DNA of 64,000 nucleotides from Thermodesulfobacteriota bacterium (GCA_965226585.1 OZ245366.1:1056001-1120000), one strand, 5' to 3'; positions 1-64,000 are shown, counted from the first letter of the stretch. Notes: generated by a model from the letters alone, not told the origin. Numbers and translations are program-made.

Positions 1-10
1 TCTCACACGG

Positions 11-1198
11 ATGAGAGACGGAGAATTCTCTGAAGGCGCAAAGGTTTTGAGAGCGAAAATAGATATGGCTTCAGGCAACATCAATATGCGCGACCCGGTG
101 ATATACCGGATAATTGACGCCCTCCACCACAGAACCGGAGACAAATGGAAGATATATCCGACCTACGATTTCGCCCACCCTCTTTCTGACGCGATTGAAG
201 GCATAACACACTCCCTCTGCACACTTGAATTTGAAGACCACCGCCCTCTTTACGACTGGTTTATTGACAAACTTTGCGACACAAACAGCCCGCGCCCCCG
301 ACAGATAGAGTTCGCCCGCCTTGACATGAGCCACACGGTTATGAGCAAAAGGCTGCTGGGCGACCTTGTGGAGGCGGGAGTTGTGGGCGGCTGGGATGAC
401 CCCGCAATGCCGACCGTTTCGGGAATGCGCAGACGCGGGTATCCTGCGGACGCCATAAAGGTTTTTTGCGAAAGAATCGGCATCACAAAACAGAAAAGCG
501 TCATAGAGGCGGGGCTACTTGAACACGCCGTAAGGGAGTCTCTCAACAAAACCGCGCCCAGAAAAATGGCGGTTCTGAACCCGCTTAAACTTGTCATAAC
601 GAACTACCCGGAGGGCGAAAAGGAGTTTGTCTCCGCCGTGAATAATCCCGAAGACGAATCTGCGGGAACGCGCGAGGTGCCGTTTTCCGGAACACTGTAT
701 GTGGAAAGGGATGACTTTATGGAAGAGCCGCCGAAGAAATTTTACCGCCTTTCGCCGGGCGCGGAGGTGCGCCTCAGATACGCGTATTTTGTAACCTGCA
801 CGGAAGTCATCAAAGATGAAAACGGGGATGTTGCGGAACTGCGCTGTGAGTACGACCCCGCGACAAAAGGCGGCAATTCTCCTGACGGGCGCAAGGTGCG
901 CGGAACGATACACTGGGTCAACGCGGAAAGCGCGGAACACGCGGAAGTGCGCCTGTATGACCGGCTGTTTTCAGAGAAAGACCCTTCGGGCGGGGAGAAA
1001 GATTTGAAAGAGGCGATAAACCCCGACTCCTTCAAGGTTCTCAAAAATGTGCCGGTTGAGCCTTCCCTCGGAGGCGCGAAAGCCGGAGAGGTTTTTCAGT
1101 TTGAAAGAAAAGGATATTTTGCCGCCGATGAGGACTTAAAAGACGGACGGCTTGTGTTCAACAGAACGGCGACACTCAGGGATTCGTGGAAAAAATAG
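11..1198 (+). CDS. glnS: Glutaminyl-tRNA synthetase (5'-truncated by window edge)
   Basis: Motifs [36 protein letters not shown] (KMSKS-like), [15 protein letters not shown]. Confidence 0.95.
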
Positions 1199-1207
1199 AG
1201 CGAATTT

Positions 1208-2158
1208 TCAGGAAATCTCAAGCCAATCTTCGTATTTTCCGTTCTCAGCCCTTGTGATTTCAAAGTAAATTTCCTGCAGTTTTTTTGTAACCTTTCCGGG
1301 TTTGCCGTTTCCTATTTTTCTGTTGTCCACCTCGCGAACGGGGGTGATCTCCGCCGCCGTTCCGGTGAGAAACATCTCATCGGCGGAATACAGCTCATCC
1401 CTTGTAAAACGCTGTTCGTTTACTCTCATTCCCATATCCTCTGCGATTTGCATAACACAGTCGCGCGTTATGCCTTCAAGGGCGGAGGTTAGCGGAGGGG
1501 TTTTAATCTCGCCGTTTCTGACTATGAAAATATTTTCGCCGCTTCCTTCGGCAAGATACCCTTCAGAATCCAGAAGCAGGGCTTCATCAAAGCCCATTGA
1601 AATGGCTTCCTGTTTGGCAATAACCGAGTTCACGTAGTTGCCGCATATCTTCGCTTTCGTCATAAACGAGTTGACATGCATTCTTGTAAACGAGGAAATT
1701 TTTGTTCTGATGCCGTTGTTTATGCCGTCATCTCCCAGATACGCGCCCCAGTTCCACGCCGCGACCGCCACATTCACGGTGTTGTCCACGGGCAGAATCC
1801 CCATTGAACCGCCGCCCAAAAAGGCTATGGGTCTGATATACGCCTCTCTGAGTCCGTTTTTCTCAAGGACAAGGAAAACCGCTTCCCGCATCTGTTTTTT
1901 TGTGAACGGAATTTTTATCCCCGCTATGTGCGCCGACATAAAAAGCCGGTCTATGTGCGCGCCGAGTTTCAAAACCGCCGTCTTGCCGTTGCGGCTGCTT
2001 TTATAAGCCCGTATACCCTCAAAAACCCCCATTCCGTAGTGAAGAGTGTGAGTCAGAACGTGAACGTTCGCGTCTGCCCACGGAACAAGGGAGCCGTTGA
2101 ACCATATAAGGCCGGGAGTGCCGGTTTTTTTCTGTGTGGTTTTCTTTGAACGGCGCAT
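1208..2158 (-). CDS. ilvE: Branched-chain amino acid aminotransferase
   Basis: [25 protein letters not shown] lysine, [23 protein letters not shown]. Confidence 0.96.
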
Positions 2159-2262
2159 AGAAACTCCGCTTGCGGACGGGCTATTCTAACGACAGGAGAG
2201 GCAAAGCGCAATTTTCGCCGCCTGTGTGTTATATTGAAGCGTTCCCTTCAACAGAGACTGAT

Positions 2263-3534
2263 ATGGCAACCGAAAACGGCGAGACGAGGGTTCTTTTTAT
2301 CAACCACTCCGTTCGGGACGGAGGACCCGGAAGAAGCCTGTTCTACATACTGAAACATCTTGACCGCCGGGCTGTGCGCCCTTTTGTTCTCATTCCGAGA
2401 GACGACATTTTTTCTGAAAGACTTAAAGAGGAAAGCATCTACCGCGACGTGATTGTGGACTCGCGTTTTCCGGACGGGCTTTTGCGCCCCTGTCTGCGCG
2501 GGATTTTGCCTGAACCCAAAAAAAATTCGGGTTTTTTACTCACCGCGCTTTTGAAGATTGTTTACGCCTCTGTGAACATTGCCCGCATTGCGGCTCTTAT
2601 TTTCACCTTCGGAAAAGTGTTGCGGGAACACAATCTGGATTTAATTCACTGCAACGGAACAATAGCAAAAATAACCGGCGCTTTTATCGGGCTGTTTCAC
2701 GGCCGCCCCGTTGTCTGGCACGTGAGAAACATACAACAGACCCGTTTTTTGAGTTTCATCATAACCCGTCTCGCGCGTTTGGGCGCGGTAAAAAAAATAA
2801 TATGCGTCTCCCGTGCAACAGCCGTTCAGTTCGGAAACAATCCGAAGGTTTGCGTAATACACAACGGAATTGACCCCGAAGACTTTGACCCCGAAAGAGT
2901 GGAGAAAGGAGCGATGAGAAAAGAGTTCGGCATCCCCGAAGGCACTATTGTGATTGGAAACGCTGGCAGAGTGGTTCCCCGCAAAGGATACGGGCACATG
3001 ATAGGGGTGGCGGAAAAGGTGTTAAAAAGCGAGAAGCGCGGCGGCGGAGAAAAGTTGAAGTTTGTGATTGTGGGAGACACGCCGGGATTCTTCGCAAAAA
3101 ACCACCTTGCCGAACTCAAAAACGAAGTTGAGAAAAAAGGTCTGACGGACAGTTTTATTTTTACCGGATTCAGAAAAGATGTTGCCGGATGCATGGCGGA
3201 TTTCGACATATTTCTTATGCCGTCAAACTATCCTGACCCTTTTCCGCGCGCCGTCATAGAGGCGATGTCTCTCGCAATACCGGTGCTGGGTTTTAAAGTT
3301 GGAGGCATCGAAGAGTCCGTTGAGCAAGGAGTAACGGGCATGCTGAGCCTTCCGGCAGACAAAGGCGGATCTTCTCCGGAAGACGAAATGGCGGCGCATC
3401 TGGAAATACTGCTTGATGATGCAAATTTGAGAAACACCATGGGAACGGCGGCGCGGGAGCGAGTCATAAAACTGTATTCGGCGCGGCTGAAAACCGCTGA
3501 AATTCAGTCCGTCCTTCTTGAAGCGGCCGTCTGA
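2263..3534 (+). CDS. Glycosyltransferase family 4 (GT-B)
   Basis: IHNGID, GRVVPRKG, DIFLMPS..DPFPRAVIEAM; ATG at 2263 preferred over the upstream TTG. Confidence 0.88.
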   Translation: MATENGETRVLFINHSVRDGGPGRSLFYILKHLDRRAVRPFVLIPRDDIFSERLKEESIYRDVIVDSRFPDGLLRPCLRGILPEPKKNSGFLLTALLKIVYASVNIARIAALIFTFGKVLREHNLDLIHCNGTIAKITGAFIGLFHGRPVVWHVRNIQQTRFLSFIITRLARLGAVKKIICVSRATAVQFGNNPKVCVIHNGIDPEDFDPERVEKGAMRKEFGIPEGTIVIGNAGRVVPRKGYGHMIGVAEKVLKSEKRGGGEKLKFVIVGDTPGFFAKNHLAELKNEVEKKGLTDSFIFTGFRKDVAGCMADFDIFLMPSNYPDPFPRAVIEAMSLAIPVLGFKVGGIEESVEQGVTGMLSLPADKGGSSPEDEMAAHLEILLDDANLRNTMGTAARERVIKLYSARLKTAEIQSVLLEAAV

Positions 3535-4901
3535 CGGCGACCGTCTTTCATCTCTCTTTTTCTGAAGAACAGCCGTATCGGCGTGCCTTCAAAACCGAAC
3601 TCTTCCCTCACTCTGCGCTCAATGTATTTTGAATAATGAGCGGGAATCGCCGCGCCTGTGGAGTTTGTGAAAATTACAAAACCCGGCGGATTTGTCTGAA
3701 CTTGACTCATGTAATACGCCTTAAACTCGCGCCCGCTGAAAACGGAAGGTCCCTCTCTGACGGCTTTTTTGAGTAAATCGTTGAGTTTTCTCGTTGAGAC
3801 TTTCTTCCCGTGAAGTGAGCGCGCCTTGACCGCGCTTCTGAACAGTTTGTTTATATTTTTCCCCTTTATGGCGGAAATCTTCACCGTTTGCGAAAAATGG
3901 AGCGCGCCGCCCAGACGCTCAATCGTTTTCTCTCCTATGTCCTTCACCTCGTCCGCCTCTTCGGGAGCGAGATCCCACTTATTGAGCGCGATTACAGCCG
4001 CCCTTCCCCTGTCTTCAATGAGGGCGGCAAGGCGCGTGTCCTGACGGGACGGACCCTCTGAAGCGTCTATCATCAGCACCGCCACATCGCACGAGGCGAT
4101 GCTTCTTATTGCCCTCAGAGTTCCCAGCCGCTCTACGGAGCCGCCGATTTTTGTCCGGCGGCGCACACCCGCGGTGTCGGTTATAACGTATTTTCGTCCG
4201 CCGTATTCAAAGGGAACATCAACCGCGTCTCGTGTGGTTCCGGCGACCGGGCTGGTTACCATTCTGTCGCTTTTCAGTATTGTGTTGACAAGAGTGGACT
4301 TGCCGACATTGGGTTTGCCTAAAATCGCAATCCGCATCGGGGGTTCTTCCGGTTCCTGCTCTTCGCCCAAATCCGGGGGAGCGGGAAGCGCCGAGGTTAT
4401 CTCATCAAGAAGTTCATAAGTGTTTCGGCCGTGAAGGGCGGAAATCCCCGTCATCTCCACCTCTCCGAGCGAGTGAAAATTGTCAATGAATGTTTCATGT
4501 TTTGAGTGGTCTATTTTGTTCACAAAGCAGAAAACTTTTTTTCCGCTTTTTCTGAGCATCCGCATAATCTCCTTGTCTTGAGGAACCGGCGGCTCCGCCC
4601 CGTTCACAAGCATCACTATCAAGTCCGCCTCTTCAATGGCAATTTCCGCCTGCTCTTTCGCCCCTGTTTCCCCGCCTTCCTCTTTGCCCAGCGGCTCAAG
4701 ACCGGCTGTGTCAACAACCGAAAAATCCAGTTTGTTCCACCGGACGTCCGCGTAGATTCTGTCTCGCGTAACTCCGGGAATGCTTTCAACAATTGCCTTG
4801 TCCGTTCCCGCAATCCTGTTGAACAGCGTGGATTTGCCAACATTGGGCCTTCCAACGATGGCAACAAGCGGCGCGGCGCGCTTTTCAGGTTGAGAACCCA
4901 T
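3504..4901 (-). CDS. der: Ribosome biogenesis GTPase Der (EngA)
   Basis: Two G domains (GRPNVGKS, GKPNVGKS; DTAG twice; NKID/NKWD) and C-terminal GFEGTPIRL; start set at ATG 4901. Confidence 0.96.
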   Translation of the reverse strand: MGSQPEKRAAPLVAIVGRPNVGKSTLFNRIAGTDKAIVESIPGVTRDRIYADVRWNKLDFSVVDTAGLEPLGKEEGGETGAKEQAEIAIEEADLIVMLVNGAEPPVPQDKEIMRMLRKSGKKVFCFVNKIDHSKHETFIDNFHSLGEVEMTGISALHGRNTYELLDEITSALPAPPDLGEEQEPEEPPMRIAILGKPNVGKSTLVNTILKSDRMVTSPVAGTTRDAVDVPFEYGGRKYVITDTAGVRRRTKIGGSVERLGTLRAIRSIASCDVAVLMIDASEGPSRQDTRLAALIEDRGRAAVIALNKWDLAPEEADEVKDIGEKTIERLGGALHFSQTVKISAIKGKNINKLFRSAVKARSLHGKKVSTRKLNDLLKKAVREGPSVFSGREFKAYYMSQVQTNPPGFVIFTNSTGAAIPAHYSKYIERRVREEFGFEGTPIRLFFRKREMKDGRRQTAASRRTD

Positions 4902-4949
4902 AACAGTTGCAGAGTATATATTATTGTCCCGTATCACGGAGAGACAGGA

Positions 4950-5393
4950 TTGGAAGCAAAAGCGGCTAAAAACAGGGTGTCGGTTCTGGTTGTCAACAGA
5001 AGCCGGGGGGCAAAGCGCGAACACCTGACCTTGATGAAGTCCTGCGCAAGACGCGCGGCGGGGCTTCTTCCGCTCAGAGGGGAAATAAGCATTGCCGTTA
5101 TTGACGATGAGGAGATGAGAGAGCTCAACCGGACTTACCGAAATATCTCAAGAACAACTGATGTCCTCTCATTTGAGCAAGACGGCGGCGGCCTTGCGGG
5201 AGACATTGTCATATCGTTTGAAACTGCGCTCAGACGCGCGAAACTCTACGGCATCACGCCGGAAGAGGAAATAAAAAAACTGATAGTTCACGGAGCGGCG
5301 CACCTTGCCGGGCACCGGCACAAGAAAAAACGGGAAAGCGAAACCATGCGCGCCGAAGAGGCGAAAATTCTGCGCGCGGTTTCAGACCTTTGA
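4950..5393 (+). CDS. ybeY: rRNA maturation RNase YbeY
   Basis: MRELNRTYR, TDVLSF, GDIVIS, HGAAHLAGHRH (H-x3-H-x5-H); start uncertain (TTG 4950 or GTG 4977). Confidence 0.9.
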   Translation: MEAKAAKNRVSVLVVNRSRGAKREHLTLMKSCARRAAGLLPLRGEISIAVIDDEEMRELNRTYRNISRTTDVLSFEQDGGGLAGDIVISFETALRRAKLYGITPEEEIKKLIVHGAAHLAGHRHKKKRESETMRAEEAKILRAVSDL

Positions 5394-6020
5394 GCCGTCT
5401 CCGCCCTCTTCACCGGGTTCGAGGGCAGGGTCGGTCTCGGATTCAGATGGCTGTTCGGGGGGTCTGAGCATGGTCGGCTCCGCGCCCAAATCCTTTTCTA
5501 TCTCCTCAATCTCCTTGAGGGTCGGCAAGTCTGAAAGTTTGTCTACGCCGAATGTTTGAAGAAAATCATCTGTTGTTTTGTAGAGAAACGGCTTTCCGGG
5601 AACGTCCTTTCTGCCGCATATCTCAAGCATCCCCCTCTCCATAAGCAGGTTGACAACTGCGGAAGAGTCCACCCCGCGAACCTCCTCCACATCGGCTTTT
5701 GTGAGAGGCTGTTGATACGCCGATATGGCAAGCACTTCAAGCGCCGCTTTGCTGAGGCGCAGTTTTTTTATTTTTTTATTGAATCCCGTTATCTCGCCCG
5801 CAAACTCTTTTTTTGTCCTGAACTGGTAGCCGCCCGCAACCTTCACAAGTTCAAACGCCCTGTCCATTGAGTTCCATTCATCCGTGAGTTCACTGAAAAC
5901 ATCGCCGAGATCAATGGATGAAAGTTCCGGCAGAGCACCTTTAAGCGCCGACTGGCTGACGGGAGACTGTGATGAAAAAATCACCGCCTCAATCACTTTT
6001 TTTATCCGGTTCTTCTCCAT
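5382..6020 (-). CDS. scpB: SMC-Scp complex subunit ScpB
   Basis: IEAVIF, VAGGYQFRT, LSKAALEVLAI.AYQQP, RGVDS, PGKPFLYKTT..FL. Confidence 0.95.
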   Translation of the reverse strand: MEKNRIKKVIEAVIFSSQSPVSQSALKGALPELSSIDLGDVFSELTDEWNSMDRAFELVKVAGGYQFRTKKEFAGEITGFNKKIKKLRLSKAALEVLAISAYQQPLTKADVEEVRGVDSSAVVNLLMERGMLEICGRKDVPGKPFLYKTTDDFLQTFGVDKLSDLPTLKEIEEIEKDLGAEPTMLRPPEQPSESETDPALEPGEEGGDGSKV

Positions 6021-6795
6021 CCTGTTTGTCCTCCGAGTATAAAAGTTTTATTGAAGAAAAAGGTTTTTTCTGAAACAACTCAACAACCTCTTTCTTCGCG
6101 AGTTCAAGAATAGCCATAAACGAAACCGCAACCTGGCTTCTTGACGGTTTTTCTTCAAAAAGCATATCGAAATTCTCTATCACTTTTTCCTTCTTCAACT
6201 TTGCGTGTATCTCGGCAATCCTCTCCTCAACCGATATGGGGTCGATAATGAGCGTGATGTCTTCCTTGTCGTTCTCGTTGATTCTGGCTCTCATTTCGCA
6301 CAGCGACATAATGAGCGGCCACACCCCGGATGCCGCTACTTCGGTCTCAACTTCGGGGTCGCCAAACTCTTCGGTGTATCCGAGCCCTTTGAGGAAAACA
6401 TCTCTGCCGAGCAGACTCATCGCGCCCATTTTCAGCGCCGCATCGCGAAACCTTTCGTACACAACCAACCGCCGCGCCAGCTCAATACGCGGGTCAATCT
6501 CCTCTCCGGTTTCCTCGTCTTCAACTTTGGGCAGAAGCATTCTGGATTTGATAAGCCCCAGTTCGGCGAGAAACGGAAGGTGCCGCCCGGCGGAGTCAAG
6601 GCTGTGCTCCTTAATCTCCTCAAGTTTCCGGTTGTACTGTCCGGCTATGTTTGCGACCGGAATGTCGTATATGTCCACCTCTTTCTTTTTCACAAGCATG
6701 AGCAGAAGCTCAAGCGGACCTTCAAATTCGTCAATATCAACCGTGTAGAAGTTTTCTTCCTGTCCGTCATTAAATGATGTTTGCTCTGTGGTCAT
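5989..6795 (-). CDS. scpA: Segregation/condensation protein A
   Basis: FEGPLELLL.L, DIYDIP, IKSRMLLP, DPRIEL, FMAILEL; directly upstream of scpB. Confidence 0.94.
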   Translation of the reverse strand: MTTEQTSFNDGQEENFYTVDIDEFEGPLELLLMLVKKKEVDIYDIPVANIAGQYNRKLEEIKEHSLDSAGRHLPFLAELGLIKSRMLLPKVEDEETGEEIDPRIELARRLVVYERFRDAALKMGAMSLLGRDVFLKGLGYTEEFGDPEVETEVAASGVWPLIMSLCEMRARINENDKEDITLIIDPISVEERIAEIHAKLKKEKVIENFDMLFEEKPSRSQVAVSFMAILELAKKEVVELFQKKPFSSIKLLYSEDKQDGEEPDKKSD

Positions 6796-6801
6796 GATTT
6801 T

Positions 6802-7443
6802 TTAGAAAACACCTTGCGCTCCGGTAAATAAAACGCACAACTTTTCCACGGGAGTCCAGAGCGCTTTCATAAAACCATCCCTTGCGAATATGAAAATGCC
6901 AAATAACGCGAGCATTCCAAACTTCTCAAAACGCGCGTAGAACTCCCCTATTCTGTCGGGGAGAATTCCGTAAAGAATCCGCGAACCGTCAAGCGGGGGA
7001 ATGGGAATCAGGTTGAAAACCGCGAGTGCGACACTGTAAAGAACAAGCAGAAGAATAATTGTCGCCACAAAGTTCGCCGTTCCTTCGTCAAGCCCCGCGC
7101 CGCCGGACGCGGCAAACATCTTGTATCCCCATCCCGCCGCAAAAGCCGTCAGAAGGTTGGAAAGGGGACCAGCCGCTGCGATAAAAATCATTCCGGTTTT
7201 GGGGTTTTCAAGGTTGTTCAGATTCACCGGCACGGGCTTTGCCCAGCCGAATCCGGCGATAAACATCAAAACAGTTCCGAGAAAATCCAGATGGGCAATG
7301 GGGTTGAGAGTCAGCCTTCCCAGCCTTCTCGCCGTGTCATCGCCCAGCGCGTCTGCGGCAAGGGCGTGGCTGAACTCATGCACCGTCAGCACAAAAAGTA
7401 TGACAACCACCGTAACCGCAATTTGAAAAGGATCAGAAAACAC
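6802..7443 (-). CDS. Site-2 protease family (M50) membrane metallopeptidase
   Basis: HEFSH, GRLTLNP, GWAKPVP, AAAGPLSN, FNLIPIPPLDG. Confidence 0.93.
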   Translation of the reverse strand: MFSDPFQIAVTVVVILFVLTVHEFSHALAADALGDDTARRLGRLTLNPIAHLDFLGTVLMFIAGFGWAKPVPVNLNNLENPKTGMIFIAAAGPLSNLLTAFAAGWGYKMFAASGGAGLDEGTANFVATIILLLVLYSVALAVFNLIPIPPLDGSRILYGILPDRIGEFYARFEKFGMLALFGIFIFARDGFMKALWTPVEKLCVLFTGAQGVF

Positions 7444-7447
7444 TGCG

Positions 7448-9642
<2,195 letters not shown>

Positions 9643-10818
9643 TTATTTGCCGACAGCCTTTTGCAGGCCCCCGGTCTTATCTGTTTTTTCCCATGTAAAA
9701 CAGCCGTTTCCGTTGTCTTCACGGCCGAAGTGTCCGTATGCCGCAGTCGGCGAATATATCGGTCTTAAAAGGTCAAGCGTTTTGATTATTGCCGCAGGGC
9801 GCAGGTCAAAGTTTTCCCGTACTGCGGAAACTATTTTGCTTTCCGGCTCAGAGGAAGTGCCGAAAGTATCCACCATAACGGAAACCGGCTCGGCAACCCC
9901 TATGGCGTAGGCAAGTTGAACTTCGCACTCTTTGGCGATTCCGCTTGCCACAACATTTTTGGCGATATAGCGCGCCATATACGCCGCGCTGCGGTCAACC
10001 TTTGACGGATCCTTGCCCGAAAACGCGCCGCCTCCGTGCCGCGCCCATCCGCCGTATGTGTCTATAATTATCTTCCTGCCCGTAAGCCCCACGTCTCCCA
10101 TCGGGCCCCCTATCACAAATCTGCCGGTCGGGTTCACAAGCACCCTCGTTTTGGAGGTGAAAAGCCCTTCGTCAATCACGGGTTTTACCACCTCTTCAAG
10201 AACTCCCTCATAAATGGTCTTGTTGTCTGTGTCGGGGGAATGTTGCGAAGAGATTACAACCGTATCAATCTCAACGGGCTTTTTGTTTTCATATCTGACG
10301 GTAACCTGAGATTTCCCGTCGGGGCGCAGAAACGGCAAAGCGCCGTCCTTTCTTTTTTCCGAAAGCCGTTTTGAAAGATGGTGCGCGCAAGTTATCGGGA
10401 AAGGAAGAAGCTGGGGTGTGTCGTCATTCGCGTAGCCGAACATAAGCCCCTGGTCTCCGGCTCCCTGCTCTTTGTCGGGACCGGAATCCACTCCCGCGGC
10501 AATGTCGGGAGACTGAACGTCCGTTGCCACCATCACAGAGCAAGTGCCTGAGTCAAAACCCATAGAACTGTCCGTGTATCCGATGCGCTCAACCGTCCGG
10601 CGCACAACTTCGGGAATATTCACCTGTGACGCGCTGGTTATCTCGCCCGATACAACCGCGAGCCCCGTGGTAATAAGAGTTTCGCACGCAACCCTGCTTG
10701 CCGGGTCTCCCTCAAGCATGGCGTCAAGGACGGCATCAGATATCTGGTCTGCCATCTTGTCCGGATGCCCTTCGGTTACCGATTCGGATGTGAAAATAAA
10801 ACTTTTACTGTCAGACAT
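9643..10818 (-). CDS. metK: S-adenosylmethionine synthetase
   Basis: [28 protein letters not shown]. Confidence 0.98.
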
Positions 10819-10874
10819 TGTAAAGAGATAAAACGCCCTCAGGCGGCACAAACATAACCGCCCCGAACTGAATT

Positions 10875-11144
10875 TCAAACAAGAATACCGGACACCCTTT
10901 CAACGAAGCAGTTTCCCGTCTTTTCCGCCAGATAGACAAGTATCGCGCCAAACTCAAAAACCGCAAAGCCGTCATCCACAATCGCGGGTATCCGCCCGTT
11001 TGGATTTATGGCGATAAACTCCGGCGTTTTCTGTTCGTTTTCGTGCAGTTTAAGGGCGTGAACCTTGTAAGGAAGCCCCGTCTCTTCCAGCATTATTGAA
11101 ACTTTCCTGCCATTGGGGGTTGCCGATGTGTAGAGGTCAATCAT
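10875..11144 (-). pseudogene. Truncated glutathione S-transferase (N-terminal domain only)
   Basis: [32 protein letters not shown]; the expected GKLL continues in a shifted frame then stops; no C-terminal domain before metK. Confidence 0.75.
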
Positions 11145-11152
11145 TGGGGCTG

Positions 11153-11932
11153 TCAGCGTTCTATTTTCACAATCCGGCTCCGGGAGCCGAATTTGCCGGA
11201 AACCGTTTTGCCGTCCGGGTCAACAAGTTCAAGGAAAAACGAGTAGCCGCCGCTTTTGAGCCCTTTTACAAAAGCGGGCTGCCATTTGTCAAAAACCTCA
11301 GTCACAACCGGCTCCGCGCCGCCGTCAGGAAAAACAGACAGGCGAACCGTGTAGCCGTCTTTTGAGAGTTCCACGTTGTGAAGATAGAAATCAACCATAA
11401 CCTTGTCCGCGCCCGCGCCCTTGTAGGTTCCCTTCGGACGGCTGTATATGAGAGCGGGACCCGCAAGCCACGGCGAAATGGCAAAAGATGAAATGACGTT
11501 GAAGTTCACCACATCCGCGGCGCCTGAAGTTTTGACGCTTTCGTGATACGACCGCGAGGGGAAAACAACAAGTGTGTGAGGCCCCGGCGTGAGACCGCTC
11601 AGGCGGACGGGCTTTGAAGTGTCGTAAATTGCCATATACGGCTTGTTGTCAACAATCAGATGCAGATGCTGTCCTTTGTCTGAATTCGCCAGACGGTTTT
11701 TTCTTCCGGTATTTGTCTGAGCGCCAAGTTCATAGCCGCTCACCTCAAGGGCAACTTCGGGAGAGAAGGAAAAAACCGAACCGCCGTCTGAGGGAAACGC
11801 AATCTTCGCCCGCGCGTCCGGGAACTGTGGCGACCTTTTCACTTTTTCAACACTTACCTGCTCCGCGCGGACGCCCGGAGAAAACACCGCCGCGACTGAC
11901 AGAGCGGCGGCAAAAAGAAGCAAAAATCTCAT
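11153..11932 (-). CDS. Exported hypothetical protein, beta-rich, with His motifs
   Basis: Signal peptide (..GVRA/E), [22 protein letters not shown]; family not firmly recognised. Confidence 0.7.
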
Positions 11933-11999
11933 CCCCACAAATCTACCACATAAAAAAGCCGGTTTTGAAAAACAGCCGCGCCCGTGTAAGTTCCGTCAG

Positions 12000-13034
12000 G
12001 TGAGCAAACCACCGAAAAAACGCGGCAAGCCCGGCGCGCCCGCAAGAGACACCGTATCCCTCGACATTCAGTCGCGTCCGCGCAGAAACAGAAAAACGGA
12101 AGCCGTACGCTCTCTCGTGCGGGAGACTTCGCTGTCTGCCCGAAACCTTATCTATCCCGTGTTCATTCACGGCGGCTCTTCGGATGAAAACATAGAATCC
12201 ATGCCCGGCAAAAAACGGCTTTGCGCCGAAGGTCTGCTCAGAGAAACCGAAGCGTCTCTAAAGGCGGGGATTTCAACCTTCATGCTGTTTCCCGCAATTG
12301 CAGACCGGCTGAAATCCCCCGGCGGCGGCGAGGCGGCAAACCCCCGCGGACTCGTGCCCGAAGCCGTGCGCAGACTGAAAAAAGAGTTTCCCTCCGCCAC
12401 CGTGATAACAGACATCGCCCTTGACCCCTATTCAAGCGACGGGCACGACGGCGTTGTGTCGGCATCGGGCGAAATCCTGAACGATCTCACGGTTGAGATT
12501 TTGTGCCGTCAGGCTCTCTGTTGCGCGGACGCCGGGGCGGACATGGTCGCGCCAAGCGATATGATGGACGGACGTATCGGGGCGATAAGAGAGGCGCTTG
12601 ACGAAAGCGGAAACACACAAACCTCCATCCTCGCCTACACGGCAAAATACGCCTCATGTTTCTACGGACCCTTTCGCGGCGCTCTGGATTCCGCGCCGAA
12701 ATCAGGCGACAAAAAGACCTACCAGATGGATCCCGCAAATGTGAAGGAAGCGCTCAGAGAGCTCGCCCTTGACGAAGCGGAAGGCGCGGACATAGTGATG
12801 GTCAAACCCGCGAGCCACTACCTTGATGTTGTGAGCGCGTTCAGGGAATCAACCGACCTGCCGGTCGCCGCATATCAGGTGAGCGGCGAATATCTGATGA
12901 TAAAATCCGCCGCCGCAAAAGGCTGGCTGAACGAGCGCGATGCCGTAAGAGAAAGTCTGCTCTCAATCAAAAGAGCGGGAGCGGACATGATAGCAACCTA
13001 CTTCGCGCCGGAAGCGGCAGACATTCTTTCCTGA
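12000..13034 (+). CDS. hemB: Porphobilinogen synthase (ALA dehydratase)
   Basis: RPRRNR, DIALDPYSSDGHDG (Asp-rich, Zn-independent type), SDMMDGR, YQMD, VMVKP, AYQVSGEY. Confidence 0.97.
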   Translation: MSKPPKKRGKPGAPARDTVSLDIQSRPRRNRKTEAVRSLVRETSLSARNLIYPVFIHGGSSDENIESMPGKKRLCAEGLLRETEASLKAGISTFMLFPAIADRLKSPGGGEAANPRGLVPEAVRRLKKEFPSATVITDIALDPYSSDGHDGVVSASGEILNDLTVEILCRQALCCADAGADMVAPSDMMDGRIGAIREALDESGNTQTSILAYTAKYASCFYGPFRGALDSAPKSGDKKTYQMDPANVKEALRELALDEAEGADIVMVKPASHYLDVVSAFRESTDLPVAAYQVSGEYLMIKSAAAKGWLNERDAVRESLLSIKRAGADMIATYFAPEAADILS

Positions 13035-13050
13035 ATCCCGCCTGAAACTG

Positions 13051-14034
13051 TCAGGGATTCACTACCACTTTTCCGAACAGACTAGCGTTTTCAAGAGCCC
13101 TGTGCGCTTCGGGAAGTTCGGAAAGCGGAACCGTTTTGCCAATAACTGGCACAAGCGTTCCGCCGGCAATCATGTCAACCGTGTCTTTGAGAATGGACTG
13201 CGGAGAGTTGAAAACCGTAACGCCGGAAATGTTTATGTCTCTCATTATCACGGGGCCTATGGAAACCTGCTCCACAACGCCGCCGCCCACAACACCGACA
13301 AGCAAAAGCCGTCCGCCGGGCTTGAGAATCTTCATGTTCTTTTCCCAGTAGGACGCGCCCACAGGGTCGAAAATCATATCAACGCCGCCCTTTATCACTT
13401 CAGAAAAATCATCGGTTTTGTAGTTGACAACCTCATCCGCGCCGAGGTTTTTCGCCTTCTCAAGTTTCTCGTCCGTGCCCGCGGTCGCTATCACTTTCGC
13501 GCCGAGATGCTTGGCAACCTGTATGGTCGCCGTTCCCGTTCCGCTGCCCGCCGCATGTATGACAACGGTTTCGCCTTTTTTCAATCCGCCCCTGTTCACA
13601 AGCCCGTAAACCGCCGTCACATAGCAGATGGGAAGCACGGCGGCGTCATCGTGGGAAAGACCGTCGGGAATCTTGCAGATGTTCTTTGCCGGAACGCTTA
13701 CGTATTCGGCAAACCCCCCGTGTCTGTTTGAACCGATAATGCTGAGCCCCTTCTCGCCCCGGACGGCGGGATTGACAACAACGCGGTCTCCCGCGCCAAC
13801 CCCTTCCACCCCGCTTCCGGTTTCCTCAACAACACCGGAAATGTCTATGCCCCCTATGTGGGGAAGGTCAACCGGACGCGGCGACTTGCCCGACCTGAGC
13901 CTCGTATCAAGCGAGTTCATCGCGCATGATTTCACCCTTATAAGCGCTTCGCCCTCTCCGGGTGAAGGCGTCTCCACATCCTCGTATTTGATAACATCGG
14001 CTTCACCGAATTCGTGATATATCCCTGCTTTCAT
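13051..14034 (-). CDS. MDR-family NADPH:quinone oxidoreductase / zinc-binding dehydrogenase
   Basis: GroES-like N-terminus, GGFAEY, HAAGSGTG nucleotide-binding loop, GKVVV. Confidence 0.88.
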   Translation of the reverse strand: MKAGIYHEFGEADVIKYEDVETPSPGEGEALIRVKSCAMNSLDTRLRSGKSPRPVDLPHIGGIDISGVVEETGSGVEGVGAGDRVVVNPAVRGEKGLSIIGSNRHGGFAEYVSVPAKNICKIPDGLSHDDAAVLPICYVTAVYGLVNRGGLKKGETVVIHAAGSGTGTATIQVAKHLGAKVIATAGTDEKLEKAKNLGADEVVNYKTDDFSEVIKGGVDMIFDPVGASYWEKNMKILKPGGRLLLVGVVGGGVVEQVSIGPVIMRDINISGVTVFNSPQSILKDTVDMIAGGTLVPVIGKTVPLSELPEAHRALENASLFGKVVVNP

Positions 14035-14118
14035 GAAAATCTCCTTTTGGTTTTGGTTTGCGAAATATACGCTATATCCGCCAAAAGACACGCAAGAAAA
14101 CGCCGTCCGCAAGAGGCG

Positions 14119-15066
14119 TCAGTCCGCGCCTTTGCCGGCGAGCGTCCAGAGAACTTCCGCCACGCTTGTCTGCAAAGACCAGAGGTCGTAGCCGCCTTCA
14201 AGGAAAAACGCCAGTCTGCCGCCGCAAATGTCGCGGGCAAGCGTGTGGACTTCCGCCGTAAGCGCGCCGAAACATTCGCTTGTAAGATTCATACCGGCAA
14301 GCGGGTCTGCCCTGTGCGCGTCAAAACCGGCGGACACAAGAATTATGTCCGGTTTGTATTTGCGCGCGGCGGGGGCAAGGCGGTTTTTGAATATGTCAAT
14401 ATACGCGCCGTCATCCTGCCCGGCGGGAAGAGTAATGTTCAGATTGCATCCCGCCCCTTCTCCGCTTCCGGTTTCGTCCGCGCTTCCGGTGCCGGGAAAA
14501 GCCGGATGCTGGTGAACGGAAAAATAGAAAACATCGCCCCTTGTGTAAAAACTGTTCTGCGTTCCGTTGCCGTGATGCACATCCCAGTCAACTATCATAA
14601 CGCGGCCGAGCCCGCGCTCTTTGAGGGCGAACTCCGCCGCAACCGCCACATTGTTGAAGAAGCAGAAACCCATTGCCCTGTCGCGCTCCGCGTGATGCCC
14701 GGGCGGACGGCAGAACGCGAATGCCGGACTTCCGTCCGCCGCCTCACGGCATGCCGCAACCGCCGCTCCGGCGGAACGGACGGCGGCTCGCCAGCTTCCT
14801 TCAATGGTGGCTGTGTCCTGATCAATTTGGCGAAACGGCTGTCCGTCTGTCGCCTCTATGGACTTCACATAGCCGCTTGTGTGAACCCGCGCTATCTGTT
14901 CGGCGGTCGCGTCATCAAACGGCTTTTTTTCGGTAACGGATAAAACGCTTTCAGTTTTCAGAAGTGAATCTATCGCCGCTATTCTCTCAGGGCTTTCGGG
15001 ATGCATGGGCCCGTTTTCGTGGCGCGCGCAAACCTCAGCATCTATAAAAACCGGTATTTTTTCCAT
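14119..15066 (-). CDS. Histone deacetylase family protein
   Basis: HPESPER, RPPGHHA, GFCFFNN, DWDVHHGNGTQ, SAGFD, LEGGY. Confidence 0.95.
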   Translation of the reverse strand: MEKIPVFIDAEVCARHENGPMHPESPERIAAIDSLLKTESVLSVTEKKPFDDATAEQIARVHTSGYVKSIEATDGQPFRQIDQDTATIEGSWRAAVRSAGAAVAACREAADGSPAFAFCRPPGHHAERDRAMGFCFFNNVAVAAEFALKERGLGRVMIVDWDVHHGNGTQNSFYTRGDVFYFSVHQHPAFPGTGSADETGSGEGAGCNLNITLPAGQDDGAYIDIFKNRLAPAARKYKPDIILVSAGFDAHRADPLAGMNLTSECFGALTAEVHTLARDICGGRLAFFLEGGYDLWSLQTSVAEVLWTLAGKGAD

Positions 15067-15109
15067 AATGAAAAATAAACATAACAGGCGGAGAATAAAA
15101 TCTTTAATC

Positions 15110-15137
15110 TTTACAAAAAAACGCGCTTTGTTATAAT
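15110..15137 (+). promoter_or_regulatory. Putative sigma70 promoter of rpmE2
   Basis: TTTACA (15110-15115), 16 nt spacer, TG-n-TATAAT (15132-15137). Confidence 0.55.
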
Positions 15138-15164
15138 CAGTCGCTCCCGCAGGGAGAGAAAAAA

Positions 15165-15413
15165 ATGAAGAAAGACATTCACCCCGAATACCGCCCGGTT
15201 GTTTTCAGAGACCCGTCTTCGGATTTCTCAATCCTCACAAGGTCAACGAAAACCTCAGACAAAACCGTCAAGTGGGAAGACGGCAACGAATACCCGCTTA
15301 TAACGGTTGAGGTTTCAAGCAGTTCGCACCCTTTCTTCACCGGCAGGGAACAGCAGTTCGCCAAAGAAAGCCGCGTGGAGAAGTTCCGCAAAAAATACGG
15401 CTCTTCCGAATAA
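15165..15413 (+). CDS. rpmE2: 50S ribosomal protein L31 type B
   Basis: [35 protein letters not shown]; no Zn-binding cysteines. Confidence 0.95.
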
Positions 15414-15435
15414 TCCGCGCAAGCGGTTTCAAGTT

Positions 15436-15900
15436 TTACAAGTTGGACGCTTTGAGATAGTCAACCACATCCTGCTGGATTGACTCGTCCACCATTTCGC
15501 GCCATTGGTCTGCGCCGTCTTTGATTGAATCCCTTATTTTTGTGGCGGATATCCACCCGATATTTTCGGGAGGGAAAAACTCGTTCATCTCGTATCCGAC
15601 CCCTCTTCCCCAGTTGACCGACTCTATGTCGGGAATTTTCATCACCTCAACGTCATCGCCCTTGCTCTTGTGATATTTGCTTATCATGTCTATGGTCTGT
15701 TCGGTTGTGAACGGGTTTTTCGGGTCGGGCGCAATGTCGCGCACCATTATCAGGCACGGAACGCCCTTGTCCAGTTTCTGCTGAACAAGACTTATGTGCC
15801 CCTGATGATACGGCTGATACCTTCCGATGAAGATTGCCCTTTTTGATTTCGCGGGCTGAATTTCGGGGTGCCCGTGATTTGTAACTTTCCATTCTGACAT
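15436..15900 (-). CDS. HxGH nucleotidyltransferase (cytidylyltransferase-like)
   Basis: FIGRYQPYHQGH, NPF, ISATKIR; GGAG SD before ATG 15900. Confidence 0.8.
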   Translation of the reverse strand: MSEWKVTNHGHPEIQPAKSKRAIFIGRYQPYHQGHISLVQQKLDKGVPCLIMVRDIAPDPKNPFTTEQTIDMISKYHKSKGDDVEVMKIPDIESVNWGRGVGYEMNEFFPPENIGWISATKIRDSIKDGADQWREMVDESIQQDVVDYLKASNL

Positions 15901-15973
15901 CTGTTTTCTCCTTTGCGGAATTTTTTGAGAGACCAATTCTACAGGTATTCAGACAAGTTTCAAAAAAATGAAA

Positions 15974-16049
15974 TGGCTCCGGCGGAGGGATTCGAACCCC
16001 CGACCTAGTGGTTAACAGCCACCCGCTCTGCCAACTGAGCTACACCGGA
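15974..16049 (-). tRNA. tRNA-Asn (GTT)
   Basis: Reverse complement TCCGGTG..AGCTCAGTTGGCAGAGC..GTGGCT-GTT-AACCAC..GGTTCGAATCC..CGCCGGAGCCA; 76 nt with encoded CCA. Confidence 0.97.
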
Positions 16050-16079
16050 ACAGCAAAGATATGTTAAATTATATGCCCG

Positions 16080-16991
16080 ATGAAAGACAGTCAAGAAAGA
16101 CCGGAAAATGCCGAGAAAATGCCGAAAAAGGCAAAAAAATCATCGGCTCTGGTTCCCGCCTCCCCGCTTCAGAGATATATTGCGGAAATAGCGTCTCATC
16201 CCATTCTTTCGGGCGAAGAAGAGCGCGAACTCGCCGCCCTGTACAGAAAAACTGGCGACATTGAAGCCGCGCGCAAACTGGTTGCCTCAAACTTGCGGTT
16301 TGTCGTCAAAGTTTCCGGGGAGTACAAAAACTACGGCATCAGCACAATGGACATCATACAGGAGGGAAACCTCGGACTTATGCAGGCGGTAAAGCGATTT
16401 GACCCGACAAAGGGTTACCGCCTTATCTCCTACGCTGTCTGGTGGATAAAGGCGTATATCACAAAACACGTAATGGACAGCTGGAGCCTTGTGAGAGTTG
16501 GCACGGGCAGGGAGCAGAGGAAACTCTTTTACAAACTGCGCTCTACAACCGGAAAGATTGAGGGCGCGGGAGAGAAGGCGACAACGGAAGAGCTTGCGGG
16601 CGAACTGGGCGTTTCCGAACAGAGCGTTTCAGAGATGAAGCAGATTATGAGTTCAAGGGATATGTCTCTGCACTCCCCCGTGCGGAATGATGCGGAGCAG
16701 GCGCGAATGGACTTTCTCGCCGACAGCGGCGAAGGGCAGGAAGCCGGTTTTGAGCGCGCGGAGATAAGGGGAATTGTTCGGAAAAACATGGGCAAGGCGA
16801 TTGAAAAACTGGGCGAAAAAGAGCAGTACATCGTCCGGAGCAGACTGCTCAGCGAAAGCCCCGAAACCCTTGACACCATCGGAAACAAGTTTGGAATTTC
16901 ACGGGAAAGGGTGCGGCAGATAGAAAAAGCCGCGCTTAAAAAACTGAAAAAAGAGTTTAAGAAACACGGCATAACCGCCGGTGTGTCTTAG
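16080..16991 (+). CDS. rpoH: RpoH (sigma32)-like RNA polymerase sigma factor
   Basis: SNLRFVV, DIIQEGNLGLM, YAVWWIKA, RpoH-box-like QRKLFYKLR, SRERVRQIE. Confidence 0.8.
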   Translation: MKDSQERPENAEKMPKKAKKSSALVPASPLQRYIAEIASHPILSGEEERELAALYRKTGDIEAARKLVASNLRFVVKVSGEYKNYGISTMDIIQEGNLGLMQAVKRFDPTKGYRLISYAVWWIKAYITKHVMDSWSLVRVGTGREQRKLFYKLRSTTGKIEGAGEKATTEELAGELGVSEQSVSEMKQIMSSRDMSLHSPVRNDAEQARMDFLADSGEGQEAGFERAEIRGIVRKNMGKAIEKLGEKEQYIVRSRLLSESPETLDTIGNKFGISRERVRQIEKAALKKLKKEFKKHGITAGVS

Positions 16992-19612
16992 GATTTTGAG
17001 AGTGATTCCACTATTTCAGACGCTTTGCTGACGGCAGATTCCATGCCTGCGGGATTGTCTCCGCCCGCCTGCGCGAGCACGGGTTTTCCGCCTCCCCTGC
17101 CGCCGATAAGCGGCGCTATCTCTTTAACGATGTTCCCCGCGTGAACCCTGCCCGACAAGTCTTTTGTAACCCCGACAAGAACAAACGCCTTTCCGTCAAG
17201 AGAGCCGCCGAGCGCGGCAACGCCGCTTTTTATTTTCACGCGAATTTTGTCCCACACCTCTCTCAACTCTCCGGGCCCGCAGTCGGGAAACTCACGGGCA
17301 AAAAACTTTATGCCGTTCATCTCCACGGCGCCGGAAAGCGCCTCATCCATATCCTCTGAAATCGCGCTTTTTCTGAAATCGCCCACCTGTTTTTCAAGCT
17401 CTTCGTTGCGGCCGAGAAGTTTGTCAATCCTTTCGCCAACCGATGACTGCGAAACCCCAAGCGCCTTTGCCGCCCGCGCAAGCGTCTGTTCGTTCTCCGC
17501 CGCCCTCGCCCTTGCCGCCGCGCCGCAAACGGCTTCTATTCTTCTCACTCCCGCGCTTGATGACGACTGCGAGATAACGGTGAACATTCCCGCCGCGCCC
17601 GCGTTTTTGAGATGTGTTCCGCCGCACAGTTCAACGCTGTAATCGCCGATTGACACAACCCTCACACGGTCGCCGTATTTCTCCTCAAATATCGCCATCG
17701 CCCCGCTGCCGAGAGCTTCATCGTAGGGAACATCCGTTTTTGTGGCAACCTCGTCCGCGAGCGCGATCTTTTCGTTCACTTCGTTTTCAATCGCCGCCAA
17801 CTCTTCCGCGCTTATGCGCGAGTGGTGCGTAAAGTCAAAACGCAGGCGGTCGGGAGCCACAAGCGAACCGGCTTGCGTAACGTGAGTTCCGAGATGTTTT
17901 CTGAGAACCGCGTGCAGAATATGTGTGGCGGTGTGATGGGCGCAGGCGGCGGCGCGGCGGTCTTTGTCAACCGTCAGGCGAACCGTGTCTCCGGCGGCTA
18001 TCTCCCCTTTTTCAATAACGGCGCGGTGGCTTACAACTCCCGCCGCGGGTTTTGTTGTGTCAATCACCCTTGCCGAAAAACCTTCCCCTTCAATGGTTCC
18101 GTTGTCGCCAGTCTGTCCGCCGGAGTTCGCGTAGAAAGGAGTGCGGTCTGTAACTATCTCCACCTCGCCATCTTCCGGCGGCGCGACAAGAACAACCTTC
18201 GCGGACTCTTCGGTGGAATCGTATCCGGTAAACGCGGTGGAAAATCCTCCTGAAACAAGGGAGGAATAGTCTGCCGAGTCTGCGTCCGTCTCGCCGCCTT
18301 TCCACGACTTTCTTGACTGCTCTTTCTGCGCGTTCATCTCTTTCTCAAAGCCGTCTTCATCAATACCTATTCCGCGCCCTCTGAGAACGTCTTGTGTCAA
18401 ATCAAGCGGAAAGCCGTATGTGTCATAAAGTTTGAACGCGATTTTTCCGGGCAGTTTGCCGTTTTTGGAAAGTTTTTTGACTTCGGTTTCAAGTATCTCA
18501 AGCCCTCTGTCAACGGTTTCAAGAAACCTTTCCTCTTCGGCTTCCACAATCTGCCGTGAGAATTCGGCTTTTTCTTTCAGTTCGGGATACGCGTTTGCCA
18601 TTGTTGCGGTTACGGCGTCAAGGGTTTTGAAAAGAAACGGCTCGTTTATTCCGAGATTTTTAGCGTGCCGCACGGCGCGTCTGATGATTCTTCTGAGCAC
18701 GTACCCTCTGCCTTCGTTTGAGGGAAACACGCCGTCTGCGATAAGAAAACACGCGGCGCGAGAGTGATCCGCTATCACGCGCATACTGCTGTCTGCCGCT
18801 CCGCCCTTTCCGTCTGCGTACTTTGTGTTTGATATTTCTTCAACGCTTGAGACAACGGGGCGCAGAAGGTCTGTTTCGTAGTTGCTTGGCGCGCCCTGTA
18901 TCACGGCGGCTACGCGTTCAAGACCCATTCCCGTGTCTATGCTTGGGCGCGGAAGCGGTGTCATTTCGCCGGATTCGTCTCTTTCGTATTGCATAAAAAC
19001 GAGGTTCCACAGTTCAAGGTATCTGTCGCAGTCACAGCCGGGGGCGCATTCTTTGCGTCCGCATCCGGCTTTTTCCCCTTGGTCTATCAGGATTTCCGAG
19101 CAGGGCCCGCAAGGTCCCACATTTCCCATAGACCAGAAATTGCTTTCATCTCCCATTGGCAGTATGCGGGATTTCGCGAGTCCGGTTTCCTTGCGCCATA
19201 TTTCCGCCGCCTCTTCATCGTTTTTATGGACGGTAATCCAAAGTTTGTTTTTCGGGAGTTTGAAAACGTTTGTTACAAGGTCCCACCCGAAGCGGACGGC
19301 GTCTTCCTTGAAGTAGTCGCCGAAGGAGAAGTTGCCGAGCATTTCGAAAAAGGTGTGATGGCGTGCTGTGTAGCCGACGTTATCAAGGTCGTTGTGTTTT
19401 CCGCCTGCTCTCATGCATTTCTGTGAGGTAACAGCGCGTTTTGACGGAGATTTTTCAAGTCCGAGAAAAACGTTTTTGAACTGCACCATTCCCGCGTTGG
19501 CAAAAAGCAGTGTCTGGTCTTGGGCGGGAACAAGGGGTGAGCTTCTGATGCGTTTATGTCCCTTGTCTTCAAAGTATGAAATGAAGGCTTCCCTTATTTC
19601 ATTTCCGGTCAT
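16988..19612 (-). CDS. alaS: Alanine--tRNA ligase
   Basis: LLFANAGM, HHTFFEMLGNFSFGDYFK, DTGMGLER, HTATH, ELCGGTH, GGGK. Confidence 0.98.
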   Translation of the reverse strand: MTGNEIREAFISYFEDKGHKRIRSSPLVPAQDQTLLFANAGMVQFKNVFLGLEKSPSKRAVTSQKCMRAGGKHNDLDNVGYTARHHTFFEMLGNFSFGDYFKEDAVRFGWDLVTNVFKLPKNKLWITVHKNDEEAAEIWRKETGLAKSRILPMGDESNFWSMGNVGPCGPCSEILIDQGEKAGCGRKECAPGCDCDRYLELWNLVFMQYERDESGEMTPLPRPSIDTGMGLERVAAVIQGAPSNYETDLLRPVVSSVEEISNTKYADGKGGAADSSMRVIADHSRAACFLIADGVFPSNEGRGYVLRRIIRRAVRHAKNLGINEPFLFKTLDAVTATMANAYPELKEKAEFSRQIVEAEEERFLETVDRGLEILETEVKKLSKNGKLPGKIAFKLYDTYGFPLDLTQDVLRGRGIGIDEDGFEKEMNAQKEQSRKSWKGGETDADSADYSSLVSGGFSTAFTGYDSTEESAKVVLVAPPEDGEVEIVTDRTPFYANSGGQTGDNGTIEGEGFSARVIDTTKPAAGVVSHRAVIEKGEIAAGDTVRLTVDKDRRAAACAHHTATHILHAVLRKHLGTHVTQAGSLVAPDRLRFDFTHHSRISAEELAAIENEVNEKIALADEVATKTDVPYDEALGSGAMAIFEEKYGDRVRVVSIGDYSVELCGGTHLKNAGAAGMFTVISQSSSSAGVRRIEAVCGAAARARAAENEQTLARAAKALGVSQSSVGERIDKLLGRNEELEKQVGDFRKSAISEDMDEALSGAVEMNGIKFFAREFPDCGPGELREVWDKIRVKIKSGVAALGGSLDGKAFVLVGVTKDLSGRVHAGNIVKEIAPLIGGRGGGKPVLAQAGGDNPAGMESAVSKASEIVESLSKS

Positions 19613-19694
19613 GGTTTTGCCTTTGTTCCGGCGGGCGCGTGTTTGTGTTCGCGGCCGGTGTGTTCAGTTGGTCGGGTTTTGCGAAATATGGGAG

Positions 19695-19949
19695 TCACTC
19701 CGCCGGTGAGACAACGGAAACGGTTTTTCTTTTGCCTTTGCGGAACTTCACAACGCCGTCTGCGAGCGCGAACAGTGTCCAGTCGCGTCCGGTGCCGACA
19801 TTGTCGCCCGCGTGGAAGGATGTTCCCCTTTGTCTGACGATGATATTTCCGGCTTTGACGGTTTCGCCGCCGAACTTTTTCACGCCGAGCCGTTTGCCCG
19901 CCGAATCTCTTCCGTTTTTAGAACTTCCGCCGCCTTTTTTAGTGGACAT
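19695..19949 (-). CDS. rpmA: 50S ribosomal protein L27
   Basis: [23 protein letters not shown]. Confidence 0.97.
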
Positions 19950-19961
19950 GGTTTCCCCGTT

Positions 19962-20279
19962 TTATCCTTTGATATCGGTTATACGAACCGATGTGTAGTT
20001 TTGTCTGTGCCCTGCTTTGCGTCTGTATCCTTTGCGTCTTTTGAATTTGAAGACGATAATTTTCGAGCCGCGTTTATGGGCGACGATTTCGCCTTTAACC
20101 TCAGCGCCGCCGACAACCGGAGTGCCGATTTTCGCTTCGCCTTCGCCGTCAGAAACCATAAGAACATCGGAAAACCCGACCGCCTCACCCGGCTTGCCGT
20201 CGATTTTCTCAATATCCACAACGTCTCCCGACTTAACGAGATACTGTTTACTGCCTGTTCTTATAACCGCCTGTTGCAT
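19962..20279 (-). CDS. rplU: 50S ribosomal protein L21
   Basis: [26 protein letters not shown]; upstream of rpmA. Confidence 0.97.
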
Positions 20280-20305
20280 TGCAATTGCTCCGCTTTGGAG
20301 AGGGA

Positions 20306-20335
20306 ATTATGCCATAGATTAGGGGGAAGTGTCAA
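20306..20335 (-). promoter_or_regulatory. Putative sigma70 promoter of rplU-rpmA
   Basis: Minus strand TTGACA-18 nt-CATAAT, about 26 nt upstream of rplU. Confidence 0.55.
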
Positions 20336-20352
20336 ACGGGGATTGCGCTGTT

Positions 20353-20961
20353 TCAGGGCTTCCTGATGTTTTGCAGAAAATCCACGAGTATGTGGACTTT
20401 TGTGGACGGGTTGTCGGTTCCGGCTTCCTGAGAATATCTAATAGACTTCTTGGCGTTACTCTTTGCGGTTTCAACCTTATTTTTCAAAACCTCAAATATG
20501 TTCTTGTAACCCTTGTCGTAATCTCTGATGTATGTTTTCAAGTCCTGAATCACACTGTTTGCCTTTTCATACTGCCCCGTTGTGTATCTGTAGTGTAGCA
20601 AAAGCCAGTATTCAAAACAGGGAACAGAATTTATTGCGTAAAAATCTCTCTTTTGACTCAACTTGTTAAGGGACTTGTTGTAGTCAGAATGGGCATCTTT
20701 ATCAAACACACAGTAGACCTTATCAAAAGGATCACCCTCATTCTTTTCCTCTCCATAAAGTTCTTCTGCGCGTTCAACAATCTTTGAGGGAGTTGCCCCT
20801 TCCCCAACTATCTTTACATTGGTGCTGTTTAATCTGTATCTGTTCTTGAGTCCGTTGAAGTAGTTAGGCTCGGTCTTTTTGCCTTCACATACTATGAGGA
20901 TTTTTGAATAAGGTTCCCTGTTGCGTCCTCTTGAAAACCCTGTTTTTGCTCTTCTTACCAC
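20353..20961 (-). CDS. rloB: RloB-family (TOPRIM-like, AbiLii-like) protein
   Basis: ILIVCEGKKTEPNYF, VYCVFDKD, SVPCFEYWLLLHY, NPST. Confidence 0.88.
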   Translation of the reverse strand: MVRRAKTGFSRGRNREPYSKILIVCEGKKTEPNYFNGLKNRYRLNSTNVKIVGEGATPSKIVERAEELYGEEKNEGDPFDKVYCVFDKDAHSDYNKSLNKLSQKRDFYAINSVPCFEYWLLLHYRYTTGQYEKANSVIQDLKTYIRDYDKGYKNIFEVLKNKVETAKSNAKKSIRYSQEAGTDNPSTKVHILVDFLQNIRKP

Positions 20962-20970
20962 TTTAAACCT

Positions 20971-22212
20971 TTAATCTTCAGCAAAATACGGCAACGCTCC
21001 GTAACGACCTGAGAGATATGCCGATTCAATGTTTGCAACACCTTTTCGTGGGCGAAAATCTGACAGGGAATAGATACTTGTTGCTTTGTTCTTGCCTTTC
21101 TCGCAGAACCAAACTTGGTCTCTACGAAGAAATTCCTGTTTCATAATGCCCGTCTGGTGTGATGTAAAAACAAGTTGAGAGTTTTTAGGGTTCGTTTTTT
21201 CGTTGTTGAATAGATTAACCAAGAATTTCACAGTTTTAAGATGTAAACTGTTGTGTAACTCATCAACAAAAACAACATGTCCACCGGACAAACCCGCGGC
21301 AAGCACACCGGCGAGTGATATCATTTTCCGTGTTCCTTGAGACTCTTCGCCATACTCAAACTGAACCAGTTTGTCCTCTGTATTCTTGTGAAAAGTTAGA
21401 ACATTATGAATCTCTTTAGGAAATAATGACTCTTTAATAGAGTCAGGTATTCCCTCCGGGATTTTGTTGGGATCAAGCTGTTTTGTTTGCAATTTAATAT
21501 CATCAACCCCTAAATCTGCTTCTTTCAGAAATTTGAGGATGACATCTCTGCCCCTTTTCTGTTCAAGCAAAGAGAAAGTGAAACCCGGGCTCACCCCAAA
21601 AATACCCTCTACTATCAAAGTATCTTTAAACCAGTCATAGACTGGTTTAAGCTGGTCGCTATTCAACTGCACCGCCGTAGAAAGGAAAAGAGCGTTTTCG
21701 CGGGTTGAGTTCATCCATAGTTTCTTCTCACCTTTCAACAATGACCCCAAACGCCATAGGTAATCTCCTCTTTTCCACTCACGCCAAAACCAACGCTGTG
21801 TACGTCCCTCAGGGAAGGCAAACAACCACTCACTAACTACACGCTTTTTAGTTGCGGAAAAACCATACTGATAGCGAACACCTTCAGACATGAATACAAT
21901 TTCAAACTCCGTGGGTTTCTCGAGCATCTCTGTATCCAACTTGAAAGGTTCTACCGGTAAAGCATGTCCGCGATGTTTATCAAGAGAGGATTCTACCACT
22001 ATGCTCTGCATCATTTCCAAAGCAAGGCATAGGCTAGTTTTTCCCGATGCATTTGCTCCATAGATAGCAGCTGATTTCAGTAATCCTTTGTTAAAACCAC
22101 CCGTCTCAAAGGTGTGGGTCTCCTCTAACTCCTTACCTGTGGACGCAACCATGCTGAAGGTCTGCTCATCTTTGATAGACCTGAAGTTTGACACTTTGAA
22201 TTCTACAAGCAC
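20971..22212 (-). CDS. RloA/AbiLi-like AAA_21 ABC-type ATPase
   Basis: NFRSI, IYGANASGKT, ESQGT signature, VDELHNSLH, QLVFTSH, RRDQVWF, YLSGRYGALP. Confidence 0.9.
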   Translation of the reverse strand: MLVEFKVSNFRSIKDEQTFSMVASTGKELEETHTFETGGFNKGLLKSAAIYGANASGKTSLCLALEMMQSIVVESSLDKHRGHALPVEPFKLDTEMLEKPTEFEIVFMSEGVRYQYGFSATKKRVVSEWLFAFPEGRTQRWFWREWKRGDYLWRLGSLLKGEKKLWMNSTRENALFLSTAVQLNSDQLKPVYDWFKDTLIVEGIFGVSPGFTFSLLEQKRGRDVILKFLKEADLGVDDIKLQTKQLDPNKIPEGIPDSIKESLFPKEIHNVLTFHKNTEDKLVQFEYGEESQGTRKMISLAGVLAAGLSGGHVVFVDELHNSLHLKTVKFLVNLFNNEKTNPKNSQLVFTSHQTGIMKQEFLRRDQVWFCEKGKNKATSIYSLSDFRPRKGVANIESAYLSGRYGALPYFAED

Positions 22213-22431
22213 TATTTCACCCCTGTTTCAGCCGTCATTATGACAAAATACTGCAGAATTGTCCAGATAAATGGCATTGTGTCAAGTTTTCAGCGATTTG
22301 CGCCATTTCTTCAGATGATTGCTTATCTCTTGAAGACACCAAGCTGTCAAACTGTTTGCTTCTGCCAGGGGGATGCGAAACGGGGAAGGATTTGGTATCA
22401 TAAACTTCTAATCTTTAAGGACTGTTAAGCT

Positions 22432-25023
22432 TTGCCGCCAAAGAAGGGAAAAAAACGCAAAATAGACTCTTACTCTCACGATGGAGAGGAAAGAGCGAAC
22501 AACCCGCAAGTTGGTTTGGTTGACCCTAAAACCGACCCGGACACGGGGGCAAAGCAAACCTACGAATACGACCCTCATTTAGACCCGCAACTCCAATGGG
22601 CGGGAAAGGCGGAACGCACTTCGTTTGAAGTGCCAACCCAGTCGCTACATGTTCACGAACGCATAGACCCGCAAACGATTATAGAGGCGGTGAGAAAGCG
22701 CAACGGTAACGAGGGTCAAAAGAGTTTGTTTGAAGGCGACCGCAAGGTTCCGCTTCGGCAGGCGATTGAGTTCTACAAGCACTCCAATAACTGGAGCAAC
22801 CGCCTTATTGCGGGCGATTCGCTTCTTGTGATGAATTCTCTGATTCAAAAAGAGAATATGGCGGGCAAGGTTCAGTGCGTTTATATGGATCCGCCGTATG
22901 GGATTAAATACGGCTCCAATTTTCAGCCGTTTGTTGATCAGCGCGAAGCAACAGATGGTAAAGCTGAGGATTTAACCAGCGAACCAGAAATGGTAAAGGC
23001 GTTCCGAGATACTTGGGAATTAGGGATTCATTCGTATTTGTCCTATATGCGAGACCGTCTTTTACTGGCAAGAGAATTGCTGACAGAAAGCGGCTCCTGC
23101 TTTGTGCAGATTGGCGATGAAAATGTGCACCGAGTCGGACTGGTACTTGATGATATTTTTGGTGCAGAAAATCGGGTGGCGACTATACCTTATGCACAAT
23201 CTGGTACCAGTGCATCCAAGACCTTACCTTCGGTAGCTAATTACCTGCTTTGGTATGCCAAAGATAAGCTAAAGTTAAAATATCGGCAGATTTATGAATC
23301 ATTAACGCGTGCTGAGATTGTTGAGCTTTTTAGTTCTTACGCTGCTATTGAATTAGCTGATGGTAGCTGTCGCAAACTTACAGAAGAAGAGCGTTTGGAG
23401 CCAAATAAACATTTGCCCAAAGATTCCCGTCTTTATCAGCGTATAAATATACAATCCCAAGGTTGGTCAAAGACGGGTCGTTCTGAACCCTATGAATGGC
23501 GAGGTCGCCAGTACGTGTGCTTATCTACAAGGCATTGGTCTGTTTCAAAGGAAGGTATGGACCGTTTGGCAGAAAAAGGCAGATTAGATGCAGTAGATTC
23601 TGAAGGTGCCCAGTTAGGATTGAAACGATACGAGGAGGAGACCCCTGGACGTCCTATCAATAATGTGTGGGCACAAAAGATGTCAGCTTACAACAAACGC
23701 TATATCGTTCAAACAGCCGACAGCGTACTGCAACGTTGTATTTTAATGACTACAGACCCTGGCGATTTAGTTTTTGATCCGACTTGCGGAAGCGGTGTAG
23801 CCGCATACACAGCTGAAAAATGGGGCAGACGTTGGATTACTTGCGACACTTCGCGTATTGCCACTACCATTGCTAAACAACGTTTAATGACTGCCGTATT
23901 TGACCATTATAAATTGGCTTGCCCAGAAGAGGGCGTAGGAAGCGGCTTTGAATATAAAAAAGTGCCTTATGTTTCAGCAGCAACTTTGGCTTATGATGAA
24001 CCACCATCATTCACTACCTTGTACGACCAACCCCTTAAAAATACTAAACTCGCCCGTGTTACCGGACCTTTTACTATGGAAGCCGTGCCATCTCCAACCG
24101 TGCAACCAATTGACAATATAGAAACACCGGCGACCCCTGCGGATGAAACTGTAACTCGTTCCGGCGAAACCCTGAGGCAAAGCGAATGGCGCGATGAACT
24201 CTTAAAAACCGGAATCCGGGGCAAAAGCGGACAAAGGATTTCATTTTCCCGTGTTGAACCATTGCCCTGCCATTGGCTTCACGCAGACGCAGAGACAAAA
24301 CCGGATGAATCAGGCACAAACAATGTAAGAGAAGCGGCAACGGCGTATAACCCCCGCCGTGTTGTAATTTCATTTGGACCCGAACACGCGCCGCTTGAAC
24401 AACGGCAGGTTGAAAATGCTTTGCAGGAAGCGCAAAAATTGGTTCCAAAACCAGACATTGTTGTTTTTGCCGCCTTTCAGTTTGACCCCGAAGCCGCAAA
24501 AGACATAGACGAAACTGTTTGGGGCGACACGGCAATAGTAAAGGTGTATATGAACGCCGACATGCAAACCGGGGATTTGAAAAAGAAACGCGCAAGCAGT
24601 GAAAGTTTCTGGCTTATAGGACAACCCGAAATCACGATTGAGCGAATACACAGCGGGCCCGACAGCGGAAAATGGGAAGTTGAAGTCAAAGGGTTTGATT
24701 ACTTCAACACAAAAACGGGCGAACTTGAATCCGGCGATGAGAAGAAAATCGCCGTATGGATGCTGGACACGGATTATGACGGCAGAAGTTTATATCCGAG
24801 TCAGGTGTTCTTCCCGATTGAAGACGACAAAGGCGGCTGGGCAAAACTCGCGAAAAACCTAAAAGCGGAGATTGACGAAGATATGATTGAGGCATACAGA
24901 GGAACGTTGTCTTTGCCTTTTGAACTTGGCAAAAACAGCAGAATTGCTGTTAAGATAGTGGATGATAGAGGGATTGAAAGTTTGAAAGTTGTTGAGATTC
25001 AACATGTTGGAGGTAACAAATGA
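22432..25023 (+). CDS. Type III restriction-modification methyltransferase (Mod)
   Basis: NRLIAGDSL, catalytic DPPY, FDPTCGSG SAM-binding motif (beta-class order), long C-terminal extension ending AVKIVDDRG; paired with a Res gene. Confidence 0.9.
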   Translation: MPPKKGKKRKIDSYSHDGEERANNPQVGLVDPKTDPDTGAKQTYEYDPHLDPQLQWAGKAERTSFEVPTQSLHVHERIDPQTIIEAVRKRNGNEGQKSLFEGDRKVPLRQAIEFYKHSNNWSNRLIAGDSLLVMNSLIQKENMAGKVQCVYMDPPYGIKYGSNFQPFVDQREATDGKAEDLTSEPEMVKAFRDTWELGIHSYLSYMRDRLLLARELLTESGSCFVQIGDENVHRVGLVLDDIFGAENRVATIPYAQSGTSASKTLPSVANYLLWYAKDKLKLKYRQIYESLTRAEIVELFSSYAAIELADGSCRKLTEEERLEPNKHLPKDSRLYQRINIQSQGWSKTGRSEPYEWRGRQYVCLSTRHWSVSKEGMDRLAEKGRLDAVDSEGAQLGLKRYEEETPGRPINNVWAQKMSAYNKRYIVQTADSVLQRCILMTTDPGDLVFDPTCGSGVAAYTAEKWGRRWITCDTSRIATTIAKQRLMTAVFDHYKLACPEEGVGSGFEYKKVPYVSAATLAYDEPPSFTTLYDQPLKNTKLARVTGPFTMEAVPSPTVQPIDNIETPATPADETVTRSGETLRQSEWRDELLKTGIRGKSGQRISFSRVEPLPCHWLHADAETKPDESGTNNVREAATAYNPRRVVISFGPEHAPLEQRQVENALQEAQKLVPKPDIVVFAAFQFDPEAAKDIDETVWGDTAIVKVYMNADMQTGDLKKKRASSESFWLIGQPEITIERIHSGPDSGKWEVEVKGFDYFNTKTGELESGDEKKIAVWMLDTDYDGRSLYPSQVFFPIEDDKGGWAKLAKNLKAEIDEDMIEAYRGTLSLPFELGKNSRIAVKIVDDRGIESLKVVEIQHVGGNK

Positions 25024-25907
25024 GTGAAAAAATGAAGATATATCCTTATGAAGTGAATGGGCAGATGTCCCTAGTCTCGACAATCGATAAAATTAATTCG
25101 CTCTCGTTGGTAGATAGGTTGCAGCGTGTATCCAACTACGACATGAAACTAGAAACAATTCATGTCCCTACAAAATCCAATAGTGGTATATTTTTCATGG
25201 ATTTTTGCAAACATCGGGATTCTGGTCCGGGACGAGCCAAAAAAAATGCCTTAACTACGGGATTTAATCTCGCTTCAGACGAGGCATTTGGCGAGATGAC
25301 ATGTGTGCTATATGACCCGCAAACGCACTTTATTGTTTCGCAGTACAATCACTATGGACCCCGACCCGGTGCCATAGAAGAATACTTGTCACTATTTTTT
25401 GATAACGAGGAAAAGTGCATCTTTGATTCGGTGATTAAAAAAGATGTGTCAGCCGCAATAGATGAAAAGCAGTATAACAGTTCCCTCTCTTTTGGAATTT
25501 CTCTCTCGCACCTAACAAAAGAACATACAAAAAGATTAGGGATTGGCGAATCGCTAGACAATCTCGCAAAAGGAGAAAATGTTGCTACTGTCGAGATTGT
25601 GATAAAAAAACAACGTGGAACATTTGGAAAAATGACGAAACAGGAATCTTTTTTACACGACCTTCTCTCTATGATTAGGAGGGACGAGAGCCCTGTCACA
25701 ATGGCAAAAGTTAATGGGGCGATGACTCCTGAAGACAAGCCTGAAATTCTGGATTTAGTAAACGCCAGAGTTGTTGATGAGCGGTCAGGTCTTGTCAGAG
25801 ACCCTAAAACGCAAATGTATTCTTTTGAAAGCAGATGTAAATTACTCACTGAATCTTTTAACGCTTGGAAGAAAGCGGGAATTATCACCGCCAGTAGGCT
25901 ACGATGA
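25020..25907 (+). CDS. Uncharacterised soluble protein (DUF6731/DUF4747-like from recall)
   Basis: 295 aa AT-rich ORF, ATGA-coupled to mod; motif LYDP....IVSQYNHYG; family assignment tentative. Confidence 0.6.
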   Translation: MSEKMKIYPYEVNGQMSLVSTIDKINSLSLVDRLQRVSNYDMKLETIHVPTKSNSGIFFMDFCKHRDSGPGRAKKNALTTGFNLASDEAFGEMTCVLYDPQTHFIVSQYNHYGPRPGAIEEYLSLFFDNEEKCIFDSVIKKDVSAAIDEKQYNSSLSFGISLSHLTKEHTKRLGIGESLDNLAKGENVATVEIVIKKQRGTFGKMTKQESFLHDLLSMIRRDESPVTMAKVNGAMTPEDKPEILDLVNARVVDERSGLVRDPKTQMYSFESRCKLLTESFNAWKKAGIITASRLR

Positions 25908-26344
25908 TTTCCAGGGCACAAATTAGAACTCAGTGGGAACGCCGAATGCCAAGTTTATTTTTTCTTGTAGGGGCAATTATCGGGTGTTTTGTTTCGATTC
26001 CGGAAGAGAAGTTATTTTTGAGCACTATCGCGACAATCGGTGTGTTGCTGTCATCGTTGGGCGGAGTGTGTATAACTAATTTCTTATCCTTGGAAACAGA
26101 AGTGGCAAAAATCCTTCAAGAAAACGGGGGTTACGCAGTATTGATGAATTATGGAAAAATTTCCGTCTTGCTTTCGTTGTTTTTGTCCCTGTTTGCATTG
26201 GGCGGATTTTTGGTGCCAAACGAATCCAAATGGATTTATGAAATATTCCTTTTCGGGTCATTATTATCGGCATGTGCAAGTTTTTACCGAATTTTTTGGC
26301 TGTTGACCAAAATTGGAGGATTCGAAAACACTTCGGATGGCTAA
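25904..26344 (+). CDS. Small membrane protein with about 4 TM helices
   Basis: Four hydrophobic segments; ATGA-coupled to the previous ORF and overlapping the res start. Confidence 0.7.
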   Translation: MISRAQIRTQWERRMPSLFFLVGAIIGCFVSIPEEKLFLSTIATIGVLLSSLGGVCITNFLSLETEVAKILQENGGYAVLMNYGKISVLLSLFLSLFALGGFLVPNESKWIYEIFLFGSLLSACASFYRIFWLLTKIGGFENTSDG

Positions 26345-29111
26345 TCCAAACTCCCTAATAATCAACTCCCCCTACTCCGTTCCTTCCTCCTACTGGGAGT
26401 TTGTTGAAGAAGGCGCACCGCTTAAACGGGTGAAAGGTCGCCGCGAAGCGGGGTATATGGTCGCTGACACTAGGGCAAGACCCCATCAGGACAAAGGTAT
26501 TTTCGTCTCTCTGCCTATGGTCAACCAAATCCGTCAGCGTGTTGGCGACTGGAGTGAAGCGGGCTATCCGGGGATTACCGGCATTACAAAAACACTTCTT
26601 GAACATTGGAAAGACAACGAACAAAGAAACTTCCCTTTTTTCTTCTGCCAAATTGAGGCAATTGAAACGCTGATATGGCTTATTGAAACACACGAATCTG
26701 AACAAGCGGGAATTGATATTCCGAAAGACGGTTCACTTGACCGCTTATGCTCCAAACTTGCCACAGGCACGGGCAAAACAGTTGTTATGGCAATGCTGAT
26801 TGCGTGGCAGGCAATAAACCGCGCAACCTACCCTCAAGACGGGCGGTTTTCGCACAATGTTTTTATTGTCGCCCCAAACTTGACCGTAAAAGAACGCCTT
26901 TCCGTTCTGGAACCTTCAAACAAGCACAACTACTACGATGAGTTCGGCATCGTGCCGCTTTCTCTGCGTGAAAAACTGAGACAGGCAAATGTCCACATAA
27001 GAAACTGGCATGCCTTGAACTGGGAAAGCGAAGAAAAAATCCAAAAGAAAAAAGGCGTGGACAAACGCGGAGCAAAAAGCGATGAGGCATATACCCGCGA
27101 GGTTCTCGGTGATATGGCAAACGCCGGAAACCTGATTGTTATTAACGATGAAGCCCACCATGCATGGCGCGTTTCGGCGCAGTCAGATGTCAAAGGCATT
27201 AAAAAAGAGGAAATTGACGAAGCCACAAAGTGGATTGGCGGTCTTGACCGCATAAACAAAACTCGCGGAATTCTGAAATGCTTTGACTTCTCCGCCACTC
27301 CCTTCAAGCCAAGCGGAAAGAAAACGCCCGAAGAATCCCTTTTCGGCTGGATTGTCAGCGATTTTGGACTCAGCGATGCCATTGAATCGGGGATTGTTAA
27401 AACACCACGTGTTGTTGTGCGCGATGACGCGCTCCCGGACGCGCAAACCTATAAGCCCCGTCTGTATCACCTCTACAATGACAAAGAGGTTAAAGACGAC
27501 TTGAACAGAAAAGCAGAGCCGCATGAGCCGCTTCCCGACCTTCTAATAAACGCATACGCCCTTCTCGGTTCCGACTGGCTGGAAACAAAAGAAAAGTGGG
27601 AAGAACGTGAGGAAATGAAAACACCGCCCGTGATGATTACAGTCACAAACCGCACGGAAACGGCGGCAAGAATTAAACACGCTTTTGACAATAACGACAT
27701 ACCCGTTGATTTACTGAATGACCCTGAGGGAATTCTGCATATAGATTCTGCGGTGCTGAAAAAAGCGGAAGAAAAAGAGCCGGAAACGGAGAAACAAGAC
27801 AAAAACGCCGAAGATGAAACTGAAAGGAAACTGACAAAGAAAGAACAGGCGGAACTTCTGCGCGAAAAAGTCAACACTGTTGGACAGGAAGGGAAATCAG
27901 GGGAACAGGTGCGAAACGTTATTTCGGTGGGAATGCTGTCCGAAGGCTGGGACGCAAGAACGGTTACGCAAATTATGGGATTGCGGGCTTTCTCAAGCCA
28001 GTTACTGTGCGAGCAGGTCATAGGGCGCGGACTGCGGCGCGCTGTTTATGAAATCAACGAAGAAACGGGGCGTTTTGAACCCGAATACGTCAATGTTTTC
28101 GGCGTTCCATTCAGTTTCCTGCCTCATGAAGACGACACAACGGGAGACCCTCTTCCCGCCACACCTAAAATTACAATTCAACCTGTGGATGAAAAACGGA
28201 CATTTGAAATTTCCTGGCCCAACGTCATCAGGATTGACAGAACCTACAAACCGGAACTTTCAATTGACTGGGCAAAGGTCAAAACACTGGAACTTGATAC
28301 ATCACAAACCATTGAAATAGCGGAAATTGCTCCCACGGTAAATAACAATCCCGATGTTTCCAAAATCAAAGACATTGACCTTGAAAAATTGATGAAAAGA
28401 CTCCGCAAGCAAACCCAGATATTCAAGGCGGCTCAAACTGTCTGGAAAGATATGAAACCGGAATGGCAGGCATCGGAACCTGAACTTATGGCGGAACTTG
28501 TGCGACTCGCCGAACAGTTTGTGGATTCAGACCACATAAAAATAACACCCGCCCTATTCAATCAGGATAAAAAGAAAAAACACCTTGTGATTGCACTCAA
28601 CATGACAAAAGTTATTCGCCACTTCTGGGATTTAATAAAGTTCAACAACACGGAAAAAACCTCTCTCGTTCTTGACGACAACTACCCCATTCGCTCAACC
28701 GGCGACATGATCCCCTGGCGAACAGGAAAACCATACAGCCCCGCAAGGAGAAGCCATATCAACTACTGCGTTCACGACAGCACCTGGGAAAGCAATGAGG
28801 CGTTTGAGTTTGATAAAAACAAGGCGGTTGAGGCGTGGGTAAAGAATGACCATTTGGGTTTTGACATACTTTACGTTTACAAAGGTGTGGTCAAAAAATA
28901 CCGCCCCGACTTTCTCATACGCTTGAAATCAGGGGAGATACTTGTTCTGGAGACAAAAGGACAGCAAACCGAACAAGACAACGCAAAGCACGACCGAATG
29001 CGTGAATGGGTTAAAGCCGCCACCGAAGACGGCGGGTTTGGGAAATGGAAATTCGCGGTTTCAACAAAACCGTCAGATATAAAAGACATTCTGGCAAAAG
29101 AAAGTAAATAA
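26337..29111 (+). CDS. Type III restriction endonuclease Res subunit (DEAH helicase + PD-(D/E)xK nuclease)
   Basis: FFCQIEAIET, KLATGTGKT, NDEAHH, FSATP, MLSEGWD, QVIGRGLRR, YRPDF..LETKG. Confidence 0.92.
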   Translation: MANPNSLIINSPYSVPSSYWEFVEEGAPLKRVKGRREAGYMVADTRARPHQDKGIFVSLPMVNQIRQRVGDWSEAGYPGITGITKTLLEHWKDNEQRNFPFFFCQIEAIETLIWLIETHESEQAGIDIPKDGSLDRLCSKLATGTGKTVVMAMLIAWQAINRATYPQDGRFSHNVFIVAPNLTVKERLSVLEPSNKHNYYDEFGIVPLSLREKLRQANVHIRNWHALNWESEEKIQKKKGVDKRGAKSDEAYTREVLGDMANAGNLIVINDEAHHAWRVSAQSDVKGIKKEEIDEATKWIGGLDRINKTRGILKCFDFSATPFKPSGKKTPEESLFGWIVSDFGLSDAIESGIVKTPRVVVRDDALPDAQTYKPRLYHLYNDKEVKDDLNRKAEPHEPLPDLLINAYALLGSDWLETKEKWEEREEMKTPPVMITVTNRTETAARIKHAFDNNDIPVDLLNDPEGILHIDSAVLKKAEEKEPETEKQDKNAEDETERKLTKKEQAELLREKVNTVGQEGKSGEQVRNVISVGMLSEGWDARTVTQIMGLRAFSSQLLCEQVIGRGLRRAVYEINEETGRFEPEYVNVFGVPFSFLPHEDDTTGDPLPATPKITIQPVDEKRTFEISWPNVIRIDRTYKPELSIDWAKVKTLELDTSQTIEIAEIAPTVNNNPDVSKIKDIDLEKLMKRLRKQTQIFKAAQTVWKDMKPEWQASEPELMAELVRLAEQFVDSDHIKITPALFNQDKKKKHLVIALNMTKVIRHFWDLIKFNNTEKTSLVLDDNYPIRSTGDMIPWRTGKPYSPARRSHINYCVHDSTWESNEAFEFDKNKAVEAWVKNDHLGFDILYVYKGVVKKYRPDFLIRLKSGEILVLETKGQQTEQDNAKHDRMREWVKAATEDGGFGKWKFAVSTKPSDIKDILAKESK

Positions 29112-29112
29112 A

Positions 29113-30000
29113 CTAACCCTCACCCCTTCCAAAAAACCCTTTCAACTCCTCAATCGTTCCCTCCGGTTCCTCTTCCGGAATAAAATGCCCGCATGGCATC
29201 GCCCTGCCCGTTACGGCTCCGGTGGTGTAACGCTTCCACACCTCCAAAGGACGGAACTTGCGCCCCACAAAGCCCCTCTCGCCCCATAAAACATGCAAAG
29301 GAATATCAACCGGCTTGTCCCTGTCGGCTCTGTCATGCTCCAAATCAATCGTGGCAGACGCCCTGTAATCCTCGCACGAAGCCCTTACGCGCTCAGGGTC
29401 GCGGAAAAAGTTTAAATACTCATCCCTCATCGCGCCAAAATCATGTCCGCCAGACCAGTTCTGTAGGCACAAATCCAGCCACGCCCCCGGATTCGCCTCT
29501 ATCATCCGCTCAGGAACCCCCGGCGGCTGGGTGAGAAAAAACCAGTGAAAATACACGGTCGCAAACTCCATGTCTGCCGCCTCATACATATCAAGAGTCG
29601 GGCAGATGTCCAGCAGGGCAAGGGCGGAAACACGGTCGCGGAAATCCCTCGCTAGGCGGTGGGCAACACGCCCTCCCCTGTCATGCCCCGCGACAAAAAA
29701 CTTCCCGAAACCCAACTCATCCATCAAAGCCGCAATATCTGCCGCCATCACACGTTTGGAATATGAACCATGCCCCGGCTCGGAAGGCGGAGCCATGCTT
29801 TCGCCATATCCCCTGAGGTCCGGAACAATTACCGTGAAAATTTCCGCCAGCGCGGGAGCGGTTTTGTGCCACATCAAACCGGTCTGGGGATAACCGTGCA
29901 AAAGCAAGAGAGGACTCCCCCGCCCCGAAATACGGCAGAAAATCCCGCCGCCGGGAACCTCAACCTTCCGTTCGCTGAAACCCTCAAAACTCAAAAACAT
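29113..30000 (-). CDS. Fluoroacetate/haloacetate dehalogenase-type alpha/beta hydrolase
   Basis: LLHGYPQT, GHDRGGR nucleophile, LLDI, YFHWFF, CEDYRA, GHFIPEE. Confidence 0.88.
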   Translation of the reverse strand: MFLSFEGFSERKVEVPGGGIFCRISGRGSPLLLLHGYPQTGLMWHKTAPALAEIFTVIVPDLRGYGESMAPPSEPGHGSYSKRVMAADIAALMDELGFGKFFVAGHDRGGRVAHRLARDFRDRVSALALLDICPTLDMYEAADMEFATVYFHWFFLTQPPGVPERMIEANPGAWLDLCLQNWSGGHDFGAMRDEYLNFFRDPERVRASCEDYRASATIDLEHDRADRDKPVDIPLHVLWGERGFVGRKFRPLEVWKRYTTGAVTGRAMPCGHFIPEEEPEGTIEELKGFFGRGEG

Positions 30001-30074
30001 CCACCTCTAATACACCGTGCAGTTTCTGACTTGACCCTCAAAGTAACACCCTAAAGAAGTAGTTTCAGCTTGGA

Positions 30075-30719
30075 CTAGCCCACAAAAATATCATTTGAAA
30101 ACCAGTCGGGATGAAGATGGAAAAAATAATCCACCTTTTTTGCCAATTCACGACCAAGCAAAGGAGATGCGGCAAAAACCTTCTTGTTCATCTCCATGAC
30201 GGTTTGCACAGCGGGAACAAAATCCCCATCTGCGGAGATGAGATAAGCATCATCAAACTCATCCTTCATTGCCTTTACCACCATATCAACCGCTATGTTC
30301 ACATCCACCCTTTTCTCCGTATATGTATAAGTAGTTTGTGATATGAGATCTTTTAGACTGTTAACAACGAAACTATTCTTTATCAAAGGAGAATAAGAAT
30401 CAAGAAACTTTGCAAGTTCTCTTTGGATGGGGTTTTTCTCGGGGGCAACAGGTTTTCTCTCCACACGCCCCAAGACGATATTTATGCCTTGCTTCTCAAT
30501 AACACTCAAGAACTTTTGCTGCATTCTTGAACGTTTTAAATCTCCCGATACTTTGCCCACATAGTAGAGAATCTCAACAATGTTGCTCCCCCTCTTTCGG
30601 GAAAGTTTTTTGGCAATCTTCTTATAGTCTACGCTGGAAATATTCACACCGGCAGACTTAGCGGTGTGATACCAGTTGTTGCCATCTATAAAAAAGGTTG
30701 CTCTGTTCGCGGGAACCAT
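30075..30719 (-). CDS. NYN (LabA/DUF88, PIN-like) domain RNase
   Basis: FIDGNNWY, YY, EKRVDVNIAVDM, LISADGDFVP, KKV. Confidence 0.92.
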   Translation of the reverse strand: MVPANRATFFIDGNNWYHTAKSAGVNISSVDYKKIAKKLSRKRGSNIVEILYYVGKVSGDLKRSRMQQKFLSVIEKQGINIVLGRVERKPVAPEKNPIQRELAKFLDSYSPLIKNSFVVNSLKDLISQTTYTYTEKRVDVNIAVDMVVKAMKDEFDDAYLISADGDFVPAVQTVMEMNKKVFAASPLLGRELAKKVDYFFHLHPDWFSNDIFVG

Positions 30720-30722
30720 AAT

Positions 30723-30803
30723 AAAAACCCCCGGGGAGCCCGAAGGCATTATCCCGAGGGGGATTAGCAATCATTATTTACATTTAATTGCTTTTTTTGT
30801 CAA
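30723..30803 (-). promoter_or_regulatory. Putative promoter plus structured 5' RNA / terminator-like hairpin upstream of NYN gene
   Basis: TTGACA at 30803-30798, then CCCCCTCGGGA-TAAT-GCC-TTCG-GGC-TCCCCGGGGG-TTTTT ending 3 nt before the ATG. Confidence 0.6.
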
Positions 30804-30814
30804 CACAATTACAT

Positions 30815-31426
30815 TCAACCTTCAAGCTCAACATTCCAGTACGAAACGTCAACAAAGTTCACAAACGGCTCCCACTCCTTGTAACGCACGGCGCGGGCGT
30901 ACATGTCTGCAAAAGGTCCCCACTGCGGCTCTCCGGGCGTTGTGAGAAGTTTCATTCTCGCCTGCTCCGGCGTTCTTCCGCCCTTTCTGCGGTTGCAAAC
31001 CCCGCACGAACACACAACGTTGTCCCACCTGCTTGTGCCGCCAAGAGAACGCGGAACCACATGGTCTATCGTAAGGTCGCTTTTCGGAAACTCATGCCCG
31101 CAATATTGACACTTTCCGCCGTCCCTACGGAATATGTTCAAACGGTTGAACTTGGGACGCTTTCTGTGAAAACCGCCGTAACGGAGCAAAAGAATAACTC
31201 TGGGCGCCTTGATGATCTTGTCCACCGTCTTCACGCAGTCGCTGTTTTCCGTCTGCAAAGAAGCGGACGAAACCTGCTCCCAACTCTCAAAATCAAAGGT
31301 TTCATAGGTCTCCGCCACAGCCTTCGCGTCGCCGCAGTAGAGCATCACGAACGCCCGCCGCAAACTTGTTACAGAAACGGGCAGATAATTCTTATTCAAA
31401 ACAAGAACCGGTGAACTCAGCATCAC
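30815..31426 (-). CDS. HNH endonuclease family protein
   Basis: VLVLN N-terminus, RDGGKCQYCG, TIDHVVP, WDNVV.SC..CN.RK. Confidence 0.92.
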   Translation of the reverse strand: MMLSSPVLVLNKNYLPVSVTSLRRAFVMLYCGDAKAVAETYETFDFESWEQVSSASLQTENSDCVKTVDKIIKAPRVILLLRYGGFHRKRPKFNRLNIFRRDGGKCQYCGHEFPKSDLTIDHVVPRSLGGTSRWDNVVCSCGVCNRRKGGRTPEQARMKLLTTPGEPQWGPFADMYARAVRYKEWEPFVNFVDVSYWNVELEG

Positions 31427-31575
31427 TGGAAGGGAAGTTTACAGTCAGGGGGGCGCGATTACAAAAGAAAACCCCGCTTGAAACGGCGGGCGCGCAAATA
31501 TACAATCGCCTAAGCAATGTCTCTCACAAACGCTTTTGTCATAAACGCCCCGCTCAAGGAAAAACACCCCGTCTG

Positions 31576-32331
31576 ATGTATCCCGAAGCAATAACATTTG
31601 GAGCGATATCCATAAACGGGTTCGGTGTAATGGTCGCCCTCGCCTTTCTTGCGGGGCACCTGATAACGGCGGCGGAACTTAAACGCAAAGGCGCGCCGCC
31701 CGGAGCCGCGCAGGATATGATGCTGTGGATTGTCATCTGCTCCATCGCGGGGGCAAAAATATTTTTCCTCGTTGAAAACTTCACCATCTCTGAAATAATC
31801 GCAAACCCCTCAGACACTTTTTTCTCTCGCAACGGACTTACCTTCTACGGCGGATTTCTGGGCGGACTCGCGGCGGGAATCTTTTCCGCGAAAAGAAACG
31901 GAATCAAAATCCCGCTCGCACTTGACGCCGCCGCCCCCGCTCTCGCGCTCGCGTACGGAATCGGCAGAGTGGGCTGTCTGCTCGTGGGAGACGACTACGG
32001 AGTCGCGTCATCACTGCCGTGGGCAATGGCGTTTCCAAACGGACAGCCGCCCGTTGATTTCACCGTTCACCCAACCCAGATATACGAAACGCTTCTGATG
32101 CTTGCCGTGTTCGCCGTGCTGTGGAGATTGCGGAAAAAACCCGCGCCGGACGGATGGATGTTCGCCCTCTACCTTGTGCTTGCCGGAACGGAACGGTTTT
32201 TCATTGAGTTTTTGCGCACAACAACACAAAGCCCGATTCCGGGGCTTTCAGTCGCCCAGCTGGTCGCCCTCACCCTTATCGTGTGGGGTGGGCTGTGGCT
32301 GTTCAGGTTCAAACGGTTACGGAACCCGTGA
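31576..32331 (+). CDS. lgt: Prolipoprotein diacylglyceryl transferase
   Basis: GLTFYGG, GRVGCLLVGDDYG, HPTQIYE, RFFIEFLR. Confidence 0.93.
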   Translation: MYPEAITFGAISINGFGVMVALAFLAGHLITAAELKRKGAPPGAAQDMMLWIVICSIAGAKIFFLVENFTISEIIANPSDTFFSRNGLTFYGGFLGGLAAGIFSAKRNGIKIPLALDAAAPALALAYGIGRVGCLLVGDDYGVASSLPWAMAFPNGQPPVDFTVHPTQIYETLLMLAVFAVLWRLRKKPAPDGWMFALYLVLAGTERFFIEFLRTTTQSPIPGLSVAQLVALTLIVWGGLWLFRFKRLRNP

Positions 32332-33402
32332 GAGCACGGAACGCAGAGCGGCTTCAAACTCGCGGTTTTCTTCGGCAAGCCCGGCTGTAACCCTGAGGCA
32401 GTCCGCCACGCGACCGCCGGAAAATCCGCGCACAAGAATCCCTTTTTCCAGAAGCCCGGCGCGCGCGCGTTTTGCTGAGGCGGAGTCGGGAAAGCGGATG
32501 AGAAAAAAGTTCGCATCGCTTGGGAAAACCTTTATCCCGTCTATTGAGGCGAGAGAGGCGCAGAGTTTTTCGCGCCCGGAGACAACGGCTTTTATGTTGT
32601 CTTCAAAAATCGCGTTTTTGGTGAAGAAAATCCGCGCCGCCGCCTGAGTGAAAGAGTTTATGTTGTAGGGAAGCCGCGCCTTTTCCGCCTGCGCCGCCAG
32701 TTCGGGACGCATAAAAAGAACACCGAGCCGTATCGCCGCGAACCCGGTTTTTGAAAATGTCCGCAAAACCGCGAGGTTTTCGTATTTATCCATAAGGGAG
32801 ATGACACTCCGTCCGCAGAAACTGAAATACGCCTCGTCCACAACCACAATTCCGGGCGACGCCTCTATGACCTCTTCCACTCTTGAGGGCGACAGCAAAT
32901 TGCCGGTCGGACTGTTTGGAGAGGCAAGAAAAACCGCATCGGGGTCGTGCGAGCGTATCGCTGAGAGCATCGCCGGAGTGTCAAGGTCAAAATCGCCGTC
33001 AAGGTTTTCCTCCACAACGTTTTTGCCGAGAGCGTTCGCCGTTATCCCGTACATGGAGAAAGTGGGCGAAGGCACAAGCACATTCCCGGATTTTCCGCAG
33101 AATGTCTCTATCAATATCTGTATCAGTTCATCGGAGCCGTTTCCGAACAGTATGCCGCCGGGCGGCGTTCCCGTTTGCTTTGAGACGAGTTTTCTCAACT
33201 CCGCGCAATCAGGGTCGGGATAGCGGTTGGTTTCAATTTTTGAGAAAAATTCAAGCATCTCCGCCCTCGCTTCGGGCGTGAGGTCAAAAGGGCTTTCGTT
33301 TCCGTCAAGTTTTATCCGGCACTGCGGTGTTTCCGCCCCGTACGGCTCCGAAGCGCGAATGGAAGGGGAAACCCTGCCGAGAAGCTCCTTTATTTCCGCC
33401 AT
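32317..33402 (-). CDS. hisC: Histidinol-phosphate aminotransferase
   Basis: KLDGNESP, RYPD, GNGSDE, PNSPTG, VDEAY, RTFSK. Confidence 0.95.
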   Translation of the reverse strand: MAEIKELLGRVSPSIRASEPYGAETPQCRIKLDGNESPFDLTPEARAEMLEFFSKIETNRYPDPDCAELRKLVSKQTGTPPGGILFGNGSDELIQILIETFCGKSGNVLVPSPTFSMYGITANALGKNVVEENLDGDFDLDTPAMLSAIRSHDPDAVFLASPNSPTGNLLSPSRVEEVIEASPGIVVVDEAYFSFCGRSVISLMDKYENLAVLRTFSKTGFAAIRLGVLFMRPELAAQAEKARLPYNINSFTQAAARIFFTKNAIFEDNIKAVVSGREKLCASLASIDGIKVFPSDANFFLIRFPDSASAKRARAGLLEKGILVRGFSGGRVADCLRVTAGLAEENREFEAALRSVLSRVP

Positions 33403-34709
33403 CAGGCGCCCCGCTTTTTCTCTCCGCCCCTTCGCGTTGTAACGGAAAGAGCATGAGCGGTAAGCCCTTCCGAGCGGGCGAGATTTATCACCGTGTCCGC
33501 GAGTTTGTCAAAACCCTTCGCGGTGAGCTCCGCCGTGCTTGGAGTTTTGACAAAATCGGAAGCCGAGAGCGGAGACGAAAACCTCGCCGCCCCTCCGGTC
33601 GGAAGCACGTGGCTTGAGCCGCAAACATAGTCGCCAAAAGGCTCTGTCGAGCGGCTTCCGAGAAACACCGCGCCCGCGTGCCGTATCAGCGGCAGAAGAG
33701 AACGCGGCGATTTTACGCAGAGTTCAAGGTGCTCCGGGGCAACCGCGTTTGAAATCCGCACGGCTTGTTTCAGGCTTGAGGTGATAAATATTTTTCCTCT
33801 GCTCTTTATTGAGGCAGCCGCTATTTTGCTTCTCTCAATCCCGCGCGCCATCTCCATCAGTTCATCTTTCACTTGCCGGGCATAGGATGCGGATGTGACG
33901 GCAAGGGTTGGGGTCGCCATCTCGTCGTGTTCCGCCTGAGCGAGCAGGTCTGAAGCCACCCACTGTGCCGGGCATGAGCCGTCCGCTATCACAAAAACCT
34001 CGCTGGGTCCCGCCATCATGTCTATGTCAACTTCTCCGTAGACCAGTTTTTTCGCTATCGTTACGTATATGTTTCCGGGTCCCACAATTTTGTCGGCGCG
34101 GGGAACGGACTTTGTTCCGAACGCCAGAGCGGCAACCGCCTGCGCGCCGCCGATTTTGAAAATGCGGTCAACCCTCGCGACTGACGCGGCGGCAATCACT
34201 TCGGGATTCAGACGCCCTCCGGGGCACGGAGTTGTCATAACGGTTTCGCGCACACCGGCAACCTTTGCCGGAACCGCCGTCATAAGAACGGTTGACGGAT
34301 ACGCGGCTTTTCCTCCGGGAATGTAGATGCCCACCCTGTCAAGCGGACGGACAAGCCAGCCCAGCCGGTTGCCGTAGGCGTCTCTGTGCTCCGCCGCGCG
34401 GGGCATTTTTTTTCTCTGATAATCCTCTATGCGGCGGCGCGCGGTTTTCAGGTCTTTCATCACGCCCTTCGGCACTTTTGCCATCGCGGCTTTCGCCTCG
34501 GAACCTGAAACCTCAACCGTGCGCGCGGAAATTGAGGCGCGGTCAAACTTTTTCGTGAGAGAAAAAAGCGCGGAATCTCCCTTTTTTCTCACCTGCTCAA
34601 CAATTGCCGCCGTTGCCGCCACTGTTTCAGGGTCGAAAGGCGAAGCGGTTTTGTGTATGCGGGCAATCTCTCTGTCTATGTTCGCTGAGTTTATTTTGAC
34701 GGTTTTCAT
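33402..34709 (-). CDS. hisD: Histidinol dehydrogenase
   Basis: YIPGGKAAYPS, GGAQA, GPGNIYV, AGPSE, QAEHD, APEHLE, HVLPT. Confidence 0.96.
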   Translation of the reverse strand: MKTVKINSANIDREIARIHKTASPFDPETVAATAAIVEQVRKKGDSALFSLTKKFDRASISARTVEVSGSEAKAAMAKVPKGVMKDLKTARRRIEDYQRKKMPRAAEHRDAYGNRLGWLVRPLDRVGIYIPGGKAAYPSTVLMTAVPAKVAGVRETVMTTPCPGGRLNPEVIAAASVARVDRIFKIGGAQAVAALAFGTKSVPRADKIVGPGNIYVTIAKKLVYGEVDIDMMAGPSEVFVIADGSCPAQWVASDLLAQAEHDEMATPTLAVTSASYARQVKDELMEMARGIERSKIAAASIKSRGKIFITSSLKQAVRISNAVAPEHLELCVKSPRSLLPLIRHAGAVFLGSRSTEPFGDYVCGSSHVLPTGGAARFSSPLSASDFVKTPSTAELTAKGFDKLADTVINLARSEGLTAHALSVTTRRGGEKKRGA

Positions 34710-34725
34710 ACTTTCAGAGCCGCGC

Positions 34726-35010
34726 CTACTTGCCGTGCGCGCCCTCCCCGAAACCGCTTTCAACAAACTCCGATATCAGTTCGGCGGCGTTTTCCGCGTC
34801 AGAACCGCTAACCTCAATTTCAATCTCCGTTCCTCTCGCGGCGGCAAGGGAGAGAATTCCGAGGATGCTTTTGCCGTCAACCTCGTAGCCGCTTTTGATT
34901 ATTTTTACGTTTGATGAAAACTGGTTTGTCAGTTTTACAAAGCCCGCCGCCGCTCTCGCGTGCAGACCGAGAGTGTTGACGATTGTAAAAGTTTTTCTTA
35001 CTGAATCCAC
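34726..35010 (-). CDS. ptsH: Phosphocarrier protein HPr
   Basis: GLHARAA, VDGKSILG; start GTG 35010 or TTG 35031. Confidence 0.92.
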   Translation of the reverse strand: MDSVRKTFTIVNTLGLHARAAAGFVKLTNQFSSNVKIIKSGYEVDGKSILGILSLAAARGTEIEIEVSGSDAENAAELISEFVESGFGEGAHGK

Positions 35011-35119
35011 TAACCGGAAAACCTCCGCCAATGCGGAGACAAATCATAACACAATATAAACGGCAAAGGTTAAAGCTGCGCTGGAACGGCGGTGCGCGGG
35101 TGGTTAGAATTAGGCGGCG

Positions 35120-36196
35120 ATGAGCACCGGTGAGATATTTGAAAAAGTGGAGCGCGGAGAGCGGATTGACGGCTCAAGAGCGGCTGAGCTTCTTGAGAAC
35201 GCGACCCTCCCGCAACTGGGCGCGCTTGCGTCATTGTGCAGAGAGCGGAACAATCCGGGCAAAACCGTTACCTTCGTGCGAGACACAAACCCGAACTACA
35301 CCAATGTGTGCGACACGGAATGCCTTTTCTGCGCTTTCTGGAGACCGGCGGATGCGGCGGACGCTTACACGCTTGAGACGGACAAACTGATTGAGATGAT
35401 GAAAACCGCCTACCACAACGGAACCACAACGGTTCTGCTTCAGGGGGGGCACAACCCGGATATCGGGCTTGACTACTACACCGGGGTTGTTGAAAGAGCG
35501 CGGCGCGAGATACCTGACATACACCTTCACGCCTTCTCCGCGCCTGAGATAGCGGCGATAGCGAAATACGAAAAAATGGACACGCGTGAGGTTTTGCAAA
35601 GACTGTGGGACGCGGGGCTCAGAACCATTCCCGGCGGCGGAGCGGAGATATTGACGAACAAGGTCAGAAAGAAAATCAGCCCTCTGAAAATAGATGCGGA
35701 CAGATGGATTGAGATAACCCGGCAGGCGCATGAAACCGGTTTCAAAACCACCGCGACCATGATGTTCGGGCATGTTGAGGAAAACCGCGACATAGTTGAG
35801 CACCTTGAGAGAATAAGGTCTTTGCAGGACGAAACGGGCGGTTTTCTGGCTTTTATACCGTGGATTTTCAAGCCCTCAAACACTTTCCTTGAACGTAAAA
35901 TTCCTTCCGAGACGGGAGGCGAAAGGTATCTCCGCGTGCTCGCGGTGTGCAGAATTTTTCTGGATAATTTCCGTTTTATTCAGGGTTCGTGGTTCACTCA
36001 GGGTTTCAAAATCGGCTCCGCTTCAATGCACTTCGGAGCGGACGATCTTGGCGGAACGCTGTATGAGGAAAATGTTCTCAAATGCGCTGAGAACAGAATC
36101 AAGGCAAGCGCGGAAGATATTGCCGGCATGATACGAAGCGCGGGATTTGAACCGGCGCAGAGAAACACCTTTTACGAAGTCATAAGAAAATTCTGA
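35120..36196 (+). CDS. mqnC: Cyclic dehypoxanthinyl futalosine synthase (radical SAM, MqnC/CofH family)
   Basis: NYTNVCDTECLFCAF, LLQGG, PGGGAEIL, TATMMFG, GADDLG..EENV. Confidence 0.85.
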   Translation: MSTGEIFEKVERGERIDGSRAAELLENATLPQLGALASLCRERNNPGKTVTFVRDTNPNYTNVCDTECLFCAFWRPADAADAYTLETDKLIEMMKTAYHNGTTTVLLQGGHNPDIGLDYYTGVVERARREIPDIHLHAFSAPEIAAIAKYEKMDTREVLQRLWDAGLRTIPGGGAEILTNKVRKKISPLKIDADRWIEITRQAHETGFKTTATMMFGHVEENRDIVEHLERIRSLQDETGGFLAFIPWIFKPSNTFLERKIPSETGGERYLRVLAVCRIFLDNFRFIQGSWFTQGFKIGSASMHFGADDLGGTLYEENVLKCAENRIKASAEDIAGMIRSAGFEPAQRNTFYEVIRKF

Positions 36197-36951
36197 TGGC
36201 GGAACGTGTTCAGAAAATGCTTGCGGCGGCGGGCGCGGGCTCGCGGCGCAAAGTGGAGGAACTGATAAAGTCCGGCGAGGTTGCCGTAAACGGCGGGGTC
36301 TGCAAACTTGGAGACAAGGCGGAGCCGGAAGACACAATCACCGTTTCGGGAAAAGAGATTGACTGCCGGAGCGAAACGGGCGGAGTAATTCTGTATAACA
36401 AACCCATCGGCAAAATAGTGAGCCGGAGCGACCCGGGAAAACGCCCCACAGTTTTTGAAGACCTGCCTCCGGTAAAAACGCGCTGGGTTTCAGTCGGGCG
36501 GCTTGATATAAACAGTTCGGGTCTGCTGATATTCTGCACAGATGGCGCGCTTGCCCACGGGCTTACCCATCCGTCACGGGAGATTGAGCGGGAGTATCTG
36601 TCGCGGGTGCGGGGAGATACGGGAGAAAAAACGGTTGAGAAACTGCTCTCGGGAATCGTTCTTGACGGCAAGCGCGGGCGGTTTGAAAAGGTGGAGCGGG
36701 TTCCGGGAAAAGAGGGAAGCAACAAGTGGTTCAGGATAACCGTGAGGGAGGGAAGAAACCGCTTTGTGAGAAGGATGTGGGAGAGTTGCGGCTGTGAAAT
36801 CAGCCGTCTTGTGAGAGTCCGGTTCGGTCCGGTAAAACTGCCCGCGAAACTGCCTCCGGGCGCGTGTATTTTTCTTGGCGGCAGAGAGAGAGAGAGACTT
36901 TACAAGGCGGCGGGAGCGGAACCTCCGCCGGATTTGAGAAAGCGCGTTTAG
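36196..36951 (+). CDS. rluB: RluB/RsuA-family pseudouridine synthase
   Basis: S4 domain, NKPIG, VGRLD, HPS, EGRNR.VRR. Confidence 0.88.
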   Translation: MAERVQKMLAAAGAGSRRKVEELIKSGEVAVNGGVCKLGDKAEPEDTITVSGKEIDCRSETGGVILYNKPIGKIVSRSDPGKRPTVFEDLPPVKTRWVSVGRLDINSSGLLIFCTDGALAHGLTHPSREIEREYLSRVRGDTGEKTVEKLLSGIVLDGKRGRFEKVERVPGKEGSNKWFRITVREGRNRFVRRMWESCGCEISRLVRVRFGPVKLPAKLPPGACIFLGGRERERLYKAAGAEPPPDLRKRV

Positions 36952-37518
36952 TTATCTCACCCTTTCTATGTAGGCGCCGTCTCTTGTGTCAACCCTTATG
37001 ACATCTCCGGGGTTGACGAAAAGCGGAACGTTGACATTCGCGCCGGTTTCAAGGGTTGCGGGCTTTGTGGCGGATGTGGCGGTGTCTCCCTTAACGCCGG
37101 GCTCGGCTTCGGTAACTTTCAGTTCAACAACCGCCCTGGGAAACTCTATTCCGTACGCATCGCCGTTTATGAAGTTGACCTGAACCTCCTGATGCTCGCT
37201 CAAAAAATCCGCCGCGCGTCCAACCTGCTTGCCCGAAAGTTCATGCTGGTCGTAAGTTTCAGTGTCCATAAAGTGGTAGGCGCCGCCGTCTGTGTAGAGA
37301 AACTGCATCATCCGTTTTTTGATGTCGGGCGTGTCAAACTTGTCTCCGGCGCGAAACTTCTTTTCCTGCACGGCTCCGGTAACTATGTTGCGTATCTTCG
37401 CCGTAACAATCGGACTGCGTTGCGCCATCTTCGAGTGCTGATACTCGATGATTTCCCAGACGGCGCCGTCCATTTCTATTTTCATTCCTCTGTGGAAATT
37501 GCTTGTTTCAACAACCAT
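36952..37518 (-). CDS. efp: Elongation factor P
   Basis: MQFLY, FMD.ETYDQ, PGVKGDT, KPATLETG, VPLF; atypical tip loop HSKMAQRSP. Confidence 0.95.
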   Translation of the reverse strand: MVVETSNFHRGMKIEMDGAVWEIIEYQHSKMAQRSPIVTAKIRNIVTGAVQEKKFRAGDKFDTPDIKKRMMQFLYTDGGAYHFMDTETYDQHELSGKQVGRAADFLSEHQEVQVNFINGDAYGIEFPRAVVELKVTEAEPGVKGDTATSATKPATLETGANVNVPLFVNPGDVIRVDTRDGAYIERVR

Positions 37519-37541
37519 TTTTTTCTCCCGGACAGGTGAGG

Positions 37542-39335
37542 CTACTTTCTCCTGAACATTTTCTCAAGACCGCCGTATGTGAGGTTGACGGCAACGGGAC
37601 GCCCGTGCGGGCAGAAATGAGGCGATTCGCAGCCGTCCATCTCGGCAAGCAGAGACTTGATTTCCGTTTCCTCCATTGAGTATCCGGCGCGGATGGATTT
37701 GTGGCAGGCGATTGTGGCGAGTACGTTCTCGGTTTTTTTATCAAGTTCCCCGGCGGCTTCCGGGCACTGTGTTCCGCTCATCTCCTCAAGAATGTCAATA
37801 AACAGCGTTTTGCCGTCCGTGCATGAGATAATCGCGGGAAGAGATTCAAGCCGCACCGCGCTTTCCCCGAACATTTCCGCATTGAGTCCCATGCTTCTCA
37901 TCTTGCCCTCAAACCTGCCGAACAGAGCCATCTCTTCGGGGCGCATTTCTATAATTTCCGGTATCAGCAGTCTCTGCGCGCTCAGCGCGCCGTTTTCCCT
38001 GTACGCGTTTCTGAACCGCTCGAAATTGACTCTTTCGTGCGCCGCGTGCTGGTCAATCAGGACGATGCCGTCTCTGCTTTCGCAGATGATGTAGAACGCG
38101 CCCGCCTGCCCGACAATTTTCAGACGCGAGAAAAAACCGTTTTCGCGCTCAGGGGAAAGCGGAAGTTCCTGCTCTGCGGGCGGGAAGGCGGGAGCGGCTG
38201 ATTGAGGAATGTTGCCAAACGACTGCTGAGAGGGTTTTTGAGAAACGCCGTCTTCACCGAAAAAAGTTTCCGTTGTTCCGCCCTCCTCAGTTTGCGTGTA
38301 TCCGCCCTGCGGGGTTTTGCCTGAAGGCGCGCCCTCGCCGCCGGTAATCCAGGGGGCTTGAGAGAGAAACTCCTCAACCGCCGCACGGATGGCTCCGGCA
38401 ATCGCTCCCGTGGAGATAAAACGGACTTCGTGCTTTGTGGGATGGACGTTCACGTCAACACCTCCGGGAGGGACGGTGATAAAAACCGCGCCCTGCGGGT
38501 AGCGTCCTTTGTCAAAAGTGCGCTTGAAGCAGTCCATCAGAATTCTGTTCACAAATCTGTCGCGCACATATCTGCCGTTCACGTAGCAGTAAAGGCGGGC
38601 AAGCGATGAAAACCCGCCCTGCGGGGCGCAGAGAAAGCCGCTTATGCCGGTTTCGCCCTCAGGCGCGGCGGTTCCGAACGGGTAGAGTTTTACGTTTCCC
38701 GCCACATCTCTCACCCTGCTCTCAATGTCTCCCGGCGCGAAACGGAACATCACCCTGCCGTTGTGAGACACCTCAAAATCAACTTCGGGATTTGCCACCG
38801 CGAGGGAGCGGGCAACTGCGGCGCACCATGAGAGTTCGGTTTCGTCTGTCTTGAGAAACTTGAGGCGCGGGCGCGTGTTGAAGAAAAGGGAGCGGGCTTC
38901 AACCGTTGTTCCCGCAGGGCATCCGGCGTCTTTCACGCTTACAGCCTTTCCGCCCTCAACCTCAATCGCGGTTCCCGTGTCGCTTTCGCCCGTGCGTGTT
39001 GTGAGTGAGAATTTTGACACCGCCGCGATTGAAGGAAGCGCCTCGCCCCTGAACCCGAAAGTGCCGATGGAAGCGAGGTCGCTCTCGTCCGTTATCTTGC
39101 TTGTGGCGTGTCTCTCTATGCACAGAACTGCGTCATCACGCGACATTCCGCAGCCGTTGTCCGACACCCTCACAAGACGTTTGCCGCCCGAATCTATTTC
39201 AACCGATATTTTGTCCGCTCCGGCATCAAGCGAGTTTTCAAGAAACTCTTTCAGCACGGACGCGGGACGCTCAACCACCTCGCCGGCGGCTATTTTGGAA
39301 ATAAGAATGTCGTCAAGTACTTGTACTGAACTCAT
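37542..39335 (-). CDS. mutL: DNA mismatch repair protein MutL
   Basis: IAAGEVVERP, GFRGEAL, DVNVHPTK, DQHAAHER, ACH, CPHGRP. Confidence 0.97.
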   Translation of the reverse strand: MSSVQVLDDILISKIAAGEVVERPASVLKEFLENSLDAGADKISVEIDSGGKRLVRVSDNGCGMSRDDAVLCIERHATSKITDESDLASIGTFGFRGEALPSIAAVSKFSLTTRTGESDTGTAIEVEGGKAVSVKDAGCPAGTTVEARSLFFNTRPRLKFLKTDETELSWCAAVARSLAVANPEVDFEVSHNGRVMFRFAPGDIESRVRDVAGNVKLYPFGTAAPEGETGISGFLCAPQGGFSSLARLYCYVNGRYVRDRFVNRILMDCFKRTFDKGRYPQGAVFITVPPGGVDVNVHPTKHEVRFISTGAIAGAIRAAVEEFLSQAPWITGGEGAPSGKTPQGGYTQTEEGGTTETFFGEDGVSQKPSQQSFGNIPQSAAPAFPPAEQELPLSPERENGFFSRLKIVGQAGAFYIICESRDGIVLIDQHAAHERVNFERFRNAYRENGALSAQRLLIPEIIEMRPEEMALFGRFEGKMRSMGLNAEMFGESAVRLESLPAIISCTDGKTLFIDILEEMSGTQCPEAAGELDKKTENVLATIACHKSIRAGYSMEETEIKSLLAEMDGCESPHFCPHGRPVAVNLTYGGLEKMFRRK

Positions 39336-39523
39336 TGGACGATGAGCATTTTATAGAGCGCGATGCCCGCAAGCGCGGCAACCGGAATCACAACCGCGGC
39401 AAGGGCGAATACCACAAAGAAAAACAAAACGCCCGGCGCGTTACTGCCGTAAACATCAGCCGACTGCTCTTTTACCGAGCCGAAAAGCGAAGAAAAAAAT
39501 CCGCGACCTGAACCCGAACTCAT
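39332..39523 (-). CDS. Small single-TM hypothetical protein
   Basis: 63 aa with a hydrophobic segment; ATGA overlaps with neighbours on both sides. Confidence 0.55.
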   Translation of the reverse strand: MSSGSGRGFFSSLFGSVKEQSADVYGSNAPGVLFFFVVFALAAVVIPVAALAGIALYKMLIVQ

Positions 39524-39837
39524 TTCCGCGCGCGCCCTCTCTCCGCCTTCGCCGCCGAAAGCGTTTCAATTATGGAGTCAATGGAAACGGCAACAAGCGT
39601 TATAATCTCAACGGTTCCGCGCGAACACAATTCAACCGAAACCTGCCCCACGGTTTCGTTGTCCGGCGCCTCCACTATGCTTACAAAATCGTAATGCCCG
39701 AGAGTCGCGTACTGCTCGAGAACACAAACGCCGAACTTCTCAAGCTCTTTGTCAACCTCTTTGATTCTCTCCGGTCTTTCCTTGACGGTTTTCCGCCCTT
39801 CCGGGGTAAGTCTGCTGAGTAGAATGTAGGTGCGCAT
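39520..39837 (-). CDS. GYD-domain protein
   Basis: LGHYDFVSIVEAPD; AGGAAGGA SD before ATG 39837. Confidence 0.88.
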   Translation of the reverse strand: MRTYILLSRLTPEGRKTVKERPERIKEVDKELEKFGVCVLEQYATLGHYDFVSIVEAPDNETVGQVSVELCSRGTVEIITLVAVSIDSIIETLSAAKAERGRARK

Positions 39838-39910
39838 TTCCTTCCGCCGCCGTGATATAATCCGGTTTCCGTAATTGTATAGTGTCTTTGCCGCATAACA
39901 AACACGTTCA

Positions 39911-41008
39911 ATGAAAACACGTTTCCTCATCATGCTTCTGGTTCCCCTTCTGTGGACGGGCGGGGCGGGCGCGCTTCCGTCTCTGGGGCTGTTCGGCGGC
40001 AAACAGTCGCCGGACATATCGGTTGAGGGCTTCAAATGGAGATCCGGCGGGGCGGGAAGAAGAGCCGTTTTTTCTGAAATTACCCTGAAAAACAGCGGAA
40101 ACAGAAACTACTCGGAAATAACGTTGAGGGCGCGGTTTTACACAAGAGACGACATACCGATGGGCGGCGTGCGCGGAACGATAAAAGACGGAATAAAAGC
40201 GGGCGAGACAAAAACCTTCAGAAACGTGCGGCTGGGAATGATGAACTCCGGAATGGACTACGTGAAAGTCGGCATCGTCAGCGCGAGGGCGGCTAAAGGC
40301 GAGAAAAAAAGCCATCCGCTTATCGTTACGGAGCGGAAGTGGACGCCTTCGGGGGGTGGAACGGGTGTCGGAACGCTCAAAAGCATTACGGTTAAAAACC
40401 CGTCTGCGGTTCCGTACGGAGCGGTAACATTTCACATAATTCAGAAACAGGGCGAGCGGATGCTGATATCAAACAAGTTGACGATGAAAAAAATCGCGGA
40501 GGCAAATTCGGAAACCGTTTACAGGGATGTCAATCCGGGGTTTTTCCATCCTTCGGCGGAAGAAATTATTGTCTCCGTTGTTTCAGCCCACCCCGTTTCG
40601 CGCAAACATGCGGCGGTTCTCGGACATAAAACGGCTGAGAAAACCGAAGCCGGAGAGAGCGCGGAAAGAGCGCGGGATGACAAAGACGAACCGGTTCCGG
40701 GCTACGATATTGAGATAAAAGAGTTTGAGTGGGGAAGCGGAATTGCGGGAGGAGCGGGAATCATAAAGCGTCTTGTTCTCAAAAACAGAAGCGGCACGGA
40801 ATACAAGGATGTAACGATGCTTGTGGAGTTTCTTTCATCAAGGGGAACCCCTGTAACGTCTGTGGACTTCAGGATTAAAAACCCGCCTGCGCCCGGCAAA
40901 ACAACCGACTACAAAAATCTGGTTACAGGCATTATGAGCGTGTCGCCCGATAAAAAATCCGTGAAAATCAGCGTGCGGAGCGGAACGCCCGCGCCGCGCG
41001 GAAAATAA
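39911..41008 (+). CDS. Exported protein with three tandem Ig-like (FxLYD-like) repeats
   Basis: Signal peptide; three ~95 aa repeats sharing W..G..G, (T/V)(L/V)KN, Y..(V/I)T, V.(I/V)VS. Confidence 0.7.
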   Translation: MKTRFLIMLLVPLLWTGGAGALPSLGLFGGKQSPDISVEGFKWRSGGAGRRAVFSEITLKNSGNRNYSEITLRARFYTRDDIPMGGVRGTIKDGIKAGETKTFRNVRLGMMNSGMDYVKVGIVSARAAKGEKKSHPLIVTERKWTPSGGGTGVGTLKSITVKNPSAVPYGAVTFHIIQKQGERMLISNKLTMKKIAEANSETVYRDVNPGFFHPSAEEIIVSVVSAHPVSRKHAAVLGHKTAEKTEAGESAERARDDKDEPVPGYDIEIKEFEWGSGIAGGAGIIKRLVLKNRSGTEYKDVTMLVEFLSSRGTPVTSVDFRIKNPPAPGKTTDYKNLVTGIMSVSPDKKSVKISVRSGTPAPRGK

Positions 41009-41011
41009 GGT

Positions 41012-41230
41012 TTATTCCAGAACCAGAGCTTCCTTCATAATGTCGGCGAGCCCTTCGCTGAAAGACTGAGCGCCGCTCAGAGGAATTACGATGCAGGAAC
41101 GCCCGCCGCTCACCTCGGTGATACGAACGTATTTGCCTTTGTGGTTTTCTTTCAGGTCAAAAAAGAACTTTTTCTGCTCTATATTCACCTGCTTACTGAC
41201 GTAGTCCTTGTCTAAATTATCGCCACTCAT
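41012..41230 (-). CDS. PUR-family (PurA-like/DUF3276) ssDNA/RNA-binding protein
   Basis: SKQVNIEQKKFFFDLKENHKGKYVRITE..RSCIVIP is one PUR repeat. Confidence 0.85.
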   Translation of the reverse strand: MSGDNLDKDYVSKQVNIEQKKFFFDLKENHKGKYVRITEVSGGRSCIVIPLSGAQSFSEGLADIMKEALVLE

Positions 41231-41305
41231 TTTGTTCACCCCCGAACTTTATGAAGGCGTTTATATTATCAAGCGGAAATTAAAAAATCAAACCCCCGCG
41301 CCGTT

Positions 41306-42886
41306 CTATTCCTTAACCCGCAAGACGACAAACATATTGCCCCCCGCTCTGCGCATAAGAAGACGCGCGCTTTTTTCCTTCTTTATTTTCTTCAGGGATT
41401 CCTCGCATTCGGCAACTGATTTTATCTCTTTGCCGTTCACTTTAACTATCACGTCTCCCTCTTTAACGCCCGCCGCTTGCGCCGGACTGCCGGGATCAAT
41501 GCCAACCACAACAACTCCGCTTGAGTAGTCCAGGCTGTAACGCCGCACGATGGCGGGGGTGATTTCCGCGATGTGCATTCCCGTGAGAGATTTCCGGGGC
41601 TCGCTCTTTTCCTTCCGTTTGTTCCGCTTCTGCGTGGCGGATTCTTTCAGAGTGTCTTTCATCCGCGCGATTTTGATTTTCAGGGTTTTCTTCGAGCCGT
41701 CTCTGAAAATCTTAACCTTCGCCTTTGTGCCGGGTTTCAAGTTGGCGACAATCCTCGGAAGGTCGGTCGCCTCTTCCACCTTTGAGCCCTGAAACTCAAG
41801 TATCACGTCTCCGGGTTTCATTCCCGCGCGCTCGGCGGGGCTGTCTTTGAACACCTCGTTCACAAGCGCGCCTTCGGGTTTTTTCAGACCGAAACTTTTG
41901 GCAATACCTTCGGTCAATATCTGAATGGAAACCCCTATCCATCCCCTTGTGACCGAGCCCTTTTTCTTCAACTGCCGCACGATGCTCTCAACCGTGGCGG
42001 ACGGGATTGAGAAACCTATGCCCTGCCCGCGAGACGCTATAGCCGTGTTGACCCCGATAACAAACCCCCGCAGATTGAACAGGGGGCCTCCGCTGTTGCC
42101 CGGATTCAGAGGGGCGTCTGTCTGGATAAAGTTGTCATACGCTCCCATGTTGAGAGACCTTCCCTTCGCGCTGACTATTCCGGCGGTTACCGTGTAGCCG
42201 AATCCAAGCGGGTTGCCGATGGCGAAAACCCACTCCCCTATTCTCAGTTTTTCAGAATCCCCGAAACGGACGGGAACCAGTTTTTCACGCGATGATTTGA
42301 TATCTATTTTTATCAGGGCGATGTCTGTTTTCGGGTCTGTGCCGACTACTTCGGCTATGTATTTCGAGCCGTTTGAAAGCGTTACCTCTATCTTTTCCGC
42401 GCTCGCGATAACGTGCTCGTTTGTTACGATATGCCCTTGAGAATCAAGTATAAAACCGGAGCCAACCCCTCTGTTTTTGAACTCCCGCTGTTCCGGTATG
42501 CGTCCGAAGAAGTTCCCGAAGAAATCCTCAAACATATCCCCCTGTCCGCCGCCGAACGGGAAAAGCCCTTGCCCGCCGCCTCCGAACTTTGAAACCGATA
42601 CCGTGCTTATGTTGACGACAGACGGTTTGTGCCTGTCAACAAGGTCTGCGAAAGATGGAAAAGCGTCGCCGCCGTTATTTTTGAAAACATGCCCGGGTTT
42701 TTCCGTCTTCAGAGGCGGTGAGAGAGTTTTTGCCTCGCCTTGCTCCATCTCCTCAACTTCTTCGTAGGATTCCTCCTGAAGCGGGGAGGGCATATACGCC
42801 TCACCGGTGAAAGAAAACCCCCGCGATATGAGGACGCCGAGGGCGACCGCGACTATGGCGAACAAAATCAGGTTTGTGTTTCTCAT
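41306..42886 (-). CDS. degP: DegP/DegQ (HtrA, Do-family) serine protease
   Basis: GSGF, TNEHV, TDIAL, QTDAPLNPGNSGGPL, two PDZ domains. Confidence 0.93.
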   Translation of the reverse strand: MRNTNLILFAIVAVALGVLISRGFSFTGEAYMPSPLQEESYEEVEEMEQGEAKTLSPPLKTEKPGHVFKNNGGDAFPSFADLVDRHKPSVVNISTVSVSKFGGGGQGLFPFGGGQGDMFEDFFGNFFGRIPEQREFKNRGVGSGFILDSQGHIVTNEHVIASAEKIEVTLSNGSKYIAEVVGTDPKTDIALIKIDIKSSREKLVPVRFGDSEKLRIGEWVFAIGNPLGFGYTVTAGIVSAKGRSLNMGAYDNFIQTDAPLNPGNSGGPLFNLRGFVIGVNTAIASRGQGIGFSIPSATVESIVRQLKKKGSVTRGWIGVSIQILTEGIAKSFGLKKPEGALVNEVFKDSPAERAGMKPGDVILEFQGSKVEEATDLPRIVANLKPGTKAKVKIFRDGSKKTLKIKIARMKDTLKESATQKRNKRKEKSEPRKSLTGMHIAEITPAIVRRYSLDYSSGVVVVGIDPGSPAQAAGVKEGDVIVKVNGKEIKSVAECEESLKKIKKEKSARLLMRRAGGNMFVVLRVKE

Positions 42887-43440
42887 TCAAACGCTCCTTT
42901 TATTTTTTCAAAATCCGTTTCCGCGCGAAGAAGGCGAACCGCTTCCGAAGCGACCTCATCAGGACACATACCGTCGGTTTCTATTGTGAAATCGGCGGCC
43001 TCATAGAAACGCTCGCGCTCTGAAAGCAGGCGCGCCGCCTCCGCCCCGGGATTGTCAACCTTGAGAAGGGGACGCGGGGCGTCCTGTGAAATTCTCCGCA
43101 TAAGGGTTTCGACCTTCGCCTTCAAGTATATAACAACTCCCGACTGCGCCATAACCGCGCGGTTGCTCTCTGAAATAACAACCCCGCCGCCGGTTGAGAC
43201 CACGCAAAAGCCGCCGCGGGCGCAGAGCGCGGCAAGGGCTTCGGTTTCAATTCTTCTGAACTCCGGCTCTCCAAGCGATGAGATTATATCGTCTATGCTT
43301 GCGGACTGTCTGTGACTTATAAACTCGTCAAGGTCGCAGAACTTCGCGCCCGTTGCCGAAGCAATCGCCCCGGCGGCGGTGGTTTTTCCGGCTCCCATGA
43401 AACCGGTAAGAAAGATTTTTTCAAGATTTTTTGACGCCAA
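42883..43440 (-). CDS. aroK: Shikimate kinase
   Basis: GFMGAGKT, GEPEFR, STGGG, RPLL; likely TTG start at 43440. Confidence 0.93.
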   Translation of the reverse strand: MASKNLEKIFLTGFMGAGKTTAAGAIASATGAKFCDLDEFISHRQSASIDDIISSLGEPEFRRIETEALAALCARGGFCVVSTGGGVVISESNRAVMAQSGVVIYLKAKVETLMRRISQDAPRPLLKVDNPGAEAARLLSERERFYEAADFTIETDGMCPDEVASEAVRLLRAETDFEKIKGAFE

Positions 43441-44023
43441 AATCACCCAGCCTCTCAACGTATTTCGCAATAATATCGCATTCAAAATTAACCCCGTCTC
43501 CGGCTGATAAAGACGCAAAGGTCGTGTGCGACAGCGTGTAGGGTATCACGTTCACGGAGAAATCCACGCCGGTCGCCTCGTTAACAGTCAGGCTCACGCC
43601 GTCTATCGCTATGCAGCCCTTGGGCGCGACATATTTCATAAAACCGCCGGGAAGCGAAAAACGGAACTCAACGGAATCTCCGCGCTTCCCGGTTGACTCA
43701 ACCCTTCCGACCCCGTCTATGTGCCCCGTTACTATATGACCGCCCATCAGCCCTTCGGGAGTTACCGAACGCTCCAGATTGACGACCTTCCCTTCGGCAA
43801 CATCCGCCATCGTTGTTCGCGAAACCGTTTCCGATGACATCTGCGTTGTGAAGCCGCCATCTTCAGTGGAAACAACTGTCAGGCAGATTCCGCTTACCGA
43901 AACGCTGTCGCCGGGTTTGAACAGTTCGCCCCCCGCAGACAAAGGGCGTATACCGATAACGGTGTCGCCGCCCGGGCGGACAAAACTCACAACTCCTGTG
44001 TCTTCAACTATTCCCGTGAACAT
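43421..44023 (-). CDS. ribE: Riboflavin synthase (alpha chain)
   Basis: MFTGIVE, GICLTV, VNLER, GGHIVTGHID, DGVSLTV. Confidence 0.95.
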   Translation of the reverse strand: MFTGIVEDTGVVSFVRPGGDTVIGIRPLSAGGELFKPGDSVSVSGICLTVVSTEDGGFTTQMSSETVSRTTMADVAEGKVVNLERSVTPEGLMGGHIVTGHIDGVGRVESTGKRGDSVEFRFSLPGGFMKYVAPKGCIAIDGVSLTVNEATGVDFSVNVIPYTLSHTTFASLSAGDGVNFECDIIAKYVERLGDFGVKKS

Positions 44024-44501
44024 CTCTGCGACCGCCTACACCAAGCAAACTTATCACAAGCACCGCCACGCCCACAGTTATAAACATGTCCGCCATGTTG
44101 AACGCGGGCCAGCGCAGAGTTTCGCTTCCGAACCAGTGAATGTCTATAAAATCCGTAACGGAGCCCGCGCCGAACCTGTCAATGGAGTTCCCTATCGCGC
44201 CCCCCGTGATAAACGCAACGGGCAGAACTCTTCCGCCGCTCCTCAAGAAAAGCGCGGCAAAAAGAGCCGCCGCCGCAAGCGCGCCCGAGTATAAAATAAA
44301 TCGGGAAACGCCTCCCAAATCCCGCAACATTCCAAATGCTATGCCCGTGTTTTTGTAGTGAACTATGTCGAGAAAAGGCAGAACCTGATACTGCGCCCCG
44401 GGCGCGACCATTTCGGAAACGGCGGACTTTGTAACCCTGTCAAGGACGACAATCAGAACAACCGCCGCGGAAAAAACAACATATCTTCGGGATAACATCA
44501 A
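44004..44501 (-). CDS. lspA: Lipoprotein signal peptidase
   Basis: NTGIAFG, GAIGNSIDR, VTDFI, WPAFNMAD. Confidence 0.95.
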   Translation of the reverse strand: MMLSRRYVVFSAAVVLIVVLDRVTKSAVSEMVAPGAQYQVLPFLDIVHYKNTGIAFGMLRDLGGVSRFILYSGALAAAALFAALFLRSGGRVLPVAFITGGAIGNSIDRFGAGSVTDFIDIHWFGSETLRWPAFNMADMFITVGVAVLVISLLGVGGRRDVHGNS

Positions 44502-45025
44502 AGCCCCCGCCCCGGTTTTTCATGGAAAAGGCAGATGGAGTTGACGCAATACCTTTTTCCGGTCGGCTTTGGACCGTCATTAAAAACGTGCCCCAGATGC
44601 GCGCCGCAACGCGAGCAGACTATCTCGGTGCGCGACATTCCGAATAAATTGTCAGGCTTGTACCCAACCGCGCCCTTTTTGATGGGACGCCAGAAACTGG
44701 GCCATCCGGTGCGCGAGTCGTATTTCTGTTCGGAGGAAAAAAGTTTAAGCCCGCAACTTGAACAGCGGTACACGCCTTTTTTGTAAAACTTGTTGTATTT
44801 GCCCGTGCCCGGATACTCGGTTCCGCCCTGCCTGCATATTCTGAAACGCTTGTTTGAGAGAGCCGAGCGCCAGTAAGAATTGCTCTTTGATCTCCAGTCA
44901 ACCTTGTCCGGGTTTATTCCTTCAAGGTGCGAAGGAGGTTTCTCCGCCGCCGCCCCAAGCGCGAAAAAGAGCGCGAGCAGGAAAAAAACTGCGGGCACAA
45001 ACGCCCGTGAAAAAAATTTCGGCAT
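44498..45025 (-). CDS. msrB: Peptide-methionine (R)-S-oxide reductase with signal peptide
   Basis: GTE, KYDS.TGWPSF, HLGHVF.DGP, RYCVNS; N-terminal signal peptide. Confidence 0.94.
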   Translation of the reverse strand: MPKFFSRAFVPAVFFLLALFFALGAAAEKPPSHLEGINPDKVDWRSKSNSYWRSALSNKRFRICRQGGTEYPGTGKYNKFYKKGVYRCSSCGLKLFSSEQKYDSRTGWPSFWRPIKKGAVGYKPDNLFGMSRTEIVCSRCGAHLGHVFNDGPKPTGKRYCVNSICLFHEKPGRGL

Positions 45026-45039
45026 CTCGGCTGAAAGCC

Positions 45040-45513
45040 CTAGTCTATCCCGGCTATCACAAACTCCCTCAGTCCGCCGGGAACCATAACCTTGACCTCA
45101 TCACCCGTCTCCTTGCCGACAAAGGCTCTGCCGATGGGAGATGTGATGGAGATGAGTCCGTTGTCCGGGTCAGTCTCGTCCGGGCCTACGAGTTGATATT
45201 TTTTCGTGTCGCCGGTGTCGACATCTTCAACCGTAACGGTGAGACCGAAAACAACCTTGTCTTTGTTTTTTATCTGTTTGGGGTCTATCACCTCGGCAAG
45301 CCCTATTTTGGCTTCAAGGTCTTTTATCTTTCCCTCAACCATCGATTGCTTGTTTTTCGCGGTTTCATATTCGGCGTTCTCTGAAAGGTCGCCGAGACTG
45401 CGGGCGTACTCAATCTGCTTTATCACTTCGGGACGCTCAACATTTTTGAGATGAGTCAACTCCTTTTTGAGTTTCTCATATCCTCCCGGTGTCATTGGAA
45501 CTCTGTCACTCAT
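45040..45513 (-). CDS. greA: Transcription elongation factor GreA
   Basis: GDLSENAEY, ISITSPIG. Confidence 0.96.
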   Translation of the reverse strand: MSDRVPMTPGGYEKLKKELTHLKNVERPEVIKQIEYARSLGDLSENAEYETAKNKQSMVEGKIKDLEAKIGLAEVIDPKQIKNKDKVVFGLTVTVEDVDTGDTKKYQLVGPDETDPDNGLISITSPIGRAFVGKETGDEVKVMVPGGLREFVIAGID

Positions 45514-45552
45514 TTGATTAATGGGAGCCTCCGCCCCGCGCAAGAAAAGATT

Positions 45553-48500
45553 CTATAGAATCGCCCCGGAATTCTCAAAGTCTTGAAGAGCCGTTACGGT
45601 CAATTTTTCGCCCGATATTTCCTCTATCGCCCCGGTCGCGGCTTTCGCGCCCTCTATGGTTGTGAAATATGGAATGGAGTTCACAAGCGAAGTGCGCCTT
45701 ATTGAAAACGACTGCAAAACCTGCTCTTTGCCGGTTGTGGTGTTGATTACAAGGTGTATGCCTTTGTTTTTAAGACTGTCAACCACGTTGGGTCTGCCCT
45801 CTTTCACTTTCTTGATGCGCTCGCACGGCACTCCGCCCTCAGAGAGAAACCGCGCCGTTCCCGTTGTGGCGACTATTTCAAAACCCGCCGCCTTCAACCG
45901 GCGCGCGATGTCTATGGCGGTTTCGGTTTTGTCTTCGTCCCGCACGCTTACAAAGGCGGTTCCGGAAACCGGAAGCGAGTTGCCCGCCGCGATTTGCGAC
46001 TTCGCAAAAGCGCGGTTGATGTCTGCGTCCATGCCCATAACCTCGCCGGTGGATTTCATTTCGGGCCCCAGTATTGTGTCTTCACCGGGAAAACGCAGGA
46101 ACGGAAAAACCGACTCTTTCACGCAAAACAGACGCGGCTCAACCTCTTTTGTGAATCCTATTTCCTCAAGCGTCATTCCGGACATAATGCGCGTTGCCAC
46201 CTTCGCAAGCGGAACGCCTATGGCTTTGCTTATAAACGGCACCGTTCTGCTTGCCCTCGGATTGACCTCAATGATGAACACCTCGCCGTCTTTCACGGCG
46301 AACTGCACGTTGATAAGACCGCGAACACCCAGCGCGAGCGCGAGCGATTTTGTCTGGGCGACTATTTCGTCAACCACCTTTTTCTCCATTGACACCGGCG
46401 GCGTTACCATCGCGCTGTCGCCCGAATGAACTCCCGCCTCCTCTATGTGCTCCATCACCGCCCCAACCACAACCGTTTTCCCGTCGCAAACGGCGTCAAC
46501 ATCAACCTCGCCGGCGTTTTTCATAAACTCGTCTATCAGTATCGGACGGTTGGGGGAAACCCTCACCGCCTCGTTTATGTAGCGCACAAGGTCGTCTTTT
46601 CTGTAAACAATCTCCATCGCCCTGCCGCCGAGAACATAAGAAGGACGCACCACAACCGGATACCCTATTTCTTCCGCCCTGCTCACCGCCTCATCCGCGC
46701 TTCGCGCTATCGCCCCGGCGGGCTGTTTAAGCCCCAGTTGCTCAACCAGTTTGTTGAATCTCTCCCTGTCTTCGGCAAGGTCTATGCTGTCGGGCGGAGT
46801 GCCCATTATCTTCACCCCGCGCTTCTCAAGCGGAAGCGCCAGATTGAGCGGCGTCTGTCCGCCGAAATTGACTATCACGCCTTCGGGCTTCTCTCTGTCC
46901 ACTATGGAGAGAACATCTTCAAGCGTAAGCGGCTCAAAGTAGAGACGGTCTGAAGTGTCGTAATCCGTGCTGACGGTTTCGGGGTTGCAGTTGACCATAA
47001 TTGTTTCATATCCCCGCTCCTTCATCGCGAAAGCGGCGTGAACACAGCAGTAGTCAAACTCTATGCCCTGCCCTATCCTGTTTGGACCGCCGCCGAGAAT
47101 AACCACCTTTTTGCCTTCAGAAACCGGCGCTTCGCTCTCAGGGTCGTACGAGGAATACAGATACGGCGTGTAAGACTCAAACTCCGCCGCGCAAGTGTCC
47201 ACCATTTTATATGATGGAACGATACCAAGCCGCGCCCTTGCCCGTCTGATATCTTCCTCCGTGTTTCCGGTCAGTTTCGCGATGGCAAGGTCTGAAAAAC
47301 CCATCTCCTTCGACCGCCTGATAACTTCGGAGCCCGGAAGAGAGCCCTTGCAGTTTCTTATCACCGCCTCGTGCTCCACTATCTGGCGTATGTTGCGGAT
47401 AAACCACGGGTCTATTGAGCTGAGGCCGTGTATCTCATCCTCGTCAAAGCCGAGGCGGAAAGCGTCTGCTATGAACCACAGCCTGTCGGGACCGGGTGTG
47501 CTCAGTTTCTGCCTGACCTCCTCTTTGTCATCTGTGATTTGCTCAAAAAATGGGTAATCCGCCTCAAGGGATCGGACTGCTTTTTGCAGAGATTCTTTGA
47601 AAGTTCTTCCCATCGCCATCGCCTCGCCAACGGATTTCATCTGCGTTGTAAGCGTGGAAGAGGTATTGCGGAACTTCTCAAACGCGAAGCGGGGAATCTT
47701 CACCACAACGTAGTCTATGGTGGGCTCAAACGATGCCGGTGTGTGGCGCGTTATGTCGTTTGATATCTCATCAAGCGTGTATCCCACGGCAAGTTTCGCG
47801 GCTATTTTGGCTATGGGGAAACCGGTTGCTTTTGATGCGAGCGCGGAACTGCGGGAAACTCGCGGGTTCATCTCAATCACAACAAACTCGCCGTTTTCGG
47901 GGTTCACGGCAAACTGTATGTTGGAGCCGCCCGTGTCCACGCCTATCTCCCTGATGATGGCAACCGAGGCGTCTCTGAGGCGTTGATATTCCACATCCGT
48001 GAGGGTTTGCGCCGGGGCAACCGTTATGCTGTCTCCCGTGTGAACGCCCATTGGGTCAAGGTTTTCAATGGAGCAGATGATAACCACGTTGTCTTTGAGG
48101 TCTCTCATGACCTCCAGTTCAAACTCTTTCCAGCCCAGAACCGACTCCTCTATCAGAATTTCCCGTGTGGGGCTTGAATCCAGCCCCGCTTCGGCGTAGA
48201 GGGGAAACTCCTCTTTGTTGTAGGCGATGCTTCCGCCGCTTCCGCCGAGGGTGAATGAAGACCGTATAATCGCCGGAAACCCTATTTTTTCAACCACTTT
48301 CCATGCTTCGTCCATGTTGTGCGCAAGCCCGCTTTTGGGGAGTTGGAGCCCGATTTTCAAAACGGCTTCCTTGAACAGTTCCCTGCTTTCCGCCTTTTTG
48401 ATTGCCTCAAGGTTGGCTCCTATGAGTTTAACGCCGAACTTTTCAAGCGTGCCGTCTTCGGCAAGGGCAACCGCCGTGTTAAGCGCCGTCTGTCCTCCGA

Positions 48501-48768
48501 GAGTGGGCAGAAGCGCGTCCGGACGCTCTTTTTCAATGATTTTCGCGACTGTTTTCGGCTCAATCGGCTCTATGTACGTGCGATCCGCCACCGAGGGGTC
48601 TGTCATTATGGTTGCCGGGTTGCTGTTTATGAGGATTGTTTTGTATCCGTCACTCCTCAGGGCTTTGCACGCCTGAGTTCCGGAATAGTCAAACTCGCAC
48701 GCCTGCCCGATAACTATCGGGCCGGAGCCGATAAGCAGAATGCTTTTGATATCAGTTCTTTTCGGCAT
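45553..48768 (-). CDS. carB: Carbamoyl-phosphate synthase large subunit
   Basis: [40 protein letters not shown] domain. Confidence 0.98.
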
Positions 48769-48781
48769 GGGAAATTTCGGT

Positions 48782-48815
48782 CTCAAGTTATACCGGAGAA
48801 ACACTTGAGGCGCAA
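48782..48815 (-). promoter_or_regulatory. Putative carB promoter with overlapping inverted repeat
   Basis: TTGCGC-17 nt-TATAAC on the minus strand; CTCAAGT (48782-48788) / ACTTGAG (48803-48809) inverted repeat. Confidence 0.5.
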
Positions 48816-48959
48816 CAACGGAGCCGGACGGGAAAGCCGGAAAACCGCCCGCCGGACGGGAGAGAAAACGCAAAAAAGGTTAACAGAACCACTTAACAAA
48901 CAGAACATTAGAAACCATACAAACAATAACTTATAACTCCCTGTATATCCTGTATATTT

Positions 48960-50774
<1,815 letters not shown>

Positions 50775-50776
50775 CT

Positions 50777-51808
50777 ATGGGCGCGACAACCGTTCTCGGA
50801 ATAGAGTCTTCATGCGATGAAACCTCCGCGTCTGTGGTTGCGGACGGAAAAGAGATTCTCTCTAACGTTGTGTCATCGCAGATATCACAGCACAAGCCGT
50901 TTGGCGGAGTTGTGCCCGAACTGGCTTCCAGAAAGCATCTTGAAGCCATAATCCCCGTGATTGAGGAGGCACTTGATACCGCAGGGGCGGGGCTTGACGA
51001 TATAGACGCGGTAGCCGTAACTCAAGGTCCCGGGCTTCTGGGCTGTCTGATGATAGGGCTCACGGCGGCAAAGTCTCTTTGTGTCGCTCTTGGCAAACCG
51101 CTTGTCGCGGTCAACCACCTGCACGCCCACGCCGCCGCCGTAACCATAGAGCGGGAGATGGAACTGCCCTTTGTCGCCCTTGTTGTTTCCGGCGGACACA
51201 CAAGCCTCTACCTTGTTAAAACCCTCACAGACCTTGAGATTCTCAGCACAACCCGTGATGACGCCGCCGGAGAGGCGTTTGACAAAGCCGCCAAAGCGCT
51301 GGGGCTGGGTTATCCCGGAGGGGCGGAGATAGACCGCCTGGCAAAAAGCGGAGACCCTGACAAAATCGCCTTCCCGCGACCGCTTTCAGAAAGCGGCACC
51401 CTGTGGTTCAGTTTCAGCGGTCTTAAAACATCTCTTGTCTATTCCATACAGAAAAACGGCTCCCCGTCCGCCGCCGCTCTGCCAGATGTTTGCGCCGGTT
51501 ATCAGGAGGCGATTGTTGACTCGCTTATTGAAAAATCTCTTCTTGCGGTGAAAAAAACCGGTGTGAGAAACTTCGCCATAACGGGCGGGGTCGCGTGCAA
51601 TTCGCGGCTCAGGGAAAAATCAGCGCGGGCGTTTGAAAAAGAGAACATAAAACTCGCCATTCCGTCCGTCTCTCTGTGCACTGACAACGGCGCGATGATA
51701 GCCGCCCTCGGTTTCCATCTGTTGAAAGACGGGCAGACGGCGGCGCCGGATATTTCCGCATTTTCAACCTCGCGGATGAAAATAAAGCGCGGAAGCGCGG
51801 AGTTTTAA
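50777..51808 (+). CDS. tsaD: tRNA t6A threonylcarbamoyltransferase TsaD
   Basis: LGIESSCDET, GGVVPELASRKH, VNHLHAH, SGGHT, DDAAGEAFDK, TDNGAMI. Confidence 0.97.
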   Translation: MGATTVLGIESSCDETSASVVADGKEILSNVVSSQISQHKPFGGVVPELASRKHLEAIIPVIEEALDTAGAGLDDIDAVAVTQGPGLLGCLMIGLTAAKSLCVALGKPLVAVNHLHAHAAAVTIEREMELPFVALVVSGGHTSLYLVKTLTDLEILSTTRDDAAGEAFDKAAKALGLGYPGGAEIDRLAKSGDPDKIAFPRPLSESGTLWFSFSGLKTSLVYSIQKNGSPSAAALPDVCAGYQEAIVDSLIEKSLLAVKKTGVRNFAITGGVACNSRLREKSARAFEKENIKLAIPSVSLCTDNGAMIAALGFHLLKDGQTAAPDISAFSTSRMKIKRGSAEF

Positions 51809-51811
51809 AAC

Positions 51812-53515
51812 CTAATCCACCCGTAGGGAAATTCCTTCGCGCCTCGGGTCTGCGCCGCCTCTGATGCCGCCGGGGGTGAACTCAATGCCGTGAAGACCGC
51901 TTGTGAGTTCGGTAATTTTCACTTTGTGCCCCAGTTTTTTAAGAGCCGGGGCGAGCCTTTCCGCTTTGGTTCCAAGTTCCAGCTCCGTTTCCCCGTTGCG
52001 GTTGACGTAGTGCGGAAGCCCTATGGCGGCTTGAACATCAAGCCCCCAGTCCAGAACCGCGACAACTGTGCGGGCAACGTAGTTGATTATCCTGCTTCCG
52101 CCCGGAGAGCCGATGAGAAGACGCAGGCGGCCGTCTTTGTCAAAAACAATGGTGGGAGACATTGAACTTCTCGGTCTTTTGCCGGACTCAACCCGGTTGG
52201 CTATCAGGCATCCGTTTTCTCCAAATTCGGAAAACGAAAAATCCGTCAGTTGGTTGTTAAGCAGAAATCCGCCCGTCATCAGCCCCGAACCAAACGCCTT
52301 CTCTATGCTTGTGGTCATTGAAACGGCGTTGCCATTTTTGTCAACGATGGACAGGTGAGTGGTTGAAGGATGCTCAACCGCTCCGCCGTTTTGCGCGAGC
52401 GGCGCGCACCCTTTTATTCCGGAAAACGCTCTGCCCATATCGGCGCGGGGGTTTATAAGCCGCGAACGTTCCGAAAGGTATGAGGAATCGGTCAGTTTTC
52501 TGATTGGGACATTGTAAAAATCGGGGTCGGCAATGTGAGAGTTTCTGTCTGCGTAGGCAAGGCGGGCGGCTTGAGTGAAAAGGTGCGCCGCTTTCGGGGA
52601 AAGGGGACGCAAAGACGCCATGTCAAACGGCTCAAGCAGTTTGAGAATTTGAATTACCGTCAGTCCGCCTGAGGTCGGGGGACCCATTCCGCAAACGGTG
52701 TACGAGCGGTATTTCGCGCAAACCGGTTCGCGCCGGGCGGCTTTATAGCGGCGGAAATCAGAAGCTTTAAGAAGCCCGCCCGCAGAGCGGGCCGCGCGGG
52801 AAATCTCTCTTGCGGGGCGTCCGCGGTAGAAAGCCCGCGCGCCTTTTTTTGCCACCGAAGAAAAGCTTTCCGCCATTTCGGGATTTTTCAAAACGGAGCC
52901 CGCGGCAAGAGGTTCGCCTGAGGGGGAAAAGAAATACGCCCGCGCTTTCCGGTATTTGCCGAGGTCTTTGCCGTCATATTTTTTAATCTGCGCGGCAAGA
53001 AGCGGAGAGATTTCAAAACCTTTTTCTGAAAGTTTTATCGCGGGTTCAAAAAGAGTTTTCCATTTCAGTTTGCCGTGTTTTTTGTGCGCTTTTTCAAGCA
53101 TCGCCAGCAAACCCGGAGTTCCAACCGCCCCGCCTTGTGAAGCGGCTTCGCTCCAATCCATCGGCTTTCCGTTTCTGACAAACAGCCCGCCGCCCGCAGA
53201 GCGCGGAGTGGTTTCGCGTCCGTCAAAAGTTGTGAGTTTTTTCGCGCCTTCGTCCCAGTGCAGTAAAAACCCTCCGCCTCCGATGCCGGCAGATTGAGGC
53301 TCAACAAGGTTCAAAACCATCTGCGCCGCTATTGCCGCGTCAAGGGCGGAGCCGCCCCCTCGGAGAATGTCAACCCCCGCGTTAACAGCGTGCGGGTTCG
53401 CCGCGCTCACCATCGCGCCTCCGCCTCCCGTTTTTTCCGCCGCCGCAACGGGCGCGGAAAAGACGGCGCAAACAAAAACGATTTTCAGAAAAACCCGGCG
53501 TGTTTCAAAACTCAT
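51812..53515 (-). CDS. ggt: Gamma-glutamyltransferase with Tat-like signal
   Basis: GIGGGGF, DGRE, TTHLSIVD nucleophile Thr, NNQLTDF, RPRSSMSP, GSPGG; N-terminal TRRVFLK. Confidence 0.95.
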   Translation of the reverse strand: MSFETRRVFLKIVFVCAVFSAPVAAAEKTGGGGAMVSAANPHAVNAGVDILRGGGSALDAAIAAQMVLNLVEPQSAGIGGGGFLLHWDEGAKKLTTFDGRETTPRSAGGGLFVRNGKPMDWSEAASQGGAVGTPGLLAMLEKAHKKHGKLKWKTLFEPAIKLSEKGFEISPLLAAQIKKYDGKDLGKYRKARAYFFSPSGEPLAAGSVLKNPEMAESFSSVAKKGARAFYRGRPAREISRAARSAGGLLKASDFRRYKAARREPVCAKYRSYTVCGMGPPTSGGLTVIQILKLLEPFDMASLRPLSPKAAHLFTQAARLAYADRNSHIADPDFYNVPIRKLTDSSYLSERSRLINPRADMGRAFSGIKGCAPLAQNGGAVEHPSTTHLSIVDKNGNAVSMTTSIEKAFGSGLMTGGFLLNNQLTDFSFSEFGENGCLIANRVESGKRPRSSMSPTIVFDKDGRLRLLIGSPGGSRIINYVARTVVAVLDWGLDVQAAIGLPHYVNRNGETELELGTKAERLAPALKKLGHKVKITELTSGLHGIEFTPGGIRGGADPRREGISLRVD

Positions 53516-53789
53516 AATCAACAACCCTTCTGTCGGTTGCCACATCTTTCAGAAATCCGGCGACCTTCACGTGGTCGGGGTGTTTCTGATAGGCGGCAAG
53601 GGAGTTTACGTCATCAAACTCTGAATACAGAACAACATCCGCCGAAGCGTCTGAGGGTTTTGAGTTGATTCCGGCTTCAATTTTCCGTATTTCGGGAATT
53701 TTGCCGGCAAGCGCTTCAAGCATCTCCTTCAAGGCGGGCGCGTTTTTCTCTCTGTCTTTCAGTCTCCACATAACTATGTGCTTTATCAT
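53505..53789 (-). CDS. Dabb-family (stress-responsive A/B barrel) protein
   Basis: IKHIVMW, YQKHPDH, VVDY. Confidence 0.9.
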   Translation of the reverse strand: MIKHIVMWRLKDREKNAPALKEMLEALAGKIPEIRKIEAGINSKPSDASADVVLYSEFDDVNSLAAYQKHPDHVKVAGFLKDVATDRRVVDYEF

Positions 53790-54130
53790 TCCGTTCCTCC
53801 TTTTCTGCCGGATGATTTTACCATCAGCCACAGCGGTCTTTTTGTTCTCCTTCCCCACGACTGCAGAACAAAAACAAACCTGCCGTTCATAATCTCGCCG
53901 CTAGCGGTAAAATCAAATTTTCCTTTTTTATTTGTGCTGACAACAATGTCGCCGCTCTCAAGCGGGTTGTCTGCAAAACCGCTTGCGGCGGCGGAAGGTA
54001 TTTCAATCGCGAGGCGTTTCTTTGTCTCCTCAAAAGGTTGAAGAAACGGAACAATCCACGCTCTGCCGCAAGCGATCAGAACAAAATGCGGCTTCTCCGC
54101 TTCTTTTTTGTAGAGAAAAAACTTATTCAT
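53786..54130 (-). CDS. Hypothetical protein resembling a degenerate LigD 3'-phosphoesterase domain
   Basis: AWIVP..KKRLAI, GKFDF...G.IMNGRFVF, WLMVK; overlaps neighbours on both sides. Confidence 0.55.
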   Translation of the reverse strand: MNKFFLYKKEAEKPHFVLIACGRAWIVPFLQPFEETKKRLAIEIPSAAASGFADNPLESGDIVVSTNKKGKFDFTASGEIMNGRFVFVLQSWGRRTKRPLWLMVKSSGRKGGTE

Positions 54131-54911
54131 TTTTCTTGAGGATAACCGCAAGTCCTTTAAGAGTAAGCAGCGGGTCGGTTGAGGATACGGTTTCGCATTT
54201 GCCCGAAAGCAGTGATGAAAAGCCGCCGGTTGCGACAATCTCCGCTTCCTCCTTCATTTCTGACAACAGCGCGCGCGCCATAGCGTCAATCATTTTCGCG
54301 TAGCCGAACATTGTTCCGGACTTTATGCAATCTTCGGTGTTCGCGCCAATCACAGACGGCGGAAAACCCTGCGGAACTGGTGGCAGAGCCGGGGCGCAGT
54401 TTGCGAGGGCGTTGCGGAACGCTTCAATTCCCGCGCAGATTGAGCCGCCCAGATAGACGCCTTTTGAGGAAACGCAGTCAAAAGTGGTGGCTGTTCCGAG
54501 GTCAACCGCTATGCAGGCTTGTTTTGCGATGGCAAAAAGCGCGGCGGCGTTCGCAAGTCTGTCAATTCCGAGTGTATCCGGGGTTTCATAAGCGGTTTCA
54601 AGCCCGGTTTTCATTCCGCAGTGTGCGACAAGGGGTGAGATGCCAAAAGCGGATTCAACGGCTTTCGCGGCGTTTTCAGCGGTCTTTTGACCGGAGACGG
54701 AACCTATAACAGCCCCTTGCGGCACAGCGCGGAAGGCGTTTGAAAGTTCACCGGCAAGAGAGTCAGCGTTAGAGAGCGGAATTTCAAAATGGGCGTCAAC
54801 CTCCCAGTATGCGGGGTCTGCGCCGCAATTTTGAAAAACCGCCGCGTCAACACTTGTGTTGCCGATGTCAACCGCGAGCAGGGTGTCTTTTCTACTTTTA
54901 TCCTTTGGCAA
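54123..54911 (-). CDS. coaX: Type III pantothenate kinase
   Basis: AVDIGNT, LGIDR, VDLGTATT, ATGG, LTLKGL. Confidence 0.94.
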   Translation of the reverse strand: MPKDKSRKDTLLAVDIGNTSVDAAVFQNCGADPAYWEVDAHFEIPLSNADSLAGELSNAFRAVPQGAVIGSVSGQKTAENAAKAVESAFGISPLVAHCGMKTGLETAYETPDTLGIDRLANAAALFAIAKQACIAVDLGTATTFDCVSSKGVYLGGSICAGIEAFRNALANCAPALPPVPQGFPPSVIGANTEDCIKSGTMFGYAKMIDAMARALLSEMKEEAEIVATGGFSSLLSGKCETVSSTDPLLTLKGLAVILKKNE

Positions 54912-54998
54912 AACCGTATAGATTTTAACATCATTACAACTTTGGCAAGTGGAGCAGGGGTGAGTTTTGCTGTTTGCCGTTTTTCACAGGAGAAATAA

Positions 54999-55187
54999 AT
55001 GTCTGACAAAGAATCAAAATTTGATGTGCGTATAGTGGAGAGAAACATAGCCGGCGGCATTGTCTCGGCGAATGATTACAAGAAGAAAATCAAAGACTTA
55101 AAGGACTCGGAAGACAACGCGGAGTTTGTGCCTATTGAAGAAGAAGAGAGAGACGGAGAAGACTCGGAGCAGGAAGAAGCGGAATGA
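54999..55187 (+). CDS. Small acidic hypothetical protein
   Basis: AGGAG SD; FDVRIVERNI motif; ATGA overlap with the next gene. Confidence 0.7.
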   Translation: MSDKESKFDVRIVERNIAGGIVSANDYKKKIKDLKDSEDNAEFVPIEEEERDGEDSEQEEAE

Positions 55188-55393
55188 AAAAGTGGCAATA
55201 CAAGATTGTCCCCCTTCAAAGCATGGTGGAAACCCAGTCCAATCACGACATAGAAGTGTCCGTTGAGGAAGGAAAGTCCAGAAAGGAAGGTTCCCGCAAA
55301 AAGATGGAAACCGCCCTCAACAAACTCGGAGGCCAAGGCTGGGAGATGGTCGGCTCTTTTAGAGATTTTGTGTTGTTGAAGAAAGAGAAGTAG
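55184..55393 (+). CDS. DUF4177-like small protein
   Basis: WQYK...LNKLGGQGWEMV. Confidence 0.8.
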   Translation: MKKWQYKIVPLQSMVETQSNHDIEVSVEEGKSRKEGSRKKMETALNKLGGQGWEMVGSFRDFVLLKKEK

Positions 55394-55411
55394 CGGAAAC
55401 TCAAATCAGAG

Positions 55412-55828
55412 TTATCTGCCGTCACCAATCGCCAGAATATTAATTCCGACCGCAAAGTCTGGTTTATTCACGCCTTCTTCAAACCTGAATCCGTCAACAA
55501 TCAACCATTTTGGTACTGACGGCTGATACTGTCTTACCCGCTTAACAGATGAGAAAAACTGAAGCGGAGAAAGGGAAGCACCTTCAATTTTCTCTATCTC
55601 TTCTTGCTCTTTATTTTCTGAATTACTGCTAACCACCCAAGCTATAAGTCCAACAACCGCAAGAACTCCAACAGCAACACCTATTGTAATAGCTACAGCA
55701 TCACCTTCGTCATACTTACATCCGTGACCTCTTTCCACAGTTGATGACGGACAGTGGTCAGCCCTCACTTTTCCAGTAAGACCTGAAGTGCACATACAAA
55801 CAGCCAGAATAAAAATTAACAATCTCAA
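55412..55828 (-). CDS. Hypothetical membrane/exported protein (AT-richer)
   Basis: Signal-like N-terminus and a TM segment; coupled to the upstream lipoprotein gene. Confidence 0.55.
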   Translation of the reverse strand: MRLLIFILAVCMCTSGLTGKVRADHCPSSTVERGHGCKYDEGDAVAITIGVAVGVLAVVGLIAWVVSSNSENKEQEEIEKIEGASLSPLQFFSSVKRVRQYQPSVPKWLIVDGFRFEEGVNKPDFAVGINILAIGDGR

Positions 55829-56385
55829 TTTTTGCCATCCAATTTCAGGTTTGATATTTCTTCAATTCCCTCTTTTATTGATTGTCTTGCCGCCCCCTCA
55901 TTTGCCTTTGCCAACCTTGTTGTTCCAATAAGGGCTTCCCCGAAGTTCGCCTTGTAAGTACTGGCGATGAAATTCTCCCATACTTTGTTTCCCTCTCTGT
56001 CGGATAAAGTCCAGTGTGTTGACATTCTCACTTCCATATTGATTCCAGCCAGTGGTTGGTCTAGTCCCAACAATTTGACTTGGAGTGTGTAGTCAGATTC
56101 CCCAACTTTCACTACACTGCTAAAGAGGCCGTATTTTTGTATTGACTTAATAATTGCCAGCTTCAGACCTTTGTCGCTTATCTGCGAACGCCCAAACAGT
56201 GCAGAGGTTCCCCTCCCTCCTTCTGTCAAAACATGAACTGTCGCCTTATGTTTGTTTTTCAGAGACGCACTCTCAGGCACCATTTTCTTAAAATCCGCAG
56301 GTCTGGCAAAACACCCACTCAAAAGAAGCGACAATAGAATTAAAATCCCAATAACTATAAGAATTGATAGACGGGAACGACTCAT
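55825..56385 (-). CDS. Putative lipoprotein
   Basis: GGAGG SD, lipobox LLSGC. Confidence 0.72.
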   Translation of the reverse strand: MSRSRLSILIVIGILILLSLLLSGCFARPADFKKMVPESASLKNKHKATVHVLTEGGRGTSALFGRSQISDKGLKLAIIKSIQKYGLFSSVVKVGESDYTLQVKLLGLDQPLAGINMEVRMSTHWTLSDREGNKVWENFIASTYKANFGEALIGTTRLAKANEGAARQSIKEGIEEISNLKLDGKN

Positions 56386-56563
56386 AGGAATAAACCTCCA
56401 TAAACTCCGATTGAACAAGGCGCCGGGCCTTGTTAGCTACCTAAACTGAGTTTAGAAGTCTGTTTATTTCCCGCAAGGGTCTTGTATTCACAGAGACCCG
56501 ACAGTGCGGGGTCTCAACTTAGGTAACTAACGGTGTGGAGTTTATAAAGAAGGTTTCTTTGTG

Positions 56564-56857
56564 TCAAGAAACCAAAGACGATGCCAATTTGACTTTGGCT
56601 TTCAGTTTTTTCTTTTCTTTAGCCAGAGCGCGAAAAGTACATTCGGACTGAATCCCGTGCCAGAACTCTTCAGACTGCTCAAAGAATGCGCCAAAAAGAA
56701 TAGACATCTTGGGCGTAATGGAACGTTTGCCAAGAACTATCTCATTAACAGCCCTGGGCGCAACGCCAATAGCGCGAGCCATAGCATTCTGCGAAATCTT
56801 CATTGGCTTCAGATACTCCTCAAGAAGAATCTCGCCGGGTGTGATTGGTTTTCTCAT
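56564..56857 (-). CDS. higA: HigA-family antitoxin (orphan)
   Basis: [28 protein letters not shown]. Confidence 0.9.
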
Positions 56858-56863
56858 AGCAAC

Positions 56864-56892
56864 ACCCTATAACGTTACAGGGGTGAGGTCAA
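56864..56892 (-). promoter_or_regulatory. Putative higA promoter with palindromic operator
   Basis: TTGACC-17 nt-TAGGGT; palindrome CCCT-A-TAACGTTA-C-AGGG (56865-56882). Confidence 0.6.
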
Positions 56893-56893
56893 C

Positions 56894-58426
56894 TCACTCC
56901 CACTCAATAGTCCCCGGCGGTTTTGTGGAAATGTCATAAACCACGCGCCCTATTCCCTCAATCTCGTTGATTATGCGTGTTGAAGTTTTCTCAAGAACCT
57001 CAGGGGGGATTTTTGCCCAGTCTGCCGTCATTCCGTCTGTGCTTGTTACAGCCCTGAGCGCAATCACATTGTCATAGGTTCTGTTGTCTCCCATAACGCC
57101 AACCGTGCGCACGGGAAGAAAAACCGCAAACGCCTGCCATATCTCATCGTATATCCCGGCTTTCCGTATCTCCTCAATGTATATCGCGTCTGCGCGGCGG
57201 AGCATATCAAGAGCTTCCGGAGAAATCTCTCCAAGCACACGTATCGCAAGACCGGGACCGGGAAACGGATGACGCCCCAGAATATTGTCCGCAAGACCAA
57301 GATGACTGCCAACCCTTCTGACCTCATCCTTGAAAAGTTCGCAAAGCGGCTCCACAAGTTTAAGATTCATCTTCTCCGGCAACCCCCCAACATTGTGATG
57401 GGTTTTGATTGTTACCGCCGAACCATGCGCCGCCGCGCTCTCTATGACATCGGGATAGAGAGTTCCCTGAGCCAGAAACTCAGCGCCTTCTATCTTCTTC
57501 GCCTCACGCTCAAAAACCTCAATGAACTCGCGCCCTATGATTTTCCTCTTCTCCTCAGGGTCTGAAACACCTTTCAGTTTGCCGATAAAACGCTCCCCTT
57601 CATTCACCCTTCTGACCTCAATGCCCGATTTGTCAAACATCTCCACAACCTCATCACCCTCGCCCAGACGCAAAAGCCCGGTGTCAACAAAGATGCAGAC
57701 AAGAGACCTTCCCACCGCCTCGCGCACAAGAGCCGCCGTTACGGACGAATCAACACCGCCCGAAAGACCGCAGATAACCCGCGACTTTCCAACCCGCTTT
57801 TTCACCGCCTCAACCGCGCGGTCAATAAACGCCTCAGGCGTCCACGATTTTTCGCATCCGGCAATTTTGAAAAGAAAATTGGCAATTATCTCCCCGCCGC
57901 GCGGAGTGTGGGCAACTTCAGGATGAAACTGCGTTCCAAATATCCGCCTGCCTTCGTGCTTAACCGCCGCAAAAGGCGCGCTTTTTGTCCGGGCGGTGGA
58001 AACAAAACCATCGGGCAAACGCGAAACCCTGTCTCCGTGAGACATCCACACATCGGCGGATGAGGAAAACCCTCCGAACAAACCGCCAGAGTCAACTATC
58101 TCTATGGCCGCGGGACCAAACTCCCGCTCTTGAGACCGCTCAACCTCGCCGCCAAGCATACGGACAATCATCTGCATCCCGTAGCATATTCCCAAAACCG
58201 GAACGCCGGACTCAAGAATGGCGGCATCAAGCAAGGGCGCGCCCTCATCCCATACGCTTCGGGGACCTCCCGACAAAACTATCGCTGAGGGCGAAATCCC
58301 GCGCACCTCTTCCGCCGTAACCGTGTGCGGTTTAATCTCTGAAAAAACGCCCTGCTCGCGAATGCGGCGGGCTATAATCCGGGTGTATTGAGACCCGAAA
58401 TCGATGACAAGAACGGTTTGTTTCAT
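56894..58426 (-). CDS. guaA: GMP synthase (glutamine-hydrolysing)
   Basis: DFGSQY, GICYGMQ, QFHPEV, SGGVDS, IKTHHN, KPPGTIEWE. Confidence 0.98.
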   Translation of the reverse strand: MKQTVLVIDFGSQYTRIIARRIREQGVFSEIKPHTVTAEEVRGISPSAIVLSGGPRSVWDEGAPLLDAAILESGVPVLGICYGMQMIVRMLGGEVERSQEREFGPAAIEIVDSGGLFGGFSSSADVWMSHGDRVSRLPDGFVSTARTKSAPFAAVKHEGRRIFGTQFHPEVAHTPRGGEIIANFLFKIAGCEKSWTPEAFIDRAVEAVKKRVGKSRVICGLSGGVDSSVTAALVREAVGRSLVCIFVDTGLLRLGEGDEVVEMFDKSGIEVRRVNEGERFIGKLKGVSDPEEKRKIIGREFIEVFEREAKKIEGAEFLAQGTLYPDVIESAAAHGSAVTIKTHHNVGGLPEKMNLKLVEPLCELFKDEVRRVGSHLGLADNILGRHPFPGPGLAIRVLGEISPEALDMLRRADAIYIEEIRKAGIYDEIWQAFAVFLPVRTVGVMGDNRTYDNVIALRAVTSTDGMTADWAKIPPEVLEKTSTRIINEIEGIGRVVYDISTKPPGTIEWE

Positions 58427-58457
58427 TGCGCGCGCCGTTTCCCGCAGTTGGAATTTT

Positions 58458-59933
58458 TCACTCTATTCTGTAGTTCGGAGCCTCGCGGGTGATGATAACG
58501 TCGTGAACGTGCCCTTCCCTGTGTCCCGCGTTTGTTATGCGGACGAAACTGTCGTATTTATTCAAATCTTTGACGGTTGAACAGCCAACATAACCCATTC
58601 CAGACCTCAAACCGCCGACCATTTGATACACGATGCCGCCAAGTGTGCCTCTGTATGGAACCCTTCCCTCTATGCCTTCGGGAACTAACTTTCCGGCTTC
58701 CTTTATGTTTTCCTGAGCGTAGCGGTCGCGGCTTTTTCCGTCTCGCATGGACTCTATTGAACCCATCCCTCTGTAAACCTTGTAGGTTCTGCCCTGAAAC
58801 AAAACAACCTCTCCGGGCGCCTCATCAGTGCCGGCAAACATGTTTCCAACCATCACGGAAGAAGCCCCGAATGCGATGGCTTTTACAACATCTCCCGAAA
58901 ACTTTACTCCGCCGTCCGCTATGACGGGAATTTTTTTCCGCGCCGCAACTGAATACACTTTTGAAATGGCGGTTATCTGAGGCATTCCCACTCCGGCGAC
59001 AACCCTTGTTGTGCATATTGAACCGGGACCGACCCCAACCTTCAGAGCATCCGCCCCCGCAGAGATAAGCGTTTGCGCGGCTTCGGAGGTTACGATGTTT
59101 CCCGCAACAACCTCAAGACCGGAAAAATTGGACTTAATCTCTTTGACGCTTTCTATGACTCTTTTTGAATGGGCATGAGCGGTGTCAACAAAAACCACAT
59201 CACAGCCGGCGGCTCTGAGGCTGTCAACCCTTGCGTCTCTGTCTGAATCCACACCAACTGCGGCGGCGCATCTGAGGCGTCCGAAACTGTCTTTTGAAGC
59301 GTCCGGGAACTTTCTTATCTTCTCTATGTCTTTCATCGTTATCATGCCCTTGAGACGGAAACGGGAATCAACAACGGGAAGCTTTTCTATGCGGAACTTG
59401 TGCAGAAGGTCTGTCGCCTTGTCGGTGGTAACCTTGCCCTCTCTGACTGTTACAAGACGGTCTTTCGGGGTCATGATGTCTCTGACGGATTTTGAAAGCC
59501 GCTTCTCAAACCTGAGGTCGCGGTTTGTTATTATGCCAACCAGAACGCCGTTATCTTCTGTTACGGGAAGCCCCGTTATGGCGTTTGAAGTCATGATGTC
59601 TAACGCCTCTTTCGCGGTGTGGGAGGGCTGAACGGTAAGCGGGTTGATTATCATTCCGCTTTCGTATTTTTTCACCTTCTCCACCTCTGCCGACTGGGAC
59701 TTGATGTCAAGGTTTCTGTGAATTACGCCAATCCCCCCTTCCTGCGCCATCGCTATGGCGGTTTTGGATTCCGTAACCGTGTCCATCGCCGCGCTGATAA
59801 GGGGAATTTTCAGTTTTATGGATTTTGTGAGATTTGTTGAGACATCAACATCTCCGGGCAGAACGGCGGAAAGAGCCGGAACAAGCAGTATGTCGTCAAA
59901 TGTGAATGCCTGTTCAATTTTTTTGTCCGGCAT
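58458..59933 (-). CDS. guaB: IMP dehydrogenase
   Basis: [12 protein letters not shown] pair, [25 protein letters not shown]. Confidence 0.98.
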
Positions 59934-59963
59934 ATCAGGACTCCGCGCGGAAATATGCGGCCA

Positions 59964-60659
59964 TTACTTCCTTTTTCTCCCTGAAGACGCGGAGCTTTTG
60001 CCTTTCGGTTTTGCCGGAGTTTTGGGCGCGGGTTTGGATTTTTTCGGAGCGGGTTTGGGCTTGGGAGCGGGTTTTGCCGCCTTCTTCACCTGTTTCTTCA
60101 CGGGCGCGGGAGCCGCCTTTTTTGGAGCGGGCTTTTTCTTCGGAGCCGGTTTCGCTGAAGGCTTGGGCTTTGCCGCAGGCTTGGGCTTTGCCACAGGTTT
60201 GGGCTTTGCCGCAGGTTTAGGCTTTGCCGCAGGCTTAGGCTTTGCCGCAGGCTTAGGCTTTGCCGCAGGTTTAGGCTTTGCCGCAGGTTTGGGCTTTGCC
60301 GCAGGCTTAGGTTTCGCGGCGGGTTTTGCCGTCGGTTTTGGCTTCGCTGAAGAGGCGGGTTTGGAAACCGGCTGGGCGGGCGGCTTGGAGGTGAAAATAT
60401 CCACTACCTTGTCGCGAAGTTCAGGGTGAGCAACCGTGAGCTCTATCTCTATCTCCTGCGTTTTCTCGCCAATAACAACGAATATCGGCACTATGCCTAT
60501 GAAAGTGGTTTGCTTTTTATCGCCGTCAACTCTTTCAAAGTCGAGAGCGGACATCAGTTTTTTCGGAAAACTCTGGAGCAAGGTTTCGCCAAGGTCAATG
60601 CTCTGCTGTGGAAGAAGCCCGTCCTGACTGATGCTAATCTTTATTGAAGTAGGTTTCAT
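59964..60659 (-). CDS. Hypothetical protein with histone-H1/AlgP-like K/A/P-rich C-terminus
   Basis: About 90 aa globular N-terminus followed by AAKPKP repeats; ATG 60659 avoids overlap with the divergent AAA gene. Confidence 0.75.
   Translation of the reverse strand: MKPTSIKISISQDGLLPQQSIDLGETLLQSFPKKLMSALDFERVDGDKKQTTFIGIVPIFVVIGEKTQEIEIELTVAHPELRDKVVDIFTSKPPAQPVSKPASSAKPKPTAKPAAKPKPAAKPKPAAKPKPAAKPKPAAKPKPAAKPKPAAKPKPVAKPKPAAKPKPSAKPAPKKKPAPKKAAPAPVKKQVKKAAKPAPKPKPAPKKSKPAPKTPAKPKGKSSASSGRKRK
60160..60321. repeat. Coding tandem repeat, 9 x 18 bp (AAKPKP)
   Basis: ggYttRggctttgccgca units with mostly synonymous variation (one VAKPKP unit). Confidence 0.92.
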
Positions 60660-60806
60660 CTGCGGGTGTAAGGGTTTTATGCTAACAAATATCCGTTCAC
60701 AAATCAAGAACTGAAAAAGCGCGGGCGGCGGACTGAAACCCTCGGAGAGTTTGCGAAAGTGGAATGTTGCCGTATAGTTATCTCCGGCTGGTATTTCTGC
60801 GGGAAG

Positions 60807-61757
60807 ATGAGCGATAAAATTTTTCAGCAAATCCGGAAGGAGCTCGACAGGCACATCATAGGCCACAGCGAGGTCAAGACCGCCCTGCTCCTCGGTCTTC
60901 TGTCAAGAGAACACATATACATAGAGGGAACTCCGGGAACCGCGAAAACGATGCTTTCCGAGATTGTGGCGGCGTGCGCGCAGTTGAAATTTTTCTTCTA
61001 TCAGCTCCACAGAGACACACGCCTTTCGGAACTTGTGGGCGATATGGTTATCTCCAAAGAGTCTGTGGATGAGGAAGAGATAATACGGCAGAAGATAGTG
61101 AAGGGAGGAATTCTCACCTCGGAAATTTGCCTGCTTGACGACATCTCAAGGGCTCCCGGAGAATCTTTGAACGTGCTTCTCCGCATACTTAACGAAAGGA
61201 AATTTTTTGAAGACCCTCTGCCCCTCATGACGGCGATTGCCACAAGCAACCCCACGGCGGACGAATACTACAACGAGCCGCTTGACCCCGCCAACCTCGA
61301 CAGATTTGTGCTTCAAATAAAGTCATTCGGCACGGCATACAAACGCGACTGGGATCTTGCGGGCGACATAATCTCCCTCTACTCGTCAAGAGACGAGGAA
61401 GTGGAAGTCCCCAAACTTCTGGAAAGAGGAGCATTGGACAAACTGCATGAGCAGGTCAAGGCGGCTCCCATACCCAAAGCGGTGCAGAACGGGCTTAAAG
61501 AGTTCATCCGCATACTTGTTGAGGATTTCGGGCTGGACGAAACCAACTCACTTATCTCAGACAGAACCTTCTTTGTGAAGGCGCTTAAAATAATCAGGGC
61601 TTACGCCGTGCTGAACGGAAGAAAATCCTGCACAATGCAAGACCTTGAAGTGCTGAAATACATAACCGTTTTCCGCATTCCGCCGGAAGTTTACGCTCAG
61701 ATTGACGCAATTCTTGAGCAGATAAAATCTAAAAAAAAAACCGTGACGAAGAGCTGA
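60807..61757 (+). CDS. MoxR/RavA-family AAA+ ATPase (zero-frame product)
   Basis: EGTPGTAKT Walker A, CLLDD Walker B variant, LNVLLRILNER, ATSN, LDPANLDRF, ISDR. Confidence 0.88.
   Translation: MSDKIFQQIRKELDRHIIGHSEVKTALLLGLLSREHIYIEGTPGTAKTMLSEIVAACAQLKFFFYQLHRDTRLSELVGDMVISKESVDEEEIIRQKIVKGGILTSEICLLDDISRAPGESLNVLLRILNERKFFEDPLPLMTAIATSNPTADEYYNEPLDPANLDRFVLQIKSFGTAYKRDWDLAGDIISLYSSRDEEVEVPKLLERGALDKLHEQVKAAPIPKAVQNGLKEFIRILVEDFGLDETNSLISDRTFFVKALKIIRAYAVLNGRKSCTMQDLEVLKYITVFRIPPEVYAQIDAILEQIKSKKKTVTKS
61728..61742 (+). other. Candidate -1 frameshift / transcriptional slippage site (TCT AAAAAAAAAA CC)
   Basis: A10 run at 61731-61740; the -1 frame opens right after TAA (61730-61732) and stays open to 63064. 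Confidence 0.65.
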
Positions 61758-61918
61758 ACCAGCCCCCTCCTGAACAGGAAAATCAAGAGCCGGAATCTCT
61801 GTCTGAGTTCGACAAAGACCTCCCCGAAGAAGGCGACAAAGAGGAACTTCCGGATGAAGATTCGGAAAAAGAAGCGGAAGAAGAGCACGACTCTGCGCGG
61901 GAAACTTTCTTTCAGGTT

Positions 61919-63064
61919 ATGAAAGACATGCAGGATGAAAAGATGCAGCCGCCCGAAGGAATGGATATTCCTTCAGACCCCAAAGGACAGCCCGACCAGA
62001 ATGCGGGCGAAGACGAGCAGAAGGAGTTGTCTGAAAAGACGACTTCAAGCAAATCCGTGCGTCCGGGAGACATTGAGGAGAACGCGGCGGCGGCATACAG
62101 AAACCATGAGACGGCGAAAAACATCAAACGGATAATGAAAGTTCTTGAGGGAAGTTTCCAGAGAAGCATGGCGACAAAAACCAGTCACCCCGGCGGAATG
62201 CCGAGGCGGTGGAAAAAGATGAACACCCTTGAACTGGAAGACGCTGACCCTCTGGAGTTTTTCCTGTGGTCTGACACCACCTCGCCGACGCTTCCCCGGG
62301 TTCAGATGAGAGAAAAAGAGTCCACAGGCGGGGAGATAGCGATTTTGCGGGACGTGAGCACCTCAATGATGGGCATTTACAGCGAGTGGGCGTCATCGGT
62401 TGTGCGCGGCGTTATGGAACTTGCCAGAAAAAAGAACATGAGGGTCGGCTACCTTGAGTTCAACCACAAAGCAGACCCTTACCGCAGGCAGAAAGGCAGA
62501 AGAAGTTTCTTCACCAGAGAATACCCCTGGCTTCTGGACATAGCGTCAGAAACGGACTGCTCCGGCAACACGAATTACGAGGAAGCCCTGAAAAACACGG
62601 TTGAGGAGTTCAAGGGGCGCGGACGGAGAAACAAGCACATCCTTTTCTTAACAGACGGCATACCGACTTCGGGAGACATATCTTTCGGCGATGACAATTC
62701 TCATCAGGCGGGGCGTCCGAACAGCGATGAGAAACAGCTGATTGAGTACTTGAATGCGGGGCGGCTTGAGCCGGGGGAAAAACCGCGCCCCTTGCGTGAA
62801 ATAGTAAAAAGAACACAGCGGCTCGGCATCCGCATACACTCAATTTTTATCGGCTCTAAAACGTATCCAAAAATCCTGCAGAGAATTTCAGAGGAGACAA
62901 GCGGCACTCAGTTTGTCGCTTTCAGAAACGATGACAGAATTATGCAGGTTGAGCGCAGGGACAAGTTTATGTCCAAACTTCTGGGAAAAGATATTGACAG
63001 TTTCGACCCGATAAAAGCCGCGTTCACACAGCGCCGCATTCACACCGTAACGGGAAAACTTTAA
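61919..63064 (+). CDS. von Willebrand factor A (vWA, ViaA/ChlD-like) domain protein; reading frame actually open from 61733
   Basis: MIDAS DVSTS, SGNTNY, LTDG; in-frame upstream acidic/Pro-rich segment. Confidence 0.85.
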   Translation: MKDMQDEKMQPPEGMDIPSDPKGQPDQNAGEDEQKELSEKTTSSKSVRPGDIEENAAAAYRNHETAKNIKRIMKVLEGSFQRSMATKTSHPGGMPRRWKKMNTLELEDADPLEFFLWSDTTSPTLPRVQMREKESTGGEIAILRDVSTSMMGIYSEWASSVVRGVMELARKKNMRVGYLEFNHKADPYRRQKGRRSFFTREYPWLLDIASETDCSGNTNYEEALKNTVEEFKGRGRRNKHILFLTDGIPTSGDISFGDDNSHQAGRPNSDEKQLIEYLNAGRLEPGEKPRPLREIVKRTQRLGIRIHSIFIGSKTYPKILQRISEETSGTQFVAFRNDDRIMQVERRDKFMSKLLGKDIDSFDPIKAAFTQRRIHTVTGKL

Positions 63065-63996
63065 GGCGCGTCCGCCGTAACAACAAGGTTGTCGCGGTGT
63101 ATAACTTCATCGCCGTATTTGTAGCCGAGTATTTTTTCAATCTCTGAGGCTTTCGCCCCCATTATCCGCCGTGTTTCGTCTGACGAATACGAAGCGAGCC
63201 CGCGCGCTATTTCTTCGCCCTCAGGGCCCAGACACGATACGGGGTCTCCCCTGCCGAAATCGCCGCTTACTTTCGTAATTCCCGAAGGCAGAAGACTTTT
63301 GCCCGAACTGCCGACCGCTTTTGCCGCGCCTTCGTCAACGGTTATCTCGCCGCCGGATTTGAGCGTGTAGGCAATCCAGTGTTTGCGCGCCCCCAGTTTT
63401 TCCCCCGAACCGGAAATAAGGGTTCCCACCTCTTCGCCCCGGAAAATTCTGCCTATGTTTTCAAAATCCCGCCCGTCTGCTATAACCGAGGGAATGCCGG
63501 AAGCTGAAACCTTTTCCGCCGCCTGAAGTTTGGTTTTCATCCCTCCGGTTGTGGTTGCCCCCGAAGTTCCGCCCGCGCTTTTTTCAATCTCCCGGTCTAT
63601 TTTTTCTATCACCGGCAGAAGCTTCGCGCCTGAGTCTTTTTCGGGGTTTGAATCGTAAACACCCTCGGTGTTGGTGAGCATAAGCAGAACATCGGCTTCC
63701 ACAAGAACGGCGACAATGGCGGCAAGGTTGTCGTTGTCGCCGAACATTATTTCCTCAACCGCCACCGTGTCGTTTTCATTCACAACGGGAACAACGCCCA
63801 TCTCCATAAGTTCTTTGAAGGTGCCGCGCGCGTTGAGAAAGAAACGCCTGTCGGAAAGCCCCTCCTGCGTGAGAAGCACTTGCGCCGTGGACAAATCTTT
63901 TGCGGAAAACACCCGCTCGTAGTTCCACATAAGGTAGCTCTGCCCGCAGGCGGCAACCGCCTGTTTGGCGCGTACTGATTCAGGTCTGGAAGACAT
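63061..63996 (-). CDS. proB: Glutamate 5-kinase (5'-truncated by window edge)
   Basis: AACGQ, NENDTV, FGDNDNL, TGGMKTK, C-terminal PUA domain, IHRDNL. Confidence 0.96.
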   Translation of the reverse strand: MSSRPESVRAKQAVAACGQSYLMWNYERVFSAKDLSTAQVLLTQEGLSDRRFFLNARGTFKELMEMGVVPVVNENDTVAVEEIMFGDNDNLAAIVAVLVEADVLLMLTNTEGVYDSNPEKDSGAKLLPVIEKIDREIEKSAGGTSGATTTGGMKTKLQAAEKVSASGIPSVIADGRDFENIGRIFRGEEVGTLISGSGEKLGARKHWIAYTLKSGGEITVDEGAAKAVGSSGKSLLPSGITKVSGDFGRGDPVSCLGPEGEEIARGLASYSSDETRRIMGAKASEIEKILGYKYGDEVIHRDNLVVTADAP

Positions 63997-64000
63997 TTCG

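Follow-up and report, generated by a model that had tools for sequence, protein, structure and literature searches.

The locus at positions 60807–63064 of the window (the whole stretch of 64,000 nucleotides analyzed here) raises the question whether an AAA ORF and a vWA ORF, adjacent on the plus strand and separated by an apparent intergenic gap, are two genes or two parts of one gene that is recoded at a run of ten adenines. The AAA ORF (60807–61757), the candidate short product, encodes 316 amino acids (aa) and ends with a TGA codon at 61755–61757. Its Walker A motif, identified from the sequence and conserved family-wide, is located at 60927–60950, and the acidic pair of Walker B, which is DD rather than DE, at 61137–61142 (invariant in 30/30 sequences of alignment A1 and likewise conserved family-wide). 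The A10 run, the putative slip site, occupies positions 61731–61740, at the junction of the AAA part and the linker. The −1 frame is bounded by a TAA codon at 61730–61732, an arrangement found in many relatives, so that any shift must occur on the A-run; from the run onward, this frame stays open for 443 codons, up to the stop at 63062–63064. The apparent gap (61739–61918) encodes, in the −1 frame, an acidic, Pro-rich linker followed by a conserved helix. An annotation-style vWA ORF of 381 aa (61919–63064), which in natural fusions is in frame with the AAA part, begins in the same frame at an ATG that lies 60 codons past 61739 and lacks a good SD (duplex energy +0.4); the vWA domain itself (Pfam VWA and VWA_2) spans 62336–62932, with the DxSxS motif of the MIDAS at 62351–62365. 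Addition of one A to the run yields a protein of 308 + 444 = 752 aa. The coordinates of the ORF, the run and the open −1 frame given in the initial annotation, along with its approximately 752-aa product and the poor SD of ATG 61919, are all reproduced on the window sequence.

The product of this gene is a MoxR-like AAA+/vWA protein with a non-canonical Walker B motif, and is neither ChlD nor RavA proper. The AAA part scores above the cut-off with Pfam bpMoxR (68.6 bits), AAA_5 (65.7), AAA_3 (48.7), and AAA_lid_8 (30.8), and the nearest solved structures, by both sequence and fold, are CHU_0153 (2r44) and RavA. The RavA equivalog PRK13531 (NCBIfam), however, gives 52.5 bits where 681 are required, over positions 14–284 of 498, and the window AAA protein does not contain the RavA C-terminal domains (316 vs 498 aa); of the RavA/MoxR label attached earlier to this gene, the MoxR half holds and the RavA half does not. 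Walker A, sensor 1, the arginine finger and sensor 2 are intact, and DD is present in Walker B of all single-gene and separate-AAA sequences aligned, the canonical glutamate not being encountered among them. The vWA domain contains a full MIDAS, with the DxSxS, T, and D residues (D520, S522, S524, T590, and D618) invariant in A1. A structural model of the natural fusion P0126 includes a low-pLDDT linker and a helix at 352–377, and is too poor for placing the vWA domain or a finger (mean pLDDT 62, pTM 0.43). A chelatase role was considered and rejected: the AAA part produced no match to PF01078 or PF17863, both of which are found in the ChlD of the same genome. This true chlD is a separate gene in a cob cluster, and its BLASTP similarity to the gene studied here is not significant (E = 0.014); cobN (PF02514 above cut-off) was detected in 6/120 genomes of the class, all from the genus of the window, which has its own chlD.

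The A10 run is real, given that contigs from two further studies read through it with no gap. Only three A/T runs of 10 occur in the window genome, a single contig of 1.48 Mb with 52% GC. Contigs from four sequencing runs in three studies span A10 with 0 gaps; two of these (X1 and X3) represent one sample, possibly the source of the window DNA, and the remaining two (X4 and X5) come from the two other studies and contain substitutions elsewhere, yet are identical in A10. The choice between A10 and A11, which the initial annotation had proposed to check, is thus decided for A10 by these consensus sequences.

Among 120 genomes of the class Dadabacteria, including those of only 0.8–1.1 Mb, a single-copy orthologue was identified in 117, and 115 junctions remained after setting aside two genes at contig ends (G116 and G078); here and in all conservation counts below, related genomes are non-independent samples. 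An uninterrupted run of A9–A12 is present at the same place in all 115 readable orthologues, compared with 32 other A/T runs of at least 9 in 501,224 bases of the 115 orthologous loci. The vWA frame relative to the AAA frame is −1 in 93 of these genes, +1 in 3, 0 in 18 (among them G060, in which there are other breaks), and not readable in 1; phases 0, 1, and 2 are all represented among the run starts. The expectation, put forward at the outset, that homologues would retain a slippery run and a frame break at the same point is therefore borne out, with 93/115 at −1. A constraint on a Lys-Lys-Lys peptide fails to account for the run because AAG is common elsewhere in the same genes (2686 AAA and 2186 AAG codons, that is, 45% AAG); among the Lys-Lys pairs elsewhere, 153/416 are AAA-AAA.

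Read in the −1 frame, the gap is under coding selection and evolves like a protein sequence. Over the 60 codons that follow the run, this frame has 0 stops in 92/92 genes, as the earlier reading of a 60-codon gap in frame with vWA had implied, compared with 195 and 483 in the remaining two frames; the pN/pS ratio of the gap in the −1 frame is 0.09 in genus g8 and 0.13 in genus g13, the two genera analyzed. No conserved start codon or SD was found in the gap over 20 genera (G099, which contains N's, was left out of the stop and start counts). The combination of a stop-free, conserved −1 frame with the lack of a conserved start implies that the gap is translated within a longer protein and is entered only on the run; the ORF at 61919–63064 is really the C-terminal portion of the long product, made up of the remaining linker sequence and the vWA domain.

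Beyond the class, a run of A9–A12 was detected in the main copy of 23/23 genomes from three other phyla, at loci with GC content of up to 66%. These include 12/12 matched genomes of Tectomicrobia (17 searched; 9 in frame, 2 at −1, and 1 at +1; GC up to 63%), 2/2 genomes of Nitrospinota, both in frame, and, out of 11 searched in the phylum to which G122 belongs, 9/9 matched genomes (7 in frame and 2 at −1). In the tree of the AAA sequences (FastTree, 94 sequences, one per genus and state, G060 left out), the run carriers form one clade, with support 1.0 and a short branch, within which the −1 and in-frame states are interleaved; the outgroup is very distant, making the root and the deep order of the tree unreliable. 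Three Entotheonella genomes carry a run-less in-frame paralogue beside the A10 copy. TAG readthrough, entertained for the three Entotheonella matches, was rejected, TAG being the normal stop of the in-frame paralogue in the matches read in the correct orientation (all but L237). Fused proteins without a Lys-Lys-Lys junction were also found, at the protein level only, including P0182, P0241, and several protist proteins (MMETSP, EukProt). These run-less in-frame fusions count against a general rule, since in such cases no AAA-only subunit can be recognized from the sequence.

A different organization was observed in Myxococcota and Acidobacteriota, where a search with a Myxococcota query yielded 72 loci. 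All 64 readable ones consist of a fused AAA-vWA gene and a separate AAA gene, and the longest A-run in their linkers is 4; these loci are interrelated, are mostly rich in GC (49–73%) and were retrieved with a query from their own group. In the 19 loci that were aligned, the sensor-1 Asn is absent from the fused AAA domain (18/18) and present in the separate one (19/19). These two-gene loci mirror the ChlD/ChlI pair, which indicates that the machine uses AAA-only and AAA-vWA subunits. Complex prediction for the two Myxococcota products gave a score of 0.43, against 0.00 for the best of 3 controls, with prediction runs agreeing in at least 84% of contacts and partner pLDDT of at least 71. The pass is a weak one: 51/78 solved complexes and 2/108 mismatches reached the mark, and passes at 0.60 or below comprised 5/78 solved complexes and all 4 passing mismatches. 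The predicted association may also reflect likeness to solved AAA rings. The two-gene loci often adjoin and precede coxS-like and coxL-like genes (17 and 18 of 28 loci, respectively), a lead to molybdenum-hydroxylase maturation in the two-gene lineages.

With these observations in hand, the readings that do without recoding can be weighed together. A homopolymer assembly error, suggested earlier as an alternative, or a pseudogene might be suspected given that the assembly is a single contig of the long-read kind and that homopolymers are error-prone; the A10 in contigs of two other studies, the run in 115/115 orthologues, the −1 break common to 93 genomes, and the integrity of both the AAA and the vWA halves make the probability of this explanation negligible. 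The possibility that the vWA gene is separate, starting at ATG 61919 or later, with the run being a relic of an old fusion, accords with the separate encoding that is normal for MoxR partners, as reported in the accessible part of PMC13036017, and with the presence of several in-frame ATGs. Nevertheless, no start position or SD is conserved over 20 genera, the 60 codons upstream of ATG 61919 are conserved as protein, and a relic run would decay to AAG; we consider this scenario highly improbable. Phase variation, whereby DNA slippage would toggle the fusion between cells, appears equally hard to sustain. Six sequences (G003, G094, G111, G091, G060, and L232) do differ by 1–2 A from close relatives, and 2/29 metagenome copies have A9. 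However, 27/29 marine metagenome copies have A10 and 0/29 are in frame (contigs, hence consensus only; the search pattern allowed 7–13 A, and 50/79 matches were unrelated sequence), which tells directly against this alternative as it had been raised initially. Furthermore, family f8 is A10/−1 in 36/37 genomes, purifying selection acts on the vWA frame of the −1 lineages, and the product is a cytoplasmic ATPase; together, these observations leave phase variation only a slim chance.

The remaining choice is between two routes to the same two products, slippage of RNA polymerase and slippage of the ribosome. The A-run is never shorter than 9 nor interrupted, in 115/115 genes of the class and 23/23 in the three other phyla. 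Nine A's are reported, in the accessible parts of PMC5009743 and PMC6260861, as the in vivo threshold for slippage of bacterial polymerase, and slippage of the polymerase on a run of 9 A in Thermus thermophilus dnaX has been demonstrated experimentally (PMC5009743, PMC3711429, as far as available); this match of the 9-A floor to both the threshold and the dnaX length favors the polymerase. The ribosomal route would involve a tandem −1 slip on A_AAA_AAG or A_AAA_AAA, or sliding on AAA codons, with −1 genes making the long form by slippage and in-frame genes the short form, as in E. coli dnaX. Evidence for it can be seen in the dominance of −1 among the broken states (93/96), in the bacterial −1 motif A_AAA_AAG, which is in phase at 45/115 junctions (A_AAA_AAA at 69, ambiguous at 1, with an in-phase A_AAA_AAN in every run), and in the attribution of fs-chlD to ribosomal frameshifting in the available text of PMC9227772. 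If the ribosome were the slipping machine, though, the heptamer would be enough, yet there is no run below 9 or with an interruption, and conserved stimulators are lacking. In the window, the 60 nt downstream of the run fold at −7.4 kcal/mol (z = +1.15), and across 30 genera no conserved downstream hairpin (z < −2 in 4/30, mean z −0.51), no conserved SD-like site (best decile in 3/30) and no conserved upstream nascent-RNA hairpin (z < −2 in 4/30) was found, the per-genus folding being performed without G060 and G099. The two small hairpins noted earlier downstream of the run do fold, but they are neither significant nor conserved.

The in-frame genes add a further clue. A stop for the short product is kept at the matching place in 16/17 of them, through four different Ile/Leu/Val codons, against a background of 74/193 (site included; codon background without G060 and G091); the conserved stop is missing in G009. 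This stop is reached by the loss of one A or the gain of two, and is not in the frame reached by a −1 ribosomal shift. As evidence on mechanism, the kept stop is suggestive only because the in-frame genes are related. Each of the 3 cases of +1 is one A shorter than its closest relatives and is possibly an error. Published cassette efficiencies (63% for A11, 40% for A9, and 10% for A7, according to the available text of PMC3711429) do not separate the two routes. Slippage of the polymerase best fits a run that is always at least 9 A long, occurs in any phase and has no conserved stimulators, and we regard it as probably, albeit far from certainly, the main route to the two products; a purely ribosomal route appears rather unlikely, and both kinds of slippage may operate.

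Taken together, the conserved run, the coding gap and the run-less two-gene loci with a separate AAA gene make it most likely that one locus gives both subunits. Thus, 60807–63064 is very probably a single gene that makes a 316-aa AAA protein and a 752-aa AAA-linker-vWA protein. The core of the initial annotation, one gene with a short and a long product, stands: the run is real and conserved, the gap is coding, and loci with a separate AAA gene have no such run (64/64). Under the mechanism that we propose, the RNA polymerase would realign on A10, adding (or dropping) A's; transcripts with one extra A would encode the 752-aa protein with its acidic linker and vWA domain, and the other transcripts would encode 316-aa AAA subunits with short tails. 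Short subunits, along with one or a few long ones, would then form a hexameric ring in which the tethered MIDAS domain might grip a client for remodeling by the ring, by analogy with NorQ/NorD, where the genes are separate. The coexistence of in-frame and −1 lineages, which should give different short:long ratios, suggests that this ratio is loose and weakens the case, made in the initial annotation, for slippage as the setter of subunit stoichiometry. Our best guess is that the client is a core cellular complex, given that the gene is single-copy and is kept in nearly all genomes of the class, including those of 0.8–1.1 Mb. The neighbors suggest no client among the 116 Dadabacteria loci analyzed. 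Recurrent neighbors in these loci are housekeeping genes, mostly on the opposite strand, namely, proB, MltG-like, GST-like, and thioesterase-like genes, gyrA, guaB, and guaA (labels from translations, that of proB being confirmed by Pfam). A CoxL-type client was rejected for Dadabacteria, PF02738 being found in 0/120 genomes of the class and in 6/14 controls.

The slip trick itself is published for chelatase genes; a MoxR-vWA case was not found in print. Our search, which covered sources other than the GeneTack database and subscription papers, where such a cluster may be listed, found no published recoding in the MoxR-like AAA+/vWA family; the portion of the PMC3711429 supplements that was searched contains no match to this family, and the accessible part of PMC2669436 has nothing on MoxR-vWA recoding. 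On a broader scale, we tentatively propose, as a possible rather than a probable scenario, an ancient AAA+/vWA family with DD in Walker B, represented in at least 6 bacterial phyla and in protists, that would assemble AAA-only and AAA-vWA subunits into one mixed ring; the run clade would achieve this by frame-indifferent polymerase slippage, and another clade by gene duplication with decay of the fused ATPase. If so, the I/D split of chelatases would be one instance of a recurring AAA+/vWA design, reached here independently of ChlD, and the window genome would use this design twice, in the gene studied here and in its chlD. The gene would also extend the short list of recoding sites (dnaX, prfB, and chlD) by one that is chromosomal, non-mobile, and present in nearly the whole class. 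In practical terms, annotation that splits the gene in two would hide a protein of 700–750 aa in about 95 genomes. The lineages with a slip site and those with a duplicated gene can be viewed as a natural experiment on the need for both adaptor-free and adaptor-bearing subunits, and the in-frame and −1 versions form convenient pairs in which slippage of the polymerase on poly-A can be distinguished from frameshifting by the ribosome.

Among known systems, NorQ-NorD, CbbQ-CbbO, RavA-ViaA, and CoxD-CoxE are pairs of a MoxR-group ATPase with a MIDAS-bearing vWA partner, the same two components as in the gene studied here; in these pairs, however, the vWA protein is the product of a separate gene and contains no AAA domain, whereas in the long product studied here the vWA part and an AAA subunit are joined in one chain. 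The CoxD/CoxE system further differs in its association with the large subunit of molybdenum hydroxylase, for which the class genomes gave no PF02738 match. Midasin/Rea1 combines six AAA domains, an acidic linker and a MIDAS in one chain; the two have in common that an acidic linker connects a single MIDAS domain with an AAA ring, but in Midasin, as it is described, the ratio is fixed within one polypeptide and there is no recoding. In the NorQ/NorD system, according to the available text of PMC13036017, NorD docks one vWA domain, with a finger, in the pore of the NorQ hexamer. With respect to the slip site, T. thermophilus dnaX is reported to be similar in having at least 9 A in an AAA+ gene that yields a short and a long subunit of one ring-type machine, and in occurring both in frame and as two ORFs; it belongs to the clamp-loader family, and slippage is experimental there and deduced here. 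The E. coli dnaX type of −1 frameshift shares with the studied gene the in-phase heptamer, but not the SD-like stimulator and the stem-loop. The closest parallel is fs-chlD, the 'magnesium chelatase' GeneTack cluster of Antonov et al. 2013 (PMC3711429) and Kuznetsov et al. 2022 (PMC9227772), both cited here from the parts available. The studied gene differs from fs-chlD in being MoxR-like, in the DD of Walker B, in the lack of a stimulatory structure downstream of the run and in its distribution: the large subunit gene, cobN, is present in 6/120 genomes of the class and the studied gene in 117/120, a distinction that is not strict, since some fs-chlD are reported to occur without the large subunit (PMC9227772). 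What the two share, as far as those texts describe fs-chlD, is the architecture of AAA, acidic linker and vWA in one gene, an A-rich slip site at the junction, and production of the small and medium subunits; moreover, the fs-chlD signal is lost when a separate small-subunit gene is present, much as all 64 two-gene loci here have no run.

The predicted long product of the gene studied (window 60807-63064, plus strand) is 752 aa long, compared with about 705 aa elsewhere, because the vWA domain carries an insertion of about 40 residues relative to other families (window 62670-62800, plus strand); this longer form is found in five of the six genomes of the genus. In addition, the alignment places a threonine in the Walker A motif (window 60930-60932, plus strand), at a position occupied by proline in all other aligned single-gene bacterial orthologues.

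On the opposite strand, an upstream, divergent ORF (window 59964-60866) encodes a domain that produced no match in a Pfam search, followed by a long tail of Lys/Ala/Pro repeats that is histone-like by composition. An ORF of this type adjoins the MoxR-like AAA/vWA gene in 29 of the 116 loci. The listed start of the ORF overlaps that of the AAA ORF, and therefore the true start probably lies further in.

Among the relatives, the two-gene form (a fused AAA-vWA gene and a separate AAA gene; loci L279-L350, Myxococcota and Acidobacteriota) frequently sits immediately upstream of coxS-, coxL-, coxG- and MobA-like genes, making it a candidate for a new maturation system for molybdenum hydroxylases. 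Three Entotheonella genomes (loci L234, L235, L237) encode a second paralogue, in frame and lacking the A-run, that is about 50% identical to the main, run-bearing copy; in one Entotheonella genome (G129, locus L145), the gene is present in two tandem copies, each with an A10 run and a -1 frame. Protist proteins from MMETSP and EukProt (P0243, P0250, P0258 and similar) are in-frame AAA-acidic linker-vWA homologues; by eye, their N-terminal extensions resemble organelle presequences.

The true chlD of the same genome, G000, lies outside the window, inside a cob/cbi cluster (G000:C1:76410-78149, that is, locus L220:796-2532, plus strand), and contains the other plus-strand A10 of the genome, at the AAA/linker junction (77302-77311). 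The genome encodes cobN; a search for a separate chlI in it found none. Despite the A10, the AAA and vWA parts of this chlD are in frame; within the genus, the frame is -1 in four of the six genomes and in frame in two, with run lengths of 8-10 throughout. The G000 chlD is a case of the known frameshifted chelatase gene, and in this genus such genes flip between the -1 and in-frame states, as does the gene studied.
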